NCBI GenBank assembly: GCA_015063895.1
Contig: SVTG01000009.1
Location: 4,739-68,738 of the forward strand
Length of the DNA: 64,000 bases
Direction: 5' to 3'
Origin: Oscillospiraceae bacterium
Lineage (GTDB): Bacteria > Bacillota > Clostridia > Oscillospirales > CAG-272
Shown: in pieces, positions 1 through 64,000 of the stretch
Numbering within the stretch: position 1 is the first letter of the stretch
Layout of the letters: each line of letters opens with the position of its first letter
Program-made: the position numbers and the translations under genes
Notes under the pieces: generated by a model
What the model was told of the DNA's origin: nothing
Databases searched by the model: none
Seen by the model: the letters and a program-made list of their open reading frames with translations, nothing else

Positions 1-1
1 A

Positions 2-754
2 TATGAGGTATGCCACGTAACGGTTTCTGCCCGCCACGTAATCCTCAATTTTACCTACACGCTCACGCTCAGCCAGCGGCAGATCGTCCCCCTGCACACC
101 AAGAACGGAGAGATCACCGTCAAGATAGGCCTCTATCAGGGCGATGGTATCATCGTCCATCTTTTCCCCGTAACGGTTGATGATCTTGATGCCGTTATCG
201 TGATACGGGTTATGTGAAGCGGTGATCATAATGCCGCAGTCAAACTCGTCACGGCGCGTCACGTAAGACACACTCGGGGTGGTGACCACGTGGAGCATAT
301 GCGCATCGGCACCCGATGCAGCGATACCCGCGGCAATGGCGTATTCGAGCATATAGCTTGAGCGCCTTGTATCCTTTCCTATCACGATGCGGGGGCGATA
401 GCCTGCATTCTTTGCACCCGAAAGGCGCGAGGAAAAATACCACCCGAGAAAGCGCCCTACCCGATACGCGTGCATAGAGGTCAACTCAGCATTGGCCTCG
501 CCGCGAAAGCCATCTGTGCCAAAATATTTATTTTTGACTCTGGCGCCGTCAACGGGCATCTGATCCCTGAGCAATGTATCGGCGGAAATATGAAACAGCT
601 CACACAGCATCAGTATTTTACCGATCTGAGGCTGCGCCTGATCCATCTCCCATTTAGAGACCGACTGTCTTGATACGGCCAGCCGTTCAGCCATTTGCTC
701 CTGCGTCATGCCCTGCGCCACACGAAGATGCGTTATTTTTTCACCAAGAGTCAT
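2..754 (-). CDS. glmM: XRE-HTH fused phosphoglucosamine mutase (5' part; runs off the window edge)
   Basis: Not in the ORF track. Manual translation from ATG 754 (AAGGAG RBS): MTLGEKITHLRVAQGMTQEQMAERLAVSRQSVSKWE (XRE HTH), continuing in frame into KYFGTDGFRG..IVIGKDTRRSSYMLE..GIMITASHNPYHDNGIK (phosphohexomutase motifs). Confidence 0.85.
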   Translation of the reverse strand, partial: MTLGEKITHLRVAQGMTQEQMAERLAVSRQSVSKWEMDQAQPQIGKILMLCELFHISADTLLRDQMPVDGARVKNKYFGTDGFRGEANAELTSMHAYRVGRFLGWYFSSRLSGAKNAGYRPRIVIGKDTRRSSYMLEYAIAAGIAASGADAHMLHVVTTPSVSYVTRRDEFDCGIMITASHNPYHDNGIKIINRYGEKMDDDTIALIEAYLDGDLSVLGVQGDDLPLAERERVGKIEDYVAGRNRYVAYLI

Positions 755-822
755 ATTGCGCTCCTTATCTGATAATTTAATACTATTGTATGTATATTAC
801 CACAAATATGCGTATATTTCAA

Positions 823-859
823 GCAACTTAGCCTTGATTTTCGCGCAACCGCAGGTTGC
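823..859. promoter_or_regulatory. Candidate operator boxes upstream of XRE-glmM
   Basis: GCAACCgcaGGTTGC (845-859) is a perfect palindrome; the related GCAACTTAGCCTTG (823-836) shares the CAA-N7-TTG spacing. Confidence 0.35.
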
Positions 860-976
860 CGCCTTTAAAATTTGACACCTTAGTGCCGTTTTAACGCTTG
901 ATTTTTTACGAACTAAACACAGATCTGTGCAGGATTTGCCAACAAAAAGTGTCAAGGCGCAGCCTTGCCACTTCCT

Positions 977-1189
977 TTATTTATCAAAATTCCGATCGTA
1001 AAGCAGCATGGCGATCAACACCACAAAGCAGGAGCCCGCATTGTGCACCAATGCCCCTGTGGTAGGATTCAGAATACCCAGCACCGACAGCACCACACCC
1101 ACCCGCGGCAATACGAAGCTGAGCAGCAAAAAGGCACCGCCAACAAGCGTCATCGGTATACCTGCTAAAAAATCGTTGAACCTTCTCAT
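977..1189 (-). pseudogene. Internally deleted heavy-metal (P1B) P-type ATPase remnant
   Basis: MRRFNDFLAGIPMTLVGGAFLLLS resembles the N-terminus and LSVLGILNPTTGALVHNAGSCFVV..LLYD the C-terminal helix of clostridial P1B ATPases. The catalytic core (DKTGT) is absent. Divergent from the TetR gene. Confidence 0.55.
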
Positions 1190-1203
1190 TTTCTCACCTT
1201 CTA

Positions 1204-1262
1204 TTGACAAATTTCAAAAACATCGGTATAATATATCTGTTACCGAACATTCTGTACGGTAA
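1204..1262 (+). promoter_or_regulatory. SigA promoter plus palindromic operator for the TetR gene
   Basis: TTGACA(1204)-N17-TATAAT(1227); TTACCGAACATTCTGTACGGTAA palindrome at 1240-1262, half site repeated near 1317. Confidence 0.6.
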
Positions 1263-1354
1263 AATTGCATCCAAAAGCTTGTCAAAAATCAACAACCAAT
1301 TCAAAATAAATGTATCTTACCGAACATTTTATTAAATTTGTATGGAGAAAGGGC

Positions 1355-1924
1355 ATGGATAGAAGGCAACGGAAAACCAGAGAAGCCATATTTGACGCAT
1401 TCACGCACTTACTGGAAAAGCAAGCCTATCATCAAATCACCGTTCAGGATATTATCGACAAAGCCGATATTGGCAGAGCAACCTTTTACGCACATTTTGA
1501 AACAAAGGACTATCTGTTAAAGGATCTGTGTCAGACGCTGTTTGGACATATTGTGGATACCGCTACGGGCGTGCCGCACACACACAGCCACCGCGCCTAC
1601 GGCAAGGCCGACGACACGGTCTTTTTGCATTTACTGCGCCACCTTCGGGAAAACGACCGTAATATTCTGGCATTGCTCAATTCACAAAACAACGAGATCT
1701 TTTTACAATACTTCAAAACCAATCTGAAGGATCTTGTCAAAACGCAGTTTTCCGATGCGGGAAGACTCACACAGTCACCGCTGCCCACAGATTTTTTGGT
1801 CAACCACATTTCCGTATCCTTTGTGGAAACCGTAAGCTGGTGGCTGAGTCACGGCATGCAGGAGTCGCCCGAGACGATAGCAGCATATTTTTCAACCGTC
1901 ATCACACCCTTCATAACAAAATAA
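1355..1924 (+). CDS. TetR/AcrR family transcriptional regulator
   Basis: MDRRQRKTREAI..ITVQDIIDKADIGRATFYAHF TetR HTH. Confidence 0.9.
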   Translation: MDRRQRKTREAIFDAFTHLLEKQAYHQITVQDIIDKADIGRATFYAHFETKDYLLKDLCQTLFGHIVDTATGVPHTHSHRAYGKADDTVFLHLLRHLRENDRNILALLNSQNNEIFLQYFKTNLKDLVKTQFSDAGRLTQSPLPTDFLVNHISVSFVETVSWWLSHGMQESPETIAAYFSTVITPFITK

Positions 1925-2066
1925 TCGCAGCTCACGGTGGGGGCTAAGAAAAATATTTTTTCATAAAGCCCCTTTACAGTTGGCAAGATCTTATCTATAA
2001 TATATAAATACAAAATAGGATCGGCAGCTTTTATTTTGCCGATCTGCGATCAAGCGAGGAACAACT

Positions 2067-3497
2067 ATGAGAAAAATCGAACCGCAACAAATCAAAAAGT
2101 ATCGGTTACGCCGAGGATTGTCGCAGCAGGAATTGGCACGCAAGCTTGGTGTCAGTGCCCGTGCCGTTTCAAAATGGGAGCTTGGATATGCTCAGCCCAG
2201 CGCCAATAATCTGGTTGCCTTATCACAAATTTTAGGCAAAAGTATAGAAAGCTTTTTGACCGAGCCCGAGAAAACACAGCAAGCACCGCCGCACACGGGT
2301 ATGAAATCCTTGCTTGAGCTTTTTAAGATCGGCAGAGGCCCCTCCAGCTCGCATACCATGGGACCGGAAAGAGCCTGCAAGGCAGTTCTTGTACAGTATC
2401 CCGAAGCGGACGCCTTTGAGGTTATTTTGTATGGCTCTCTGGCAAAAACAGGCAAGGGACACGGTACGGACACCATCATTCAAAAAACGCTCTCTCCCCT
2501 GCCGTGCAAGGTCATTTTCAATGCCGAAGCCACCGATATTCCCCACCCCAATACCATGGATATCATCGCTTTTAAAAACGGCACCGAGCAGGCAAGAGCC
2601 CGCGTCCTCAGTATTGGCGGCGGCAGCATTTTATTTGAAAACGAAAGCCTTGTGCAAACGCCCGACGTTTACCGTGAAAGCACGTTCAGCGACATTGCAG
2701 CCTACTGTAAAGCACATGCCATGCGCCTATGGCAATATGCGGCAGAAATGGAGGGTGAGGGGCTTTGGCCTTATATGGCAGAGGTGTGGCAGACCATGAA
2801 GCAGGCCGTGCAAAACGGTCTGCTTGACGAGGGCACCTTGCCCGGGGGCCTTGAGGTCAGAAAAAAAGCAAGATCCCTTTTCGGAAATCAGCATATTGAC
2901 GAGAGCCCCGAAACGCGCGAAAACCGTATGGTCTGCGCCTTTGCCTTTGCCGTCAGCGAGCAAAATGCATCGGGTGAGAAGATCGTCACCGCCCCCACCT
3001 GCGGTGCCGCAGGTGTGCTGCCCGCCGTGCTTTACTATCAGCAGCAAAAAAACAATTACAGCGACACTCAGATCATACAGGCACTGGTAAGTGCGGGTAT
3101 CATCGGCAACCTCATCAAAACCAACGCCTCGATCTCGGGCGCGGAGTGCGGCTGCCAGGCGGAGATCGGCAGCGCATGTGCCATGGCGGCCGCCGCGCTG
3201 GCAGAGCTCTTTATGCTTGACATTGACAAGATCGAGTACGCCGCTGAGATCGCGATCGAGCATCATCTGGGGCTTACCTGCGATCCCATCTGCGGTCTTG
3301 TGCAGATCCCCTGTATCGAGCGCAATGCCGTCGCTGCCATGCGTGCTATCAACGCCGTGAGCCTGGCGAGCTTTTTATGGGACTCGCGTAAGATCTCCTT
3401 TGATAAGGTAGTAAAAACCATGAAGGAAACGGGGCGCGATCTTTCCACACGCTACAAGGAGACCTCGGAGGCGGGGCTTGCCAAGATCAAGCTTTAA
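2067..3497 (+). CDS. sdaA: XRE-HTH fused iron-sulfur L-serine dehydratase (beta+alpha single chain)
   Basis: N-terminal LSQQELARKLGVSARAVSKWE HTH, then IGRGPSSSHTMGP, GKGHGTD, TAPTCGAAG, GAECGCQAEIG, GLTCDPICGLVQIPCIERN. Confidence 0.9.
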   Translation: MRKIEPQQIKKYRLRRGLSQQELARKLGVSARAVSKWELGYAQPSANNLVALSQILGKSIESFLTEPEKTQQAPPHTGMKSLLELFKIGRGPSSSHTMGPERACKAVLVQYPEADAFEVILYGSLAKTGKGHGTDTIIQKTLSPLPCKVIFNAEATDIPHPNTMDIIAFKNGTEQARARVLSIGGGSILFENESLVQTPDVYRESTFSDIAAYCKAHAMRLWQYAAEMEGEGLWPYMAEVWQTMKQAVQNGLLDEGTLPGGLEVRKKARSLFGNQHIDESPETRENRMVCAFAFAVSEQNASGEKIVTAPTCGAAGVLPAVLYYQQQKNNYSDTQIIQALVSAGIIGNLIKTNASISGAECGCQAEIGSACAMAAAALAELFMLDIDKIEYAAEIAIEHHLGLTCDPICGLVQIPCIERNAVAAMRAINAVSLASFLWDSRKISFDKVVKTMKETGRDLSTRYKETSEAGLAKIKL

Positions 3498-3621
3498 ATG
3501 CCCGTACGGCTGTATATTTTACATTTTCCCCTTGCAATATTTTCTTTTACTATGCTATAATAATTTTGCCGGTGCAGTAAGTCGCACGGCCAAATTTCAA
3601 AAAAAGGATCTGATATACCAA

Positions 3622-4449
3622 ATGAAGCTTCAATATCTCGGCACTGCCGCAGCAGAAGGCATTCCCGGCATTTTTTGTGAATGTGAGACCTGTAAAAAGG
3701 CTTTGGCACTCGGAGGCAGACACATCCGCACACGCAGTCAGGCTGTCATTGACGATGCATTGCTCATCGACCTACCCGCCGACACGTATCTGCATTATTT
3801 ACAGCACAGGTTCCCCCTTTACGCCATCAAGCAATGCCTGATCACGCACTCCCACGCCGATCATCTTTATCCCTTAGAGCTTGAAATGATCAAAAGGGGC
3901 TATGCGCACCTTGCCGACCACTCGCCCCTGCACATCTACGCTGACGTTGACGGCTACAATCAGATCAGAGCCGTTGTAAAGGCCTTTGATATCAGCGAGA
4001 TCAAGCTTCATATGCTACGGCTGAACACCCCCTTTGCCGTGGGTGACTATACCGTAACCGCACTGCGCGCCGCACACGACAGAAGCTCCTCGCCCGTAGT
4101 GTATATCATTGAAAAAGACGGCAAGTCACTCTTTTATTCTAACGACACCAGTGAATATCCCGCCGAAAGTCAAGCATATCTACGCACCCTGCAAAAGCCG
4201 CTTGACCTAATTTCCCTAGACTGCACCGAGGCCTGTAACACACACACCTACGAGGGGCACCTCACGCTCTCTCGGTGCGTCACACTGCGCGATGAGCTAC
4301 TACGCATGGGCGCGGCAGACGCACATACCAAATTCATTCTCAACCACTTTTCTCACAACGGCAAAAACGTGTCTTACGATGAATTTGCGCCCCTGGCCGC
4401 TGCCGAGGGGTTTGACATATCGTATGACGGCATGACCGTTGAAATTTAA
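3622..4449 (+). CDS. MBL-fold metallo-hydrolase (PhnP-like)
   Basis: YLGTAAAEGIP..CECETC, THSHADH motif, NHFSHN, YDGM C-terminus. Confidence 0.85.
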   Translation: MKLQYLGTAAAEGIPGIFCECETCKKALALGGRHIRTRSQAVIDDALLIDLPADTYLHYLQHRFPLYAIKQCLITHSHADHLYPLELEMIKRGYAHLADHSPLHIYADVDGYNQIRAVVKAFDISEIKLHMLRLNTPFAVGDYTVTALRAAHDRSSSPVVYIIEKDGKSLFYSNDTSEYPAESQAYLRTLQKPLDLISLDCTEACNTHTYEGHLTLSRCVTLRDELLRMGAADAHTKFILNHFSHNGKNVSYDEFAPLAAAEGFDISYDGMTVEI

Positions 4450-4455
4450 AACGCT

Positions 4456-5370
4456 ATGGCGCACACCTATCTTACAGACTGCCGTCTGCCCCCCGAGCAA
4501 ATACGGCGCTATAACGGCCGACTTATTGAGCTTTTCAGCCTGTACTTAAATCTGATGCCAAGCGCCATTGACAAGGAAATGATAAACGATCTGGCAAGCA
4601 CCTGCCAAATCTCGCGCGCCGAGGCATTTGCCCAATACCTGGCCGCGATGGCGGGGCTTGAGGCCGAGGGACGCGACCGCAGCTTTTTCCGCTATTGGCT
4701 CTTGCCCTCTATTCGCGAATTACAGGCGCGCGACTATACGAGCGATGCCTATTTTCAAAGCATCAAGATCCCGAATGCCACAGTTGGCAAATGGGAGCTG
4801 AAGACCGAAAGCCTGCGACCGTTTGAAGCATTTGTATGCAACGATTTTGTAGTAACCAAGGACGGGCGCATGCTACCGCAGATCGGCTTTTTTGAAGAGG
4901 AATATCCCTTTCCCGCTGTGCTGGAAAACGGCTGCGAATGGATGACCCTGCAGCCAAACGAGATGGTGACCACAACTCCCGCCGTCAAAGCCGCACACGG
5001 ACGCGTTGTGACCTTTGGCTTGGGACTTGGCTATTTTGCTTACCACGCCGCCGAAAAGCCCGAGGTTAAATGTGTTACGGTGGTGGATATCAGTGAGGAC
5101 GTGATCGACCTGTTCAAAACACATATTCTGCCGCAGTTTCCGCACAAGGAAAAGATCAAGCTGGTAAAAGAGGACGCCTTCACATTTGCCGACACCCGTC
5201 TTGAGGGAGAGTTTGATTTTGTGTTTGCCGATATCTGGCACGATGCGGGTGACGGCAAAGAGCTTTATTTAAGAATGAAGGAGTATGAAAAAAAATACCC
5301 CGATATTCATTTCACCTATTGGCTGGAGGACACCCTTAGATGCTATCTTGATCGGAGTCTTTGGCCCTGA
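4456..5370 (+). CDS. Class I SAM-dependent methyltransferase / spermidine-synthase-like protein
   Basis: VVTFGLGLGY motif I, VTVVD, EDAF, FDFVFADIW. Confidence 0.65.
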   Translation: MAHTYLTDCRLPPEQIRRYNGRLIELFSLYLNLMPSAIDKEMINDLASTCQISRAEAFAQYLAAMAGLEAEGRDRSFFRYWLLPSIRELQARDYTSDAYFQSIKIPNATVGKWELKTESLRPFEAFVCNDFVVTKDGRMLPQIGFFEEEYPFPAVLENGCEWMTLQPNEMVTTTPAVKAAHGRVVTFGLGLGYFAYHAAEKPEVKCVTVVDISEDVIDLFKTHILPQFPHKEKIKLVKEDAFTFADTRLEGEFDFVFADIWHDAGDGKELYLRMKEYEKKYPDIHFTYWLEDTLRCYLDRSLWP

Positions 5371-5377
5371 AAGAACG

Positions 5378-5408
5378 AGGCGCGGCAGCTTGCCGCGCCC
5401 TTCTTTTC
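5378..5408 (+). terminator. Intrinsic terminator
   Basis: GGCGCGGCAG-C-TTGCCGCGCC hairpin followed by TTCTTTT. Confidence 0.65.
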
Positions 5409-5438
5409 AAAAAAATGCATAAAAATTTCAAAAAGCAC

Positions 5439-5467
5439 TTGACAAACGCAGCCGGGAGTGCTAAACT
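5439..5467 (+). promoter_or_regulatory. SigA promoter of the T-box leader
   Basis: TTGACA-N17-TAAACT with an extended TG. Confidence 0.65.
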
Positions 5468-5475
5468 ATCGGCAT

Positions 5476-5745
5476 AAAGGCTATGACCGAAAATCAGTAC
5501 GTATGGTGTTCACGCGCAGAGAGCCGCCGGGTGGTGTAAGGCGGTAGGGGCACGATACCGAATACATTTCGCGAGCTGTGCACCGAAAGGCCTTTTGCCC
5601 GGTAGGCTGTAACGGGAACGCCCGTTAACGCGTGAGGACATGTTTGTGTCGCTAAGGCCGTGCCCGTGAGAGCACGGTAAAATGAGGTGGTACCGCGTAT
5701 CTTTTGATCCGCCCTCGCTGTTTCACAGAGGGGCGGTTTTTTTGT
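5476..5745 (+). ncRNA. T-box riboswitch (probable Tyr specifier UAC)
   Basis: AGAGA and GGTGTAAG stem I motifs; GAA-TAC-A specifier loop (5563-5565); T-box AATGAGGTGGTACCGCG at about 5681-5697; terminator CCGCCCTC..GAGGGGCGG-TTTTTTT. Confidence 0.85.
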
Positions 5746-5790
5746 GCCTCGCCACTCTTGTAAATTTCACAAAGAAAGGAATGATGAACA

Positions 5791-7416
5791 ATGGCACAGC
5801 AAACGATCAACGTACTTGTAACCCTCCCCTTTATCCTGCTCTTTTTCGGCTTGATGATCTTTGTGGGAATTTATTGCCGCAAGCACGCAACAAACGTCAA
5901 CGGCTTTGTGCTGGGCGGACGCAGCGTGGGGCCCTGGCTCACCGCCTTTGCCTTTGGCACCTCCTACTTTTCGGCTGTTATTTTCGTTGGCTACGCAGGG
6001 CAATTCGGTTGGAATTTCGGTCTTGCCTCCACGTGGATCGGTCTTGGCAACGCCTTTATCGGCTCCCTGCTCGCATGGGTGATCCTTGGTCGCCGCACGC
6101 GTATTATGACGCAGGCTCTCGGCTCGCGCACGATGCCGGACTTTTTTGAAAAGCGCTACGCCTCCAAGCCCTTGAAGATCGCGGCCTCCTTTATCGTGTT
6201 CGTATTCCTGATCCCCTACACCGCATCGCTTTACAACGGCCTTTCGGGCCTGTTCCACGCAGCCTTTGATATTCCTTACGCAGTTGTAGTGATCGTTATG
6301 GCAGCGCTGACGGGTGTATACGTCATTTTCGGCGGCTACATGGCCACCGCCATCAACGACTTCATTCAAGGCATTATTATGCTGGTGGGTATCGTTGCGG
6401 TGATCGCAGCGGTATTAAACGCCAACGGCGGTGCAGGTGAGGCTATTTTCAAGCTTTCGCAGATCCCCTCGACCTACCCCGAAACGCTGGGGCAGCAGGG
6501 CGCCTTCACCTCATTCTTCGGCACCCAGCCCCTTTACCTGCTCGTGGTGGTCCTGCTGACCTCGCTCGGCACGTGGGGCCTGCCGCAGATGGTGGGCAAA
6601 TTCTACTCGATCAAAAACGAGGACGCCATCAAAAAGGGCACCGTGATCTCCACCCTGTTTGCGATCGTCGTAGCAGGCGGCTGCTACTTCCTTGGCGGCT
6701 TTGGCCGACTTTACACCACCAACCCCGCGATCTACAAGGACGGGATCCTCGGTGGCGTTGTATTAAACGACCGCATCGTGCCCGCCATGCTCGCTTCCCT
6801 GCCCGCGATCATTATCGCATTGGTGATCGTGCTGGTGCTTTCCGCCTCGATGTCAACACTCTCCTCGTTGGCTCTTACCTCCTCCTCAACACTCGCTCTT
6901 GACGTGATCCTGCCTGCCGTGAACAAAAAACGCGAGAAAAAGGTAAATGAGACAAAATCGGTTCTCATTATGCGATTGCTGATCGTATTTTTCATTGCCC
7001 TTTCTGCCGTCATTGCCATTCTCAAGGACACCGTATGGGCAGACTCGGTATTTATTGCACAGATGATGGGCATTTCCTGGGGCGCGCTGGCAGGTGCATT
7101 CCTTGCCCCGTTCCTGTACGGCCTTTACAGCAAAAAGATCTCAAAGCCCGCCGTTGCCACCTGCTTTGTGTTCGGCACGGGTCTTGAGATCGTGCAGCTT
7201 CTGATCAGTATGAAGGTGTTTACCGTGTCCGGTGGCTTCTTTGGCTTTATCTTTAAGAACTCGCTCTACTCCGGTGTGTTTGCCATGCTCGCAGGACTTG
7301 TGCTGGTACCGCTGGTCAGCGCCTTCACGCAGAAATGGGTACCCCAAAGCACCGAGGAAACCTTCAGCTGCTTTGACTGCTGCGTAACCACCGATATCAC
7401 CGACTCGCTCGGCTAA
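5791..7416 (+). CDS. Sodium:solute symporter (SSS/PutP family), probably amino-acid uptake
   Basis: FVLGGRSVGPW, SYFSAVIFVGYAG, FGGYMATAINDFIQG, SASMSTLSS; many TM helices. Confidence 0.9.
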   Translation: MAQQTINVLVTLPFILLFFGLMIFVGIYCRKHATNVNGFVLGGRSVGPWLTAFAFGTSYFSAVIFVGYAGQFGWNFGLASTWIGLGNAFIGSLLAWVILGRRTRIMTQALGSRTMPDFFEKRYASKPLKIAASFIVFVFLIPYTASLYNGLSGLFHAAFDIPYAVVVIVMAALTGVYVIFGGYMATAINDFIQGIIMLVGIVAVIAAVLNANGGAGEAIFKLSQIPSTYPETLGQQGAFTSFFGTQPLYLLVVVLLTSLGTWGLPQMVGKFYSIKNEDAIKKGTVISTLFAIVVAGGCYFLGGFGRLYTTNPAIYKDGILGGVVLNDRIVPAMLASLPAIIIALVIVLVLSASMSTLSSLALTSSSTLALDVILPAVNKKREKKVNETKSVLIMRLLIVFFIALSAVIAILKDTVWADSVFIAQMMGISWGALAGAFLAPFLYGLYSKKISKPAVATCFVFGTGLEIVQLLISMKVFTVSGGFFGFIFKNSLYSGVFAMLAGLVLVPLVSAFTQKWVPQSTEETFSCFDCCVTTDITDSLG

Positions 7417-7419
7417 AAT

Positions 7420-7458
7420 AAAAAACAGGCGCTCTCACACGGTGAGAGCGCCTGTTTT
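7420..7458. terminator. Bidirectional intrinsic terminator
   Basis: AAAACAGGCGCTCTCAC/GTGAGAGCGCCTGTTTT between convergent genes. Confidence 0.8.
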
Positions 7459-7461
7459 GCG

Positions 7462-9381
7462 TTAAACATCTCTGTAGCGGCGCATATAACGCACGAAATG
7501 CGTATTCTTGTAAAGACACACGTCAAAGACCTCGTGCACGTGGGGCTCGATGCGATATGCCGTTTCGGTCAACGCCGCCTTGGCAGCCTCGCGCGCCGCC
7601 TCGTCACCGCCGCCGAACAACGCCTCGTGCCAATCGGCGTAGGAAAGCACGAGATCGGCGTGGTAGGCAAGATAACGGCGAGAGGGGTTAACATCGTCGT
7701 AGCAAAGGCCGCGCTCTCGACGGAAGGCCTGCACCAGCGCCCTTGCCTTGCGGCAATTTTCCTTGACGAGCCCATCGTTTTGCTCACGCTCACCGCGCAC
7801 GCGGGGTGGATCGAAAAGTGCCGAAAGCGTATCAAGATAACGGCGCACAGCCTCGCCCTCATCGCCAAAGGCCGCGGTAAAATATTCCCTCACGATCTCC
7901 TCAAAAGACGAACTCTTATCCCACAGCGCCCTTGCCATCGCGTATTGCGGCAGACCCGTGGGGAAGGCCGCACGCTGCAGCTGGCAGCTGACCATACCAT
8001 CAAGCCCCAGCTTGTAAAGCCCCGCCATATCGGCGTGCAGGATGCGGGCGCATTCCATATAGCCGGGGTCCACGTCGTGGTCCCACATCAGATGGTAATC
8101 AAAATCAAAGCTGTCGCCCGAGAGCTGCTCCTTTTGCCACGTTTGCAGCAACGCCATGTTCTCCGCTACCGACTTCGGCAGCGTCAGCTGATTGCGCACG
8201 TAGGGCGGCAACGAAAGCCGCTCACCCACATCAAATTCGGCAAAAGCATTGGAATAGGTACGGGTGATCGGAGCAAACATCAATACAAATCGATCGGGAT
8301 TTTGAATTTTTTCGCGCTCGGGAGCCCAGAGCAGATCCACGTAAACAAGGCACACGATGCGCGTAGATATGTTTTCAGCCGCGAGACGCGCATCCAGCTC
8401 GTTTAAAAGCATCACGTAAAAATCCGACGGACGCGCCACGGCGCACGCGGCACATTCACAATGATTGTTGCTGCCGTCCGCCAACCAGAAATGCAGGAAA
8501 TTGACCTGCTTGTGTTCCTTACAATAGGCAACCACAGCATCGATCATACGCCGACGTGCCTCACGGTTTGAGTAGCAAAGATTGGTATTAAGCGCCACGC
8601 CACCACGCAGACCGCGCTTGCCGTTCAGCTCAGCAAGAAAAGGCAACGCCTCGGGCGGCACCGCGCTCTCGTCACTTTGACTCCAGCCATTGCCATCAAG
8701 CCCAAACGGCTCGCAGGTCCAGCCGTGCCCCATCGCGTGATAATCAAGCGAGCGCTTGGCGATCTCCTCCTCAAGACGCCCGAGAATATGTGCAATATCC
8801 GCATCAGTCACGGGTGAATAGGGCATGTAGGGATTTTCAGTCTGATTATAAAAGCGCTTGAAAAAAACAGAAGGAGTTTTAAACTGCACAAAATAACCGT
8901 TCATGCCGACCTTCGGAAGCCAGTCAATGGTATTATAAACATGCTCATAGCCAACGGCACCCTCAATACAAATGGCGCGATGGCGGTAAGAGGGGCGATC
9001 TTCCAGATGCAACGTCAGCACAGCAGCATCAAGCGTGCGCGCAGGGACCACCTCTCCGCTCTTGCCCGGGAACAAAAAGCGGCACCCAAGCGCCTGCAGT
9101 AAACGGTAAACGGCAATCAGAACGCTGCGCTCATTGGCGGCGGTAATAGACCCCTTTCCCCCGTTTAAAGCAATACAAAAGCCGTCGTGATCAGCAGAAT
9201 ACGGCATGCTGCCGTCAAGCCCCAGCCAAATGGCATCGGAGGTGCTCTCCTCCTTTTTATCATACACACGCTCCTGCACGAACAGCGTGCGATCCATCAT
9301 TTTCAAGTAGCGCGCCAGCTCGCTTGCCGCAAAGGCCACTGTCGGGTGCGTTCCCACCCTTGCCAACGTCAGAATCATCAT
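7462..9381 (-). CDS. DUF4838-like putative glycoside hydrolase-related protein
   Basis: FAASELARYL, LGCRFLFPG, PSYRHRA, LCYSN, HCECAAC pattern; GGAGG RBS before ATG 9381. Confidence 0.6.
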   Translation of the reverse strand: MMILTLARVGTHPTVAFAASELARYLKMMDRTLFVQERVYDKKEESTSDAIWLGLDGSMPYSADHDGFCIALNGGKGSITAANERSVLIAVYRLLQALGCRFLFPGKSGEVVPARTLDAAVLTLHLEDRPSYRHRAICIEGAVGYEHVYNTIDWLPKVGMNGYFVQFKTPSVFFKRFYNQTENPYMPYSPVTDADIAHILGRLEEEIAKRSLDYHAMGHGWTCEPFGLDGNGWSQSDESAVPPEALPFLAELNGKRGLRGGVALNTNLCYSNREARRRMIDAVVAYCKEHKQVNFLHFWLADGSNNHCECAACAVARPSDFYVMLLNELDARLAAENISTRIVCLVYVDLLWAPEREKIQNPDRFVLMFAPITRTYSNAFAEFDVGERLSLPPYVRNQLTLPKSVAENMALLQTWQKEQLSGDSFDFDYHLMWDHDVDPGYMECARILHADMAGLYKLGLDGMVSCQLQRAAFPTGLPQYAMARALWDKSSSFEEIVREYFTAAFGDEGEAVRRYLDTLSALFDPPRVRGEREQNDGLVKENCRKARALVQAFRRERGLCYDDVNPSRRYLAYHADLVLSYADWHEALFGGGDEAAREAAKAALTETAYRIEPHVHEVFDVCLYKNTHFVRYMRRYRDV

Positions 9382-9538
9382 ACGTCCTCCTTTGATGATA
9401 AGCCTCAACTTTAGTATAAATGATATTTTACGAAAAGATAGCAATATTTTGCGAGTTTGAGAAAATTTTTACAAAAGATTGCCTTTCACGGGCAATTATG
9501 CTATAATAAGACAACGCCATTTTCAAAAGGAGACCCTT

Positions 9539-9997
9539 ATGTCCAAACGCGAGCTTGCCATACAATACTTCAAATCCGGCTGTAACTGTGCACAGGCCGT
9601 ATTTTTAGCCTTTACCGACTATACGGGCTTTGACGAAAAAACCGCGCTGCGGTTAGCTGCCCCCTTTGGCGGCGGTCTTGGTCGCCAGCGTGAGATCTGC
9701 GGTGCCGTTTCAGGCATGTGCCTGGTGGCAGGTGCGCTTTATGGCTATGACGACACCGAGGATAAAAGTGCCAAGGCTGCGCACTACGGCACGGTGCAGG
9801 CTCTTTGCGCGCTCTTTCGTGAGCGAGCGGGCGGCAGCATCATCTGTCGCGATCTGCTTGGCAGCGAGGGCAAGGACACCGCCAGCACGCCCAGTGACCG
9901 TACTGCCGCCTACTATCAGAAGCGCCCCTGCATGGAGCTGGTCGGCATCGCCGCCGAGATCCTTGAGAACTATATTAACGAACACCCCGTTAAATAA
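9539..9997 (+). CDS. C_GCAxxG_C_C family redox protein
   Basis: GCNCAQAV..FGGG..ICGAVSG..ICRDLL..C motif. Confidence 0.85.
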   Translation: MSKRELAIQYFKSGCNCAQAVFLAFTDYTGFDEKTALRLAAPFGGGLGRQREICGAVSGMCLVAGALYGYDDTEDKSAKAAHYGTVQALCALFRERAGGSIICRDLLGSEGKDTASTPSDRTAAYYQKRPCMELVGIAAEILENYINEHPVK

Positions 9998-10000
9998 GTG

Positions 10001-10031
10001 AAAAAAACAGGCACCGTAGTGCCTGTTTTTT
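10001..10031. terminator. Bidirectional terminator
   Basis: AAAAAACAGGCAC-CGTA-GTGCCTGTTTTTT. Confidence 0.75.
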
Positions 10032-10035
10032 GCTT

Positions 10036-10632
10036 TCACTTATCAAACGAGGGGTTAAATGCGTAAAAGTTTTTGCTGTCAAGATGATCCTGTGCAATGC
10101 GCAGCGCGTCGCCAAAGCGCTGATAATGCACAAGCTCACGCTGACGCAAATACTTGATCGGCTCACGCACATCGGGATCGTCTACCATACGCAAAATATT
10201 GTCGTACGTGACGCGCGCCTTCTGCTCTGCCGCCAGATCCTCATTCAGATCGGCGATCACATCACCCTTAACGCCCACGTATTTCATATCGAAGGGCACC
10301 CCCGAGGCGGCCTGCGGATACAGACCTGCGGTATGGTCAACGAAATACGTGTCCATACCCGCCTTTTTGATCTCCTCGGGAGAAAGACCCTTGGTGAGCT
10401 GATAAAGAATGGCGGCGATCATTTCAAGATGCGCCAGCTCCTCAGTCCCAACGTCGGTAAGAATCCCCTTTACCTTGTCATAAGGCATGCTGTACCGCTG
10501 GTGCAAATAGCGCTGTGACGCAGCAAGCTCACCGTCAGGTCCGCCCAGCTGGCTGATGATGATCTTGGCGTAGTTGGCATTGGGGTTTTTGATCTTTACG
10601 GGAAATTGCAGCTTTTTATCATAGATCCACAT
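10036..10632 (-). CDS. cotJC: Spore coat manganese catalase CotJC
   Basis: MWIYDKKLQFPVKI..QLGGPDGELAA..DVGTEELAHLE..AAEQKAR..RELVHYQRFG. Confidence 0.92.
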   Translation of the reverse strand: MWIYDKKLQFPVKIKNPNANYAKIIISQLGGPDGELAASQRYLHQRYSMPYDKVKGILTDVGTEELAHLEMIAAILYQLTKGLSPEEIKKAGMDTYFVDHTAGLYPQAASGVPFDMKYVGVKGDVIADLNEDLAAEQKARVTYDNILRMVDDPDVREPIKYLRQRELVHYQRFGDALRIAQDHLDSKNFYAFNPSFDK

Positions 10633-10633
10633 A

Positions 10634-10903
10634 TCAGTTTGCCTCCCTCTCCCAGGGCCAGGGGCCCTTTACCCATTGCCATTCGTCCTGGCTGTTATGA
10701 TCATAAATTGTCAAAGGACCGTATTTTTCGGCATAGGCCTCCTTTAAGGCCATCAGCGCCGCACGGTGCTCACGGTAAAAGGCGAGCGCCTTTTTGTTGG
10801 TGGGATACGCATCAAGATAGAGCGCCACCTCGTAAAGGGCAAAATCCTCGGCCTGAATACGCCGCAAAAGCTCAGTGCGACTCTCGGCTACGGGCATATT
10901 CAT
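10634..10903 (-). CDS. cotJB: Spore coat protein CotJB
   Basis: LYLDAYP..YGPLT..WQWVKGPWPWE. Confidence 0.9.
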   Translation of the reverse strand: MNMPVAESRTELLRRIQAEDFALYEVALYLDAYPTNKKALAFYREHRAALMALKEAYAEKYGPLTIYDHNSQDEWQWVKGPWPWEREAN

Positions 10904-11157
10904 TTGAGCCTCCTTGCGCCGTAAAACGGCTTTTCGAGCTCGCGGAAGATGGTGCCCGCAGCAAGCGCCGCAGCCCCCTCGTAAAGCCCCTCAAATTCCT
11001 GACAGGGCGAATAGACCATTGCAAGGCTCCTACCCGACATACAGTCATTTTGACTGTGTGCAGGACGCCCGATCTCCTCGCCGCGACAGTTTACGCGAGG
11101 CGCCTCGCTCTCCTCCAAAAAACGGAAAAGCGGGTCGCCGTTATAATTACTGATCAA
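10900..11157 (-). CDS. cotJA: Spore coat associated protein CotJA
   Basis: LAMVYSPCQ..LY..ALAAGTIFRELEKPF; TTG start after AAGGAG; upstream of cotJB. Confidence 0.8.
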   Translation of the reverse strand: MISNYNGDPLFRFLEESEAPRVNCRGEEIGRPAHSQNDCMSGRSLAMVYSPCQEFEGLYEGAAALAAGTIFRELEKPFYGARRLK

Positions 11158-11308
11158 CGTGTTCTCCTTATACCAAAGGCGCTCAAACGCACCTTGGAAT
11201 TCGGGCGGTCGCCTTCGGCACCGCCCATTTTCAGTATATGTACAATAAGGGAGTTTGTCGAAAAATAGAAAAACCAGCCCTGTGCCATCGGCACAGGGCT
11301 GGTTTGAT

Positions 11309-11959
11309 TTAATCAAGATGCAGCTCGGTCGCGTTTAAAAATTCATGTGCATCAAGCAAGGAGTCGGCAGGCAGCGTCTTTGTGGCACCGCAACGGCGGC
11401 AGGTTACCACAACACCGTGGGGTGTGACCTCTACCTCATAATCCCCCTCCACGCCCTCACTTTTTTCGCAACGGCAATAGATCTTACCCTCCTCGTCAAG
11501 GTCGCGGATCACAAACATGAGAATGTCAAGCACCTGAGGATCGCTCACAGCGGCTTCCGCCTCCTCATGCAGGGATTTGAAATCACTGATGCCGTTTTGC
11601 TCCATCAGATCAAGCAGCTGCAGCTCGGTGCGTGCCAGCTCAGCCTTGACGTGATTCAGCTCACCCATGGCGGCAATATTGATATCGGAATAAGCGCAGG
11701 GCAGCAAAAACAGCTCCTCACCAAACAGCATTTTTTCACTGATGGTATAATGGTGAGGCTTAGGACAAATAATGCAAGGCACCTTTAAGCGCACCTTGCC
11801 CGCCCCCGCAGGCTCGATCTCCATTACACTCTGGCCGCAGGTGCACTTCAAGCGCACCATGTTACCGCGCAGGGCAAACGGGCTGACCGCACTCATCACG
11901 CCCGCACCGCAATGCGGACAGCGATACGCAACGGTCGTTTGCTTTGTATTGAGTACCAT
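11309..11959 (-). CDS. Conserved hypothetical Cys-rich (zinc-binding) protein
   Basis: AYRCPHCG, CTCG, CIIC, CRC, CRRCG; AAGGAG RBS. Confidence 0.6.
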   Translation of the reverse strand: MVLNTKQTTVAYRCPHCGAGVMSAVSPFALRGNMVRLKCTCGQSVMEIEPAGAGKVRLKVPCIICPKPHHYTISEKMLFGEELFLLPCAYSDINIAAMGELNHVKAELARTELQLLDLMEQNGISDFKSLHEEAEAAVSDPQVLDILMFVIRDLDEEGKIYCRCEKSEGVEGDYEVEVTPHGVVVTCRRCGATKTLPADSLLDAHEFLNATELHLD

Positions 11960-12074
11960 ATAGCTCCTTTCAAGGCAACGTTCCATGCAAGACTTTCTTA
12001 ATAGTATGGCGATTTTCTCAGGGTATATGCAATGAGGCAGGGACTGCCACTATACAGCGACAGCCCCTGTAAAA

Positions 12075-13850
12075 TCAGTTGATCTTATCCCAGTTTTTAG
12101 CAGTTACGTCGATCTTCGTGGCCTCAGAGCAAGCCTTGAACCAAGCCTCATAATCAGCGCTGGTCAGCTTCTCACGTGCAGCAGCCTTCCAGTTGATCTC
12201 CTCGCCCGCGCCGTCATAGAACATAATATGATAACCGTAAGAGGTCTTGACTGCGGTGCCGGAAATTTCATTTTCCATACGGTCGGAGCTGTAAAGCCAA
12301 GCATCAAAGGTATCCACCATCTGACCTCTGGTCACGTCCTCATAGAAGACGTTGCTATCCTCGGTGTAAGCTTCGCCGTAGGTCTTAAAGGCTTCCTTAT
12401 CAATACGGTAATAGCTCTTACCCGTAGCGCTGTCGGTAATAGTCGAGATCTTGCCCTCAGCCTTCATCAGGTCGATCAGAGCCTGTGCCATCGTCTCAGC
12501 GGAAACGGTCTTGCCCTGGTCAAGCAGGGACTGTGCCAGCTCCTTGGTCTTACCGGAAAGCTTGGAGGTGTCCTTAAGATCCTTAAAGGTCTCGGTCTTA
12601 AAGAGAATGTGACCTACGTTTTGCAGCTTAGCCTCATCACGGTGTACGGGCTGAAGCACGAAGCAAACGGTGTAGGTAGCCTCGGAATCCTTATAATCAT
12701 AGCCATCGTCGCCATTGTCCTCGCGCGCAGGGTCACCGGTCGTGGTGATCACCTTCGTATCGTTTGCCTTTACAGGCGTTTCGGTGCTGAACAGCCACTT
12801 TTCAAGTGCGCTCTCGGAATCCTCGGTCTTCTTGTAGTTGATATGGTGCGCATCAGACTGAATATTAAAGGCCTCAGTAGCATCCTTGCCGTCATCCTTC
12901 AGATATTCCATCAAAAGGTTAGAAAATGCCTCAGCGGTGGTGCAAGCAGCCAATGCGTCTGCACGTTCTTTCAGCTTGATCTTCTCGGCCTCAAATGCGT
13001 TATAAGCCTCTTCATTCTTGCTCGCAGCGTTCTCCTCGCTCGAAGAAACAGACTTGAATTTTGCCGTAAAGGTGTAGGAAATGTAGTCTACGTAAACGGC
13101 CAGATCACTCTTGTGCTCCTCAAAATACTTATCAAGACGCACGTCGGTGGCACCTGCCTCAAACTCGCCCATTTTGATCTCAGTCATCTTGGTAGCAAGC
13201 TCGGTCATCTCCATGATGGCACGCAGGTCCTTCTCGCCAACGCCTCTGCCATACATAGCGGCAATATAGCCCGAGGTCGTATAGCCGCTGTATGCAGCGT
13301 AAAACTCAAGCATTTGAATGGCGTTGTCAATATCCGCATAATCCGCTTCGTCAAGCGATACGCCGTAACGGTATGCCTGCTCACACAGCACCAAAAGCTG
13401 CTCAGCGCTGGTAGCAGCGTTCTCAGCAAACATATCAAACCAGGTCTTGGTGGTGGTTACGCCCGTGGCCTCATCGGTCTTGGAGCTGTAGATCTGATCG
13501 CGCAAAGGCAAGGAGGTGTTAAGACCGTCGCCGCCCTCACCCTTAATGTACTGCATATAGCCCGTATCCTGATAGGTATTGACCCATTCCTGATACTCGG
13601 TATATACGAGGTAAGACATCATCGGCACCGTGATCTCAAAGTGCTCAGTCTCTGCTACGACCTTGTTGCGCAAGAATACGCCGCGAGAGTTGAGTGCAAA
13701 GAAGGTGCAAGCAAGCAGTGCTACGACAAGCACGCCAACCACAATAAGCGTACCTACCCAAGTAGGCATACCCTTTGCCGCAGCCCTTTTCTTCGTACCA
13801 CTAAGTAAGCTTGTGGCCTGTTGTTGTTTTGTTCTGTTTCCTTTTCCCAT
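12075..13850 (-). CDS. Membrane-anchored parvulin-type foldase (PrsA/SurA-like)
   Basis: N-terminal TM; VGHILF, GQMVDTFDAW, VKTSYGYHIM parvulin motifs. Confidence 0.7.
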   Translation of the reverse strand: MGKGNRTKQQQATSLLSGTKKRAAAKGMPTWVGTLIVVGVLVVALLACTFFALNSRGVFLRNKVVAETEHFEITVPMMSYLVYTEYQEWVNTYQDTGYMQYIKGEGGDGLNTSLPLRDQIYSSKTDEATGVTTTKTWFDMFAENAATSAEQLLVLCEQAYRYGVSLDEADYADIDNAIQMLEFYAAYSGYTTSGYIAAMYGRGVGEKDLRAIMEMTELATKMTEIKMGEFEAGATDVRLDKYFEEHKSDLAVYVDYISYTFTAKFKSVSSSEENAASKNEEAYNAFEAEKIKLKERADALAACTTAEAFSNLLMEYLKDDGKDATEAFNIQSDAHHINYKKTEDSESALEKWLFSTETPVKANDTKVITTTGDPAREDNGDDGYDYKDSEATYTVCFVLQPVHRDEAKLQNVGHILFKTETFKDLKDTSKLSGKTKELAQSLLDQGKTVSAETMAQALIDLMKAEGKISTITDSATGKSYYRIDKEAFKTYGEAYTEDSNVFYEDVTRGQMVDTFDAWLYSSDRMENEISGTAVKTSYGYHIMFYDGAGEEINWKAAAREKLTSADYEAWFKACSEATKIDVTAKNWDKIN

Positions 13851-13947
13851 GTTAAGGAACCGCCTTTCGAGTTTTTGTATCGTCTTTGACTTTATTATAA
13901 TCAACCAAGGTGTTTTAGATTTGAACACCCTGTGAATGATACCAAAA

Positions 13948-15630
13948 TTAGATATTCATAACGACGGGCAATATCATCGGTTTTCTGCCCGTTCTTGCGT
14001 ATAAGAACTTAGAAAGCTCATCACGCACCGTGTTTTTCAGATACACGTGATCGTGCGCCTGACGGCCGCCAAGACATTTTTCAATGGTGCGATTAACAAG
14101 CTTACGTGCCTCCTCCATCAAGGGCTCGTTCTCGCGCACGTAAACGAAGCCGCGCGACACGATATCGGGTCCCGACAGCAGCAACGAGCTATCCTCGTCA
14201 ACCGTAGCAACCACTACGATAAGGCCGTCCTGCGACAGGTGCTTGCGGTCACGCAGCACGATATTACCAACGTCACCGACACCGTATCCGTCAACCAAGA
14301 CCTGCCCTGCGGGCACAGCACCTGCAAAGCGTGCACCCTTACTGTCGATCTCGAGCACACGGCCGATCTCCGAGAGGAAGATATCGCGGTCGGCAATACC
14401 CATTTCAAGAGCAAGCTCGCGATTGACGCCCATATGACGGCATTCACCGTGGATCGGCATAAAATAGCGGGGCTTTGTCAGCGCCATCATCAGCTTCAGC
14501 TCCTCCGCGCACGCATGCCCCGAAGCGTGTACCTCAAGTGATGCATCGTGCAAAACCTCAACGCCGTTGCGTGAGAGCTCGTTGATCACACGACCAACCA
14601 GCTTTTCGTTGCCGGGGATCGCATGCGAGGATAATATCACCAGATCATTGCGACCGAGCGTGACCTGCTGATGATCGGAATACGCCATACGGTAAAGCGC
14701 CGACATCGGCTCACCCTGGCTGCCCGTTGTCACGAGCGTCAGCTGATCGGGACGGTAGCGCTTGATATCGCCGATATCGATCAGCGCGCCCTCGGGCACC
14801 TTCATATAACCAAGCTCTACTGCCGCGCCCACGATATTCAGCATACTGCGCCCCGTGATCGCCACCTTTCTGCCGTGGCGTGCGCTGATATCGATGATCT
14901 GCTGCACACGGTGCACGTTAGAGGAGAACGTAGAAATCACGATGCGCTTATCGGGATTTTTGGTAAAGATATATTCAAGCGAGGCGCCCACCTTTTTTTC
15001 GGACGGCGCAAAGCCCGGACGCTCGGCATTGGTGGATTCGCACATCAGCATCAGAACGCCCTTTTTGCCAAGCTCACCAAGTCTTGCAATATTCATCATC
15101 TCGCCCTCGATCGGCGTAATATCAAGCTTGAAATCGCCCGTATGGATCAGTGTGCCGAGCGGTGTATGAATCGCAAGGCAGCACGCATCGGCGATCGAGT
15201 GATTGACTCTGATGAACTCCACGTTAAGGGCACCCGCACGCACAGTGGTCCCCGCACTTACGGTGTGCAGATCGGGCTCCCATGGCAGCGAATGCTCCTG
15301 CAATTTATTTTTCAGAATACCAAGTGTTAATTTAGTGCCGTATATCGGCGGATTGATGGTGCGCAATGCATACGGCAAGGCACCGATATGATCCTCATGC
15401 CCGTGCGTGAGGAAAATACCGCGCAAGCGGTCTTGATTTTGTTCAAGATATGTGATATCGGGGATCACCAGATCAACGCCCAGCATATCCTCGTCGGGAA
15501 ATGCCACGCCGCAATCCACGGCGATCATATCGTTTTCATATTCAATAACGGTAATATTTTTACCGATCTCGTGTAAGCCGCCAAGCGGTATAATACGTAT
15601 TTTTCCTTTGTCTTTTTTTACCTTCGGCAT
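13948..15630 (-). CDS. rnj: Ribonuclease J
   Basis: IPLGGLHEIGKN, THGHEDHIG, HSIAD, HTGDFK, GSQGEPM, HASGHA. Confidence 0.95.
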   Translation of the reverse strand: MPKVKKDKGKIRIIPLGGLHEIGKNITVIEYENDMIAVDCGVAFPDEDMLGVDLVIPDITYLEQNQDRLRGIFLTHGHEDHIGALPYALRTINPPIYGTKLTLGILKNKLQEHSLPWEPDLHTVSAGTTVRAGALNVEFIRVNHSIADACCLAIHTPLGTLIHTGDFKLDITPIEGEMMNIARLGELGKKGVLMLMCESTNAERPGFAPSEKKVGASLEYIFTKNPDKRIVISTFSSNVHRVQQIIDISARHGRKVAITGRSMLNIVGAAVELGYMKVPEGALIDIGDIKRYRPDQLTLVTTGSQGEPMSALYRMAYSDHQQVTLGRNDLVILSSHAIPGNEKLVGRVINELSRNGVEVLHDASLEVHASGHACAEELKLMMALTKPRYFMPIHGECRHMGVNRELALEMGIADRDIFLSEIGRVLEIDSKGARFAGAVPAGQVLVDGYGVGDVGNIVLRDRKHLSQDGLIVVVATVDEDSSLLLSGPDIVSRGFVYVRENEPLMEEARKLVNRTIEKCLGGRQAHDHVYLKNTVRDELSKFLYARTGRKPMILPVVMNI

Positions 15631-15797
15631 AATTCCTCCTTACAAAAATTTCACCAAAAACAGAAAAGCACTCACCGCAAGCGGAGCGATCGCGCGGCTT
15701 ACTTTTCCCAAAATTTTATCGCACGCGTGCGCATGGCGCACGTATCCATTTTTAATATATTATTTATTATACACAAATTATATGCACTTGTCAAGGG

Positions 15798-16061
15798 TCA
15801 AGCACGATACAAAAAAGAAAACAGTGCAAAAATTGCCGCACCAAGCAAAGCCCCCAACAAAAAAGCCCCCAACGCCCACCAAAAGCGCCGCCTTTTTTTT
15901 CGCACCGTAACGCCCTCACCGATAATGCGATTGGCCTCTGCCAGCATATCGTCCTGCCGCATACTGCCATTATCCCGCCTGAGTACAAAAAAGGCACTTT
16001 CAAAAATAGTGCTTTGCTGTGTTTGCAGCACGATCATCTGCTTTTGACAACCACGTAACAT
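15798..16061 (-). CDS. Small hypothetical membrane protein
   Basis: GGAGG RBS; FESAFFVLR..DMLAEANRII plus a C-terminal TM. Confidence 0.55.
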   Translation of the reverse strand: MLRGCQKQMIVLQTQQSTIFESAFFVLRRDNGSMRQDDMLAEANRIIGEGVTVRKKRRRFWWALGAFLLGALLGAAIFALFSFLYRA

Positions 16062-16313
16062 AAAGCACCTCCTTCCCCGTATTTTATCGAAAGTATTGAC
16101 CCATACCCCATAATTTAATCAGATCAGTTTTCCTCAACTGCGTTGTTTTTTGCCCCGTATGCCTATATTTTACAAAAAAATCAGGCTTTTGACAAATGTC
16201 GACAATATTTGTTAAAAAACCATAAATTTCCATTTTTCGCCCTTGACCTTTTCTTTTTGACAGGATATAATAAAGCCGTATATCCAATTCACTCACACTG
16301 CAAGGAGGCTTTT

Positions 16314-16556
16314 ATGAAATCCACCGGCATTACGCGCGCAGTCGATAATCTTGGCAGAATCGTATTACCCATGGAGCTAAGACGCGCCTTTCATATCAAC
16401 ACCGACGATAAGCTTGAAATTTTTACACAGGGCGACTCGATCGTTTTAAAAAAATGTCTGCCTGCCTGTGCCTTTTGCGATACGCGTGACGGTCTGAACA
16501 GCTTTGAAGGCAACTATATTTGCGACGCTTGCCTCACTAAGATCAAACACTTATGA
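16314..16556 (+). CDS. abrB: AbrB/MazE/SpoVT family transition-state regulator
   Basis: MKSTGITRAVDNLGRIVLPMELRR..C-terminal CxFC..ICxxC. Confidence 0.85.
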   Translation: MKSTGITRAVDNLGRIVLPMELRRAFHINTDDKLEIFTQGDSIVLKKCLPACAFCDTRDGLNSFEGNYICDACLTKIKHL

Positions 16557-17152
16557 TGCTATACCTACGCCATCAGATCTTTCACGGCCCTCATGTCAGC
16601 CGTGTTGAGGCACGCGCACACGGCAGTGCTGTGGCACACGCGTTGCTCCATGCACTGCTCTTGGAGCTAAAGCTCCCCTTAGCATTGAAAGCAGACCCTC
16701 AGGGGAGACCGGCACTTGCGCACTGCGACACCGTTGATTTTAATTTGTCACACACCGAGGGGCTTGCCGTTTGTGCCCTGCTGCAAAGCGAAAACTCGCC
16801 CCGTGTGGGCGTTGATGCCGAGCTGCTGACCAACTTTGACGCCGAGAGGATAGCCGCGTTTGCCGCGCGTTTTTTTGCCCCGTGTGAACAAAAGTGCCTG
16901 GCAAAGGCCAACGATCCTGCCACCTGCTTCACCCGCATTTTTACAAGAAAAGAGGCCTATGCCAAATATTGTGGCGACGGTCTTGGTCTCCATTTGAGCG
17001 CCACCGATACCCTTGCCCCTGATTTTGAAAGCAGTCACGGCGTGCGCTTTTACGCCTATCGGCACAATGATATTTTTATATCGCTTTGTACACCCGAAAA
17101 CATTGAGGATAAGCCGCAAACCACGCTTTGCGAGGATCCCGTCACGTGGTAG
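16553..17152 (+). CDS. 4'-phosphopantetheinyl transferase (Sfp-type)
   Basis: GRP, FNLSHT, VGVDAE, FTRKEAYAKYCGDGL. Confidence 0.8.
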   Translation: MMLYLRHQIFHGPHVSRVEARAHGSAVAHALLHALLLELKLPLALKADPQGRPALAHCDTVDFNLSHTEGLAVCALLQSENSPRVGVDAELLTNFDAERIAAFAARFFAPCEQKCLAKANDPATCFTRIFTRKEAYAKYCGDGLGLHLSATDTLAPDFESSHGVRFYAYRHNDIFISLCTPENIEDKPQTTLCEDPVTW

Positions 17153-17438
17153 TACAAAAAGGAGAGCGAGCCTACAGGGTGATGTTCTTAGCGGAGAAAT
17201 GAAAGATCTCACTAAGCGCGAGCATCGCATTTGACCGGTCAAATAAAAAATGGGCTAAGCCCAAGCCCTTATACACACAAAGAGAGAACAAATCGGCTGA
17301 AATGTCGAAAAGTTCTCTCTTTTTCTGTTGGTGTTCCGTTTAAAGTCATAAGGCTCTGAATTGCTCTGCAATTAGGCAAGCGTTATGATAGGATTGCCCT
17401 TATAATCTAAAGCTTGGCGAAGCCGATCATCATAATGC

Positions 17439-17720
17439 GTAGCCGCACGGGAATCGAACACATAAGGTCCGACAGGATATATTTTCCGCAATACTTCATT
17501 GAGTTTTTCTTAAATATCTGTATATTTCTCAAAAAACTCAACTTGTCTTGCAAAAAATCTATTCCTGTGGGACTGCCAAGGCACCCTGCGGCAAATAAAT
17601 TTTTGATGGATTTTGCCGTGGCAAGGTGCGGACAAGTGCGGACTTTTCAAGCCTTGACGCGTCAAAAGACGCGAAAATTTATTGCCGCAGGGCTTGTGGG
17701 TTCGACTCCCGTGCGGCTAC
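17439..17720 (+). mobile_element. MITE/REPIN-like non-autonomous element, copy 1
   Basis: 21-bp terminal inverted repeats GTAGCCGCACGGGAATCGAAC / GTTCGACTCCCGTGCGGCTAC; about 98% identical to the inverted copy at 22291-22573. Confidence 0.75.
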
Positions 17721-17749
17721 CATAACTTGCCCACAGGGCCATCATAGTT

Positions 17750-17785
17750 GTAGCGTGAATACTCCGCTTGGAGTATTCACGCTAC
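17750..17785. repeat. Perfect GTAG...CTAC hairpin (REP-like or terminator)
   Basis: GTAGCGTGAATACTCC-GCTT-GGAGTATTCACGCTAC, 16-bp stem. Confidence 0.6.
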
Positions 17786-17803
17786 TCGCTGTCCTTTTTT
17801 ATT

Positions 17804-18772
17804 TTATGCCCAACTCATCGTGGTGGGCTTTTCTTCTTCAATGATGATGTCCTTGAGGAAGGTCACCGCCTTGCGAAGGCCCTCGTCGATCGTCATCAGA
17901 CTATCCTCATGCTCAATGGAAAGCACACGGTCGTAACCGACCAGACGCAGGTTGCTGACAAGATCACGCCAGTAGGTTTCACCGTTACCGTAGCCAACGG
18001 TACGGAAAATCCAGGAGCGATGCAGCTCATCACCGTAGTGCTTGGTATCCAGCACACCGTTCACGGACGTGTTATAATGATCGATCTTGGTGTCCTTTGC
18101 GTGCACGTGATAAATAGCACCCGCCAAAGCACGAATAGCGGCCACGGGATCAATCCCCTGCCAGATCAGATGCGACGGGTCAAAGTTGGCACCGATCACG
18201 TCGCCCACAGCAGCACGCAGCTTAAGCAGCGTTTCGGGGTTGTATACACAAAAGCCGGGATGCATTTCAAAAGCGATATGATCAACACCGTGCGCCTTGG
18301 CAAAAGCACCGGCCTCGCGCCAATAAGGGATCAGCTTCTCATTCCATTGCCAGTCAAGGATCTTCAAAAAATCCTCCGGCCAAGGGCACGTCACCCAGTT
18401 CGGATATTTTGAGCCCTCGCTATCACCGGGGCAACCCGAGAAGGTAATGACCGTATCCACGCCGAGCTTTTCGGCAAGTAGAACGGCATTGCGGAAATCC
18501 TTATCAAAGGCGGCGGCAATGGCTGAATCGGGGTGCAGTGCATTGCCGTGCGCTGCCAGTGCGCAGATCTCAACGCCGTATTTTTTAAAGGTAGCGACAA
18601 ATGCATCAAATTTCTTCGCATCTGCCAGCAGCTCCTCAGGATTACAATGTGCCTTACCGGGATAGCCGCCGGCACCGATCTCAACAGTCTTAACGCCGAG
18701 AGAAGACAAAATAGAAAGTGTTTCGTCAAGCGATTTCGCGCCGTACAAATTAGCTAATACACTAAGCTTCAT
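17804..18772 (-). CDS. Sugar phosphate isomerase/epimerase (TIM-barrel, AP_endonuc_2)
   Basis: FEMHPG, NFDPSHLIWQG, HVHAKD, LSIEHED metal-binding motifs. Confidence 0.85.
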   Translation of the reverse strand: MKLSVLANLYGAKSLDETLSILSSLGVKTVEIGAGGYPGKAHCNPEELLADAKKFDAFVATFKKYGVEICALAAHGNALHPDSAIAAAFDKDFRNAVLLAEKLGVDTVITFSGCPGDSEGSKYPNWVTCPWPEDFLKILDWQWNEKLIPYWREAGAFAKAHGVDHIAFEMHPGFCVYNPETLLKLRAAVGDVIGANFDPSHLIWQGIDPVAAIRALAGAIYHVHAKDTKIDHYNTSVNGVLDTKHYGDELHRSWIFRTVGYGNGETYWRDLVSNLRLVGYDRVLSIEHEDSLMTIDEGLRKAVTFLKDIIIEEEKPTTMSWA

Positions 18773-18858
18773 TTTTATTTATCCTTTTCTGATTGATAAA
18801 AGGGGCTGTCACCACGGTGACAGCCCCTTTGTTACGGTTTCTACACCGTTAATTTAAA

Positions 18859-20460
18859 TTACTGTGCGTCGTCAGCAGCGGGAGCGTCCTCAGCGGGAGC
18901 TTCAGCTACGTCAGCCTCTGCAGCGGCTGCTGCGGCGGCAGCTGCCTTCTTTTTCTTAGGCAGAATGACCACAAATACAACTACTGCGGCACCACCGCCA
19001 AGAACAACAACTGCAGCAACGATAATAATGATAATACCGTACTTCTCAAAGAAGGTTTCTTCTTCCTCTTCCTTCTTGTTTGCATTGTTGAAGCGGTTTG
19101 CGATATCTTCCTGAGACTCGAACTCGATCGGGCCCTTATCAGCCTCTTCGCGGCCTGCAGCACCGTCGTCTACGTAACCAAGACGCTCAATGTATGCATC
19201 GATCACTGCCTGAACCTTAGCGTTATCAGCAGCACCGGAGGTCTTCAAAGAATCAGGTGCATTCGCATGACCGGGGTTCAGCATAGCCCACTGCCATACA
19301 GGCATCGTGCCGGGCGTCGTATCAGCAGCGCTCCAGTTGATGACACCGGTCTCCATGTAGGAGCCTACCATCCCTGCAGCATAGTAATCCGTAGGCTGAG
19401 CTGCGTCCTCATCAAGGAACTTGTCATATGCGTTAGCAATGTAAGGAGCCTTATTAGCAAGCGTGAAGACTGCAGCTGCATCAGACTTAGCACCTGCATA
19501 GTCGTTGAGAATATCACTCTTGAACTCGTCGTCTTCGGCAAAGAGAGCGCCAAAGCGAGTCAAGCTGTAGATCTTAGAGTTCAGCGCACCGCTCTCAAGA
19601 GCTACGTCGAAATCAACATCCCAGTTATTCTGAGCAAGAGCATAGATGTAACTGTAATCCTTCTCGTTGTAGGTGGGCATATCGGTCAGCGAGAACATAT
19701 TGTAGGCAGGGTTGCCGTTCACGATAGCATTAATGCCGTCGTCGTAAATAAAGGTATCACCCCAGCCCCATACCATGATGATCTGGTAGTTTGCATACTC
19801 AGAGGCAGGCATATCGGGGTAGAAGTTCTTCAGGAATGCGTTTCTGGGCTTGAAGTTGAAGTCAGCGGCATACTCGCTGCTCATCCAGTCGATCGTCTTC
19901 TCGTTGATGAACCAAACAATTGCGTTTTTGCCGCTCTCAAGCGTCATGTTAACACCATCATTGGTCAGGAAATTGAAGGTGGTATCGTTGGTGATACCGT
20001 TGGAAAGATCGCTGTCAGAATCGGTAAACTTACCGTACTTATCAGCCACTGCATCCTCAATGATCTTACCGGGAAGAAGGTCAACCTTGGAGATGAACTT
20101 CTTATCGCGTGCCCAGTAGAGATAGAAGGGCGTGCCACTACCCCAAGGATCAAGCTTGGCATAGGGGGATTCGTCTGCTGCGGGTTCAGAAAATTCCACA
20201 GCACGCAGAATGCTGATCGTGGAGAGGTCAATAGCGGTATCGCCGTTGTTATAGATCTCCATGAAGTCAAGCGCGTGGCTATTGGTTCCGGTTGCGCCTA
20301 CATACTTGAAAACGTGCGTATAGGCTGCGATCTCGGAAATGAAGAGTGAGGGGGCATCAGTCTTAGTAGAACCGTCGTACGTTGCGGCAGAGGCAGGCAG
20401 AGTTGCCAGCACGGACGCAAGCATAAGAACAGTCAGAAGAACTGCAATAATTTTACGCAT
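18859..20460 (-). CDS. Secreted surface protein with lamin-tail-like N-domain and C-terminal TM anchor
   Basis: Signal peptide MRKIIAVLL..ASA; LFISEI..DFMEIYNNGDTAIDLS; C-terminal TM plus KKKK and an Ala/acidic tail. Confidence 0.6.
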   Translation of the reverse strand: MRKIIAVLLTVLMLASVLATLPASAATYDGSTKTDAPSLFISEIAAYTHVFKYVGATGTNSHALDFMEIYNNGDTAIDLSTISILRAVEFSEPAADESPYAKLDPWGSGTPFYLYWARDKKFISKVDLLPGKIIEDAVADKYGKFTDSDSDLSNGITNDTTFNFLTNDGVNMTLESGKNAIVWFINEKTIDWMSSEYAADFNFKPRNAFLKNFYPDMPASEYANYQIIMVWGWGDTFIYDDGINAIVNGNPAYNMFSLTDMPTYNEKDYSYIYALAQNNWDVDFDVALESGALNSKIYSLTRFGALFAEDDEFKSDILNDYAGAKSDAAAVFTLANKAPYIANAYDKFLDEDAAQPTDYYAAGMVGSYMETGVINWSAADTTPGTMPVWQWAMLNPGHANAPDSLKTSGAADNAKVQAVIDAYIERLGYVDDGAAGREEADKGPIEFESQEDIANRFNNANKKEEEEETFFEKYGIIIIIVAAVVVLGGGAAVVVFVVILPKKKKAAAAAAAAAEADVAEAPAEDAPAADDAQ

Positions 20461-20610
20461 GGTTAGCACCTTCCTTTTAATATTGGTACACCCATTATAA
20501 TACAATTTCTGCTTTTTGTCAATAAGTTTTTTTAAAAATAGAGCAGTTTTTTTGTGCATTTTAATTAATTATAATAAATTTAAAACGCGCACACGCGCGC
20601 CGCGCGCCCG

Positions 20611-22137
20611 TTAGACCTCCGACGGCAGCATGAGATACCTCGTTTGCCCCCACACGTTAGGATCGCACAAGGCAGAGCTTTCCAGCCCGTTTGCGTTAGC
20701 GAGCGCCTCGGGCGGTAAAGCAAATCGCCGCGAAATTTCCCAAAGCGTTTCACCCTTTGCGGGATAGTAAAATTCAAGATCGCAAGCCCCATCGTTTTGC
20801 ACAGGAGAAAAGCACACCTCCTGCACAGGTGCAAAGCTGACGGAAGCACCACCGAGAATAGAAACAGCCAATTCGGGCATCAGACGCACGATCCCCTGCT
20901 CTTGCTGTACACGGCAAAGCGGCACCGAAGCAAGAACCGAGAACGCTTCTGCCTCACCCTCAAACGCAACGCAAAACGGAATTTTAGCTTCACCTACGCC
21001 CCATTCCTCTCCTGCGTGGTAAAGCAAATGACAATGTACGCTGCCCCTGATGCTCACCTGCCCTGCATCAGCATTCCTTTCGCCGATCTCAGCGTCGGCA
21101 CAGACATCCACCACAATAGCGCCCGACGGCAGCCCGATCTCCGACAGCGTCGGTGTAGCGCTAAGGCTGTAATTCTGATTTTTGCAAACCGTTGGCACCC
21201 AATTTTTCTGGGGTGTCGTGCGGCACTCACTCTGCATATGGGGCAGGAATAGATCCTTTACAAAGGGCACCGTTTCGTGGCCTGCGGCCTCCGCCTGCAA
21301 TACCGCACCGACCGAAAGTGAAATACGGTTGCCTTCAACCGTTGTGCGCAGCTCCTCAACCGTACCGACAGCACGCGCCATATCCTCACCGCACACGCCC
21401 TCCAGCGACAACAAGGTCGTAAAGGGTAAGGAGCGCGTCACAGCAACGGGCAAGCTTCCACCGGTCTCCTTTGCTTGCTCGCCCTCCTCGCAGCAAAGCA
21501 AGCTCACCACCACCTCGCCGCGGCAACGGATACCGTCGTGCGTTGCCGTGACCTCAGGCAAAAAAACCTCACCGCGCGCAAGGATCACCTGCGGCGCCTT
21601 GAGGTGCGTATCAAAGCTTTCCTGCAATTCAAGCGTATCGCTCACCGTAGCAAAGTGTCGGCCACACTCCACGGCATCGCCCAATACGCACACCTGCTCC
21701 TGCTCCTCGGGTGAAAGCGTAACACCCACAGGTCTGCTCCGATACTCTCCTACCTGCGCCTGCACACGGCAGCGCACCGCAAGACGGCGCGGCGCTATCA
21801 CGCGACCGACCACAACGTCGGGCACCAAAAACGCACACGGCTCCGCCCCTTCCCCCTGTAGCGGCACGGAAAAGGTGTAGGTATCCTCCATATCGGTATG
21901 GTACAGCTTCCCATCCGCCCCCGCATACAGCACGTCATAGCAAACGCGTCCCGAGAACTCGGCATTTCCGCCACTGATAAAGCGCCGCGGCGGCAATACA
22001 CGCGGCCACACACGAAGCAAACGGCTGATCTCGCCCAGATAATCAGGCACGGATATCTCGCTGTTTTGCTCAAAATTTACACTTTGCGTATTCATTTGTG
22101 CCTGCGTGCACCAAAACTTGTCTTCACGTTGTTCCAT
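20611..22137 (-). CDS. SPOCS (DUF3794) plus LysM spore coat morphogenetic protein (SipL-like)
   Basis: ISVPDYLGEISRLL, YDVLY repeats; C-terminal LysM YYPAKGETLWEISRRF..LANANGL. Confidence 0.7.
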   Translation of the reverse strand: MEQREDKFWCTQAQMNTQSVNFEQNSEISVPDYLGEISRLLRVWPRVLPPRRFISGGNAEFSGRVCYDVLYAGADGKLYHTDMEDTYTFSVPLQGEGAEPCAFLVPDVVVGRVIAPRRLAVRCRVQAQVGEYRSRPVGVTLSPEEQEQVCVLGDAVECGRHFATVSDTLELQESFDTHLKAPQVILARGEVFLPEVTATHDGIRCRGEVVVSLLCCEEGEQAKETGGSLPVAVTRSLPFTTLLSLEGVCGEDMARAVGTVEELRTTVEGNRISLSVGAVLQAEAAGHETVPFVKDLFLPHMQSECRTTPQKNWVPTVCKNQNYSLSATPTLSEIGLPSGAIVVDVCADAEIGERNADAGQVSIRGSVHCHLLYHAGEEWGVGEAKIPFCVAFEGEAEAFSVLASVPLCRVQQEQGIVRLMPELAVSILGGASVSFAPVQEVCFSPVQNDGACDLEFYYPAKGETLWEISRRFALPPEALANANGLESSALCDPNVWGQTRYLMLPSEV

Positions 22138-22166
22138 ATTCCCTCTCCTTTTTTGGAAGTCGTTTT

Positions 22167-22195
22167 ATTGTATGCTTTCAAGGATCGGAATATGA
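22167..22195 (-). promoter_or_regulatory. SigE-type mother-cell promoter
   Basis: The minus strand reads TCATATT-N14-CATACAAT. Confidence 0.7.
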
Positions 22196-22213
22196 ACAAG
22201 CCCGCCAAAGCAC

Positions 22214-22287
22214 CCCTTCGGTCAGCTTCTCTTGCCGCACCATGATAAAGCGGGGTTGTTTTGAAAACAGCAGCGGCAAGGGTTCGA
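22214..22287 (+). repeat. 74-bp direct repeat, copy A
   Basis: Identical to 22710-22783. Confidence 0.9.
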
Positions 22288-22290
22288 TCC

Positions 22291-22573
22291 GTAGCCGCAC
22301 GGGAGTCGAACCCACAAGCCCTGCGGCAATAAATTTTCGCGTCTTTTGACGCGTCAAGGCTTGAAAAGTCCGCACTTGTCTGCACCTTGCCACGGCAAAA
22401 TCCATCAAAAATTGATTTGCCACAGGGTGCCTTTGGCAGTCCCACAGGAATAGATTTTTTGCAAGACAAGTTGAGTTTTTTGAGAAATATGCAGATATTT
22501 AAGAAAAACTTAATGAAGTATTGCGGAAAATATATCCTGTCGGACCTTATGTGTTCGATTCCCGTGCGGCTAC
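22291..22573 (-). mobile_element. MITE/REPIN-like non-autonomous element, copy 2 (inverted)
   Basis: Reverse complement of 17439-17720 with 5 substitutions and 1 indel by my count; sits at the GTAC that is uninterrupted in the sister repeat (22788-22791). Confidence 0.75.
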
Positions 22574-22627
22574 CCACACCATACGAAAAGGGCCCCCATT
22601 CGGGAGCCTGCCGCGATGACAGGGGTC

Positions 22628-22701
22628 GTTGTCCTCGGCTTTGCCGAGCACATCAACACACCGTTACACGGAGGTTGCGTTGTCCTCGGCTTGCCGAGCA
22701 C
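22628..22701 (+). repeat. Two copies of a small hairpin repeat
   Basis: GTTGTCCTCGGCTT(T)GCCGAGCAC at about 22628 and 22678. Confidence 0.7.
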
Positions 22702-22709
22702 TGAAGCAG

Positions 22710-22783
22710 CCCTTCGGTCAGCTTCTCTTGCCGCACCATGATAAAGCGGGGTTGTTTTGAAAACAGCAGCGGCAAGGGTTCGA
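22710..22783 (+). repeat. 74-bp direct repeat, copy B
   Basis: Identical to 22214-22287. Confidence 0.9.
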
Positions 22784-22835
22784 GGCCGTACCCACACCAT
22801 ACGAAAAGGGCCCCCGTTCGGGAGCCCTTTTCGTA

Positions 22836-22920
22836 TGGTGCGGGTGACAGGGGTCGAACCTGCACGCCTCACGGCGTAAGATCCTAAATCTTATGCGTAT
22901 GCCAATTTCGCCACACCCGC
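22836..22920 (-). tRNA. tRNA-Leu(TAG)
   Basis: GCGGGTGTGGCGAAATTGGCATACGCA-TAAGA-TTTAGGA-TCTTA-long variable arm-GCAGGTTCGACCCCTGT-CACCCGCACCA, 85 nt. Confidence 0.95.
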
Positions 22921-23051
22921 GAATTTCTTGAGCGGTGTGTGGCGAAATGGGTTCGCACACACCCGCAAATGTTATGAGTGGTGTGTGGCGAAATGGATTC
23001 GCACACACCCGCGAATTTTTGAGCGGTGTGCTGCAAAATTTATTCACACAC
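22915..23051. repeat. Three tandem 46-bp hairpin units upstream of tRNA-Leu
   Basis: ACCCGC..GAG(C/T)GGTGTGTGGCGAAATGG(G/A)TTCGCACAC units start at 22915, 22961 and 23007 (third degenerate). Confidence 0.85.
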
Positions 23052-23204
23052 GGCTTCTCGCGGGAGTTATCATAGCACAAATACAAAAATTTGTCAAGAC
23101 TTCTTACACAAAAGCAACGAATACCCTTTGACAAAACTGTATTCGAGTGCTATAATAAACGTAACAACACACGCGCCCCAAGGGGAACGCACAAGGAGGC
23201 ACTT

Positions 23205-23828
23205 ATGACAAACTTCACCGTAACGATCTCGCGCGGCTTCGGCAGTGGCGGACGCACCATCGGCAAAATGCTGGCGGAGCGACTCGGCATCCATTTTTAC
23301 GACCGCGAAATTATGGAGCTCGCCTCCGAGAAAAGCGGCATCAGCCTTGATCTGTTTGACAAGGCCGACGAAGCGGGAAAAGTCGCGTTCTTCAAGCGCT
23401 ATGACCGCTCTTACGGCAAGCAGATCATTCCGCCCGATCGCGGCGAATTTACCTCTGATGACAACCTTTTCAACTTCCAAGCAAAGGTTATCAAGGAGGT
23501 AGCCGATCGGGAGGACTGCGTGATCGTAGGGCGTTGTGCCGACCACGTACTGGCAGACAAGAAAAACGTGCTTCGTATTTTCATTTACTCCTCAATGGAT
23601 TTTTGCATTGACAAGGTCGTTGAGCTTTACGGTCTTTCCCGCAAGGAAGCCGAGCGTAAGATCGAGAAGATCGACCGCGCACGCAGCACCTATTACCGCT
23701 ACTACACAGGCAGCGATTGGGATAATGCACGCAATTACGATCTGTGCCTGAACACCGAGGAGCTGGGCTTTGAGCGCTGCGTTGATATCATCGAATATTA
23801 CGTAAATCTTCTCTATCGCAATAAATAA
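23205..23828 (+). CDS. Cytidylate kinase-like family protein
   Basis: TISRGFGSGGRTIG P-loop, CVIVGRCAD, YDLCLN. Confidence 0.85.
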   Translation: MTNFTVTISRGFGSGGRTIGKMLAERLGIHFYDREIMELASEKSGISLDLFDKADEAGKVAFFKRYDRSYGKQIIPPDRGEFTSDDNLFNFQAKVIKEVADREDCVIVGRCADHVLADKKNVLRIFIYSSMDFCIDKVVELYGLSRKEAERKIEKIDRARSTYYRYYTGSDWDNARNYDLCLNTEELGFERCVDIIEYYVNLLYRNK

Positions 23829-23868
23829 TTCTGAAGGTGCGCCGCTGATTTTCAGCGGCGCGCCTTTT

Positions 23869-24438
23869 TTACAGTGGGCTCGGCAGCACGCGCCCCGCCA
23901 GCAGATCGGCGTAACAATCGGGCACGCTTACGGGCACACGCACGCCGACAATATGCAAATAGCGCGCTGTGGCATAATTATAGTCGCGAAGTGGCCTATC
24001 AAAGGTATCAATCGAGTGCGCCGCCACCAGCGGCTCACCGTCCGCAAACCCCGTAACCAAGAGCGTATGATAATAATCGCCCGCGGTATTTGCCAGCTGG
24101 ATCACATCCCCCGTCATCAGCTCACCCTGCGACACTGCACGCCCGAACGGGCCTGTGTTGCCCCCTGCCTCCACAAAGCGCGGTGCCTCAGTCATATACT
24201 CCCAAAAAAATTCCACACTCGTCCACGAGGGCGCGCGATCCTCAGCGCTGCGATAATACCACCCGAAATCGGGTGTGCCGTTCATCACACAGCTGCCCGC
24301 CAGCAATGCCTGCGACACAAAATTGGTGCAGTCACCGCCGACGCCCGTGAAATTATAAAAAAGCGGATTGCGTGAAAAGGCATAGCGACGTGCATAAGCA
24401 ACAGCGCGGGTGCGGTCATAAGCTTTGTATGCGATCAT
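23869..24438 (-). CDS. Amidase_6 domain protein
   Basis: YDRTRAVAYA, GGDCTNFVSQAL, GDVIQL, YHTLLV, AAHS. Confidence 0.85.
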   Translation of the reverse strand: MIAYKAYDRTRAVAYARRYAFSRNPLFYNFTGVGGDCTNFVSQALLAGSCVMNGTPDFGWYYRSAEDRAPSWTSVEFFWEYMTEAPRFVEAGGNTGPFGRAVSQGELMTGDVIQLANTAGDYYHTLLVTGFADGEPLVAAHSIDTFDRPLRDYNYATARYLHIVGVRVPVSVPDCYADLLAGRVLPSPL

Positions 24439-24507
24439 ATCATCACCTCGCTTTCAGTATATAGCAAAAAAGGCATTGGCGCCACGCGCCAATGCCTTTT
24501 TATCTGC

Positions 24508-26013
24508 TTATTGAGCAGCACCAACACTTTCCATCAAATGGGCAATGTCAACGTCGTGGAAGCGCTCGGCCAGCTTTTCCATCACGTCCTCCACCGTCAG
24601 GCTTTGCAGCTCCTCGGGCGTGAAGTGATCAGCCACGGCCTCGGCTACCAGCTGTGTACTTGCCTCGCTGACATCAATATCATGCGCTTCAAACACCACG
24701 GCCAGATCCTCGGTAAGTGCCTCAGTATCAAGCGTTCCCTCTGGTGTGACCTCCACGTTTTTCAGCGCCTCACTCATTTCCTCCAGCAGCTCACCGTGAG
24801 AGGTAAGCATATCCTCGGGCAAGCCGACGGCTTTGAGGACCGCGCGCATACCGACGTCAAGCAGCGCCGCACCTACGGGCTCCATGCGGGGATGTGTTTC
24901 AAGCAATTCCTGTACGTCACCCAAAAAATCGGTATCTGTGATCAGTGCCGCCATCTGCTCCTCACTCTCGGCATTTTTCAGGCCTGCAAACAGCTCGTGT
25001 CTGACTATAATGGCAAACACGTCGGCAAAAAAGTCAAGATCCTCGTCAATATTATCCGGTGTAGAGGTGGAAAATACCACCAAAAATGCATCAAACAGCA
25101 ATGCACCGCTCTCCCCGATCTCTGGTGCCGCCATGCCAAGGAAGGTCTGGTCTGCCAACCAATGGTTAGAGGCTGTATTCAGCACGCCCGAGCAAAGCAC
25201 AGACAGCATCTGCGATTTGCCCACGTCCTGTGCAATGGCATCAACGGCAGCGCATTCGGCATTACCGTACGCCTCCACGGATTTTCCGCCAAGCGTCTGA
25301 ACCTGGATCACGATATCACCAAGCACGTCGATCTCTTCGCGCAGCAGGATCTTTTCCTCCTGCCATTTTCCACCCGTAAGACCGTCAAAAAGCTTATCAC
25401 CGATCAGTGAATATACACCCGACAGCACGGGAGTCTCATTCACAGGGGCAATAAAATCGTTATGATAGGTCTGCACAGTCTGAGATAGCTCTGTGGTCGT
25501 TTCGGCCTCACCGGATTTAACAGCAAAGTCAGCAAACAGATCGGTATATCCGAACACGGGCGTTACAAACACAAGAATACCCACGAGCGCAATGACAAGG
25601 CCGAGCGGCACACCGAGAAAATGGCTGGCCGCACTATCGCGGTGCCAGGGGCGGGTCACGCCGCACAAAATCCAATAAATAAAGATCAGCACGCCCTTAA
25701 GGACAATGTAAAGCAACAAAAAGAGCACAGGCGCCACCAGCATTTTCACGATCGTCGAGATCGCATCACCGGCCGCGATCTCACCGCTGAACAGCGGTGC
25801 AAAATTGGGATCGCCGCCAAGCGTTGCTTCCATCCACAGCACGATCTCGCGCCCCATTGAGCCTGCGATCGCACGTGCCATGAAGAAGGAGGCCACCGCT
25901 GCCACCAGGACCGTGATCAAGCGCAGCAGACTTTTGCGAAAACCGCGCGTGAAGGAAATAAAAATGTTGAATATCAAAATAAAGGCCGCAATACCAAGGC
26001 AAATCAGTTCCAT
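24508..26013 (-). CDS. Hypothetical membrane protein (CvpA-like N-terminal TM bundle)
   Basis: RGFRKSLLRL plus 4 TMs, followed by an acidic helical domain. Confidence 0.55.
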   Translation of the reverse strand: MELICLGIAAFILIFNIFISFTRGFRKSLLRLITVLVAAVASFFMARAIAGSMGREIVLWMEATLGGDPNFAPLFSGEIAAGDAISTIVKMLVAPVLFLLLYIVLKGVLIFIYWILCGVTRPWHRDSAASHFLGVPLGLVIALVGILVFVTPVFGYTDLFADFAVKSGEAETTTELSQTVQTYHNDFIAPVNETPVLSGVYSLIGDKLFDGLTGGKWQEEKILLREEIDVLGDIVIQVQTLGGKSVEAYGNAECAAVDAIAQDVGKSQMLSVLCSGVLNTASNHWLADQTFLGMAAPEIGESGALLFDAFLVVFSTSTPDNIDEDLDFFADVFAIIVRHELFAGLKNAESEEQMAALITDTDFLGDVQELLETHPRMEPVGAALLDVGMRAVLKAVGLPEDMLTSHGELLEEMSEALKNVEVTPEGTLDTEALTEDLAVVFEAHDIDVSEASTQLVAEAVADHFTPEELQSLTVEDVMEKLAERFHDVDIAHLMESVGAAQ

Positions 26014-26149
26014 ACCGTACCTCCAAATAAGTGATCACACCGTAAGCTTTATATGTATTGCCATTATACTCCTTTTTTGGCACTTTGTCAAGAAGTGCAC
26101 AGGAACCGCGTTTTCACGTGCGGCATACCCTGAAAAGGAGGTGATGACC

Positions 26150-27043
26150 ATGCATATTTTAGTCCTATACGGCGGCAGCAGTCCCGAGCGTGCCGTTTCG
26201 GTCCGCTCAGCCCAAGCGGTGCTGGGTGCACTTGCCGAAACCAAGCACCAAACGGCCGCGATCGACTATCGCGGCGGCGCGCTTGACACAACATTACTTA
26301 ACGCAGCGCAAAAAGCCGACGCCATATTTCTCTGCTTACACGGCGGCGAAGAGGAGGGTGGAGTGCTGCAAGCACGCTTTGAGCAAGCGGGAATTTATCA
26401 CTACACAGGTTCAGCACCCACAGCGGCGGCGCTGGCACTTGACAAAGCGCGTGCTAAGCATTGCGTAGTAAATGCAGGTGTACCCATTGCCGCAAGCAAG
26501 GTCTGGCTGCCAAATGAACCTGCACCCGATTTTACCCTTCCCGCCGTACTGAAGCCGCTTTGCGGCGGCTCCAGCGTAGGTGTCAAAATAATGGAAAGCG
26601 AGCACGCGCTTGCCGCATGTCGGATCGAAGCCCCGATGCTCCTTGAGGAATATCTTGGCGGACGTGAATACAGCGTGGGCGTCATCGATCACAAAACACT
26701 GCCTGCCGTTGAGCTCAGACCAAAAGGTGGCTTTTACGATTATGCACACAAATACACCCCCGGCGCCACCGACGAGCTTTGCCCCGCGCCGCTCTCAGAC
26801 GAAAAGTCAAGCCAACTTGCCGACCTGGCACTCACAGCCTTTTCGGCTCTTGGTCTGCGTGACGTAGCGCGCATTGATTTCAAGGAAAACGAAGAGGGTA
26901 CTCCATGCTTTTTAGAAGCTAACACCCTCCCCGGTCTTACCGAAACCAGTCTGCTGCCCTTAGCAGCCGGCGTCGCGGGTATAGAGTTCAAGATGCTGTG
27001 CGAAGCCGTATGTCTGCTTGCCGCCGCACGAAAAAAGCTATAA
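26150..27043 (+). CDS. ddl: D-alanine--D-alanine ligase
   Basis: GGSSPERAVS, LHGG, KPxxGGSSVG, FYDYAHKY, RIDF, EANTLPG. Confidence 0.88.
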   Translation: MHILVLYGGSSPERAVSVRSAQAVLGALAETKHQTAAIDYRGGALDTTLLNAAQKADAIFLCLHGGEEEGGVLQARFEQAGIYHYTGSAPTAAALALDKARAKHCVVNAGVPIAASKVWLPNEPAPDFTLPAVLKPLCGGSSVGVKIMESEHALAACRIEAPMLLEEYLGGREYSVGVIDHKTLPAVELRPKGGFYDYAHKYTPGATDELCPAPLSDEKSSQLADLALTAFSALGLRDVARIDFKENEEGTPCFLEANTLPGLTETSLLPLAAGVAGIEFKMLCEAVCLLAAARKKL

Positions 27044-27080
27044 AAACAGCCCTTGGCAAGAAAATGCCAAGGGCTGTTTT
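27042..27080. terminator. Bidirectional terminator
   Basis: AAAACAGCCCTTGGCA/TGCCAAGGGCTGTTTT. Confidence 0.75.
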
Positions 27081-28333
27081 CAGCGAACGGTACCGTTTCC
27101 CTTCACCAAATATTTTACGGTCGTCAGCGCGGCAGGCCCCATCGGCCCGCGCGCATGCATTTTTTGTGTAGAGATACCGATCTCCGCACCGAATCCAAAT
27201 TCGCCCCCATCGGTGAAACGCGTAGAGGCGTTATGGTAAACGGCAGCAGCATCTACTCTGCCGAGGAAATATGCGGCAGCGGCCTCATCCTCTGTCATAA
27301 TGGCCTCGCTGTGTCCCGTGCCCGTACGGTTGACCTCCTCAACCGCCTGCTCTACCGAGTCAACGATCTTTACCGACATCACGTAATCGTTAAATTCGGT
27401 ATAAAAATCCTCCTCGGTCGCAAGCTCTGCCTCGGGCAAGAGCGCGCGTGCACGCGGGCACGCACGGAACGACACCTGCCACGGGCGCGTGGCCTCAAAG
27501 AAAGCGGGCAAAAATTTTGCGGCAACAGCGCTATGGCAAAGCAAGCTTTCCGCCGCATTGCACACAGACGGGCGCTGACATTTGGCATTCACGGCAACCG
27601 CCAACGCCTTATCAAGATCAGCAGCAGCATCAACGTAAATATGGCAATTTCCCGCCCCCGTTTCGATCACGGGCACCTTGGCATTATCCACGCAGCTGCG
27701 AATCAATCCCTTGCCGCCGCGCGGGATCAGCACGTCAACAAGGCCGCGCATTGAAAGCAGGGCGGTAGCACTCTCGCGCGAGGTGTCTTCCACCAGACCG
27801 ATCAGATCGGGGGAAAAGCCCTCGTCTGCCACAGCTCTTTTCAACGCCGACACAATGGCGGTATTTGTTAAAATAGCCTCCTTGCCACCGCGCAGAACCA
27901 CGGCGTTACCCGACTTAACGGCAAGTGCCGCCGCATCGGCGGTAACGTTCGGGCGCGCCTCATAGATCATAGCAACCACACCGAAGGGCACAGGCTGCTT
28001 GGTGATCGTAAGACCGTTCGGACGCTCCCATTGCTCGCCACCAACAAGAGGGTCGGGCAGCGAGATCAGCATTTCGATCGCCGCAGAGATGGCCGAAAGA
28101 CGGTCACTGTTCAGCATAAGCCTGTCAAGCATCACACGCGGCACACCGTTTTGGTCGGCAGCGGCAAGATCACGGGCATTGGCGGCGAGAATAGGCTCCT
28201 TTGCCTGTGGCAAGGCCTTTGCCATGGCGGCCAGCAAGCGGCAGCGTGTTGCGTGATCAGCCACACCCAAGGCAGGGGCAGCAGCGCGCACACGGGTGCA
28301 AAGCGCTTTTACGTCCTCAAAAGCTCTATTCAT
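27080..28333 (-). CDS. proA: Glutamate-5-semialdehyde dehydrogenase
   Basis: IYEARPNVT, LRGGKEA, CNAAESLL, NASTRFTDGGEFGFGAEIGISTQKMHARGPMG. Confidence 0.95.
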   Translation of the reverse strand: MNRAFEDVKALCTRVRAAAPALGVADHATRCRLLAAMAKALPQAKEPILAANARDLAAADQNGVPRVMLDRLMLNSDRLSAISAAIEMLISLPDPLVGGEQWERPNGLTITKQPVPFGVVAMIYEARPNVTADAAALAVKSGNAVVLRGGKEAILTNTAIVSALKRAVADEGFSPDLIGLVEDTSRESATALLSMRGLVDVLIPRGGKGLIRSCVDNAKVPVIETGAGNCHIYVDAAADLDKALAVAVNAKCQRPSVCNAAESLLCHSAVAAKFLPAFFEATRPWQVSFRACPRARALLPEAELATEEDFYTEFNDYVMSVKIVDSVEQAVEEVNRTGTGHSEAIMTEDEAAAAYFLGRVDAAAVYHNASTRFTDGGEFGFGAEIGISTQKMHARGPMGPAALTTVKYLVKGNGTVR

Positions 28334-28857
28334 GCTTCTTCCCTTTTCAGCACCTTCTCAATTTCAACAACGTAAACACGGTGAAAATCGTCGGTGGGAT
28401 AATTCTTCAGCAGATCCTTCTCCAAAAAGCCCTCTTTTTTGAGAATATCGGTATAGATCTTGCGGCACAAAACGTTCATACGTGCCTCGGGGATCACAGG
28501 CGCCCCGTCCTCAAAATCCACTGACAGGCCCGTCGCTGCGAATTTATCTACGTCGCGACCGCTCTTCGTGCCGCAAAAGCGCAGTGCCTCGCGATACTTC
28601 TCTTCAAAAAACGAAAGCGTGATTTGTGTCGTCTGCTCGGTAAGCATATACGTATAGCGCTGCGGACGCACAAAAATAAAGGCCACGGGTCTTTTCCACA
28701 AAAAGCCCAAGCACCCCCAAGAGGCCGTCATAGTATTGACGATTTCCTCACCTGCCGCGTTTTTACCCTTCGCGGTGATCAGCATCCAATCCTTGCCGAT
28801 CAGATCAAAAGCACCGTCAAGCTCACCAAGAGAAATTTCAGAAAAATTCTTCATCAC
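28330..28857 (-). CDS. Flavin reductase family protein
   Basis: WMLITA, NTMTASWG, VRPQRYT, GTKSGRDVDK, H near the C-terminus. Confidence 0.85.
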   Translation of the reverse strand: MMKNFSEISLGELDGAFDLIGKDWMLITAKGKNAAGEEIVNTMTASWGCLGFLWKRPVAFIFVRPQRYTYMLTEQTTQITLSFFEEKYREALRFCGTKSGRDVDKFAATGLSVDFEDGAPVIPEARMNVLCRKIYTDILKKEGFLEKDLLKNYPTDDFHRVYVVEIEKVLKREEA

Positions 28858-28974
28858 ACGTCTCCTTTCGCTGCAAGGGAAAATTGACCCTTGACAGAAC
28901 CGTAAAAAAGATTACAATAAAAAGTGAAACGAAAAAGCCGCCGTAAAGGCGGCAGCTTTTCGGATCTGCCGAGA

Positions 28975-29223
28975 TCAGGCCTGCTCGGTTGCGGCGTCTT
29001 CGGCAGGTGCCTCCTCGTCGGGGGCGTCGGTCATCTCTTCCTCGTATTCGAGGGCCTCGTCAAATTCGGGATAATCCTCCAGCTCTGCGGGCTCCTCATA
29101 TACCGTACAGAAGGAAATCAGATTGCGGATCAAGCGGTACAGCACAAAAGCAATTGCGCAGGACGCCGTAACGATAGACAACGTGATGGCAATGATCTTG
29201 CCGTAATTGGTTTTACGTTCCAT
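28975..29223 (-). CDS. Small acidic membrane-anchored hypothetical protein
   Basis: AAGGAGG RBS, N-terminal TM, Glu/Asp-rich tail. Confidence 0.6.
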   Translation of the reverse strand: MERKTNYGKIIAITLSIVTASCAIAFVLYRLIRNLISFCTVYEEPAELEDYPEFDEALEYEEEMTDAPDEEAPAEDAATEQA

Positions 29224-29324
29224 GGTAATACCTCCTTATGTGGTAGCCAAACGGCTAACTGATTTTATTATACTATAAAACTTGGCAAAATACAAGAGCA
29301 AATTCAAATTTGAAGGACAAACAA

Positions 29325-30104
29325 ATGAATTTTGAAGCAGTCAAAAAAAGATTATGCGCCGCAGGCATAGAAAATGCCACAGGAGAAGCCGCTATGCTGT
29401 GCGAAGTATTTAAAGAGGCAGAGCTTGAAGCAGCGGTAACACGGCGATGCCACCATTACCCCTTGCAATACATTCTCGGGAAATGGGCCTTTTATCGCGA
29501 AGAATACGAGGTAAACGAAAACTGCCTGATCCCCCGTTCCGACACCGAGATTTTGGTAGACTTGGCCATCCATATGCTGCCAAACGGGGCGCGTTTTCTT
29601 GATATTTGTACAGGTAGCGGCTGTATTGCCGTATCTACCCTGAAAAACCGCACCGATACCGTGGGGATCGGCATTGATCTGTTCAAAGAAACCCTAGCCT
29701 TAGCCACCAAAAACGCAGCCTCAAACGGTGTAGCCGACCGCTTTACACCGCTTTTGGCAGATGCCACAAAAGCACCTCCCACAATGCTTTCCGCTTATGC
29801 CTTTGACGCTATTTTATCCAACCCCCCCTATATTGAAAGCAAGGTGCTATCCACCCTGCAGGAGGAAGTAAAATTTGAACCTCACGCCGCACTTGACGGT
29901 GGCGCGGACGGACTGCTGTTTTACCGTCTGATCCTGAAAAACTGGGGGCACTTATTAAAAAAAGACGGCTTTATTTTATTTGAGATCGGCTACGATCAAG
30001 CCGCTGCCTTGCAAACGATATCGGCGCAATACGGCTATACCTGTACTGTAAAAAAGGACCTTGGCGGTCATGACCGTGTATGTATTCTGCATTCTACCAA
30101 ATAA
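29325..30104 (+). CDS. prmC: Release factor glutamine methyltransferase
   Basis: PLQYILG, LIPRSDTE, DICTGSGCIA, SNPPYI, ALDGGADGL, EIGYDQ. Confidence 0.92.
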   Translation: MNFEAVKKRLCAAGIENATGEAAMLCEVFKEAELEAAVTRRCHHYPLQYILGKWAFYREEYEVNENCLIPRSDTEILVDLAIHMLPNGARFLDICTGSGCIAVSTLKNRTDTVGIGIDLFKETLALATKNAASNGVADRFTPLLADATKAPPTMLSAYAFDAILSNPPYIESKVLSTLQEEVKFEPHAALDGGADGLLFYRLILKNWGHLLKKDGFILFEIGYDQAAALQTISAQYGYTCTVKKDLGGHDRVCILHSTK

Positions 30105-30137
30105 AAAAACCCACCGCCGAAGCGGTGGGTTATTTTT
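30103..30137. terminator. Bidirectional terminator
   Basis: AACCCACCGC-CGAA-GCGGTGGGTT with A/T tracts. Confidence 0.7.
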
Positions 30138-30138
30138 A

Positions 30139-31821
30139 TTAACCGTTCTTTACCAGGTCAAGACCTGCTACGAAGGTAGCAAGGTTGGTGGTCATACGGC
30201 CGAGGTTAGCCTCAGTTACGGTTGCCCAAGAGGTACCCGTAAGAGCTGCAGAGGATGCCAAGCTATCCATCTGAATAGTCTCATCAACCTTACCGGAAAG
30301 CTGAGAACCGAAGATACGGCCCATATCGAACTCGATAGACTGACGAATGATTTCGCACATGTCCGCCTCGCACTGCGTGGGAGAGGACTTCAGCTTCATG
30401 TTAAGCTCGAAGATAACGGGGGTAGTCTTGCGGAATGCCTCAGATGCCCAGCACTCAAGTACTGCGGTCAGCATAGAGTCTGTAGCAGCTGCGTCGCCAC
30501 GCTCGGAACGGCCGCGGAATACGGAGTAGATAGAGAACTCGTTACCGATAACGGTGTAGTAGTTCTTCTGAGCGGTGTCATACTTCGGAACGGGAAGGAT
30601 ACCGTAGTTCTCAACTTTATCGTTGTTCATCAGGTAGTCCTCTGCCATACGCATGTAGTATACGGAGAAGTATGATTTACCGTTGTTGAAGGGCTGGAAG
30701 TAGGTCTTGCCCGTCGTAGTATCAGTGTGATAGTTGGTGGTACGAAGGAGCTTAGACAGCTTAGCGATCAGCTTAACGGTCTTATTGGAAGTCCAGTCAT
30801 CAGAGATCTTCAGGGTGGTGTTCACGTCATTTTCGATCATGCGCAGGTTAGCACCGCCGTAAAGAGCCGTCATACAGTAGTTAATGGAGCAAAGACCGAA
30901 GGTATCGTCAACGGTTACACCGTCAGACTTAGTATCAACATAGGTATTAGAGCAAAGCTCAATGAAGTCATCAAGCACCCACTTGCCTGCGTATGCCTTC
31001 TCGTAAAGCATGTTGGTAGCGGTATCACCGCCCTCATCTTCGCCGGCTTCGGGGGTCATCTTGTGTGCGTTTGCAGAGAAGTACTCGCTTGCCATTTCCT
31101 CGTACTGCTTGTTAACAAGGTCCTTGTTAAAGTAAATGCAGTGCATCTGGTCGATGGCGTTGGTGGAGATATCACCGGAAACGTAGTACAGGTTGTTAAT
31201 GCCTGCATGGTAGATACCAAGGTTACCTGCAATGTTTGCGGGCCACCAGGGCTTGGACTCGGTTCTGCCGTTAATGCCCTTGGCGGAGATGTAGTTGTTC
31301 TCGATCTTAGTCAGGTTTACAAGGTAGCCTGCCGTCAGCATAGCACCCTGAGAACGGGAGTAAGCGCCGATCAGGTCAAAGTCATTGGTGCCTGCATCAT
31401 AGGAACGCTTAACGCGTGCTACGAAGGTGTTCATCGAACCGGAGTCACCTGCCTCAGCGGTGAACACAAGCTCAACACCAAGACGGTCCATGATAGCCTC
31501 GTTACGCTTATAGATAGAGGAAAGACGTGCATCGTCAACCTCTTCTACCTGAACGAACTCAGCCTTAACGGTGCTTTCACCGGTCCAGTAAAGGAACGAA
31601 ATAGGCTCGTCGTCGTAGTCAAGCTCTTCGTCAGGCAGGTCGTCGTATTCACGCCACGTGCCCCACTCGTCTTTTGCCCATCTAACACCGTTTTCGTCGG
31701 TCTTGATTTCTACCTCATTTTTTCTCTTCTTCTTGCTGTTGTTGTCCTTGCATGCTACAAGAGCAAACATGCAGAACAGGCAAGCCAAGATGAGGCAGAG
31801 TACACGTACAAAAATCTTCAT
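30139..31821 (-). CDS. Orphan extracellular solute-binding lipoprotein (family 1-like)
   Basis: Lipobox LVAC; IYKRN..LGVEL, YFNKDL, GKWVLD, YGILPVPKYD. Confidence 0.7.
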   Translation of the reverse strand: MKIFVRVLCLILACLFCMFALVACKDNNSKKKRKNEVEIKTDENGVRWAKDEWGTWREYDDLPDEELDYDDEPISFLYWTGESTVKAEFVQVEEVDDARLSSIYKRNEAIMDRLGVELVFTAEAGDSGSMNTFVARVKRSYDAGTNDFDLIGAYSRSQGAMLTAGYLVNLTKIENNYISAKGINGRTESKPWWPANIAGNLGIYHAGINNLYYVSGDISTNAIDQMHCIYFNKDLVNKQYEEMASEYFSANAHKMTPEAGEDEGGDTATNMLYEKAYAGKWVLDDFIELCSNTYVDTKSDGVTVDDTFGLCSINYCMTALYGGANLRMIENDVNTTLKISDDWTSNKTVKLIAKLSKLLRTTNYHTDTTTGKTYFQPFNNGKSYFSVYYMRMAEDYLMNNDKVENYGILPVPKYDTAQKNYYTVIGNEFSIYSVFRGRSERGDAAATDSMLTAVLECWASEAFRKTTPVIFELNMKLKSSPTQCEADMCEIIRQSIEFDMGRIFGSQLSGKVDETIQMDSLASSAALTGTSWATVTEANLGRMTTNLATFVAGLDLVKNG

Positions 31822-32140
31822 TGTTCTCTGCTCCCACTAAAAGTGGGAACTCCCTCCTTTTGCATTTTTTTAGAGTTTGGGTATAGAGTTCCTTTGAATT
31901 ATAGCAAATTTTTCTTTCCTTGTCAAGCCTATTTGTTGGAAAATATCAAACTTTTTTGTTCACAAACCTATCACATTCAGCAATTATCACCAAGAACGCG
32001 TGCCGCAATTTGTTACTATAATATATACGCGCAACGCGCACGCGCGCTAACGGCAAAAAAAGAGCGGCACGCGGCAGGTGATCTGCACCGCTCGCGTACC
32101 GCCCCCAAAAAAGCCCTCTCCCTTCACTGCAAAAGCGCTA

Positions 32141-33967
32141 TCAAACCAATTTTACACCGTAATGCTCAAACCAGAAATCCAGCTGGCAAAGCCAGGCGAT
32201 CAGCTGTGGTCGCGCCATCAGCTGCCCGAACCACGTGCTGTTCTCGCCTGCAAGCAACGCCTCAAGGCGCCGCACGTCAAGAAAGCTCCGCAAAAAGCCG
32301 TCACGGGAAAGATGGCGCACCAGCATCTCGCGCACCAGCACCTCATATTGCGGGTTATGCGTTTTGGGATAGGGACTTTTCTTACGCCAGAGCACACGCT
32401 CGGGCAGATAATCAGCCATCGCACGGCGCAAAAGCGCCTTTTCGGTGCCCCCCTCAAACTTGATCTCCCACGGCACATCAAACACATACTCAAGAATACG
32501 GTGATCGGCAAAGGGCACGCGCACCTCCACGGCTTCGTGCATGCTCATACGATCCTTACGCTCGAGCAAATTTGCCATAAAATAGCGCACGGAGAGCCAC
32601 GTTGCACGGCGGGAAAGACGCATGCTGTCGCTTTCCCCCTCCACCACGGGGCACCCGTCAAGCGAGGCGCGAAACGCCGCCTGCATATAGGCAAGGCCCT
32701 CTTGCGCGCGCACCGCCTTTTGATCAAAGAGACCCACACGCACCTCGGGATCGTGCACCCACGGAAAGAACTCACGCGAAAGCATTTCGGGGCGATAAAA
32801 CCAAGGGTATCCCCCAAAGATCTCATCAGAGCATTCGCCCGAAAGCACCACGGTGTGCCTTTTCTTGATCTCGCCGCAATAGTAGATCAGTGAAGAATCG
32901 ATATCCGCCTGCCCCGGCAGATCGCGCGCCAGCGTCGCCTCGTAGAGTCTGGCCGCCACGATCTCGGTGGGGGCGGTGAGGACTGTGTGCTGCGTGCCAA
33001 GCTGCGCAGCAAGATCGGCCGCGTAGGCATCATCGCCCGTCGGTTGAAACAGCGTGGAAGCAAAGCTTTCACGGTTGCCCTCGTATTCAAACGAATACGT
33101 AGACAGCGTTTTCCCGTGGCTTGACAGCTCCTTGGCGGCAATCGCGGACAGCGAGGAGGAATCCAGTCCACCCGACAGCAGCACGGCAAGGGGCACGTCG
33201 CTGTCAAGCTGCCGCACGGTGGCATCAACCAGCAGCTCGCGCACGCGCGCGGCGGCAGTCGCGGCATCGTCGTGGCAGACGGCGGCCTTTAACTGCCAAT
33301 ACGGTCTTGCAGAAAAGCCCTCCCGTGAGAGCGTGGCGGAATACCCCGGCAAAAGGGGCTTGACGTGGCGGAAAACACTTTGATGCGGCAGAGTAACAGG
33401 GGCGAGGTACAGCAGCTGCCAAAGCCCAACCTCATCGATCTCAGCAGGGATCTCACTATGCGAGAGTAATGCCTTTATCTCAGAGGCAAAATAGAATTTA
33501 GTGCCCATCTGTGCATAAAAAAGCGGCTTTACACCCAAGCGATCGCGCGCAAAAAACACCGTATTATCGCTTTCATTATGCACGGCGAAGGCAAAGATGC
33601 CGTTTAAATACGTAGGCGCCCTCTCCCCAAAAATAATATAAGTCCACAGCACGGTTTCGGTGTCACACGCGGTAAAAAACACCGCCCCGTGCTTTTTGAG
33701 CTCCGTGCGCAGCTCGGCGGCATTATAGATCTCACCGTTATATACAATGGTATAACGCTTGCGCCGAAACAGCGCGCTCATCGGTTGCTTGCCACCGGCC
33801 GGATCCATCACCGCCAGGCGGTTGTGATAAAAGCAAACACCACCCGTCATATGCAGACCGCTGGCGTCCGGCCCACGTCGCGCCATTGTTTTGCCTGCTA
33901 CGATCACCGCGGCCTTGTCAACGCTTTTCGGGTTTTCAAAATCTATACACCCGTTAATAGAACACAT
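32141..33967 (-). CDS. asnB: Asparagine synthase (glutamine-hydrolysing), AsnO-like
   Basis: MCSING (Cys2), RRGPD, NGEIYN, RDRLGVKP, LSGGLDSS, SGECSDEIFGGY, EVRVPF. Confidence 0.9.
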   Translation of the reverse strand: MCSINGCIDFENPKSVDKAAVIVAGKTMARRGPDASGLHMTGGVCFYHNRLAVMDPAGGKQPMSALFRRKRYTIVYNGEIYNAAELRTELKKHGAVFFTACDTETVLWTYIIFGERAPTYLNGIFAFAVHNESDNTVFFARDRLGVKPLFYAQMGTKFYFASEIKALLSHSEIPAEIDEVGLWQLLYLAPVTLPHQSVFRHVKPLLPGYSATLSREGFSARPYWQLKAAVCHDDAATAAARVRELLVDATVRQLDSDVPLAVLLSGGLDSSSLSAIAAKELSSHGKTLSTYSFEYEGNRESFASTLFQPTGDDAYAADLAAQLGTQHTVLTAPTEIVAARLYEATLARDLPGQADIDSSLIYYCGEIKKRHTVVLSGECSDEIFGGYPWFYRPEMLSREFFPWVHDPEVRVGLFDQKAVRAQEGLAYMQAAFRASLDGCPVVEGESDSMRLSRRATWLSVRYFMANLLERKDRMSMHEAVEVRVPFADHRILEYVFDVPWEIKFEGGTEKALLRRAMADYLPERVLWRKKSPYPKTHNPQYEVLVREMLVRHLSRDGFLRSFLDVRRLEALLAGENSTWFGQLMARPQLIAWLCQLDFWFEHYGVKLV

Positions 33968-34049
33968 AAGCCTCACCTCGTTATATCGTATGAGCCACGG
34001 TGACACGCGGTGCATATTCTGATAATGAGCCCGCGAAAGGAGTACTTTT

Positions 34050-34127
34050 ATGAAGATCGTATTGATGAAATCCCCGGGGATCCTGGCGCCGCTTCTGCGC
34101 AAAATCTTCCATATCCGCAAAAAATAA
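34050..34127 (+). CDS. spoVM: Stage V sporulation protein SpoVM (25 aa)
   Basis: AAAGGAG RBS; MKIVLMKSPGILAPLLRKIFHIRKK with Pro9 and an amphipathic helix; next to thiN; CATATTCT -10 box upstream; terminator downstream. Confidence 0.75.
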   Translation: MKIVLMKSPGILAPLLRKIFHIRKK

Positions 34128-34213
34128 TAAAAGCCACCCGCCGGCGGGTGGCTTTCGAGCTGCAAAAAGCGCCTCCACATAGCGTGGAGGCGCTTTTTGC
34201 CATTTTCTTGCTT

Positions 34214-34834
34214 TTATTTGCTTTCGATCAGATATATAGCACCCTTTCGCACCTCAACCAACGCGCAGTTGCCCGTGATCTCGTTACTCACGGCATATCC
34301 GCATTCGCGCGTAAGACGCGCGTTCTTAAGGGGATATTTGCAGCCGTCTACCGTTACCCCCTTCACCACCTCGTCAACGGCGAGCAGCGAGAGATACGTA
34401 AACGCACTGCGCGCGATCAGCGCCCCCGTATTTTTCAAATACCGCACACGGTTAAAGCCGTCGGTGATCACCGCGTGCACACGCTTTTTTGCCAAGTATT
34501 CAAGCACACTAAGGTTTGAAAAGGTATGGTCAAGGCGGCCGGAAAGCCCACCGATGATCACGATATCATCCGCGCCGCGCGACAGCGCAAGATCCACGGC
34601 CAGCTGCGTGTCGGTGCGGTCCTTTTCGGCAGGCACCTGCAAGATCTCCTCAGCCTCGGGCAAGGGGCCGTTACCGATAGAATCAAAATCACCCAAAAGG
34701 ACTCGGGGCAGCACGTCAAGGCGCCGCGCGTTATGCCAGCCGCTGTCAGCAGCAATGGTAAGAACGCCGTCGTCGGGGCGCTCCGAAATGGCAGTGGGAT
34801 CGATCTCACCGCCCACGTATATGTAGGCCTTCAT
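34214..34834 (-). CDS. thiN: Thiamine diphosphokinase
   Basis: IAADSG, GDFDS, EKDRTDT, GRLDH, VSNE. Confidence 0.92.
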   Translation of the reverse strand: MKAYIYVGGEIDPTAISERPDDGVLTIAADSGWHNARRLDVLPRVLLGDFDSIGNGPLPEAEEILQVPAEKDRTDTQLAVDLALSRGADDIVIIGGLSGRLDHTFSNLSVLEYLAKKRVHAVITDGFNRVRYLKNTGALIARSAFTYLSLLAVDEVVKGVTVDGCKYPLKNARLTRECGYAVSNEITGNCALVEVRKGAIYLIESK

Positions 34835-35805
34835 TATTTTTTGCTCCAATCGTTTTTGTTCTTCAATTCCTCATACATCGCAAGAAACCCCTTGTGACGG
34901 GAGGGGGCGATCCTCCCCTCGCGCACCGCCTCAAGGATAGCGCAGCCCTGCTCCTTCGTGTGTGTGCACTTGGTATAGCGGCACGCACCGATATAGGGCT
35001 CAAATTCGCGCATAGCCAAGGGCAGATCCTCACGGCGGAAAAAGTCGAAGCGCACGAAATCCAGCATACTGAAGCCGGGGGTGTCAGCAATGTACCCCTC
35101 CCCCACAGGATACAGCTCCACGCGACGCGTGGTGTGCTTGCCGCGTGCGATCTTTTGACTGATCTCACCCGTCTCAAGTCCAAGACGCGGATACAGCGCA
35201 TTCATCAGCGTAGATTTCCCAACACCGGAGGCGCCCGAAAAGGCGGCGATACGCGTGCCGAGATTTTCAGAGATCCACGCGCGGAGCGCATCTATCCCGG
35301 TAGCCTCCACCGAGGACAGGCAAAACACGGTAAAGCCTGCTTTTTCATAAATTTCCTTTAATTCGTCGGCGCGCACAGGATCAACGTCACGCTTGCAAAT
35401 GACGGGAACGGGCTCAATGCCGTTGTGCTCGGCAATAGCGATCAGCTTATCGATCGTTTCGGTAACGGGCGCCGGCTGCGCCGCCGCAAAGGTGATAAAG
35501 AGCACACCGAGATTTGCCATCGGGGGTCTGATCAGAGCACTGCTGCGCGGCAAGATCTCCGCAATCACAACGCCACCCCCGTCATCGCCCTTCACCGCCT
35601 CGGCAGTATAGCGCGCCACGGCCGTTTCGTCATAGCGCACACGCACACGATCACCCACCAGGGGCGAGAGACCCGCATGGCGGAAATTACCCTTAGCGCG
35701 CGAGCAAACGGTTTTACCCGAAAGCGGTGTCGTGCCATGATCCAATTTTATTTCGTAAAGACCGCCAAGCCCGCGAAGCAGGCAACCGTTTTCCTCGTAT
35801 TGCAT
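34834..35805 (-). CDS. rsgA: Ribosome small subunit-dependent GTPase A
   Basis: VGDRV, GASGVGKS, GKHTT, DTPGF, CxxxxCxHxxExxC. Confidence 0.95.
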   Translation of the reverse strand: MQYEENGCLLRGLGGLYEIKLDHGTTPLSGKTVCSRAKGNFRHAGLSPLVGDRVRVRYDETAVARYTAEAVKGDDGGGVVIAEILPRSSALIRPPMANLGVLFITFAAAQPAPVTETIDKLIAIAEHNGIEPVPVICKRDVDPVRADELKEIYEKAGFTVFCLSSVEATGIDALRAWISENLGTRIAAFSGASGVGKSTLMNALYPRLGLETGEISQKIARGKHTTRRVELYPVGEGYIADTPGFSMLDFVRFDFFRREDLPLAMREFEPYIGACRYTKCTHTKEQGCAILEAVREGRIAPSRHKGFLAMYEELKNKNDWSKK

Positions 35806-35817
35806 AAAGCTTCCCTT

Positions 35818-35964
35818 CTAAAAGATAAATGCCAGCACGCTGCCGAGCAGACCTGTTACAAACAGTGCCACCACAATAGCAAAGATCAGCAAAAACAGCG
35901 CCAGCAAATTTGCCACCGCAAGACGTTTTAGCGTCACACGGGGCTTTTTCTTTTGATTTTTCAA
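35818..35964 (-). CDS. Small basic single-TM protein (48 aa)
   Basis: GGAGG RBS plus TTG; KNQKKKPR followed by a long hydrophobic stretch. Confidence 0.5.
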   Translation of the reverse strand: MKNQKKKPRVTLKRLAVANLLALFLLIFAIVVALFVTGLLGSVLAFIF

Positions 35965-36012
35965 AGCAAAACACCTCCAAGCACACTCGTAGTATGCCCG
36001 CAACGTGGGGGT

Positions 36013-37086
36013 TTATTGCTTATTTTCTTCCCTTTCCTTACATTCCGCACGGCGCAGCTGACCGCACGAGGCGTTGATATCAGCACCCAGCTTGCGGCGC
36101 ACAGTCGCACGAATGCCATTCTCCTCAAGCACAGCGGCAAAGCGAGATACCGCCTGCTTGCCCGCACGCTGAAAGCCGCTTTCCTCCACCTCGTTCACGG
36201 GAATCAGATTGACGTGGATCGGCATCGTTTCGGTGCGCGTGCGCAAGCTGCGATTGAGCAGGACCGCCAAACGCCTTGCCGCATCGGTGCTATCGTTTTT
36301 CCCTGCGATCAGCGTATATTCAAACGAAAGGCGTCTGCCTGTTTTTTGATAATAACGGCGGCAGGCGGCCAGCAGCTCGGCGATCGGGTAACGGCGATTG
36401 ATGGGCATGATCGCAGTACGCGTTTCGTCGTCTGCGGCGTGCAATGAAATGGAAAGCGTGATCGGAAGGTTGTGTTCGGCCAAGCGATCGATCTGCGGCA
36501 CAAGGCCGCAGGTGGAGAGTGAAATATGGCGATAGCCGATATTCTGCCCCTCGGCGTGGTTGACAAGCTCCAAAAATTTGATCACATTGTCAAAATTATC
36601 CAACGGCTCGCCAATGCCCATCATCACGATGCCGCCGATGCGCTCACCACTGTCCTTGGCAGCTGCGATCACCTGTCCGAGTAATTCGGAGGCACTCAGA
36701 TTTCGCACGCGTCCACCGATGGTGGACGCGCAGAATTTGCACCCCATAGCGCACCCAACCTGTGAGGAGATGCAAATGGTGGTGCCGTGCTCGTAGTGCA
36801 TCAACACACTTTCCACGCACTGACCGTCCGAGAGCTCAAACAAATACTTGATCGTGCCGTCAATGGCAGACACCAGCTTTTTGCGCACGTGCGGCAGATG
36901 ATACGTGGATACGGCGAACAGCTTTTCCCACGTTTTTTTGCCAACGTTGGTGATCTCCTCCGGTGTGCGCCCTGCGTGCAGCTGTGAAAAAAGCTGAGCG
37001 GCGCGGTAGCGCGGCTCACCCAAGCTCTCAAGCAACGCGCCAAGCTCCTCCTTGTCAAGAGAAAGCAATTCCTTTTTTTCTTCCAT
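36013..37086 (-). CDS. rlmN: 23S rRNA m2A2503 methyltransferase
   Basis: CISSQVGCAMGCKFC, MGIGEPL, ISLH, VNLIP, ASCGQL. Confidence 0.95.
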   Translation of the reverse strand: MEEKKELLSLDKEELGALLESLGEPRYRAAQLFSQLHAGRTPEEITNVGKKTWEKLFAVSTYHLPHVRKKLVSAIDGTIKYLFELSDGQCVESVLMHYEHGTTICISSQVGCAMGCKFCASTIGGRVRNLSASELLGQVIAAAKDSGERIGGIVMMGIGEPLDNFDNVIKFLELVNHAEGQNIGYRHISLSTCGLVPQIDRLAEHNLPITLSISLHAADDETRTAIMPINRRYPIAELLAACRRYYQKTGRRLSFEYTLIAGKNDSTDAARRLAVLLNRSLRTRTETMPIHVNLIPVNEVEESGFQRAGKQAVSRFAAVLEENGIRATVRRKLGADINASCGQLRRAECKEREENKQ

Positions 37087-37089
37087 AGC

Positions 37090-38424
37090 TTATCCTTTTT
37101 TACGGCGCAGCTTGGCAATGAAAAAGCCGTCCGTACCGTGTGTGTCGGGCGCCAACGTAAGCATACCCTTTGTCTGAATTTCCCCTACCGTGAAGGACTC
37201 GGGGGAAAACTCGGGGTGTTTTTTCAAAAAAGCCGCTACCTGCTCCTCGTTTTCGGGGGGGAGAAGCGTACAAGTAGAATACAGCAGCACGCCACCCTCG
37301 GCAACAAGCGGAGCGGCCGCCTCCAGAATAGCCGCCTGCACAGGCACAAGACCCACCGCATCGTTTATGTTTTTATAGCGAATATCGGGCTTTTTGGCAA
37401 GCACGCCAAAGCCCGAGCAGGGCACGTCACAGATCACGTGCGAAAACTCGCCCAGCACCGCTCTGTCGGCAGCGCGTGCATCGGCAGCCGCCGCAGTCAG
37501 GCTCGTAATGCCAAGCACCTCGGCACCGCGGCGAATGAGCGAAAGCTTGTTTTCATGCAGATCAAAGCTTTTCACCTCGCCCGTGTTTTGCATATCAAGT
37601 GCCGCCCCAAAGGATTTAGAGCCGGGTGCTGCGCACAGATCCAGCACTCTCGCGCCCCTTGTAGCACCGAGTGCCGCCACCGCAAGCTGCGAGGCCTCGT
37701 CCTGTACAAAGCAAAGTCCGCTCTCAAGCAGCGTATGCAACGGCGCATCGGCAGGCAAATAAACCCCATACGGGGCGTTTTTTGTCGGGAGCGACCCCGG
37801 AACGCGCACCAAAAATTCCTCGCGCGAAAGGCGTAACGTATTCACGCGCACGGTGATCGGCACGGGCACAGCAAACGCCGAGAGCAATGCTTCGGTGCGT
37901 GCCATGCCGAACAAACGGCAAAAATGTGTGGCAGTTTCAACGGGCACGGAATAGCGCACCGACAAATACGCAAACGGCTCGGTCTCACGGTCGGGATACG
38001 TGACCCTTTTGCCATTGCGACAAAAGCTGCGCAGCACAGCATTGACAAATCCCTTACTGCGACGCGGAGAAAGGGCCACCGCCTCGCTGACCGCGGCATG
38101 GTCGGGCACACGGTCAAGATAAAGCAGCTGATACAGCGCCTCGCGCAAGATCATACGCACCTGCTTTTCAATCGCGGAGGGGGCAACGGTGGCGAGCGCA
38201 TCAATGATATGATCAAGCGTGATGCGGTGCTCGATCACGCCGTAAAAAAGTGCGGTAACGAGCCCCTTATCCTTACTGTCAAGTGCCACACGTGACAGTG
38301 CTGCATCCAGCGCGCGGTCGGCATACTGCCCTGCCAGCTCGGCACGAAGCAAAATTTCAAGCGCCACGGCACGTGCCCCTTTTTGGGAGGAGCTGCCGCC
38401 CTGCGGCACCGTTGCGCGCGCCAT
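37090..38424 (-). CDS. rsmB: 16S rRNA m5C967 methyltransferase
   Basis: NusB-like N-domain; QDEASQ, DLCAAPG, DVPCSG, YSTCT. Confidence 0.93.
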   Translation of the reverse strand: MARATVPQGGSSSQKGARAVALEILLRAELAGQYADRALDAALSRVALDSKDKGLVTALFYGVIEHRITLDHIIDALATVAPSAIEKQVRMILREALYQLLYLDRVPDHAAVSEAVALSPRRSKGFVNAVLRSFCRNGKRVTYPDRETEPFAYLSVRYSVPVETATHFCRLFGMARTEALLSAFAVPVPITVRVNTLRLSREEFLVRVPGSLPTKNAPYGVYLPADAPLHTLLESGLCFVQDEASQLAVAALGATRGARVLDLCAAPGSKSFGAALDMQNTGEVKSFDLHENKLSLIRRGAEVLGITSLTAAAADARAADRAVLGEFSHVICDVPCSGFGVLAKKPDIRYKNINDAVGLVPVQAAILEAAAPLVAEGGVLLYSTCTLLPPENEEQVAAFLKKHPEFSPESFTVGEIQTKGMLTLAPDTHGTDGFFIAKLRRKKG

Positions 38425-39140
38425 CAGCGGCGGCGGGAATGGCTACCCGCGATCAACACAAGGCGCAAAATGCTCAAAAGCCCCACGGCAAGTGCGGCAA
38501 CGTAGGTCATTGCCGCTGCGCTCAGCACTCGGCGCGAGCCGCGCAGCTCCTCATCACTCATCGTACCCGACGAAGCAAGGCAGCGCATCGCGCGTCGGCT
38601 GGCGTTGAATTCCACAGGTAGCGTCACGAGCTGAAAGACCACCGCCAGAGAATATGCGGCAATTCCGAGGAACATCAGCCACTCACCCATCAAAGGGGCA
38701 GTATATGCAAAAATAAGACCGATAAAAAACAAGGGCATCGCGAGCTGAGAGCCGATATTGCAGACCGGCACCAACGCCATACGCAGCCATAGCGGCGCAT
38801 ACCTTTTCTTATGCTGCAGCGCGTGCCCCGCCTCGTGGGCGGCAACACCGACAGCCGCCACGTTGTTGCCGTGATATACGGCAGCAGACAGGCGCAATAC
38901 CCTGGCACGGGGATCGTAATGGTCACTGAGCTCTCCCTCTACCGTTTCTATCGTAACGTCGGATAAGCCATTGCTGTCAAGAATACGGCGCGCTACGTTC
39001 CCCCCCGTCATTACGGGACGGAGCAGCAGCGAGGCACCCGTACGGTAAGCGGATTTCACGCGCATTTGTGCCCACATAGCCAGCAAAAAGCCGGGCAACA
39101 CGATCAGAAGCGTCCAATCCCACCAAAAAAATCCAAACAT
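38424..39140 (-). CDS. Zinc metallopeptidase (YugP-like)
   Basis: LSDHYDP, AAHEAGHALQ, TLPVEFNASRRA. Confidence 0.88.
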   Translation of the reverse strand: MFGFFWWDWTLLIVLPGFLLAMWAQMRVKSAYRTGASLLLRPVMTGGNVARRILDSNGLSDVTIETVEGELSDHYDPRARVLRLSAAVYHGNNVAAVGVAAHEAGHALQHKKRYAPLWLRMALVPVCNIGSQLAMPLFFIGLIFAYTAPLMGEWLMFLGIAAYSLAVVFQLVTLPVEFNASRRAMRCLASSGTMSDEELRGSRRVLSAAAMTYVAALAVGLLSILRLVLIAGSHSRRR

Positions 39141-39154
39141 AGGCCATTCCTTTC

Positions 39155-40084
39155 TTACTTCAATATATCACCGATGGCAATGCGGCGACCGCGAATATAA
39201 TCAGCGGCGTTCATACGCCCCTTGCCCTCGGGCAGCACGCGCGTAAAAAGCACACTGCCATGCCCGCAAGCCACCTCAATGGCGCCGTCAAGCGAAAGCA
39301 CCGTGCCGGGCGCGGCCTTTACATCGGCACGCCCCGGGCGGCTTTCTATTATTTTTAACAGCTTACCGTCGGGTGTATGCGTAAAGGAAAGCGGAATCGG
39401 AGAAAGCCCGCGCACGGTGTTGTGCACCGCACAGGCATCAAGGGTGAAATCAAGCAGACAGTCGGCCTTTTCGATTTTCGCGGCATAGGTGGCCTTCGCA
39501 TGATCCTGTGCGACAGGTGTCAGCCGCCCCTCCCCGAGGCCCTGCAGCGTGCGGAGCAGCAACGCGGCCCCCGCCTCACCAAGCTTGTCGTGCATATCCT
39601 CAAAATTATCATTTTCACCGATCGGCACGATCACGCTCTCCAGCATATCGCCCGTGTCAAGCCCCTCGTTCATCAGCATCGTGGTAATACCCGTCTGCGC
39701 ACAGCCCTCCATAATGGCACGCTGCATGGGCGCGGCACCCCGATACTGCGGTAAAAGCGACCCGTGTACGTTCACACACCCAAGTCGCGGAGCGTTCAGC
39801 ACAGACGGGGGCAGGATCTTACCGTAGGCCACCACCACGATCACGTCGGGGGCAAGTGCCGCCAACTCAGCATCAAAGGCACCGTTTTTAAGGGTAGTGG
39901 GCTGAAATACGGGGATATTATTTTCAAGCGCATAAACCTTAACAGGGGGCGGCTGCAGCTCGTAGCCACGCCCCTTCGGCTTATCGGGCTGGGTGACGAC
40001 ACCCACGACCTCGGCGCCGCTTTGCACCAATGCCCGCAGTGAAAAAAGGGCAAAATCGGGCGTGCCCATAAATAAAACGCGCAT
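39155..40084 (-). CDS. fmt: Methionyl-tRNA formyltransferase
   Basis: FMGTPDF, TQPDKP, NVHGSLLP..RGAAP, GLDTGD. Confidence 0.95.
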   Translation of the reverse strand: MRVLFMGTPDFALFSLRALVQSGAEVVGVVTQPDKPKGRGYELQPPPVKVYALENNIPVFQPTTLKNGAFDAELAALAPDVIVVVAYGKILPPSVLNAPRLGCVNVHGSLLPQYRGAAPMQRAIMEGCAQTGITTMLMNEGLDTGDMLESVIVPIGENDNFEDMHDKLGEAGAALLLRTLQGLGEGRLTPVAQDHAKATYAAKIEKADCLLDFTLDACAVHNTVRGLSPIPLSFTHTPDGKLLKIIESRPGRADVKAAPGTVLSLDGAIEVACGHGSVLFTRVLPEGKGRMNAADYIRGRRIAIGDILK

Positions 40085-40548
40085 CAGTATTCGTCCTCAT
40101 CAAGCATACGGGTCACCTTATCAATGTAAAGATGCCCGTCAAGGTGATCGATCTCATGGCAAAAGGCGCGGGCAAGAAAATCGTGGGCAGTCACCTCAAA
40201 TTCCTCACCGTGGCGGTTGGTGGCGCGCACCGTGACGTGCTGCGGACGCTTCACAAGACCGTAACGGCCCGGCACAGACAAGCACCCCTCCGCCCCCTCC
40301 TGCTCGCCGGCTTTGGCAATGATCTTGGGGTTGATCAGCTCATAGACCTCCCCCTCCTCGACCTCTACCACGGCAATGCGGCGCAATATACCCACCTGCG
40401 GCGCGGCAAGGCCCACACCGTTGGCGGCATGCATCGTATCGATCATATCGTCAAGCAGCGTCAAAATACGCGGCGTAATTTCTTCTACGGGACGGCAGGT
40501 CTTACGCAGTACCTCGTCGCCCACCTTGCGAATTTGTAATTTTGCCAT
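40084..40548 (-). CDS. def: Peptide deformylase
   Basis: GVGLAAPQ, EGCLS, HEIDHLDG. Confidence 0.95.
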   Translation of the reverse strand: MAKLQIRKVGDEVLRKTCRPVEEITPRILTLLDDMIDTMHAANGVGLAAPQVGILRRIAVVEVEEGEVYELINPKIIAKAGEQEGAEGCLSVPGRYGLVKRPQHVTVRATNRHGEEFEVTAHDFLARAFCHEIDHLDGHLYIDKVTRMLDEDEY

Positions 40549-40558
40549 TGTTTTCTCC

Positions 40559-43036
40559 TTATAAAGCAGATGGATTAAAATCAACCGTGAGTAACGGCGT
40601 GTGCGGCTTTTGCCTGCCAAAGGCATCAAGCAATGCGCCAAACATAGCACGCGTGCGGCGGTTGAGGGCACATTTGATGACCATACGCATACGGTATTTA
40701 CCGTCCGCGCGGTAAACGGGTGCCTCAAACGGGCCAAAGGCAATGAGCTTGACGTCGTGATAGTCTGCCGCCAACAGCTTGGCAAGCTCCTCCGAGAGTG
40801 CGCGCGCGGCAGGCATCAGCTGATGCTCGCTGGTGTGTGAAAGGGTGAGCAATGCAATGTCGCAAAAGGGCGGAAACACCAGCGCACGGCGCAAACGGAT
40901 CTCACGCTCGTAAAAGGACTCGTAATCCTGGCTGCACGCCAGCCTGATGACCTCGTGGTCGGGATTATTCGTCTGAATCAGCGCAACGCCTCGCTTCCCT
41001 GCACGTCCTGCGCGGCCAATGACCTGCGTGAGCATAGAGAAGGTGCGCTCGGCGGCACGGTAATCGTCAAGATAAAGCGACGCGTCAGCCATCAGTACAC
41101 CGACCAACGTGACCCCGGGGAAATCGTGCCCCTTCGTCACCATTTGCGTACCGAGCAGCACGTCGGCCTCACGGCGGCGGAAGGCGCCGAGCATTTCATC
41201 ATAGGAAAAGCGTGTTCCCGTTGTATCGGTATCCATGCGCAGCACGCGCTGATCGGGCAACAGGCTTGCCAGCTCCTGCTCCACACGTTGCGTGCCGTAC
41301 CCGATACGTGCAAGATGAGGCGAGCCGCAGGACGGGCAGGTCGCAGGCAGCGGCCTTCTTCTGCCGCAAAAATGACAAAGCAGATATCCCTCGTCATATT
41401 GCCCCTTATGGGTGTGGTAGGTCAGCGTCACGCTGCACGACGGGCAGGTCAATGCCTCGCCGCACGAGCGACAGGACACCACGTGATTATAGCCGCGTCG
41501 GTTCAAAAATAAAATAGACTGATTGCCGTCCTTGGCGTTTGCCTGCAGACTTTCACGCAGACGCGCACCGATGGGCGAAAGATTTCCCTGTCCTGCTTCA
41601 CCACGCATATCGGCAATTTCCACAGTAGGCAGCACCGCCCCCGCGTGGCGCTTTTTCAGCTGCAAGAGCGTATAACGCCCCTCCTTAGCCTTCTTATAGC
41701 TTTCAAGTGAAGGCGTTGCCGAGCACAAAAGAAGCGTAGCGCGGTTATAAGCACAGCGCCAGCGCGCGACGTCGCGCGCGTGGTACTTGGGGTTCATATC
41801 TGATTTATAGGTATGCTCATGCTCCTCGTCGATGACGATAAGCCCGAGATTTTTCACAGGTGCAAAGACCGCGGAGCGTGTGCCGACTACCACGTCGGCC
41901 TCACCTGACAGCACACGGTGGTAGGTATCAAGGCGCTCGCCCGCGCTAAGCCCCGAGTGCATCACGGCCACACGCTGCCCATAGCGTGAGCAAAAGATAG
42001 CCAGCGTCTGCGGCGTCAGTGCGATCTCTGGCAGCAGCACGATCACGCCCTTTTCCCGCTCAAGCATACGGTCAATGGTTTTGAGCATCATCGGCGTCTT
42101 GCCGCTGCCCGTAATGCCGTGCAGTAAGATAGCATGCGCTTGTCCGTCGTCCGTCAGTCTTTCAATTTCGCCAAAGACACCCGCCTGCTCCTCGTTCAAT
42201 ACAAAATCGCGCGGCAGAGCATTTCCTTCGGGTACGGCAGTATACGGATTGCGCCACACGCGCGTGGCACGCTCGCTGACCAATCCTTTTTCAACCAGTG
42301 CGTCAGTCACAGCCTTGCCGATGCCTGCCTCGCGCAGAGCCTCGGCCGACATTTCGCCGCCGAGCAGCAGGGTCAGCGCCTCGCGTTGACGCTCGCCCAG
42401 ACGCAATGCCTTCTTTTCACCCGACAGCAATGCCTTCACATCGGCTTCGGGCAATGCCAGCGCATAGCTTTTTTGCTCCTTCTCACCCATGGCGTGCTTT
42501 TGCGTCAGCTCAAGGGCGAGATACCCCGCGCGCACCAGCTTTTTCAGACACGGGTCGGTCAGCGGACCGAAGCGTGCCTGCAAGCTATCCAGGCGCACAG
42601 GCCCCACACGGCGCACGTGCGCCAGCAAAAATGCCTCATCGGTAGAAAGCTTTGTCATATCGCTCGGCAACACGCCCGTTGCGCGGTAGCTTTCGACAAG
42701 TCCCGCCAGTGCCCCCGTGGGGATCATCGCGTGCACGGCATCACCCGTGGCGCAAAGCGTGGTCTCCCGCAAAAAAACGACAAGCCCCTGCATTTCCTCA
42801 GACAGTGAAATGCGGGGCGTGGTCACCGATAAGATCGGCTTTACGGCATCGCAATCGCTGGTGGGCAACACCTCTGTCACCAGCCCCATGTGACGGCGAT
42901 TTCCACCCCCGAACGGAACGGTAACAAAGCCGCCCGCCTTTACCTCCTCGGATAAATGCGCGGGGATACCGTAAGTATAGTCTTTGTCAAGAAAGTGGGG
43001 GGCATCCAGCAATCTGACCTTGGCAAAAAGCGACAT
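40559..43036 (-). CDS. priA: Primosomal protein N'
   Basis: GITGSGKT, PEIALT, DEEH, SATP, four CxxC, QVIGRAGR. Confidence 0.95.
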   Translation of the reverse strand: MSLFAKVRLLDAPHFLDKDYTYGIPAHLSEEVKAGGFVTVPFGGGNRRHMGLVTEVLPTSDCDAVKPILSVTTPRISLSEEMQGLVVFLRETTLCATGDAVHAMIPTGALAGLVESYRATGVLPSDMTKLSTDEAFLLAHVRRVGPVRLDSLQARFGPLTDPCLKKLVRAGYLALELTQKHAMGEKEQKSYALALPEADVKALLSGEKKALRLGERQREALTLLLGGEMSAEALREAGIGKAVTDALVEKGLVSERATRVWRNPYTAVPEGNALPRDFVLNEEQAGVFGEIERLTDDGQAHAILLHGITGSGKTPMMLKTIDRMLEREKGVIVLLPEIALTPQTLAIFCSRYGQRVAVMHSGLSAGERLDTYHRVLSGEADVVVGTRSAVFAPVKNLGLIVIDEEHEHTYKSDMNPKYHARDVARWRCAYNRATLLLCSATPSLESYKKAKEGRYTLLQLKKRHAGAVLPTVEIADMRGEAGQGNLSPIGARLRESLQANAKDGNQSILFLNRRGYNHVVSCRSCGEALTCPSCSVTLTYHTHKGQYDEGYLLCHFCGRRRPLPATCPSCGSPHLARIGYGTQRVEQELASLLPDQRVLRMDTDTTGTRFSYDEMLGAFRRREADVLLGTQMVTKGHDFPGVTLVGVLMADASLYLDDYRAAERTFSMLTQVIGRAGRAGKRGVALIQTNNPDHEVIRLACSQDYESFYEREIRLRRALVFPPFCDIALLTLSHTSEHQLMPAARALSEELAKLLAADYHDVKLIAFGPFEAPVYRADGKYRMRMVIKCALNRRTRAMFGALLDAFGRQKPHTPLLTVDFNPSAL

Positions 43037-43068
43037 ACTGCCCCCTCCTTTCCAAAATATGAAAGAGC

Positions 43069-43371
43069 TTAGTCAGCTTCGTTTTCCTCTTCTTCCTCTA
43101 CGGCAGCCTCGGGCGCATCAACGATGCGATACTCGCCGTCGTGAATGCTGTCAATGGCGTTCTTGACTGCCTTTTTGTCAGCCAGACGCTGGTCAATGAG
43201 CGACACGATGTTGCCACTGCCCTCCTTGCTGCCCGTCAGCGTTGCCTCGGCAGCGGAGCGCTGTCTGACGTATTCATCGGTGATCAGACGTGCACACTTC
43301 GCCGTAGCAATGGCCAGCTCGTAGCGGTTAAAATTGCCCTTTGTCAATTGGTCAATCGTGGGATAAATCAT
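43069..43371 (-). CDS. rpoZ: RNA polymerase omega subunit
   Basis: MIYPTIDQL..NRYELAIATAKCAR..KAVKNA; synteny between gmk and priA. Confidence 0.75.
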   Translation of the reverse strand: MIYPTIDQLTKGNFNRYELAIATAKCARLITDEYVRQRSAAEATLTGSKEGSGNIVSLIDQRLADKKAVKNAIDSIHDGEYRIVDAPEAAVEEEEENEAD

Positions 43372-43395
43372 TTCTATTCTCCTTACAAATGTGTA

Positions 43396-44016
43396 TTATG
43401 TTTCAAAATAGGTTTTACCCGCCTCGGTGTTGCGGGAAAGTGCACGGGCCTCGGCACGCACGATCGCGCGGATATCCGCCACCGCCTCGTCAATGCCGTT
43501 GTCATAGTTATACACCACGTAGTCGTAATCGCTGATATAGGTCAGCTCCTCGCGTGTGCGCGCAAGGCGCTGCTTGATCTTTTCCTCGGTTTCGGTACCG
43601 CGACCGCGAAGTCTTGCCTCCTGCACAGCAAACGAAGGGGGTAACAGCATGATCAGCACAGCCTCGGGATATTTTTTCTTGATCTGCGCGGCACCCGCCA
43701 CCTCAATTTCAAGCAAGAGGTTGCAGCCGCTGTCAAGCACGGCATAGGCCTCCTTTTTCGGCGTGCCGTAAAAGTTGCCGCAATACTCGGCGTGCTCCAG
43801 CATTTCGTCCGCAGCAATGCGGCGGCGAAATTCGGCCTCGGTCAAAAAGTGATAATTCACACCGTCCACCTCACCGGGGCGCGGCGCACGTGTGGTGGCC
43901 GATACAGAATAGCGGTAGTTATCCTCGGCAAGCAGACGGGAAAGCACCGTTCCCTTGCCGCTGCCCGCGGGCCCCGACACCACGATCAGAAGCCCTCTTT
44001 TATCAGCGCAGCTCAT
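43396..44016 (-). CDS. gmk: Guanylate kinase
   Basis: [31 protein letters not shown]. Confidence 0.95.
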
Positions 44017-44285
44017 TCCTCCTCGCCGCCTTCCTCATCGTCGCCAATGGTCTCGTCAAGCAGACGGTTGGCAATGGTCTCAGCCTGAATGGCAGAAAGG
44101 ATCACGTGCTCGCTATCGGTGATGATCACGGCACGTGTGCGGCGCCCACAGGTGACGTCGATGGTGCGTCCTTCGTCCTTGGCGTCCTGGATCAGGCGTT
44201 TAACGGGTGCGGAATCGGGGCTGACAAGCGCCACCATACGGTTGGCCGCAACCATATTACCAAAGCCGATGTTGATAAATTTCAT
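44013..44285 (-). CDS. remA: RemA/DUF370 family regulator
   Basis: [31 protein letters not shown]. Confidence 0.9.
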
Positions 44286-44533
44286 GTTCGTTTTCCTTCC
44301 GTGCGTGATATTTATACAGCATATATTATAATACAATTTAAATGCTTTGTCAATCAAACTTTAAAAAAACTTTATTTTTTCAGGTCAAAAAATTCAGTTT
44401 AGAGGCACGAATCAACATTTTACAAAAAAATTACAAAAACCTCTTGCAAAGTGATCTAAAATAAGGTAAAATAAGACCAATCATGGCTTTGCCTATGTAG
44501 CAATCTAAATACACTATACTTCGGAGGTATAAA

Positions 44534-45094
44534 ATGGTAGTAGCAGGCGATTTTAAAAATGGCGTTACCTTTGACGACGGTCAGGGCAACGTATTGCAGG
44601 TAGTAGAGTTTCAGCACGTAAAGCCCGGCAAGGGTGCCGCCTTCGTGCGCACCAAGCTGAAGAACGTTATCACCGGTGCGGTGATTGAAAAGACCTTCAA
44701 CCCCACCGATAAGTTCGAAAACGCTTATATTGAGCGCAAGGAAATGCAGTATTCCTACAGCGACGGCGACCTTTACTATTTTATGGATATGGAAACCTTT
44801 GATATGATGCCCCTCAACAGCGACAAGCTGCCCGACAGCTTTAAGTTTGTAAAAGAGGAAATGCTTTGCAAGATCATTTCCTACAAGGGCAACGTATTTG
44901 GCGTTGAGCCCCCCACGTTTGTTGAGCTGGCTGTGGCCAAGACCGACCCCGGCTTTGCCGGCAACACCGCCACCAACACCCTCAAGCCCGCAACGCTTGA
45001 GACCGGTGCCGAGATCAAGGTACCGCTCTTCATCAACGAGGGTGACGTGCTGAAGATCGACACCCGTACGGGCGAATATCTCTCCCGCGCTTGA
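44534..45094 (+). CDS. efp: Elongation factor P
   Basis: [32 protein letters not shown]. Confidence 0.96.
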
Positions 45095-45113
45095 TCCTTT
45101 CAAAAGGAGGCTT

Positions 45114-45530
45114 ATGATGATGAATTTAACCGAAAAGGCTGCTTACCTCAAGGGTCTTGCCGACGGTCTTGACCTTGCAAAGGACACCAAGGAGGGCAAG
45201 CTGATCGCTGCACTGATCGACATGGTCGATGCTCTTGCCGCTAAGGTTGACGAGCTTGATTGCGACGTCGAGGAGCTCAACGACTACTGCGAGGAGCTTG
45301 ATGAGGATCTGCACGACGTAGAGGAGGTTCTGCTTGACGAGTACGACGACGAGTGCGACGGCTACTGCGACGAGTGCGAGCTGGCTGATGAGTGTGAGCT
45401 GTGCGAGGATACCTACGAGGTAGAGTGCCCCGCCTGCGGTGAAAAGGTCTGCTTTGACGAGGACGTAGATCCTACCGACCTTGCCTGCCCCGCTTGCGGC
45501 GAAAAGCTGCTGGAAGGCGACGAGGAATAA
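45114..45530 (+). CDS. CD1247-like acidic zinc-ribbon protein
   Basis: AYLKGLADGL N-terminus, two CPACG motifs; follows efp. Confidence 0.7.
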   Translation: MMMNLTEKAAYLKGLADGLDLAKDTKEGKLIAALIDMVDALAAKVDELDCDVEELNDYCEELDEDLHDVEEVLLDEYDDECDGYCDECELADECELCEDTYEVECPACGEKVCFDEDVDPTDLACPACGEKLLEGDEE

Positions 45531-45593
45531 CATTTCACCCCACGAGCCATTTGTTCGTGGGGTGTTTTTTCAGTTACTATAACGGAGTTCAAC

Positions 45594-47399
45594 ATGAAAA
45601 CGCAATTTAAAATTGAGGAACAAAAGCACAAGGCTGACCTTTGCATCATCGGCGGCGGACTTTCCGGCACGATCGCGGCGCTGACCGCTGCGCGCAAGGG
45701 TGCAAAGGTGGTTTTGATACAGGATCGCCCGGTGCTGGGCGGTAACTGCTCGTCCGAGATCCGCATGTGGGTGCGCGGTGCCAAGGGAAAATACGACCGC
45801 GAAACGGGCGTTCTTGCTGAATTTGAAGAGGAGCATATTTATCGCAATCCGACCTTGGCCCCCACGCTGTGGGACAGCGTTTTGTTTGGCAAGGTCAAGG
45901 CCGAGAAAAATATCACGCTGCTGCTGAACTGCTCCTGTATGGAGGCTGAGGCTACCGACACGCGCATCACCGCGATACGCGCCTGGCAGCTGACCACCTA
46001 CACCCGCCACACGGTTGAGGCAAGCTATTTTGCCGATTGCTCAGGCGACGGTATCCTTGCATTTCTGACCCCGGCGAAGGCCCGCCACGGACGGGAGGAC
46101 AAGGCCGAAACAGGCGAAACCATAGCCAAGGAACGCTCCGATGCTTGCACAATGGGTATGAGCCTTTTGGTACAGGCACGAGAGACCGATGCACCCGTTC
46201 CCTTCACGCCCCCCGAATGGGCCTACGTATACGAAACCGACGCCGACTTTGCCGTTTTACCCGGCGCTGACGTCAAATACAGCACCTTCCGTGACCACAA
46301 GATCGGCACCAGCGGCTGCAACCTCTGGTGGATCGAGCTGGGCGGCGATCGCGACAGCCTGCACGACGCCGAGGAAATGCGTGACGAGCTGTTAAAGATC
46401 GCCTTTGGCATTTGGGATCATATCAAAAACCGCGGGGACCACGGCTTTGCCAACTGGGAGCTGGAATGGGTCGGCTTTTTGCCGGGCAAGCGTGAATCAA
46501 CACGCTTCGAGGGCGCGCATATGCTTACCCAACAGGAGATCGAGGCGGGCGGCTGCTTTGCCGACGTCATCGCCTACGGCGGCTGGCCGATGGACGACCA
46601 CAATCCCAAGGGCTTTTATGCCAACACCGCAACCGACACCCCCTCCATTCTCCATCCCGCCCCCTCCCCTTACGGCATTCCTTATGGCGTGCTTTATTCC
46701 AAAAATATAGAAAACCTCTTTTTTGCCGGGCGCAATATCAGCGCCACACACGCGGCAATGAGCTCTACCCGTGTAATGGGCACCTGCTCCCTTCTGGGGC
46801 AGGCGTTGGGCAACGCCGCCGCCATTTGCGTGCGCGAGGGCATTTTACCCCGTGACGTGGCCACCTCCTTCATCGACGAATTGCAGCAGGCCCAGCTGGA
46901 CGACGGCATCTTCCTGCCCGGCGTTCCTCGCAGGATCCCCGCGCTTACCAAAAAGGCCAAAACCAATCTTACCGCCGAGCAAGCGGCACTGCTTTTCAAC
47001 GGTATAGAACGCCCCCGCAGCGACGAGGAGCAAAATATGCTGGTGTTGCCCATGGGTGCCAAGGTGGAATTCACACTGGAGCGCCCCGAGGAGATCCAAG
47101 CCCTGCGTTTACTCTTTGACCGTGACTACTCACGCCAAAGCATCACCCCCAACCGTAAAATGCAGATCTTTACACAAAAGCTGAACGTGGGGCGCGATTT
47201 CGTACCCGCAAAGGTGCCCGCTACGCTTGTCAAGGCATTCCGCGTGTGGCTGGACGGACGCCTCTTTTACGAAACGGACAATAACTACTATTCTCTCATC
47301 AAGCTTCCCATCCACACCGCCGCTAGGACCGCAACGGTTGAATTTCTTGAAACCTGGGGTGCTGAGGACGTGCACCTGTTTGCCTGCGATATCAGATAA
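45594..47399 (+). CDS. FAD-dependent oxidoreductase (FAD_oxidored family)
   Basis: IGGGLSG, DRPVLGGN, DCSGDG, KRESTR, NLFFAGR, STRVMGT. Confidence 0.85.
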   Translation: MKTQFKIEEQKHKADLCIIGGGLSGTIAALTAARKGAKVVLIQDRPVLGGNCSSEIRMWVRGAKGKYDRETGVLAEFEEEHIYRNPTLAPTLWDSVLFGKVKAEKNITLLLNCSCMEAEATDTRITAIRAWQLTTYTRHTVEASYFADCSGDGILAFLTPAKARHGREDKAETGETIAKERSDACTMGMSLLVQARETDAPVPFTPPEWAYVYETDADFAVLPGADVKYSTFRDHKIGTSGCNLWWIELGGDRDSLHDAEEMRDELLKIAFGIWDHIKNRGDHGFANWELEWVGFLPGKRESTRFEGAHMLTQQEIEAGGCFADVIAYGGWPMDDHNPKGFYANTATDTPSILHPAPSPYGIPYGVLYSKNIENLFFAGRNISATHAAMSSTRVMGTCSLLGQALGNAAAICVREGILPRDVATSFIDELQQAQLDDGIFLPGVPRRIPALTKKAKTNLTAEQAALLFNGIERPRSDEEQNMLVLPMGAKVEFTLERPEEIQALRLLFDRDYSRQSITPNRKMQIFTQKLNVGRDFVPAKVPATLVKAFRVWLDGRLFYETDNNYYSLIKLPIHTAARTATVEFLETWGAEDVHLFACDIR

Positions 47400-47436
47400 T
47401 GCATCACTGTTTTTTAGAAAAGTTTTAAAAAATATC

Positions 47437-47486
47437 TTGACAAACACCTCCTGCTCTGCTATACTATTTTTAGAATAATTCTAAAA
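47437..47486 (+). promoter_or_regulatory. SigA promoter with adjacent Per/Fur box
   Basis: TTGACA-N17-TATACT; perfect 7-1-7 palindrome TTAGAAT-A-ATTCTAA (47470-47484). Confidence 0.75.
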
Positions 47487-47497
47487 GGAGGTGACGT

Positions 47498-47881
47498 ATG
47501 GTTCCAAAACGTGCCGCAGTATTGCAGGTTCTGCAGGATTCCGAAGGGCATTTACAGGCCGATGAGATCTTTCAGCGTGTCAAGGCCTATTATCCCCATA
47601 TGGTGCTGGCCACCGTATATAACAATCTGCACGCCCTCAGCGAGGAGGGCTATATCCGCCACGTAAAAACCGCCGCAGGCGCCGATTTTTACGACAAGAC
47701 GACAACACCGCACGAGCACGCGCTTTGTACGGTTTGCGGCAAATTGATCGATGCCGACCTCGGCAGGCTCGGGGACGTGGGCGAGCTTTTACGCAAAAAC
47801 GCCTCGGTTCCCATTCTATCCTATGACCTTATTTTACACACCGTTTGCCAGGATTGCGCAAACGGCAACAAACAATCATAA
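47498..47881 (+). CDS. perR: Fur-family regulator (PerR-like)
   Basis: [29 protein letters not shown]; upstream of rubrerythrin. Confidence 0.75.
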
Positions 47882-47895
47882 AGGAGATTTTAATT

Positions 47896-48435
47896 ATGAG
47901 CAAAGAATTGAAGGGCACAAAAACCGAACAAAATCTGTTAGCCGCTTTTGCGGGCGAGAGCCAGGCACGCAACAAATACACTTATTTTGCCAGCGTTGCA
48001 AAAAAAGAAGGCTACGAGCAGATCAGCGCCATCTTTACCAAGACGGCCGACAACGAAAAAGAGCACGCCAAAATGTGGTTCAAGCTTCTGGGTGAGCTTG
48101 GCAACACCGCCGAAAATCTGGCTGCCGCCGCTGCAGGCGAAAACTACGAATGGACCGATATGTATGCCACCTTTGCAGACGAGGCTGAGGCTGAGGGCTT
48201 TACTGAGATCGCAGCAAAATTCCGCGCCGTTGCCGCTATTGAAAAGACACATGAGGAGCGTTACCGCGCCCTGCTCAAAAACGTAGAGATGCAGGCAGTA
48301 TTTGCCAAGAGTGAGGAAACAATGTGGGAGTGCCGCAACTGCGGTCATCTCGTGATGGGTAAAAAAGCCCCCGAGGTTTGCCCTGTTTGCGTACATCCGC
48401 AGAGCTTCTTTGAGGTTCGTGCCGAAAACTACTGA
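47896..48435 (+). CDS. rbr: Rubrerythrin
   Basis: [36 protein letters not shown]. Confidence 0.93.
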
Positions 48436-48534
48436 TCAAAAGAAAAAGCCGACTGCGGTCGGCTTTTTCTTTTTTTGACTTGTTTTTTGGGGAGATATGT
48501 GTTATACTAAGTGCAGTATAAAAAAGGAGTACGT

Positions 48535-49167
48535 ATGAAAACCTATTTATTTGATTTTGACGGCACGTTAGTAGACTCCATGCCCACCTACGGCGCTATG
48601 ATGCTTGGCATTTTAAAAGAAGAAAAGGCCACCTACGGGGCAGATATTTTAAAGATCATCACGCCACTTGGCTATACGCTGACCGCTAAATATTTTGTAG
48701 AGCATTGCGGCGTCAAGGCCGATCAGCAGGATCTGATCGACACGATGAACGAGCGCGCCGGGCGGGCTTACGCCACCACCATTCCCGCCAAGCCCCACGT
48801 AAGCGAGGTGCTGCACGCACTGAAGGCACAGGGCTGCTCATTAAACGTTTTGACAGCAAGCCCGCACACCATGCTCGATCCATGCTTGCAGCGATTGGGG
48901 CTTTTTGATCTCTTTGACAACGTGTGGTCGTGCGAGGATTTCGGCACGGGCAAATCCGACCCGCAAATCTATCACATGGCCGCCGCAAAGCTCGGCTGTA
49001 CTACCAAGGACGTTATCTTTTTAGATGACAATCTCGGCGCAGACACCACTGCCAAGGCGGCAGGTATGACCGTATACGGTGTATTTGACGAATCCTCCCG
49101 CGACGATGCCGATAAGATCAAAGCCGTCGCCGACCGCTATATTTACGATTTTACAGAGCTTCTTTAA
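48535..49167 (+). CDS. HAD family phosphatase
   Basis: FDFDGTLVDS, KSDP, FLDD. Confidence 0.88.
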   Translation: MKTYLFDFDGTLVDSMPTYGAMMLGILKEEKATYGADILKIITPLGYTLTAKYFVEHCGVKADQQDLIDTMNERAGRAYATTIPAKPHVSEVLHALKAQGCSLNVLTASPHTMLDPCLQRLGLFDLFDNVWSCEDFGTGKSDPQIYHMAAAKLGCTTKDVIFLDDNLGADTTAKAAGMTVYGVFDESSRDDADKIKAVADRYIYDFTELL

Positions 49168-49185
49168 AAAAGGAGGCGTAACGGT

Positions 49186-50004
49186 ATGAAATTTACCTAT
49201 CTCGGCACCTCCTCCTGCGAGGGCATTCCCGCCGTTTTTTGCAACTGCCCCCGCTGCGAGGCCGCAAGGCACCTCGGCGGCAAAAATATCAGAACGCGCA
49301 CGCAGGCGCTGATCAACGACGATCTGCTCGTGGATCTTCCCCCCGATACGCTCTATCATTTTCACACCAACCGCATCGAAAGCCACAAGATCAAATATCT
49401 TCTTATCACACACTCGCACAAGGACCATCTTTATGAGCAAGAGCTGCTTTGCCGTGCGCCGATACGCTCAAAAAATCTTGACGTGCCGCTTTTACGGGTC
49501 TTTTGCGCGCAGGGTGCCTATGATAAGCTGACAGCAGTCGATCTCAACACCGACTACGTGCAAGTAAATCTCATCAAGCCCTTCGAGCCCTTTACATTAG
49601 ACGGGTACCGCGTCACACCCCTGCCCGCCCGCCACAGCCCCGGTGACGAGGCAGTGATCTACCTGATCGAGGGCGAGAAAACGCTACTCTACGCGCACGA
49701 CACGGGCTATCCCTTTGACGAGGTCTTTGACTACCTTTCCACCAAGGGCGTAAGGCTAGATATGGCCACCTACGACTGCGCCTACGTAGAACGCTACGTA
49801 AACGACGAGGGCACGCATATGGGCATTGACAACGTACGCCGCGTGGTAAAAAGGCTGACCGACCTCGGCGTTGCCGACGAAAAAACCCTGCATTGCATCA
49901 ACCATTTTGCCCACGGCGGGCAATCGCTTTACGACGACCTGCTTGACATGGTCAAGAGCGACGGATATCTGGTATCCTACGACGGATGCGCCGTAGAATT
50001 ATAA
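49186..50004 (+). CDS. MBL-fold metallo-hydrolase (PhnP-like), paralog of 3622-4449
   Basis: YLGTSSCEGIP..CNCPRC, THSHKDH, NHFAH, YDG. Confidence 0.85.
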   Translation: MKFTYLGTSSCEGIPAVFCNCPRCEAARHLGGKNIRTRTQALINDDLLVDLPPDTLYHFHTNRIESHKIKYLLITHSHKDHLYEQELLCRAPIRSKNLDVPLLRVFCAQGAYDKLTAVDLNTDYVQVNLIKPFEPFTLDGYRVTPLPARHSPGDEAVIYLIEGEKTLLYAHDTGYPFDEVFDYLSTKGVRLDMATYDCAYVERYVNDEGTHMGIDNVRRVVKRLTDLGVADEKTLHCINHFAHGGQSLYDDLLDMVKSDGYLVSYDGCAVEL

Positions 50005-50160
50005 GTAAAAAAGCAGAGCATATGGACTGTATTCTTAAGGACAGTTTTTGAAATTAAAATAGAACACGTTACCTACCGACAGGAAAAGGACAGAGAATTT
50101 TTACGTTCTCTGTCCTCTTTTCTTGACAAGCACTGCATCTGTGGACACAGGTGCTATTTG

Positions 50161-50368
50161 TCGATATACCTCACTCTGCTCGGTTCGATATATTTGCCTT
50201 ACGGCAAATTCGATATAACCGCCCTTGCGGTCGGTTTCGATATGATATAAATCCCTCGTTTGCGGAGCAAACATATCGAGCGTAGCATATCGAGTTGCGT
50301 TAGCAACATATCGAAAATCCCGTTAGGGATTTATATCGATGCGTAGTGTCCTCAAGGGCACTACGCAT
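50161..50368. repeat. Nested TCGATAT x4 / ATATCGA x4 hairpin array (REP/BIME-like)
   Basis: TCGATAT at 50161, 50185, 50210, 50237; ATATCGA at 50273, 50287, 50308, 50333; most spacers are short hairpins. Confidence 0.75.
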
Positions 50369-50389
50369 AGGCGCTCTGCTTTTTTGCGT

Positions 50390-51307
50390 TTAATGTAACG
50401 TGAGCTTTGCCGACTGAATGCGCGGAACGGAAGGACGGCCCGAAGGATCGTAGGGGGGATTATCCGTCATTTCACGGGTAACACCCATAAAATAGCTGCT
50501 TTCCATGCCCTCGATCGTAATCGTGCTCCCCTCCAGCGTCACGATGCAATGCAGCGGATCGTTCCACACCAGGCTATGCGGCATATCCGCGTATTGATCA
50601 CACAGCTCACGCGGAAAATGATTATGCGGCACGGTAAGCCAATCATAGCCAACCGAGCACACCTCAAAATAACAAACGTTATCAAGAATACGAATATGGT
50701 CGCGATGATAGTGACCGTTGATGGCCAACAGCACACTGTGGGGCTTTTTACGGTTGGCCTCGTTGATGATAGCGAGAACCTCACGGCGGTTATAAGCCCC
50801 CACAGCCTCACGCTCAAAGCTGTCGTGGCTGATGAGCACGCAAGGGTACGGGGATTCCCCGATCGTTCTCCTCAGCCACGCGATCTCCTCGGGAGGTAAG
50901 CAATATTTCTGCTCTTTTTTGCCGAAATAATTACGCATCTCGCAATGCACGTAGCGACCGTTTTCGTAAAAATAATTGGTATCGGTGCAAACAAAACGGT
51001 AACCCTTGCAATCAAAATAATAGTAGGATGCGGGCATTCGATAGCACTGAAGCATCTCGGAAAGCGGCGTAAAATCCGCATCATGGTTGCCCAAAACGTG
51101 ATAAGCGGGAATACCGCAGGCATTATACCGCTCAATAAAGGCGGGGGTTTCAGGGGAGGTTAGACCGTGGCAGAAATCGCCTGCGTGAATGATAAAATCC
51201 ACACCCGCCTGCGCGGCGTGAGTAAGAATGGCGTCAAGCTGCGCGTCGGTGCCGCTCATCAGGTCACCGGGAAAATGATGTAGGTCGGAAAAGAGTAAAA
51301 ATTTCAT
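50390..51307 (-). CDS. Calcineurin-like metallophosphoesterase
   Basis: SDLH, GDF, GNHD, NGHYH. Confidence 0.88.
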   Translation of the reverse strand: MKFLLFSDLHHFPGDLMSGTDAQLDAILTHAAQAGVDFIIHAGDFCHGLTSPETPAFIERYNACGIPAYHVLGNHDADFTPLSEMLQCYRMPASYYYFDCKGYRFVCTDTNYFYENGRYVHCEMRNYFGKKEQKYCLPPEEIAWLRRTIGESPYPCVLISHDSFEREAVGAYNRREVLAIINEANRKKPHSVLLAINGHYHRDHIRILDNVCYFEVCSVGYDWLTVPHNHFPRELCDQYADMPHSLVWNDPLHCIVTLEGSTITIEGMESSYFMGVTREMTDNPPYDPSGRPSVPRIQSAKLTLH

Positions 51308-51427
51308 ACTGGCTCCTTATACTGACGCTTGACTGCAAAGGCACTTTTTAGCAGCGCTTACAGGCACGCAAGGTGCCCTGCGAGGTATTTTATGAAAATT
51401 AGATACGCAACGGGGCAAAAATATCCT

Positions 51428-52378
51428 TTAATGCCCTACACACTCACCTTTTTCGTAATCACGCATAAAGCGTTCACAAAAGCCGTCGTCAGGGATAAGT
51501 CCTACCTGCCAAAGCGCCTCTACAGCGCCACCGTAAATAGGGGGCACGTGAGAATACACAAACGTTACGTCCGCAGGAGAAAGCGCCCGTACAGCCTCGG
51601 CATATTCGGGAAAATGCGTAAAAATTCCACCGTTGAGCACCAACGTAAACGCACATCCCAAACGCTTGCGAGCAGACCAAACTACGTTGGCAAGATCGGC
51701 AGCGCAGGTGTTAAAGATACCGCGCGCCACCAGATCTCCCTCTCGACGGGCCTGAAAAACCGTGGGCGCAAACGAGGCAACGTAGGCGCGCCCCTTGGCA
51801 TAGATCTCTACAAGATTACACCACATTTCAGTGCCGGCCTGCTTGTCCAGCAGCTCGGTCAAGCGCGTTTGCTCACCGCTGCCATCATGCGCACGCAGAG
51901 CCGCCTGTATGGCATAACGCCCAAGCGTAAAGCCGCTGCCGCAGCTATCGATCAGATGACCGCCCCCACCAAGATGCGTTTGCAGCTCACCCTGACGGAT
52001 ATATAGCGCCGAGCCCGTGCCGCAGATAAGCCCCGCGCCATCCCGATGCCCCAGTACACCGGAGATCAGGCAATAGCCGTCCCCCTCAATGCGCATGGAG
52101 GGGATGTTAAAATTCTCTTTGAAAAAGCCCTCAAACTCATCGGGGTAATACTGTACCGAGGCGATCGCGGCATAAAGCGACTCCACCGGGCCATCGGCCA
52201 CGGCGAGCAGCTTATCTAACGTATGCTTGCAATTTTGCTGCGTGCGCGCCACGCCGTTTTCAAAGGGCGTTCCCGCAGGATCTACTACCCTTGCCACTAT
52301 TTCGCCTGCTTGCGAAAAAAGCACGGCCTCCGCTTTCGTTCCTCCCACGTCAAGGGCGGCAAAATATCGTTTTGACAT
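51428..52378 (-). CDS. BadF/BadG/BcrA/BcrD-type (N-acetylglucosamine kinase-like) sugar kinase
   Basis: LDVGGTK, ICGTGS, GGGHLIDSCGSG, LNGG. Confidence 0.8.
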   Translation of the reverse strand: MSKRYFAALDVGGTKAEAVLFSQAGEIVARVVDPAGTPFENGVARTQQNCKHTLDKLLAVADGPVESLYAAIASVQYYPDEFEGFFKENFNIPSMRIEGDGYCLISGVLGHRDGAGLICGTGSALYIRQGELQTHLGGGGHLIDSCGSGFTLGRYAIQAALRAHDGSGEQTRLTELLDKQAGTEMWCNLVEIYAKGRAYVASFAPTVFQARREGDLVARGIFNTCAADLANVVWSARKRLGCAFTLVLNGGIFTHFPEYAEAVRALSPADVTFVYSHVPPIYGGAVEALWQVGLIPDDGFCERFMRDYEKGECVGH

Positions 52379-52422
52379 CTTAAGCTCCCGGGCAGCCCCC
52401 ATGGCGGGGCGCTGCCGAATAA

Positions 52423-53355
52423 TTACTTTTGATCCTTAACGGTTTCCGCAAATGCAGTAGCTACCCCTGCCATCGATTGCAGATCCGACGGAATAATGAT
52501 CTTAGTCGCCTGTCCGTCAGCCACCTTGGCAAGCGCCTCAAAGCTCTTCAGAGTCAACACCTCACGGCTGGGATCGGCCTCCTTCAGCATACGGATACCC
52601 GTTGCCGTCGCCTCCTGCACCTTGAGAATTGCCTCTGCCTCACCCTCAGCCTCGCGGATCTTTACCTCACGCTCAGCCTCAGCGCGCAGGATCGCAGCCT
52701 GCTTTTCAGCCTCAGCGTCAAGGATCGCCGACTGCTTACGGCCCTCTGCGAGCAGGATAGCCGAATTCTTTTCACCCTCGGCACGCAGAATCAGCTCACG
52801 GCGCTCACGCTCAGCCTTCATCTGCTTTTCCATGGCGTCCTGGATCTCGCGGGGCGGAATAATGTTTTTGAGCTCCACACGGTTCACCTTGATGCCCCAA
52901 GCGTCGGTCGCCTCGTCAAGAATGGTGCGCATACGGGTGTTGATGGTATCACGCGAGGTCAGCGTGCCATCAAGATCCAACTCGCCGATCATATTACGCA
53001 GCGTGGTTGCCGTCAGATTTTCAATGGCAAAGATCGGGTTGGTCACACCGTAGGCGTACAGCTTACAGTCGGTGATCTGATAATACACGATCGTGTCGAT
53101 CTGCATGCGCACGTTATCCTTGGTAATCACCGATTGGGGTGGGAAATCAACGACCTGCTCCATCAGATTGACACGCTTGCTGATACGGTCAATAAAGGGA
53201 ATTTTCAGATGAAGGCCGTTTTTCCAGGTCTCCTGGTACGAGCCAAGACGCTCTACTACGTACGCGTGTGCCTGAGGCACCACGTGAATGTTCGTGATCA
53301 TCGCGATCAGCACAAATGCGGCAATGATACAAAGTGCAATAACAAGTCCTGTCAT
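52423..53355 (-). CDS. SPFH/Band 7 (QmcA-like) protein
   Basis: VVERLG, VITKDNV, LRNMIG, WGIKVNRVE, AERERR. Confidence 0.92.
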   Translation of the reverse strand: MTGLVIALCIIAAFVLIAMITNIHVVPQAHAYVVERLGSYQETWKNGLHLKIPFIDRISKRVNLMEQVVDFPPQSVITKDNVRMQIDTIVYYQITDCKLYAYGVTNPIFAIENLTATTLRNMIGELDLDGTLTSRDTINTRMRTILDEATDAWGIKVNRVELKNIIPPREIQDAMEKQMKAERERRELILRAEGEKNSAILLAEGRKQSAILDAEAEKQAAILRAEAEREVKIREAEGEAEAILKVQEATATGIRMLKEADPSREVLTLKSFEALAKVADGQATKIIIPSDLQSMAGVATAFAETVKDQK

Positions 53356-53386
53356 GTTCTTTCTCCTTTTTCTTTTTGTTTTGCGG

Positions 53387-53806
53387 TTATTTTACGATCA
53401 TTTTGACACCACGAATCTCCAGCACCTCTACCTCCTCGCCCACCGCAATGATGCGCGCGGGGTCAGCGGCACGGGCAGACCATCTGAGGCCATTCACCTT
53501 CACCTCACCCGTTTCCCTGATATTACAGATCTCCTCTGTAACCAAGGCAGTGGCACCGATCAGTGCATCGGCGTTGGTTTTGGCATTTTTGCCCTTAACC
53601 AGCTTTTTACACAGCGGACGGGTCGAGAATACCAGGGCAAGCCCCAGACATACAAACACCAGAAGCTGTAACGGAACGGGCACGTGGCAAAAGGCCAGGA
53701 TCATGCAGACAAGTGCGGCCGGAAAAAACCAGATCGCCACAAGATCTGCCGTTAACGCCTCGACCAAAAGGGCAATGGCCAATACGGCGATCCAAAAATA
53801 TTGCAT
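53387..53806 (-). CDS. NfeD family protein
   Basis: TMs plus a C-terminal OB fold (GEVKVNGLRWSA); paired with SPFH. Confidence 0.88.
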   Translation of the reverse strand: MQYFWIAVLAIALLVEALTADLVAIWFFPAALVCMILAFCHVPVPLQLLVFVCLGLALVFSTRPLCKKLVKGKNAKTNADALIGATALVTEEICNIRETGEVKVNGLRWSARAADPARIIAVGEEVEVLEIRGVKMIVK

Positions 53807-54007
53807 ATTTCTACCTCCTTTCGGGCTCTACAATACCTTTATGTATTCAGTATACCATTTTTACCCGATCACTGTCAAGTTCAACCAAAGCAGATTTTCA
53901 GCAAAGAAAATCAACCAAAGCGTTTTTTTGAAGCTCAGCACCTCCACGGTGCTATTTTCACCCCAATAGCGCGCGCTAAGACACCTTTTTCACACTTTTT
54001 ACATCAT

Positions 54008-56647
54008 TTAGTAAAGCGACTCCTTACCGCGCAGACGGCGGAACACGGTATCCAGCCACCCCAGCGGCAGCACGACCGCGGCAAGGCACAGGGTGAGTGC
54101 CAGCTCACGCAGCGTCAGCGGCACGGTGCGCAGCACACTGCCACCAAGATATACAAAGCAAAGCTGCACCGCAGCAACGGCACACATGATCAGCATAAAG
54201 GTGGGATTTTTAGAAAGGCCTGCCAGCAAATTGACACGGTCGGTGCGTGCATGGAAGCAATGAAAGACCCCTGCAAATATGAACAGCGCAAAAAAAGCCG
54301 TCAGCAAGCAAAGCGCGTTTGGCATCACACGAAACTGCGCCCGTACAAAGGGCAATTTCAAAAACAGCACAAAGAGCACCACCGTAGACAGTGATAAAAA
54401 GGCAATACGTGCCGCAATATCCCCCGTAATGATCGGCTCGTCACGCCGTTTGGGCGGTTCCCGCATATAGTGCGGCATCGGTGCTTCGCCTGCAAAGGCA
54501 AGACCGCCGAGCGTATCCATGATCAGATTGATCCACAGCATTTGTACCACGGTAACGGGTGCATCAACACCGATAAAGGGACCGATGATCGAAATGCCCA
54601 CTGCACAAAAATTCATGATCAGCTGCAGCGTGATAAATTTTCTGATGCTTTTAAAAATTGTACGCCCGTACAGTACGGCTCGGCAAAGGGAGGATAGGTT
54701 ATCGTCCAGCACCACCACGTCACCCGCCTCCTTGGCAACCTGCGTGCCGCTCCCCATGGCAAACCCTACATCAGCACTTTTCAAGGCGGGGGCATCGTTG
54801 ATGCCGTCACCCGTCATACCTACCACCAAGCCTTTTTCCGCACACAATCGTACCAAACGGCTTTTATCACGCGGCAGGGCGCGTGACACCACAGCGAGGC
54901 GCGGCAACGCCTCGGAAAGTGTCTGATTGTCCATAGCAGCAAGCTCACTTCCATCAAGGCAAAGGCTGTTTCCCGAAACCAACCCGCACTCGCGTGCAAT
55001 GCGTACAGCAGTTTCCTTACCGTCACCCGTCATCATCACGACCTGCACGCCTGCACGCTGCAGCGTTTCAACGGCACCGCGCGCCTCGGGGCGGCGTGGG
55101 TCTGCAAAGGCAACCGCGCACAAAAGCGTCAAGGGCGGCAGCGCCTCCCCCTTTGGCATCGCGCTTCCCTGTGCCAATAACAGCACACGCTCTCCATTCT
55201 CCATATGCGCACGCAGCCGTGCATAAAAGGCCGCCTTCTCAAAGGAATCTGCCTCCTGTGCGTGTACCTGTGCTTTTGTAATGAAGGGCATCAATCGTTC
55301 GGGAGCGCCCGTCACAAAAACGCGTCCGTCTGAAAGCGCCGTTGCCGAAAATTTGCGTACACTGTCAAACACCAGCCGTTCACGCACGGAAAACGGCGGC
55401 ACGGGTGCCGCCAAAAAGGCCTCCAGCAAGGCACGGTCGGTGCTGTTGCCCCCCAGAGCCACGGGGCGGCCGTCACGGACTCCGCGCTCGGCACCGTTAT
55501 TGGCCACAGCCGCGAGTGCAACCCGATCCCCCAGCGCACGCTCCGCTGCACAAAAGGCGCGATAGCTTGCGTATTCTCCCGCCGCTGAAAGGTAGCAAAC
55601 AGGGGTAAGACGCCCTGTAGTCAGCGTACCCGTTTTATCGGTAAATAGAATATTCATACTTCCCGCCGCCTCAAGCCCTGCGGGCTTGCGCACCAGCACG
55701 TGATCACGCGTCATACGGCGAATATTGCCCGAAAGCACCACCGCGATCATCATCGGCAGTCCCTCGGGCACCGCCACCACCACGACCGTGAGTGCCAGCA
55801 TCAGCGCCTGCAGGCCAAGCGAAGCCATATACCGAGCATCGCGCACACGCAGAAGGGTTTCGGGCATATAAAAGTCAGCGTCTATTACTAAGCGATGAAA
55901 CAAAAAGGCTATCGCACAAACAGCAGCCGCCACGTATCCCACACGGCTGATCACACGTGCAAGTTCGCGCAAGCGAGTCTTGAGTGGGCTCTCCCGCTCC
56001 TGTTCCTGCAGCTCACCCGAAATGCCGCCGATCATGGTGCCGTCTCCCACGGCACACACCAGCATCTCAGCCGAGCCCGAAAGCACCACGCTACCGCAAA
56101 GCAGTATATGCTTTGCCACGGGATCTGCCGAAAAATCCAACCCGTTTGGCACCTTTTCTATTTCCCTGCTCTCCCCCGTCAAGGCTGCCTGATCTACTGT
56201 AACACTACCGTATAACAGCACGCCGTCAGCGGGGATCCGATCGCCTGCCGACAGTAGCACCACGTCACCCACCACGATCTCCTCGGAGGCGATTTCCATC
56301 ACCTCACGGCGTCTGGCGCGACATTTTGCGGTGCCGCACGTTTCGCACAAACGCAAAAAAGAAGCCTCACTCCCGTATTCCGAAGCCGTAGAGATCAACG
56401 TAGCCAGCAAAACCGAAACGGCAATACCGACGGTTTGCGGCCATTCGTGACTGCGCGCAATAAACAAAAGATTAAGCACCAGGGCCGCGAGCAAGATCTT
56501 AATTACGGGATCGCCAAGATTGGCAAGAAACCGCCGCCAGAAGCCCAAGCGCTTTTTGCTGCTCAGTACGTTTGCCCCGTGCGCGACACGCGCACGCGCA
56601 ACCTCGCCCTCATCAAGCCCCTGTCTTACCTGCATCAATTCTGTCAT
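54008..56647 (-). CDS. Calcium-translocating P-type ATPase (YloB/PMCA-like)
   Basis: LTGES, AVPEGL, DKTGTLT, TGDG, GDGINDAPAL, LWINLIMD. Confidence 0.9.
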   Translation of the reverse strand: MTELMQVRQGLDEGEVARARVAHGANVLSSKKRLGFWRRFLANLGDPVIKILLAALVLNLLFIARSHEWPQTVGIAVSVLLATLISTASEYGSEASFLRLCETCGTAKCRARRREVMEIASEEIVVGDVVLLSAGDRIPADGVLLYGSVTVDQAALTGESREIEKVPNGLDFSADPVAKHILLCGSVVLSGSAEMLVCAVGDGTMIGGISGELQEQERESPLKTRLRELARVISRVGYVAAAVCAIAFLFHRLVIDADFYMPETLLRVRDARYMASLGLQALMLALTVVVVAVPEGLPMMIAVVLSGNIRRMTRDHVLVRKPAGLEAAGSMNILFTDKTGTLTTGRLTPVCYLSAAGEYASYRAFCAAERALGDRVALAAVANNGAERGVRDGRPVALGGNSTDRALLEAFLAAPVPPFSVRERLVFDSVRKFSATALSDGRVFVTGAPERLMPFITKAQVHAQEADSFEKAAFYARLRAHMENGERVLLLAQGSAMPKGEALPPLTLLCAVAFADPRRPEARGAVETLQRAGVQVVMMTGDGKETAVRIARECGLVSGNSLCLDGSELAAMDNQTLSEALPRLAVVSRALPRDKSRLVRLCAEKGLVVGMTGDGINDAPALKSADVGFAMGSGTQVAKEAGDVVVLDDNLSSLCRAVLYGRTIFKSIRKFITLQLIMNFCAVGISIIGPFIGVDAPVTVVQMLWINLIMDTLGGLAFAGEAPMPHYMREPPKRRDEPIITGDIAARIAFLSLSTVVLFVLFLKLPFVRAQFRVMPNALCLLTAFFALFIFAGVFHCFHARTDRVNLLAGLSKNPTFMLIMCAVAAVQLCFVYLGGSVLRTVPLTLRELALTLCLAAVVLPLGWLDTVFRRLRGKESLY

Positions 56648-56672
56648 TTTTTCCCCTCCTTGTCACTACATA

Positions 56673-56701
56673 ACTGTATGCAAAGAGGCATCTGAAAATG
56701 C
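56673..56701 (-). promoter_or_regulatory. SigE-type promoter
   Basis: The minus strand reads GCATTTT-N14-CATACAGT. Confidence 0.5.
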
Positions 56702-56738
56702 AACAGGGCGGCAACAGCTGTTGCCGCCCTGTTGATGA

Positions 56739-58364
56739 TCACTGTTTCGGGATCGTATTTTCCAATTTTTCGTGATGGATCACGTCACCGCCGAAAATCT
56801 CCTGTTCCCCGAGAAGCGCACACAGCGCGTCTGCCGTACCGTCAAGATCGTAGGTGGTCAGATTGAGATGCAGCACATCGTTTTCGTGTATATGTCCACC
56901 CGTATAAAAATGCCGATCGGCATTCTCCTGCTTGACGGAAAGCAGCTTACAGGAGGGGGGCCAAAGAATATCGCGCGGCTCCTTGCCAATGGCAAAGCTC
57001 CCCGGCATTGCCTCCACGGTAAGGTCAAGCACGTGTAGAGTCTTACCCGCGTTTTCGCGATGGATCTCACGCTCCATGGCAATCTCGTTGATCGAGTTGG
57101 CACCGACCGCTTCAACCATAACGTAAGCAATGATCACACCAAGGAAGATCGGCAGCACGTTACCGAAGCCCGACAGCGCTTCAATCGCGAAGGCCATCGC
57201 AGTCAGAGGCGTGCGTACGGACGCCGCAAAAAACGACGCCATGCCCACCACCACAAGCAGCATGAAGTACTGCCCGTCAAGCAGCCCGAGGGCGACAAGC
57301 ACCTCGGCAATGACCGAGCCGATCAACGCACCAAAGGAAAGCAAGGGGGTAAACAAGCCGCCCGTTGCACCCACGTCGTTTGACAAAATGACCAAAAGCG
57401 AGCGCACGACCAGCAGGATCAGCGCCGTATACCACGCCACGTGATTATGGAGCAGTGCCTCGATCAGGTGGTGACCCGTACCGATCGCCTCATAGTAAAC
57501 GCAGCCGATGATCGCCACAACGGCAAATACGGGCGCCACCTTAAAGAAGGTGTGCCATTTTTTCAGCTTTTTGTGCAAAAGCCCACGAATGGCGTGCGTA
57601 CATTCACCAAACAAATACGCAAATCCACCGCAAAGAAGTCCGACGGGGATCACCACCCAGATAAGAGAGAGCGGCAAACGCGCCGCAATGGTGAACGAAA
57701 ACAGCGCACTGCTTTTGCCAAACAAAAAGCAAAGCAATTCAAGCGTGCCCATGCCGCACAATACGCTGCTGACCGAAGACATGATCAAAAGCGGTGAAAA
57801 ACGGCTATGACCCTCTTCAAGCCCAAACAATACTGCCGTGACGGGTGCACAGGTGGCAGTGGCAAAGCCTGCGGTCGCGCCGCCCGTCATCAGATACCGC
57901 TCCCATGCGCGGTGATTTTTACCAAGCACGCGTGCCGTACCGCTACCGACGGCCGTACCCATCTGCACCGCAGGCCCCTCGTCGTTGCCGAGCGGAATAC
58001 CGCACAAATACGACAGCAGCGCCGACGTAAATACGAAAATAATATTACGCAGCCAATGGAATGTAATAAGACCGCGGATCAGTGCCACAGCCGTCGGGAT
58101 ACCGCCGCCACGCGAATGCGGTGAATACGTCAGACACAGCGATACCAATAAAGCGGCGCCAACAGCACAAAGCACCACAAGGGGTGCAAAAACGGGGTTC
58201 TCATGCGCAAAGGCAAAGATATGGTGAGAAACCTCAATCACACCCTCCGAAATAACACGGAAGGCGAAGACGATCACACCCGTTATCATACCCGTTACTC
58301 CCGCAAATACGACGCAGGGCCAGAGTATGTTTTGAATTTTATGCTTTAACTTCTTTTCTTTCAA
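56739..58364 (-). CDS. ClC family chloride channel/antiporter with TrkA-C-like tail
   Basis: GGGIP, GNDEGP, GGLFTP, VRTPLT motifs. Confidence 0.85.
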   Translation of the reverse strand: MKEKKLKHKIQNILWPCVVFAGVTGMITGVIVFAFRVISEGVIEVSHHIFAFAHENPVFAPLVVLCAVGAALLVSLCLTYSPHSRGGGIPTAVALIRGLITFHWLRNIIFVFTSALLSYLCGIPLGNDEGPAVQMGTAVGSGTARVLGKNHRAWERYLMTGGATAGFATATCAPVTAVLFGLEEGHSRFSPLLIMSSVSSVLCGMGTLELLCFLFGKSSALFSFTIAARLPLSLIWVVIPVGLLCGGFAYLFGECTHAIRGLLHKKLKKWHTFFKVAPVFAVVAIIGCVYYEAIGTGHHLIEALLHNHVAWYTALILLVVRSLLVILSNDVGATGGLFTPLLSFGALIGSVIAEVLVALGLLDGQYFMLLVVVGMASFFAASVRTPLTAMAFAIEALSGFGNVLPIFLGVIIAYVMVEAVGANSINEIAMEREIHRENAGKTLHVLDLTVEAMPGSFAIGKEPRDILWPPSCKLLSVKQENADRHFYTGGHIHENDVLHLNLTTYDLDGTADALCALLGEQEIFGGDVIHHEKLENTIPKQ

Positions 58365-58605
58365 GATGACCTCCCCCGCACCGGGCGGATTTACAGCGTT
58401 GCTTTCAGGCTTTCATTATACTCTTTTTCGCTTTTTTTGTCAACCGATATTACACATTCTGATCATTCTATCACTATTTGGAATATATCAAGATACCGAT
58501 GCTACCGTTATTTTCCGTATCCCCCTTTAATTTTCTCCTGTTTTCTCTTGAAAAAGGGCAGGAGATATGCTATAATTTCTTTGATCGTTATTTCGGGAGG
58601 ATCGT

Positions 58606-60036
58606 ATGCGGAAATTTGATACCAGAGTACAGCATATCAAATACAAGGTCCTGCGTGAGGTCGCACGTGAAGCCTTTGCCGGCACACTCACGGAAAACCT
58701 GCTTGACCTGCCCAAGCGCATTATTCCGGGCAAAACGCCCTCCATGCGCTGCTGCGTCTATAAGGAACGTGCCGTGATCGGCGAGCGTGTCAAGCTGGCA
58801 ATGGGCGGCAACAAGCAAGATCCCCACGTGATCGAGGTCATTGACATTGCCTGTGAGGAATGCCCCGGTGGCGGCTACACGGTAACCGATTCCTGCCGCG
58901 GGTGCCTTGCACACCGCTGTGCCGACGTCTGCAAGTTCGGTGCCATCAGCTTTGATGAGCGCCATACCGCTCACATAGATAAATCCAAATGTGTCAACTG
59001 CGGTGCCTGCGCCAAGGTCTGCCCCTACTCGGCCATTGCCAACCGCAAGCGCCCCTGCCAGATCGCCTGCAAGGTCAACGCCATCAAGACCGCCGATGAC
59101 GGTGTTGCAGCCATTGACCACAGCAAATGCATTTCCTGCGGCGCGTGCGTATATCAATGCCCGTTCGGTGCCATTTCCGACAAATCCTATATTCTCGATG
59201 CCATTGACGTTCTCAAAAACAGCCAAAATAACAAGGCCTACCGTGTGTTTGCCGTAGTAGCCCCGTCGATCGCAAGCCAGTTCAAATACGCAAAGCTGGG
59301 TCAGGTGTTCAGCGGCCTTTACAAGATGGGCTTTTATGAAATCGCAGAAGCAGCACTCGGCGCCGATATCGTTGCCAAGGCAGAATCCAAGGAGCTTGCC
59401 GAAAAGGGCTTTTTGATCAGCTCCTGCTGCCCTGCCTTCGTTTCCTACGTGGAAAAATCCTTCCCCAAGCTTGTACCCAACATATCACAGCACATTTCGC
59501 CCATGGCAGCCATTTCTGCCTACATCAAGACGCAAAACCCCGGCTGCAAGGTCATTTTTATCGGTCCCTGCACTGCCAAAAAGGGTGAGATCAAAAAGGA
59601 AACGGTGCGCGACTTTGTGGACGTGGCCATCACCTTTGAGGAGCTGCAAGCACTCTTTGACAGTCTTGACATCGACATCACCGCACTGGAGGAGCAAACA
59701 CTCAACAGCGCCTCCTATTTCGGGCGCATCTTCGGGCGCTGCGGCGGTCTTTCCGATGCCGTTATGCAAGGGCTTAAAGAGCAAGGGCTTGACGATTTCC
59801 CCCTGAAGCCCGCCACCTGTGACGGCATTGAAAGTTGCCGTATGGCACTGCTGAAAAAGAGCAAAAACGCACTGGATGCCAACTTTATTGAGGGCATGGC
59901 CTGCACGGGTGGGTGCGTTGGCGGCGCCGGGTGCCTGACACACGGTGAGAAAAACAAGGTGGACGTAGAAAATTACGGCCTATTGGCACAAAAGAGCATC
60001 ACCGACGCCGTACAGGCGTTAGACGACAAATCATAA
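58606..60036 (+). CDS. Monomeric [FeFe]-hydrogenase (group B-like) with 4Fe-4S domains
   Basis: Three CxxCxxxxC/CxxCxxCxxxCP ferredoxin motifs; H-cluster motifs SSCCPA, GPCTAKKGE, EGMACTGGCVGG. Confidence 0.88.
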   Translation: MRKFDTRVQHIKYKVLREVAREAFAGTLTENLLDLPKRIIPGKTPSMRCCVYKERAVIGERVKLAMGGNKQDPHVIEVIDIACEECPGGGYTVTDSCRGCLAHRCADVCKFGAISFDERHTAHIDKSKCVNCGACAKVCPYSAIANRKRPCQIACKVNAIKTADDGVAAIDHSKCISCGACVYQCPFGAISDKSYILDAIDVLKNSQNNKAYRVFAVVAPSIASQFKYAKLGQVFSGLYKMGFYEIAEAALGADIVAKAESKELAEKGFLISSCCPAFVSYVEKSFPKLVPNISQHISPMAAISAYIKTQNPGCKVIFIGPCTAKKGEIKKETVRDFVDVAITFEELQALFDSLDIDITALEEQTLNSASYFGRIFGRCGGLSDAVMQGLKEQGLDDFPLKPATCDGIESCRMALLKKSKNALDANFIEGMACTGGCVGGAGCLTHGEKNKVDVENYGLLAQKSITDAVQALDDKS

Positions 60037-60053
60037 ACGACAAGGAGCACAAC

Positions 60054-60848
60054 ATGACAAGAAAACTTGGTATTAAATGTGACTGTCTGCCGGGCGTAAC
60101 CCCGGAGGAATCGCTGGAGCTGATCAAAAAGGCCGGCTTTGATGCATTTTTTACAGGATACAGCGGTTTAGAAGCCGCCGTGCAGCTGCGTGAAAAGGCA
60201 GACGAGCTGGGGCTCAGCTACGAATTTATCCACGCCCCCTTCGGTGGCACCAACGACCTGTGGGTGCCGGGCCTTAACTGCTTGACGCTTTACAATCAGA
60301 TCCTTGCCTCGATCGATGCTGCCGCCGCCGCAAACGTACCTATCGTCATCGTTCACGTCACCTCGGGCTGGTGGCCGCCCCACCTTTCGGATATCGGCTT
60401 TTCTCGCTTTGACGGGATCGTAGAGCACGCTATTCACAAGGGTGTCAAGATCGCCTTTGAAAATATCCGTAAGGTCGGCAATCTTGCCGCTATTATGGAC
60501 CGCTATGAGCGCTTGCCCAACGTCGGCTTCTGCTTTGACAACGGTCACGAGCATTGCTATACCGAGACTGTCAAATTCCTTGACCTGTATCCCACGCGCA
60601 CGATCTGCACGCATATCCACGACAACTACGGACGTGATCAAAGCGACATCTGGCTTGACGCGGATTATCATCTGGTGCCCTTTGACGGCAACTATGACTT
60701 TAAAGATATGATGATGCGTATGAACAAATACGGTTACCGGGGATCGCTGACCATGGAGATCAACAAAAAAGCCCCCTACCAGGATCTGTCCAACGAGGAG
60801 TGGCTGAAAATGGTCTACGACCGCTTGGTAAAGATCGCTACTATGTAA
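60054..60848 (+). CDS. Sugar phosphate isomerase/epimerase (TIM barrel)
   Basis: IHAPF, AFEN, FDNGH, HIHDN, HLVPFDG, TME. Confidence 0.85.
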   Translation: MTRKLGIKCDCLPGVTPEESLELIKKAGFDAFFTGYSGLEAAVQLREKADELGLSYEFIHAPFGGTNDLWVPGLNCLTLYNQILASIDAAAAANVPIVIVHVTSGWWPPHLSDIGFSRFDGIVEHAIHKGVKIAFENIRKVGNLAAIMDRYERLPNVGFCFDNGHEHCYTETVKFLDLYPTRTICTHIHDNYGRDQSDIWLDADYHLVPFDGNYDFKDMMMRMNKYGYRGSLTMEINKKAPYQDLSNEEWLKMVYDRLVKIATM

Positions 60849-60932
60849 AAAACACACCCCGTGTGGCAACAAACAGCCACACGGGGTGATTTTATATCGG
60901 TGCAGCGCGCATTTGCGCCCTGCGGCCAAAGC

Positions 60933-62291
60933 TTATTTTACAATATAATCCACGTCAATACCGAGAATGCTGCAAAGTGCCTCGATAGATGCGCTCTGAT
61001 CACCGTAAGTCACGATATAGTGCTGGCAAGCTACCTTGTTGGCAAACTTCTCAACGTCGCCGATCTTCACCTCCAAGGCAGACAGCTGAGGGGCGGGCTG
61101 ATCCCAACCGCACTCCTCCCACTTCGGAGGCTCCTTGCCCTCACCTACAACGACCTGCATGGTATACTTGCCGTCCTTGCAGATCAGGCGGCACATCGTA
61201 ACCACGCCGGTTTTGACCTTAGATACGTTCAAAATACCCTGGCTGAGCATACCGAATGCGGCGGGCAGTACGGTATAGGTAGGACCGTCCACCATATCGG
61301 CGGCCACAAAGTCGGGAACGCCTGCGAGAACGCTTTCCTCAAAAAATTCATAAAACTCAAGGTAACCGGCCAACTGACCCGTCAGTCGGTTCATCATCAG
61401 CTGTGTTACAGCACCCAGAGAATCGTTCTCGGGCACGGTCGTGTAGCCGTCCTCACTCAAAAGCATAAAGATCGGTGCGGGCGGGAAGCCGCAGAGCTTT
61501 TTCATACCGTCCACGTCCTTCAGAGAGATCGAACGATAACCGCGCTCCTTAGCAATGGCCGACACGGCAAGATAATAACCTGCCGCCTTCATCATGGCCT
61601 CGTCGTTGGCGGGCTTAAGGAAGTTCCACTTAAGAATACGGTTTTCCACCACCTCGCGCTTAGCGGTCTCGTCAAGTGCCTCGTATCTTTGCTGGATCTC
61701 AAGCATTTCAAAGGTTTCGATCTCAACGCCCGTAGTCTTTTTCAGCGACAGACCGTCATAAAGCGTACCGTACAGATTCATATCACGGTAACCTGCCATA
61801 CCGACCTTGTCGCAAAGCAGCTGCTTTGCGGCGATAGCGGCACGGCAATAGGTAGCCACAGCGCAGCTCTTGGTCTTTTTGCCGATCACGTCGTATACGT
61901 ATTTGAATTTATATCCTAGCTGCTCAAAGGTCGCGCGCAGACCCGTGGTGCCCGCCTGGTCTGCGGTGGTGACAAGCCTGTCACCCTCATACCAGCCGCA
62001 AAGGCCCCACAGCACCATCGGCAGATGGCGATAATGCTCGGTCACCTTGACAACAGCATGCGTAGGGATCCAGCCTGCCACGCAAATAACAAGCGCATCA
62101 AAGCGCTCCTTCTCCAATGCAGCTACGGCAGCGTTTACCTGCACCTCCTCATAATCGTCGGCCACGGGATATACCGTCACCAGATCAAGACCCTCTGCAC
62201 GCAATGCATTGGCAGCAGCCTCACATTTTCTCACGATCACGTCGACGGGCGTATTTACCTCTCCAAATCCTACAAATGCAATTTTTGCCAC
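60933..62291 (-). CDS. L-fucose/L-arabinose isomerase-like protein
   Basis: PMVLWG, ENDSLGA, GVVTMCRL, QHYIVTYGD C-terminal pattern; downstream of the FGGY kinase. Confidence 0.6.
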   Translation of the reverse strand: MAKIAFVGFGEVNTPVDVIVRKCEAAANALRAEGLDLVTVYPVADDYEEVQVNAAVAALEKERFDALVICVAGWIPTHAVVKVTEHYRHLPMVLWGLCGWYEGDRLVTTADQAGTTGLRATFEQLGYKFKYVYDVIGKKTKSCAVATYCRAAIAAKQLLCDKVGMAGYRDMNLYGTLYDGLSLKKTTGVEIETFEMLEIQQRYEALDETAKREVVENRILKWNFLKPANDEAMMKAAGYYLAVSAIAKERGYRSISLKDVDGMKKLCGFPPAPIFMLLSEDGYTTVPENDSLGAVTQLMMNRLTGQLAGYLEFYEFFEESVLAGVPDFVAADMVDGPTYTVLPAAFGMLSQGILNVSKVKTGVVTMCRLICKDGKYTMQVVVGEGKEPPKWEECGWDQPAPQLSALEVKIGDVEKFANKVACQHYIVTYGDQSASIEALCSILGIDVDYIVK

Positions 62292-62309
62292 AGCCTTTTC
62301 TCCTTATCG

Positions 62310-63707
62310 TCAGTTATTTAACAGCTTATCGCAAGCCAGATATTTTTCGTAGCAAGCGGTATAATCGGCACCGCTGCTTTGATAGATGAGATCGGTTTTG
62401 AGCAACTGCGTTGCTTCCTCCACACTGGCGAATGCGCCAACACCGACAGCTGCCAGGATCGCCGATCCAAGGCAAGCGGTTTCTTTGTTTTTCAGGGTGA
62501 TCAAACGCTTACCCGTCAGATCCGCCTTCATCTGACACCAAAGCGGGCTATTGGCACCGCCACCCATCGCGCGGATCTCCTGCACGTCAAGCCCAAGGTA
62601 ATCAAGATTGGATTTGAGCATGCAAGCTACCGACTCCATCACGGCGCGCACGAAATGGCCGCGACCGTGCTCCGTGGTAAGACCGACAAAGCAGCCTCTG
62701 GCATCGGGATTGTACTTGGGCATCGTGGAGCCGCAAAGGTAAGGCAGGAAGGTAAGACCGTCACTGCCGGGAGGCACAGCCGCCGCCAGCTCATCGAGCT
62801 CGCGGAAGGAAAACTGCTCACAAAGTGCATTTTTAAACCATTTGAGTGCCATGCCCGCCGTCGGCGTCCAGGACAGCAGACAGTATTTGTCGTCATAGTT
62901 GTAGTGACAAGGCACGATGCTGGTGGGATCGTAGGGCGGCACATCGGTAGCGGGCATAAACAGCACCATCGTGGTACCCGTCATCACGCTGACGATCCCG
63001 GGCTTCACCACGCCCGCGCCAATGGCACCCGCGATCTGGTCGATGGCACCCGTGACAACCTGCATACCGCAGTAGTCACCGATCTTCACAGCGCTTGAGT
63101 AAAGGGTAGGCAGCATATCCTTCGTCACGCCGATAAAATCAAGCATCTCCTGCCACCACGCAGCCTTGTGAATATCAAAGTAAATGGTGGAGGATTGCAG
63201 CGTCTTTTCGCTGACAAACTTACCCGTCATCTTAAACAGGATCCAGTCCTCAAGCAAAAACACGCGCTTGACCTTTGCAAAAATTTCAGGCTCGTGGCGC
63301 TTTACCCAAAGCAGCTTGCAGGCAGGCCAGGTTGCCGTGATCTCAGGCTGACCCGTCACCTCATACACACGCCGGTGGCCGAAATGCTGTGCGATCAGCT
63401 CAGCCTCCTCGGTAGCACGATTATCCAGCCAAACGATCGCAGGGCGCAGGGGCGTACCCTCCTCATCAGTCAGGATCAGCGTTTCACACTGCGTATCGAC
63501 CGACAGAGCCTTTACAGCATACTCCTTCGTAGCCGTTTCAATGGTACCCTTGACCAGCTGCCAGTATTGCTCGGCGTCAAATTCCACCACGTCACCGTGT
63601 GCATCAAGCGTGTAATCGGCCGTGAGCGATATTTTTTGCTCCAAGCTCTCGTCAAACACCGCCGTTTTAATAGAGGTGGTGCCGATATCTATACCCATAA
63701 AATTCAT
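62310..63707 (-). CDS. FGGY family carbohydrate kinase
   Basis: GIDIGTTSIK, AIVWLDNR, KLLW, GAIDQ, FLPYL, GGGANSPLWCQMKAD. Confidence 0.9.
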   Translation of the reverse strand: MNFMGIDIGTTSIKTAVFDESLEQKISLTADYTLDAHGDVVEFDAEQYWQLVKGTIETATKEYAVKALSVDTQCETLILTDEEGTPLRPAIVWLDNRATEEAELIAQHFGHRRVYEVTGQPEITATWPACKLLWVKRHEPEIFAKVKRVFLLEDWILFKMTGKFVSEKTLQSSTIYFDIHKAAWWQEMLDFIGVTKDMLPTLYSSAVKIGDYCGMQVVTGAIDQIAGAIGAGVVKPGIVSVMTGTTMVLFMPATDVPPYDPTSIVPCHYNYDDKYCLLSWTPTAGMALKWFKNALCEQFSFRELDELAAAVPPGSDGLTFLPYLCGSTMPKYNPDARGCFVGLTTEHGRGHFVRAVMESVACMLKSNLDYLGLDVQEIRAMGGGANSPLWCQMKADLTGKRLITLKNKETACLGSAILAAVGVGAFASVEEATQLLKTDLIYQSSGADYTACYEKYLACDKLLNN

Positions 63708-64000
63708 AAAAGCCTCCTTCTCCCCCGACGGTCGATACACGGGATCCTTGCTCGCAGACAGCACCGACGTATTGGGATGTTGATCGTATCATTTAAGGGC
63801 GTCTTGCCATTATTTTAAATGATTGAAAATTGTTTGTCAATATATTTGCTCCCGAAAAATTTTCTATATGTAAAATCTAACCTTATCTTATATATAATTT
63901 TAAATATAGCCCCATTTTCCGTTATTTTTTCTTTTTCACAGCCTCGCAAAGGTCGTACAGCGGACACGCGTCGCAGCGCGGCGCGCGCGCACTGCAAACG

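Follow-up and report, generated by a model that had tools for sequence, protein, structure and literature searches.

A family of ~280-bp, non-coding, MITE-like elements with a covarying three-helix fold in uncultured ruminant-gut Clostridia

Two inverted copies and their surroundings

The window analysed here, a stretch of 64,000 nucleotides from the MAG of an Oscillospiraceae bacterium (contig SVTG01000009.1 of GCA_015063895.1), carries two short repeats in opposite orientation. Copy 1 (17440..17719, + strand, 280 bp from TA to TA) sits within another short repeat, with genes for a phosphopantetheinyl transferase and a xylose-isomerase-like TIM-barrel protein on its two sides, and copy 2 (22292..22572, - strand, 281 bp from TA to TA) comes after tRNA-Leu(tag), on its downstream side, and lies upstream of a SipL/LysM gene. 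By BLAST, 17439-17720 and 22291-22573 are inverted copies with 97.88% identity over 283 columns (5 substitutions and 1 indel), and a repeat search of the window returns the same relationship as two inverted arm pairs, 17436-17579 with 22433-22576 (144 nt, 98%) and 17578-17720 with 22291-22433 (143 nt, 98%), in agreement with an initial annotation that had recorded reverse-complement repeats with about 5 substitutions and 1 indel. The genes between the copies are housekeeping genes, and the intervening 4.6 kb is ordinary chromosome rather than cargo. Pfam searches of the 59 ORFs in the window identified no transposase, integrase or recombinase, as the initial annotation had also concluded for mobilising enzymes.

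Within each copy, the two ends pair in a terminal helix that encloses two long hairpins. In copy 1, on the + strand, the left terminal inverted repeat (17440..17466, beginning TAGCC) forms the 5' strand of this helix and the right terminal inverted repeat (17693..17719, ending GGCTA) forms its 3' strand; the repeat search finds such repeats on each copy, as first described, and extends them to 48 nt at 75%. Between them are arm A (17467..17573), a long hairpin with covarying stems and a nearly invariant tip at 17513-17526 that reads AATAT-CTGT-ATATT in this copy and AATAT-CCGC-ATATT in most copies, a short 3-bp hairpin (17574..17583) that separates the arms, and arm B (17584..17692), a long hairpin with internal loops and the invariant tip AAGT-GCGG-ACTT at 17634-17646. 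Arm A comes first on the + strand in copy 1 and on the - strand in copy 2.

The limits of the element are TA/G...C/TA, with the stroke marking the junction. The ends had originally been assigned as GTAG...CTAC, but the outermost G and C belong to the flank and vary among G, C, A and T from copy to copy, and at all 15 element-like termini of the genome a TA stands beside the conserved end with a variable base outside it. The CCA once read at the 3' end of copy 1 is likewise flanking sequence and is absent at the other copies. Each reading frame is open in at most 7 of 38 aligned copies, and in at most 3 of 48 in another alignment, confirming that the element has no conserved ORF.

Copy number, relatives and insertion sites

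A genome-wide search, suggested at the outset as a check on copy number, revealed 4 full copies in the host genome rather than the window pair alone (98-100% identity; two on contig C36 and one each on C1 and C34), together with truncated copies and 38-nt remnants. Relatives with 68-96% identity are found in 17 of the 36 other genomes of the genus, whereas 24 genomes drawn from the order's other families gave no match. The exact terminus was recovered from 61 stretches, every one of them belonging to a MAG of uncultured ruminant-gut Clostridia. No longer element with these termini turned up in genome contigs or in viral contigs (0 stretches), and plasmids and phages gave no match. In a tree of the elements, copies group in genome-specific clusters, which points to bursts within lineages.

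The family belongs to a larger group whose signature is present in more than 116 stretches. Members of this superfamily share TAG...CTA ends, a length of 276-282 bp, a Y-shaped fold made of the terminal helix and two arms, and two hairpin-tip motifs. These features are common to at least 12 terminal-repeat types, several of which coexist in one genome. Terminal sequences differ between members, with only the T, A and G that start the terminal helix invariant across the superfamily, and the terminal inverted repeats, 21-27 nt long, are paired in 94-95% of cells. The superfamily is previously undescribed, with no published account in the literature searched, and it is confined to a few uncultured ruminant-gut Clostridia.

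Four empty sites, one paralogous and three orthologous, carry a single dinucleotide where filled sites carry two, and in two of the four that dinucleotide is TA. The paralogous site (22784..22795) lies within the window, where a single TA at 22789-22790 joins flanking repeats 22704-22783 and 22789-22826 that are identical in kind to those of copy 2. The left flank of copy 2 is an 80-nt direct repeat (22208..22287, with a second copy at 22704-22783, 99%) whose end is terminus-like, GGGTTCGA...TA. The hairpin downstream of tRNA-Leu(tag) (22836..22920, - strand) is duplicated at 22571-22608 and 22789-22826, and the duplicated hairpins bracket a 496-bp repeat unit containing copy 2. At the orthologous sites, this genome reads CATCT-TG-CCAAG where the filled site of a relative reads CATCT-TA[element]TA-CCAAA, and TGGTG-TA-AGGGG where the relative reads TGGCG-TA[element]TA; the third site was located to an accuracy of 1-2 nt. 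Diverged orthologous empty sites have TG or CG instead of TA.

Two contigs assembled from public runs cross these regions with different joints. In a low-depth contig from run X7, 17432 and 17724 are connected through a single additional letter, and comparison with paralogues suggests that this represents another copy of the flanking repeat and not a clean empty allele. A contig from run X4 joins 22213 to 22710 with zero mismatches, omitting the 496-bp repeat unit; the joint falls inside a 74-nt shared repeat and is possibly a graph artefact.

Comparison of filled and empty sites reveals a target-site duplication, with TA flanking the element on both sides, and tandem copies have one TA common to both. 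Targets are also biased, as G[C/G]C begins 28 of 176 flanks, compared with 2.4% of TA sides across the whole genome. The preferred target, TA followed by G[C/G]C, looks like the end of a resident element, and tandem and nested copies arise as a consequence. In addition to the duplication, the repeats resemble bacterial MITEs in being small and non-coding, in possessing terminal inverted repeats, and in occurring as multiple dispersed copies. The window repeats are probably independent insertions at TA of a ~280-bp non-coding, non-autonomous MITE-like element that belongs to the superfamily and is mobilised in trans. Multiplication has been recent in the host genome and is repeated in related species; the early description of a recently active non-autonomous element is upheld by the four near-identical copies, the genus-wide family, and the paralogous and orthologous empty sites.

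The fold and its possible roles

The minimum-free-energy fold of the element (-137.6 kcal/mol, z = -13.8) is more stable than that of any of 200 shuffles and includes the two long internal arms named in the initial annotation, and the opposite strand folds at -129.9 kcal/mol (z = -12.3). In the family alignment, 94.6% of cells are paired versus 84.4% when shuffled, with both sides changed in 64 of 104 pairs and none of 500 shuffles reaching as high a value. The corresponding figures for the superfamily alignment are 93.6% versus 69.2%, with 72 of 89 pairs changed on both sides, and its covariation of 0.622 compares with 0.189 in shuffles and at most 0.132 in slid controls. The fold is strongly supported by compensatory changes in both alignments, as the term "highly structured" had implied, and selection has kept the fold rather than the terminal sequence. 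Loop-loop pairing of the arm tips (CCGC with GCGG) is not significant, the tips being fully complementary in 27 of 38 copies against 25.0 ± 1.1 in shuffles, a count reached in 157 of 2000 shuffles.

A further feature of the fold is an asymmetry between strands that is restricted to arm B. Arm B has 203 G·U cells versus 17 A·C, in 21 versus 2 columns, and in the family alignment it has 106 versus 21, with the excess seen only on the strand that reads arm A first (the + strand for copy 1). The terminal helix (44 versus 48) and arm A (37 versus 43) are symmetric. Such an excess would be surprising if the substrate were double-stranded DNA only. That selection has kept the fold raises the question of whether it serves transposition or a role in RNA.

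The leading alternative, which is unlikely but retains appreciable weight, is that the element is mainly a mobile structured-RNA gene, in which arm B or the whole Y-shaped molecule acts as RNA, for instance as an element for processing or stability, or else as a protein's guide or scaffold, and DNA mobility merely spreads the gene. Consistent with this possibility, every helix shows compensatory changes, stems vary around invariant hairpin tips, and arm B has a G·U excess unlike the symmetric terminal helix and arm A. However, G·T wobbles are tolerated in folded single-stranded DNA as well, and a conserved promoter was not found; the one weak site in the copy examined is within shuffle expectation, and its -35 hexamer varies among the aligned copies. 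Nor is there an orientation bias relative to neighbouring genes, with 8 co-oriented and 6 anti-oriented elements in tandem contexts, as judged from crude gene calls at 23 usable loci of 47. An Rfam search, which had been proposed along with the first description, placed all families far below threshold, the best score being 19.7 bits to a microRNA hairpin model with a gathering score of 51.8.

It is also conceivable, if rather doubtful, that the element's own fold is the substrate for transposition. Here, the ends would be paired into a three-way junction, a structure-reading enzyme would act at the TA/G foot, and arm B would be read as a single strand. If the fold were the substrate, the terminal sequence could drift wherever pairing was maintained, the enzyme could be a host protein outside all known transposase families, and arm B, constrained on one strand only, might double as RNA. 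DNA movement specified by structure in this way would be distinct from that of IS630, RAYT and IS200/IS605.

Candidate enzymes and comparison with known systems

For the MITE-like element favoured here, an enzyme supplied in trans would join or cut at the TA/G junctions, and would presumably recognise the paired or folded ends and the conserved tips, not one set terminal sequence. At least 12 terminal types, several of them in one genome, are difficult to square with a single sequence-specific transposase. The default candidate would be a TA-specific IS630/Tc1-type transposase, a link raised in the initial annotation that agrees with the TA duplication at the junctions. DDE_3, the IS630-type domain, is over the cut-off in none of 40 genus genomes, and G018 has a single weak match. 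The host genome lacks rve, DDE_Tnp_1 and IS110 domains, and of five copy-rich genomes one has rve and none has DDE_Tnp_1. Self-BLAST of the host genome for IS-like repeats gave only paralogous genes and short repeats. A transposase or recombinase gene bounded by the same termini was not found, in that no pair of termini encloses an ORF, although with all genomes being MAGs this is weak evidence; no pair is more than ~560 bp apart at any locus examined, the 556-bp cases being nested elements. Similarly, no gene family recurs beside the elements, the largest cluster among 624 ORFs neighbouring 112 elements consisting of 6 ORFs from 2 loci. Multi-copy IS elements are often missing from MAGs, and the apparent absence of an enzyme from a collection consisting entirely of MAGs is accordingly weak evidence.

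The main alternative to an IS630/Tc1-type transposase would be a recombinase with a 2-bp TA crossover acting on a circular junction. A serine-type site-specific recombinase of this kind, an improbable candidate on present evidence, would excise the element as a circle whose joined ends, a long and near-perfect TA-centred palindrome, recombine with a TA target resembling an element end, so that the apparent duplication is the 2-bp crossover itself. Such a mechanism would account for the TA flanks, the single dinucleotide at empty sites, the enrichment of element-end-like sequence at targets, and the tandem copies that share a TA. Serine recombinases are present in 28 of 40 genus genomes, and the host genome has one 236-aa resolvase-type gene. 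Their distribution does not track the element, however, as none was found in G035, G030 and G021, in which the terminal-repeat pattern is matched 19, 24 and 11 times. Furthermore, a circle junction was not observed, and most targets share little beyond TA and the weak RSC preference.

Much less probable is an origin connected with tRNA, whether as a tRNA-derived element, a tRNA mimic, or a relic of the att sites that integrases use at tRNA genes. The likeness noted in the initial annotation is real at the level of terminal sequence, in that 17 of 20 bases of the right terminus match the 3' end of the host tRNA-Glu(ctc), although much of this is the universal T-loop word; GTTCRA recurs near the ends in many families, and copy 2 adjoins tRNA-Leu within duplicated tRNA-flank sequence. 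The proposed fold fared less well. Pairing in the T-arm hairpin stands at 65.5% of cells, no better than the 65.7% of shuffles, with 0 double changes, and neither ARAGORN (tRNA and tmRNA) nor Rfam returned a match. In addition, the termini of sister families are unrelated in sequence, insertion sites are scattered and mostly away from tRNA genes, and the window lacks an integrase. The resemblance to tRNA-Glu may be due to chance or be specific to this family.

Mobility as a REPIN-like doublet moved by a RAYT (HUH Y1) enzyme is more improbable again, even though both window copies happen to read GTAG...CTAC, the host genome has three RAYT-like genes, and only pairing and a short terminal word are conserved across families, as in REPs. 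The initial annotation's suggestion of this kind is largely refuted by the variable outer G, the TA duplication, and RAYT genes that fail to follow the element's distribution. In the host genome's copies, any of G, C, A and T may precede TAG, with no conserved GTAG (or CGTC), and the termini lack hairpins of their own, by the same local-pairing figures as for the T-arm. The RAYT-like genes carry or adjoin other REPs, of a GTAGGGG type, and also occur in element-free genomes such as G031 and G015, whereas two copy-rich genomes, G036 (99% complete, with the terminal pattern matched 36 times) and G035, yielded no Y1 transposase. IS200/IS605-derived elements (PATEs) rely on a Y1 transposase and a fixed target of 4-5 nt, and have subterminal hairpins but neither inverted termini nor a duplication; a PATE was rejected here because inverted termini and a TA duplication are present and Y1_Tnp is missing from copy-rich genomes. 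An assembly artefact or simple local duplication is practically out of the question and is refuted by the distribution of the element, for although the host genome is a 36-contig MAG and repeats of this size often lie at contig ends in relatives, the copies on three contigs have different flanks, diverged relatives occur in many independently assembled genomes, and contigs of four public runs cover both window junction regions.

Small genomes with almost no recognisable transposases still host diversifying, recently moved ~280-bp elements, which raises the question of what moves them. With its many natural variants, compensatory changes, conserved tips and clean TA junctions, the superfamily is well suited to a search for the enzyme. 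Of practical concern, MAG assemblies of this ruminant-gut genus are broken at these repeats, which may also be misread as REPs or as pieces of tRNA.

RUP of Streptococcus pneumoniae is a 107-bp non-coding repeat that inserts at TA, has termini matching those of IS630-Spn1, and often comes to lie within or next to other mobile sequences (PMC2229807). The element resembles RUP and other IS630-linked MITEs in its small size, lack of coding capacity, terminal inverted repeats, TA insertion and landing by mobile sequences, but is longer (~280 bp), has a covarying three-helix fold and family-variable termini, and has yielded neither an IS with matching ends nor DDE_3. Correia elements of Neisseria generate a TA duplication. 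These abundant MITE-like repeats, also called NEMIS, are 107-155 bp long and form a single stem from their two ends; no moving enzyme is known for them, and the stem-loops matter in RNA (PMC2229807). The present element, by contrast, has two internal arms with conserved tips, and it is not known to have an IHF site or to be processed by RNase III. REPINs persist over long periods as non-autonomous palindromic repeats, and conserve pairing and a short terminal word instead of their full sequence (PMC3337134, PMC3733652, 10.1101/2022.05.22.493013). Conserved pairing and a short terminal word are found in both, but the element lacks a conserved GTAG and REP-type hairpins, and has a TA duplication. 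The CIR repeats of the alpha-proteobacteria Caulobacter and Brucella are non-coding, intergenic repeats of ~110 bp with two long hairpin arms, a linker and a short conserved motif at the hairpin tip; they are only partly MITE-like and are described as lacking pairing of the 5' and 3' ends (PMC2229807). The element shares with CIR repeats the two hairpin arms and a conserved tip motif, and differs from them in its paired ends and clear TA junctions.

Copies, ends and insertion site

The ~280-bp non-coding element lies at 17440-17719 (forward strand, copy 1) and 22292-22572 (reverse strand, copy 2) of the window. As described in the initial annotation, the sequence of which was matched, the copies are inverted: a repeat search of the window recovered inverted pairs at 98% each (17436-17579 with 22433-22576, and 17578-17720 with 22291-22433), and BLAST identity is 97.88% over 283 columns. 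Copy 1 is placed within another short repeat, and copy 2 adjoins terminus-like sequence next to tRNA-Leu. The host repeat of copy 1, at 17359-17435 and 17721-17809, consists of short hairpins with CATAAC words between them, and versions uninterrupted by the insertion are found in two genomes of the genus, G027 and G035 (L155, L156 and L158). A separate ~158-bp repeat at 17174-17333 has many copies at 72-83% identity in the related genomes G035, G006, G027, G008 and G025. Downstream of tRNA-Leu(tag), 22208-22845 is a 496-bp tandem duplication, with an 80-nt repeat at 99% and a 38-nt repeat at 97%; it includes a fragment like the 3' part of tRNA-Leu(tag) at ~22608-22640, and in one contig of run X4 position 22213 is joined directly to 22710, so that one 496-bp unit is missing. 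A 46-bp tandem repeat at 22907-23051 (3.2 copies, 83% matches) overlaps the 5' end of tRNA-Leu and extends upstream.

Allowing up to 4 mismatches, the terminus has 16 matches across the full assembly, which is 93% complete with 1.86 Mb in 36 contigs; one is the 3' end of tRNA-Glu and the other 15 are element-like. The conserved part starts TA-GCC, or ends GGC-TA, in 15/15 of these, with G, C, A or T as the outer base. The ends are therefore N-TAG...CTA-N, and of the GTAG...CTAC ends first proposed, TAG...CTA stood and the outer G/C did not. An empty site is present in the window itself as a paralog, where the 80-nt and 38-nt repeats flanking copy 2 recur at 22704-22826 with the element absent; the empty joint reads ...GGCCG-TA-CCCACACC and the filled one ...ATCCG-TA-[element]-TA-CCCACACC. 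Mapping the flanks of relatives' copies onto this genome yielded three orthologous empty sites: CATCT-TG-CCAAG here against CATCT-TA[element]TA-CCAAA in a relative, TGGTG-TA-AGGGG here against TGGCG-TA[element]TA, and a third, empty here and resolved to 1-2 nt. Adjacent elements have one TA in common. From the comparison of filled and empty sites, and from this single TA, it follows that the element inserts at TA, which then stands on both flanks. A start of G[C/G]C, like the element's own end, was seen in 28 of 176 flanks (88 distinct elements), against a background of 2.4% among the genome's TA sides, and tandem, head-to-head and nested arrangements of copies are common.

Fold, covariation and tRNA likeness

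The termini of both copies are inverted, and the fold consists of a terminal helix and two long arms, A and B, each arm with a hairpin-tip motif. The element had been called highly structured, a description upheld by a fold energy of -137.6 kcal/mol (z = -13.8; 0/200 shuffles equally good) and by covariation in the arms; the fold of the opposite strand is nearly as stable. RNAalifold predicted 100 pairs from 38 copies of this first family, 62 of them changed on both sides. The family alignment of these 38 copies has 94.6% paired cells (84.4% shuffled), both-side changes in 64 of 104 pairs (40 shuffled, 20-36 with partners slid) and a covariation of 0.34 versus 0.155, with observed values attained in 0/500 shuffles. 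In an alignment of 48 superfamily members, the corresponding figures are 93.6% (69.2% shuffled), 72 of 89 pairs, and 0.622 (0.189 shuffled, at most 0.132 slid). The superfamily's terminal helix shows double changes in 23 of 27 pairs, only the T-A, A-T and G-C of its foot never varying, but matching terminal repeats are found in any transposon family, and so these figures alone are no proof of pairing. What proves it is the covariation within arms A and B. As a result of how the superfamily set was selected, its tips are invariant; they were already nearly so in the family set.

Arm B differs between strands, with 203 G·U cells versus 17 A·C (21 columns versus 2) in the superfamily and 106 versus 21 in the family set, whereas the superfamily's terminal helix (44 versus 48) and arm A (37 versus 43) are symmetric. 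With the excess confined to arm B, this arm is under constraint on one strand, and that implies a single-stranded form, of RNA or of DNA. No conserved promoter was found in the element, nor, with crude gene calls, any orientation bias towards neighbouring genes, and the suggested check against Rfam returned no match.

The termini had also been read as tRNA mimics. The likeness in sequence stood, the terminus being the reverse complement of the tRNA-Glu(ctc) 3' end at 17/20 positions, about half of the 17 belonging to the universal T-loop word. The T-arm fold did not, as the corresponding local hairpin has 65.5% paired cells versus 65.7% shuffled and no double changes. ARAGORN called no tRNA in the element, and the termini of sister families are unrelated to those of the first. 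The likeness is treated as a probable sequence resemblance of one family, not as mimicry. Over the whole assembly (93% complete), ARAGORN called 39 tRNA genes and none for tmRNA; at C17:34850-34979 (C numbers are contigs of this genome), a promoter-like stretch precedes an apparent 5' part of a tRNA gene, without an ARAGORN call, whose tRNA form is lost after ~37 nt, with some 70 nt left to the contig end. A T-box leader at window 5474-5719 (forward strand; 96.9 bits, gathering score 93) precedes a sodium:solute symporter gene (5791-7416).

Copy number, spread and superfamily

Full copies in the genome number four, at 98-100% identity (C36 twice, C1 and C34), accompanied by truncated copies and by 38-nt deletion derivatives that arose between short direct repeats internal to the element. 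Among 36 further genomes of the genus, 17 carry relatives that BLAST aligned at 68-96% identity; 24 genomes, each from another family of the order, gave no match. These copies and relatives, with the empty sites, bear out the earlier proposal of a recently active non-autonomous element. Searching the species-representative collection for an exact match to the terminus gave 61 stretches, every one of them from an uncultured ruminant-gut MAG of Clostridia/Oscillospiraceae; the viral contigs, plasmids and phages searched had none. A tree of 38 distinct copies, inferred by maximum likelihood, has genome-specific clusters, and several lineages inside one genome, which indicates that amplification has probably been repeated within lineages.

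Self-BLAST revealed a second, TA-flanked family of 278-279 bp with a different terminus, starting TAGGCAAG, in four copies of 96-99% identity (C3:25498-25775, C9:147791-148069, C14:21798-22076 and C24:75568-75845). A third terminus type, TAGCCGAAGAGG, has one 276-bp copy at C21:22349-22624. Both hairpin-tip words are common to the first and second families, and the two words at their usual spacing, taken as the superfamily pattern, matched more than 116 stretches, with only uncultured ruminant-gut Clostridia/Oscillospiraceae MAGs among the matches listed. The 84 elements extracted from these stretches have at least 12 terminal sequence types; every resolved end starts TAG[C/G]C or finishes G[C/G]CTA, and the 47 copies with clean ends that entered the superfamily alignment measure 276-281 bp. 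Within the GTDB family, the tip signature was found in 3/251 genomes and 2/97 genera sampled.

Candidate enzymes and known systems

Consistent with the initial annotation, a Pfam search of 59 window ORFs brought up housekeeping genes only, nothing able to move the element. A MazE-type antitoxin domain is encoded at 16143-16556 (forward strand) by an ORF that shares 4 bases with the start of a phosphopantetheinyl-transferase gene, and at C7:59584-66250 a YD/RHS-repeat-like protein locus carries a duplicated 199-aa gene, the copies having 98% DNA identity over 1232 bp and lying 1.6 kb apart. DDE_3, rve, DDE_Tnp_1 and IS110 domains are absent from this genome; DDE_3 passed the cut-off in none of 40 genomes of the genus, and in the five copy-rich genomes rve occurs in one and DDE_Tnp_1 in none. 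Of 40 genomes, 28 have serine recombinases; G035, G030 and G021 have none. A check for a transposase or recombinase bounded by the element's termini came back empty, no terminus pair enclosing an ORF in the loci examined, and no gene family recurs beside 112 elements. All genomes are MAGs, and a mobilising IS may therefore have been lost in binning.

Membership of the REPIN/RAYT group, proposed from GTAG ends, failed, because the outer base varies and the three RAYT-like genes of this genome carry other, GTAGGGG-type REPs inside or flanking them and do not follow the element across genomes, being absent from G036 and G035 yet present in genomes without it. RAYT-like Y1 genes with GTAG-type REP words within their frames lie at C17:22327-22878 (L093:1315-1866) and C1:36580-38090, the latter with arrays of a ~125-bp unit built from GTAGGGGCG-type REPs on both sides.

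Literature searches found no description of the element, which has every attribute of a MITE except a matching IS. It is real, recently active and non-autonomous, and belongs to a new structure-constrained superfamily. Set beside the elements described in PMC2229807, the element works like RUP, a TA-inserting MITE linked to IS630-Spn1, and its two arms, with a motif displayed at a tip, recall the CIR repeats.
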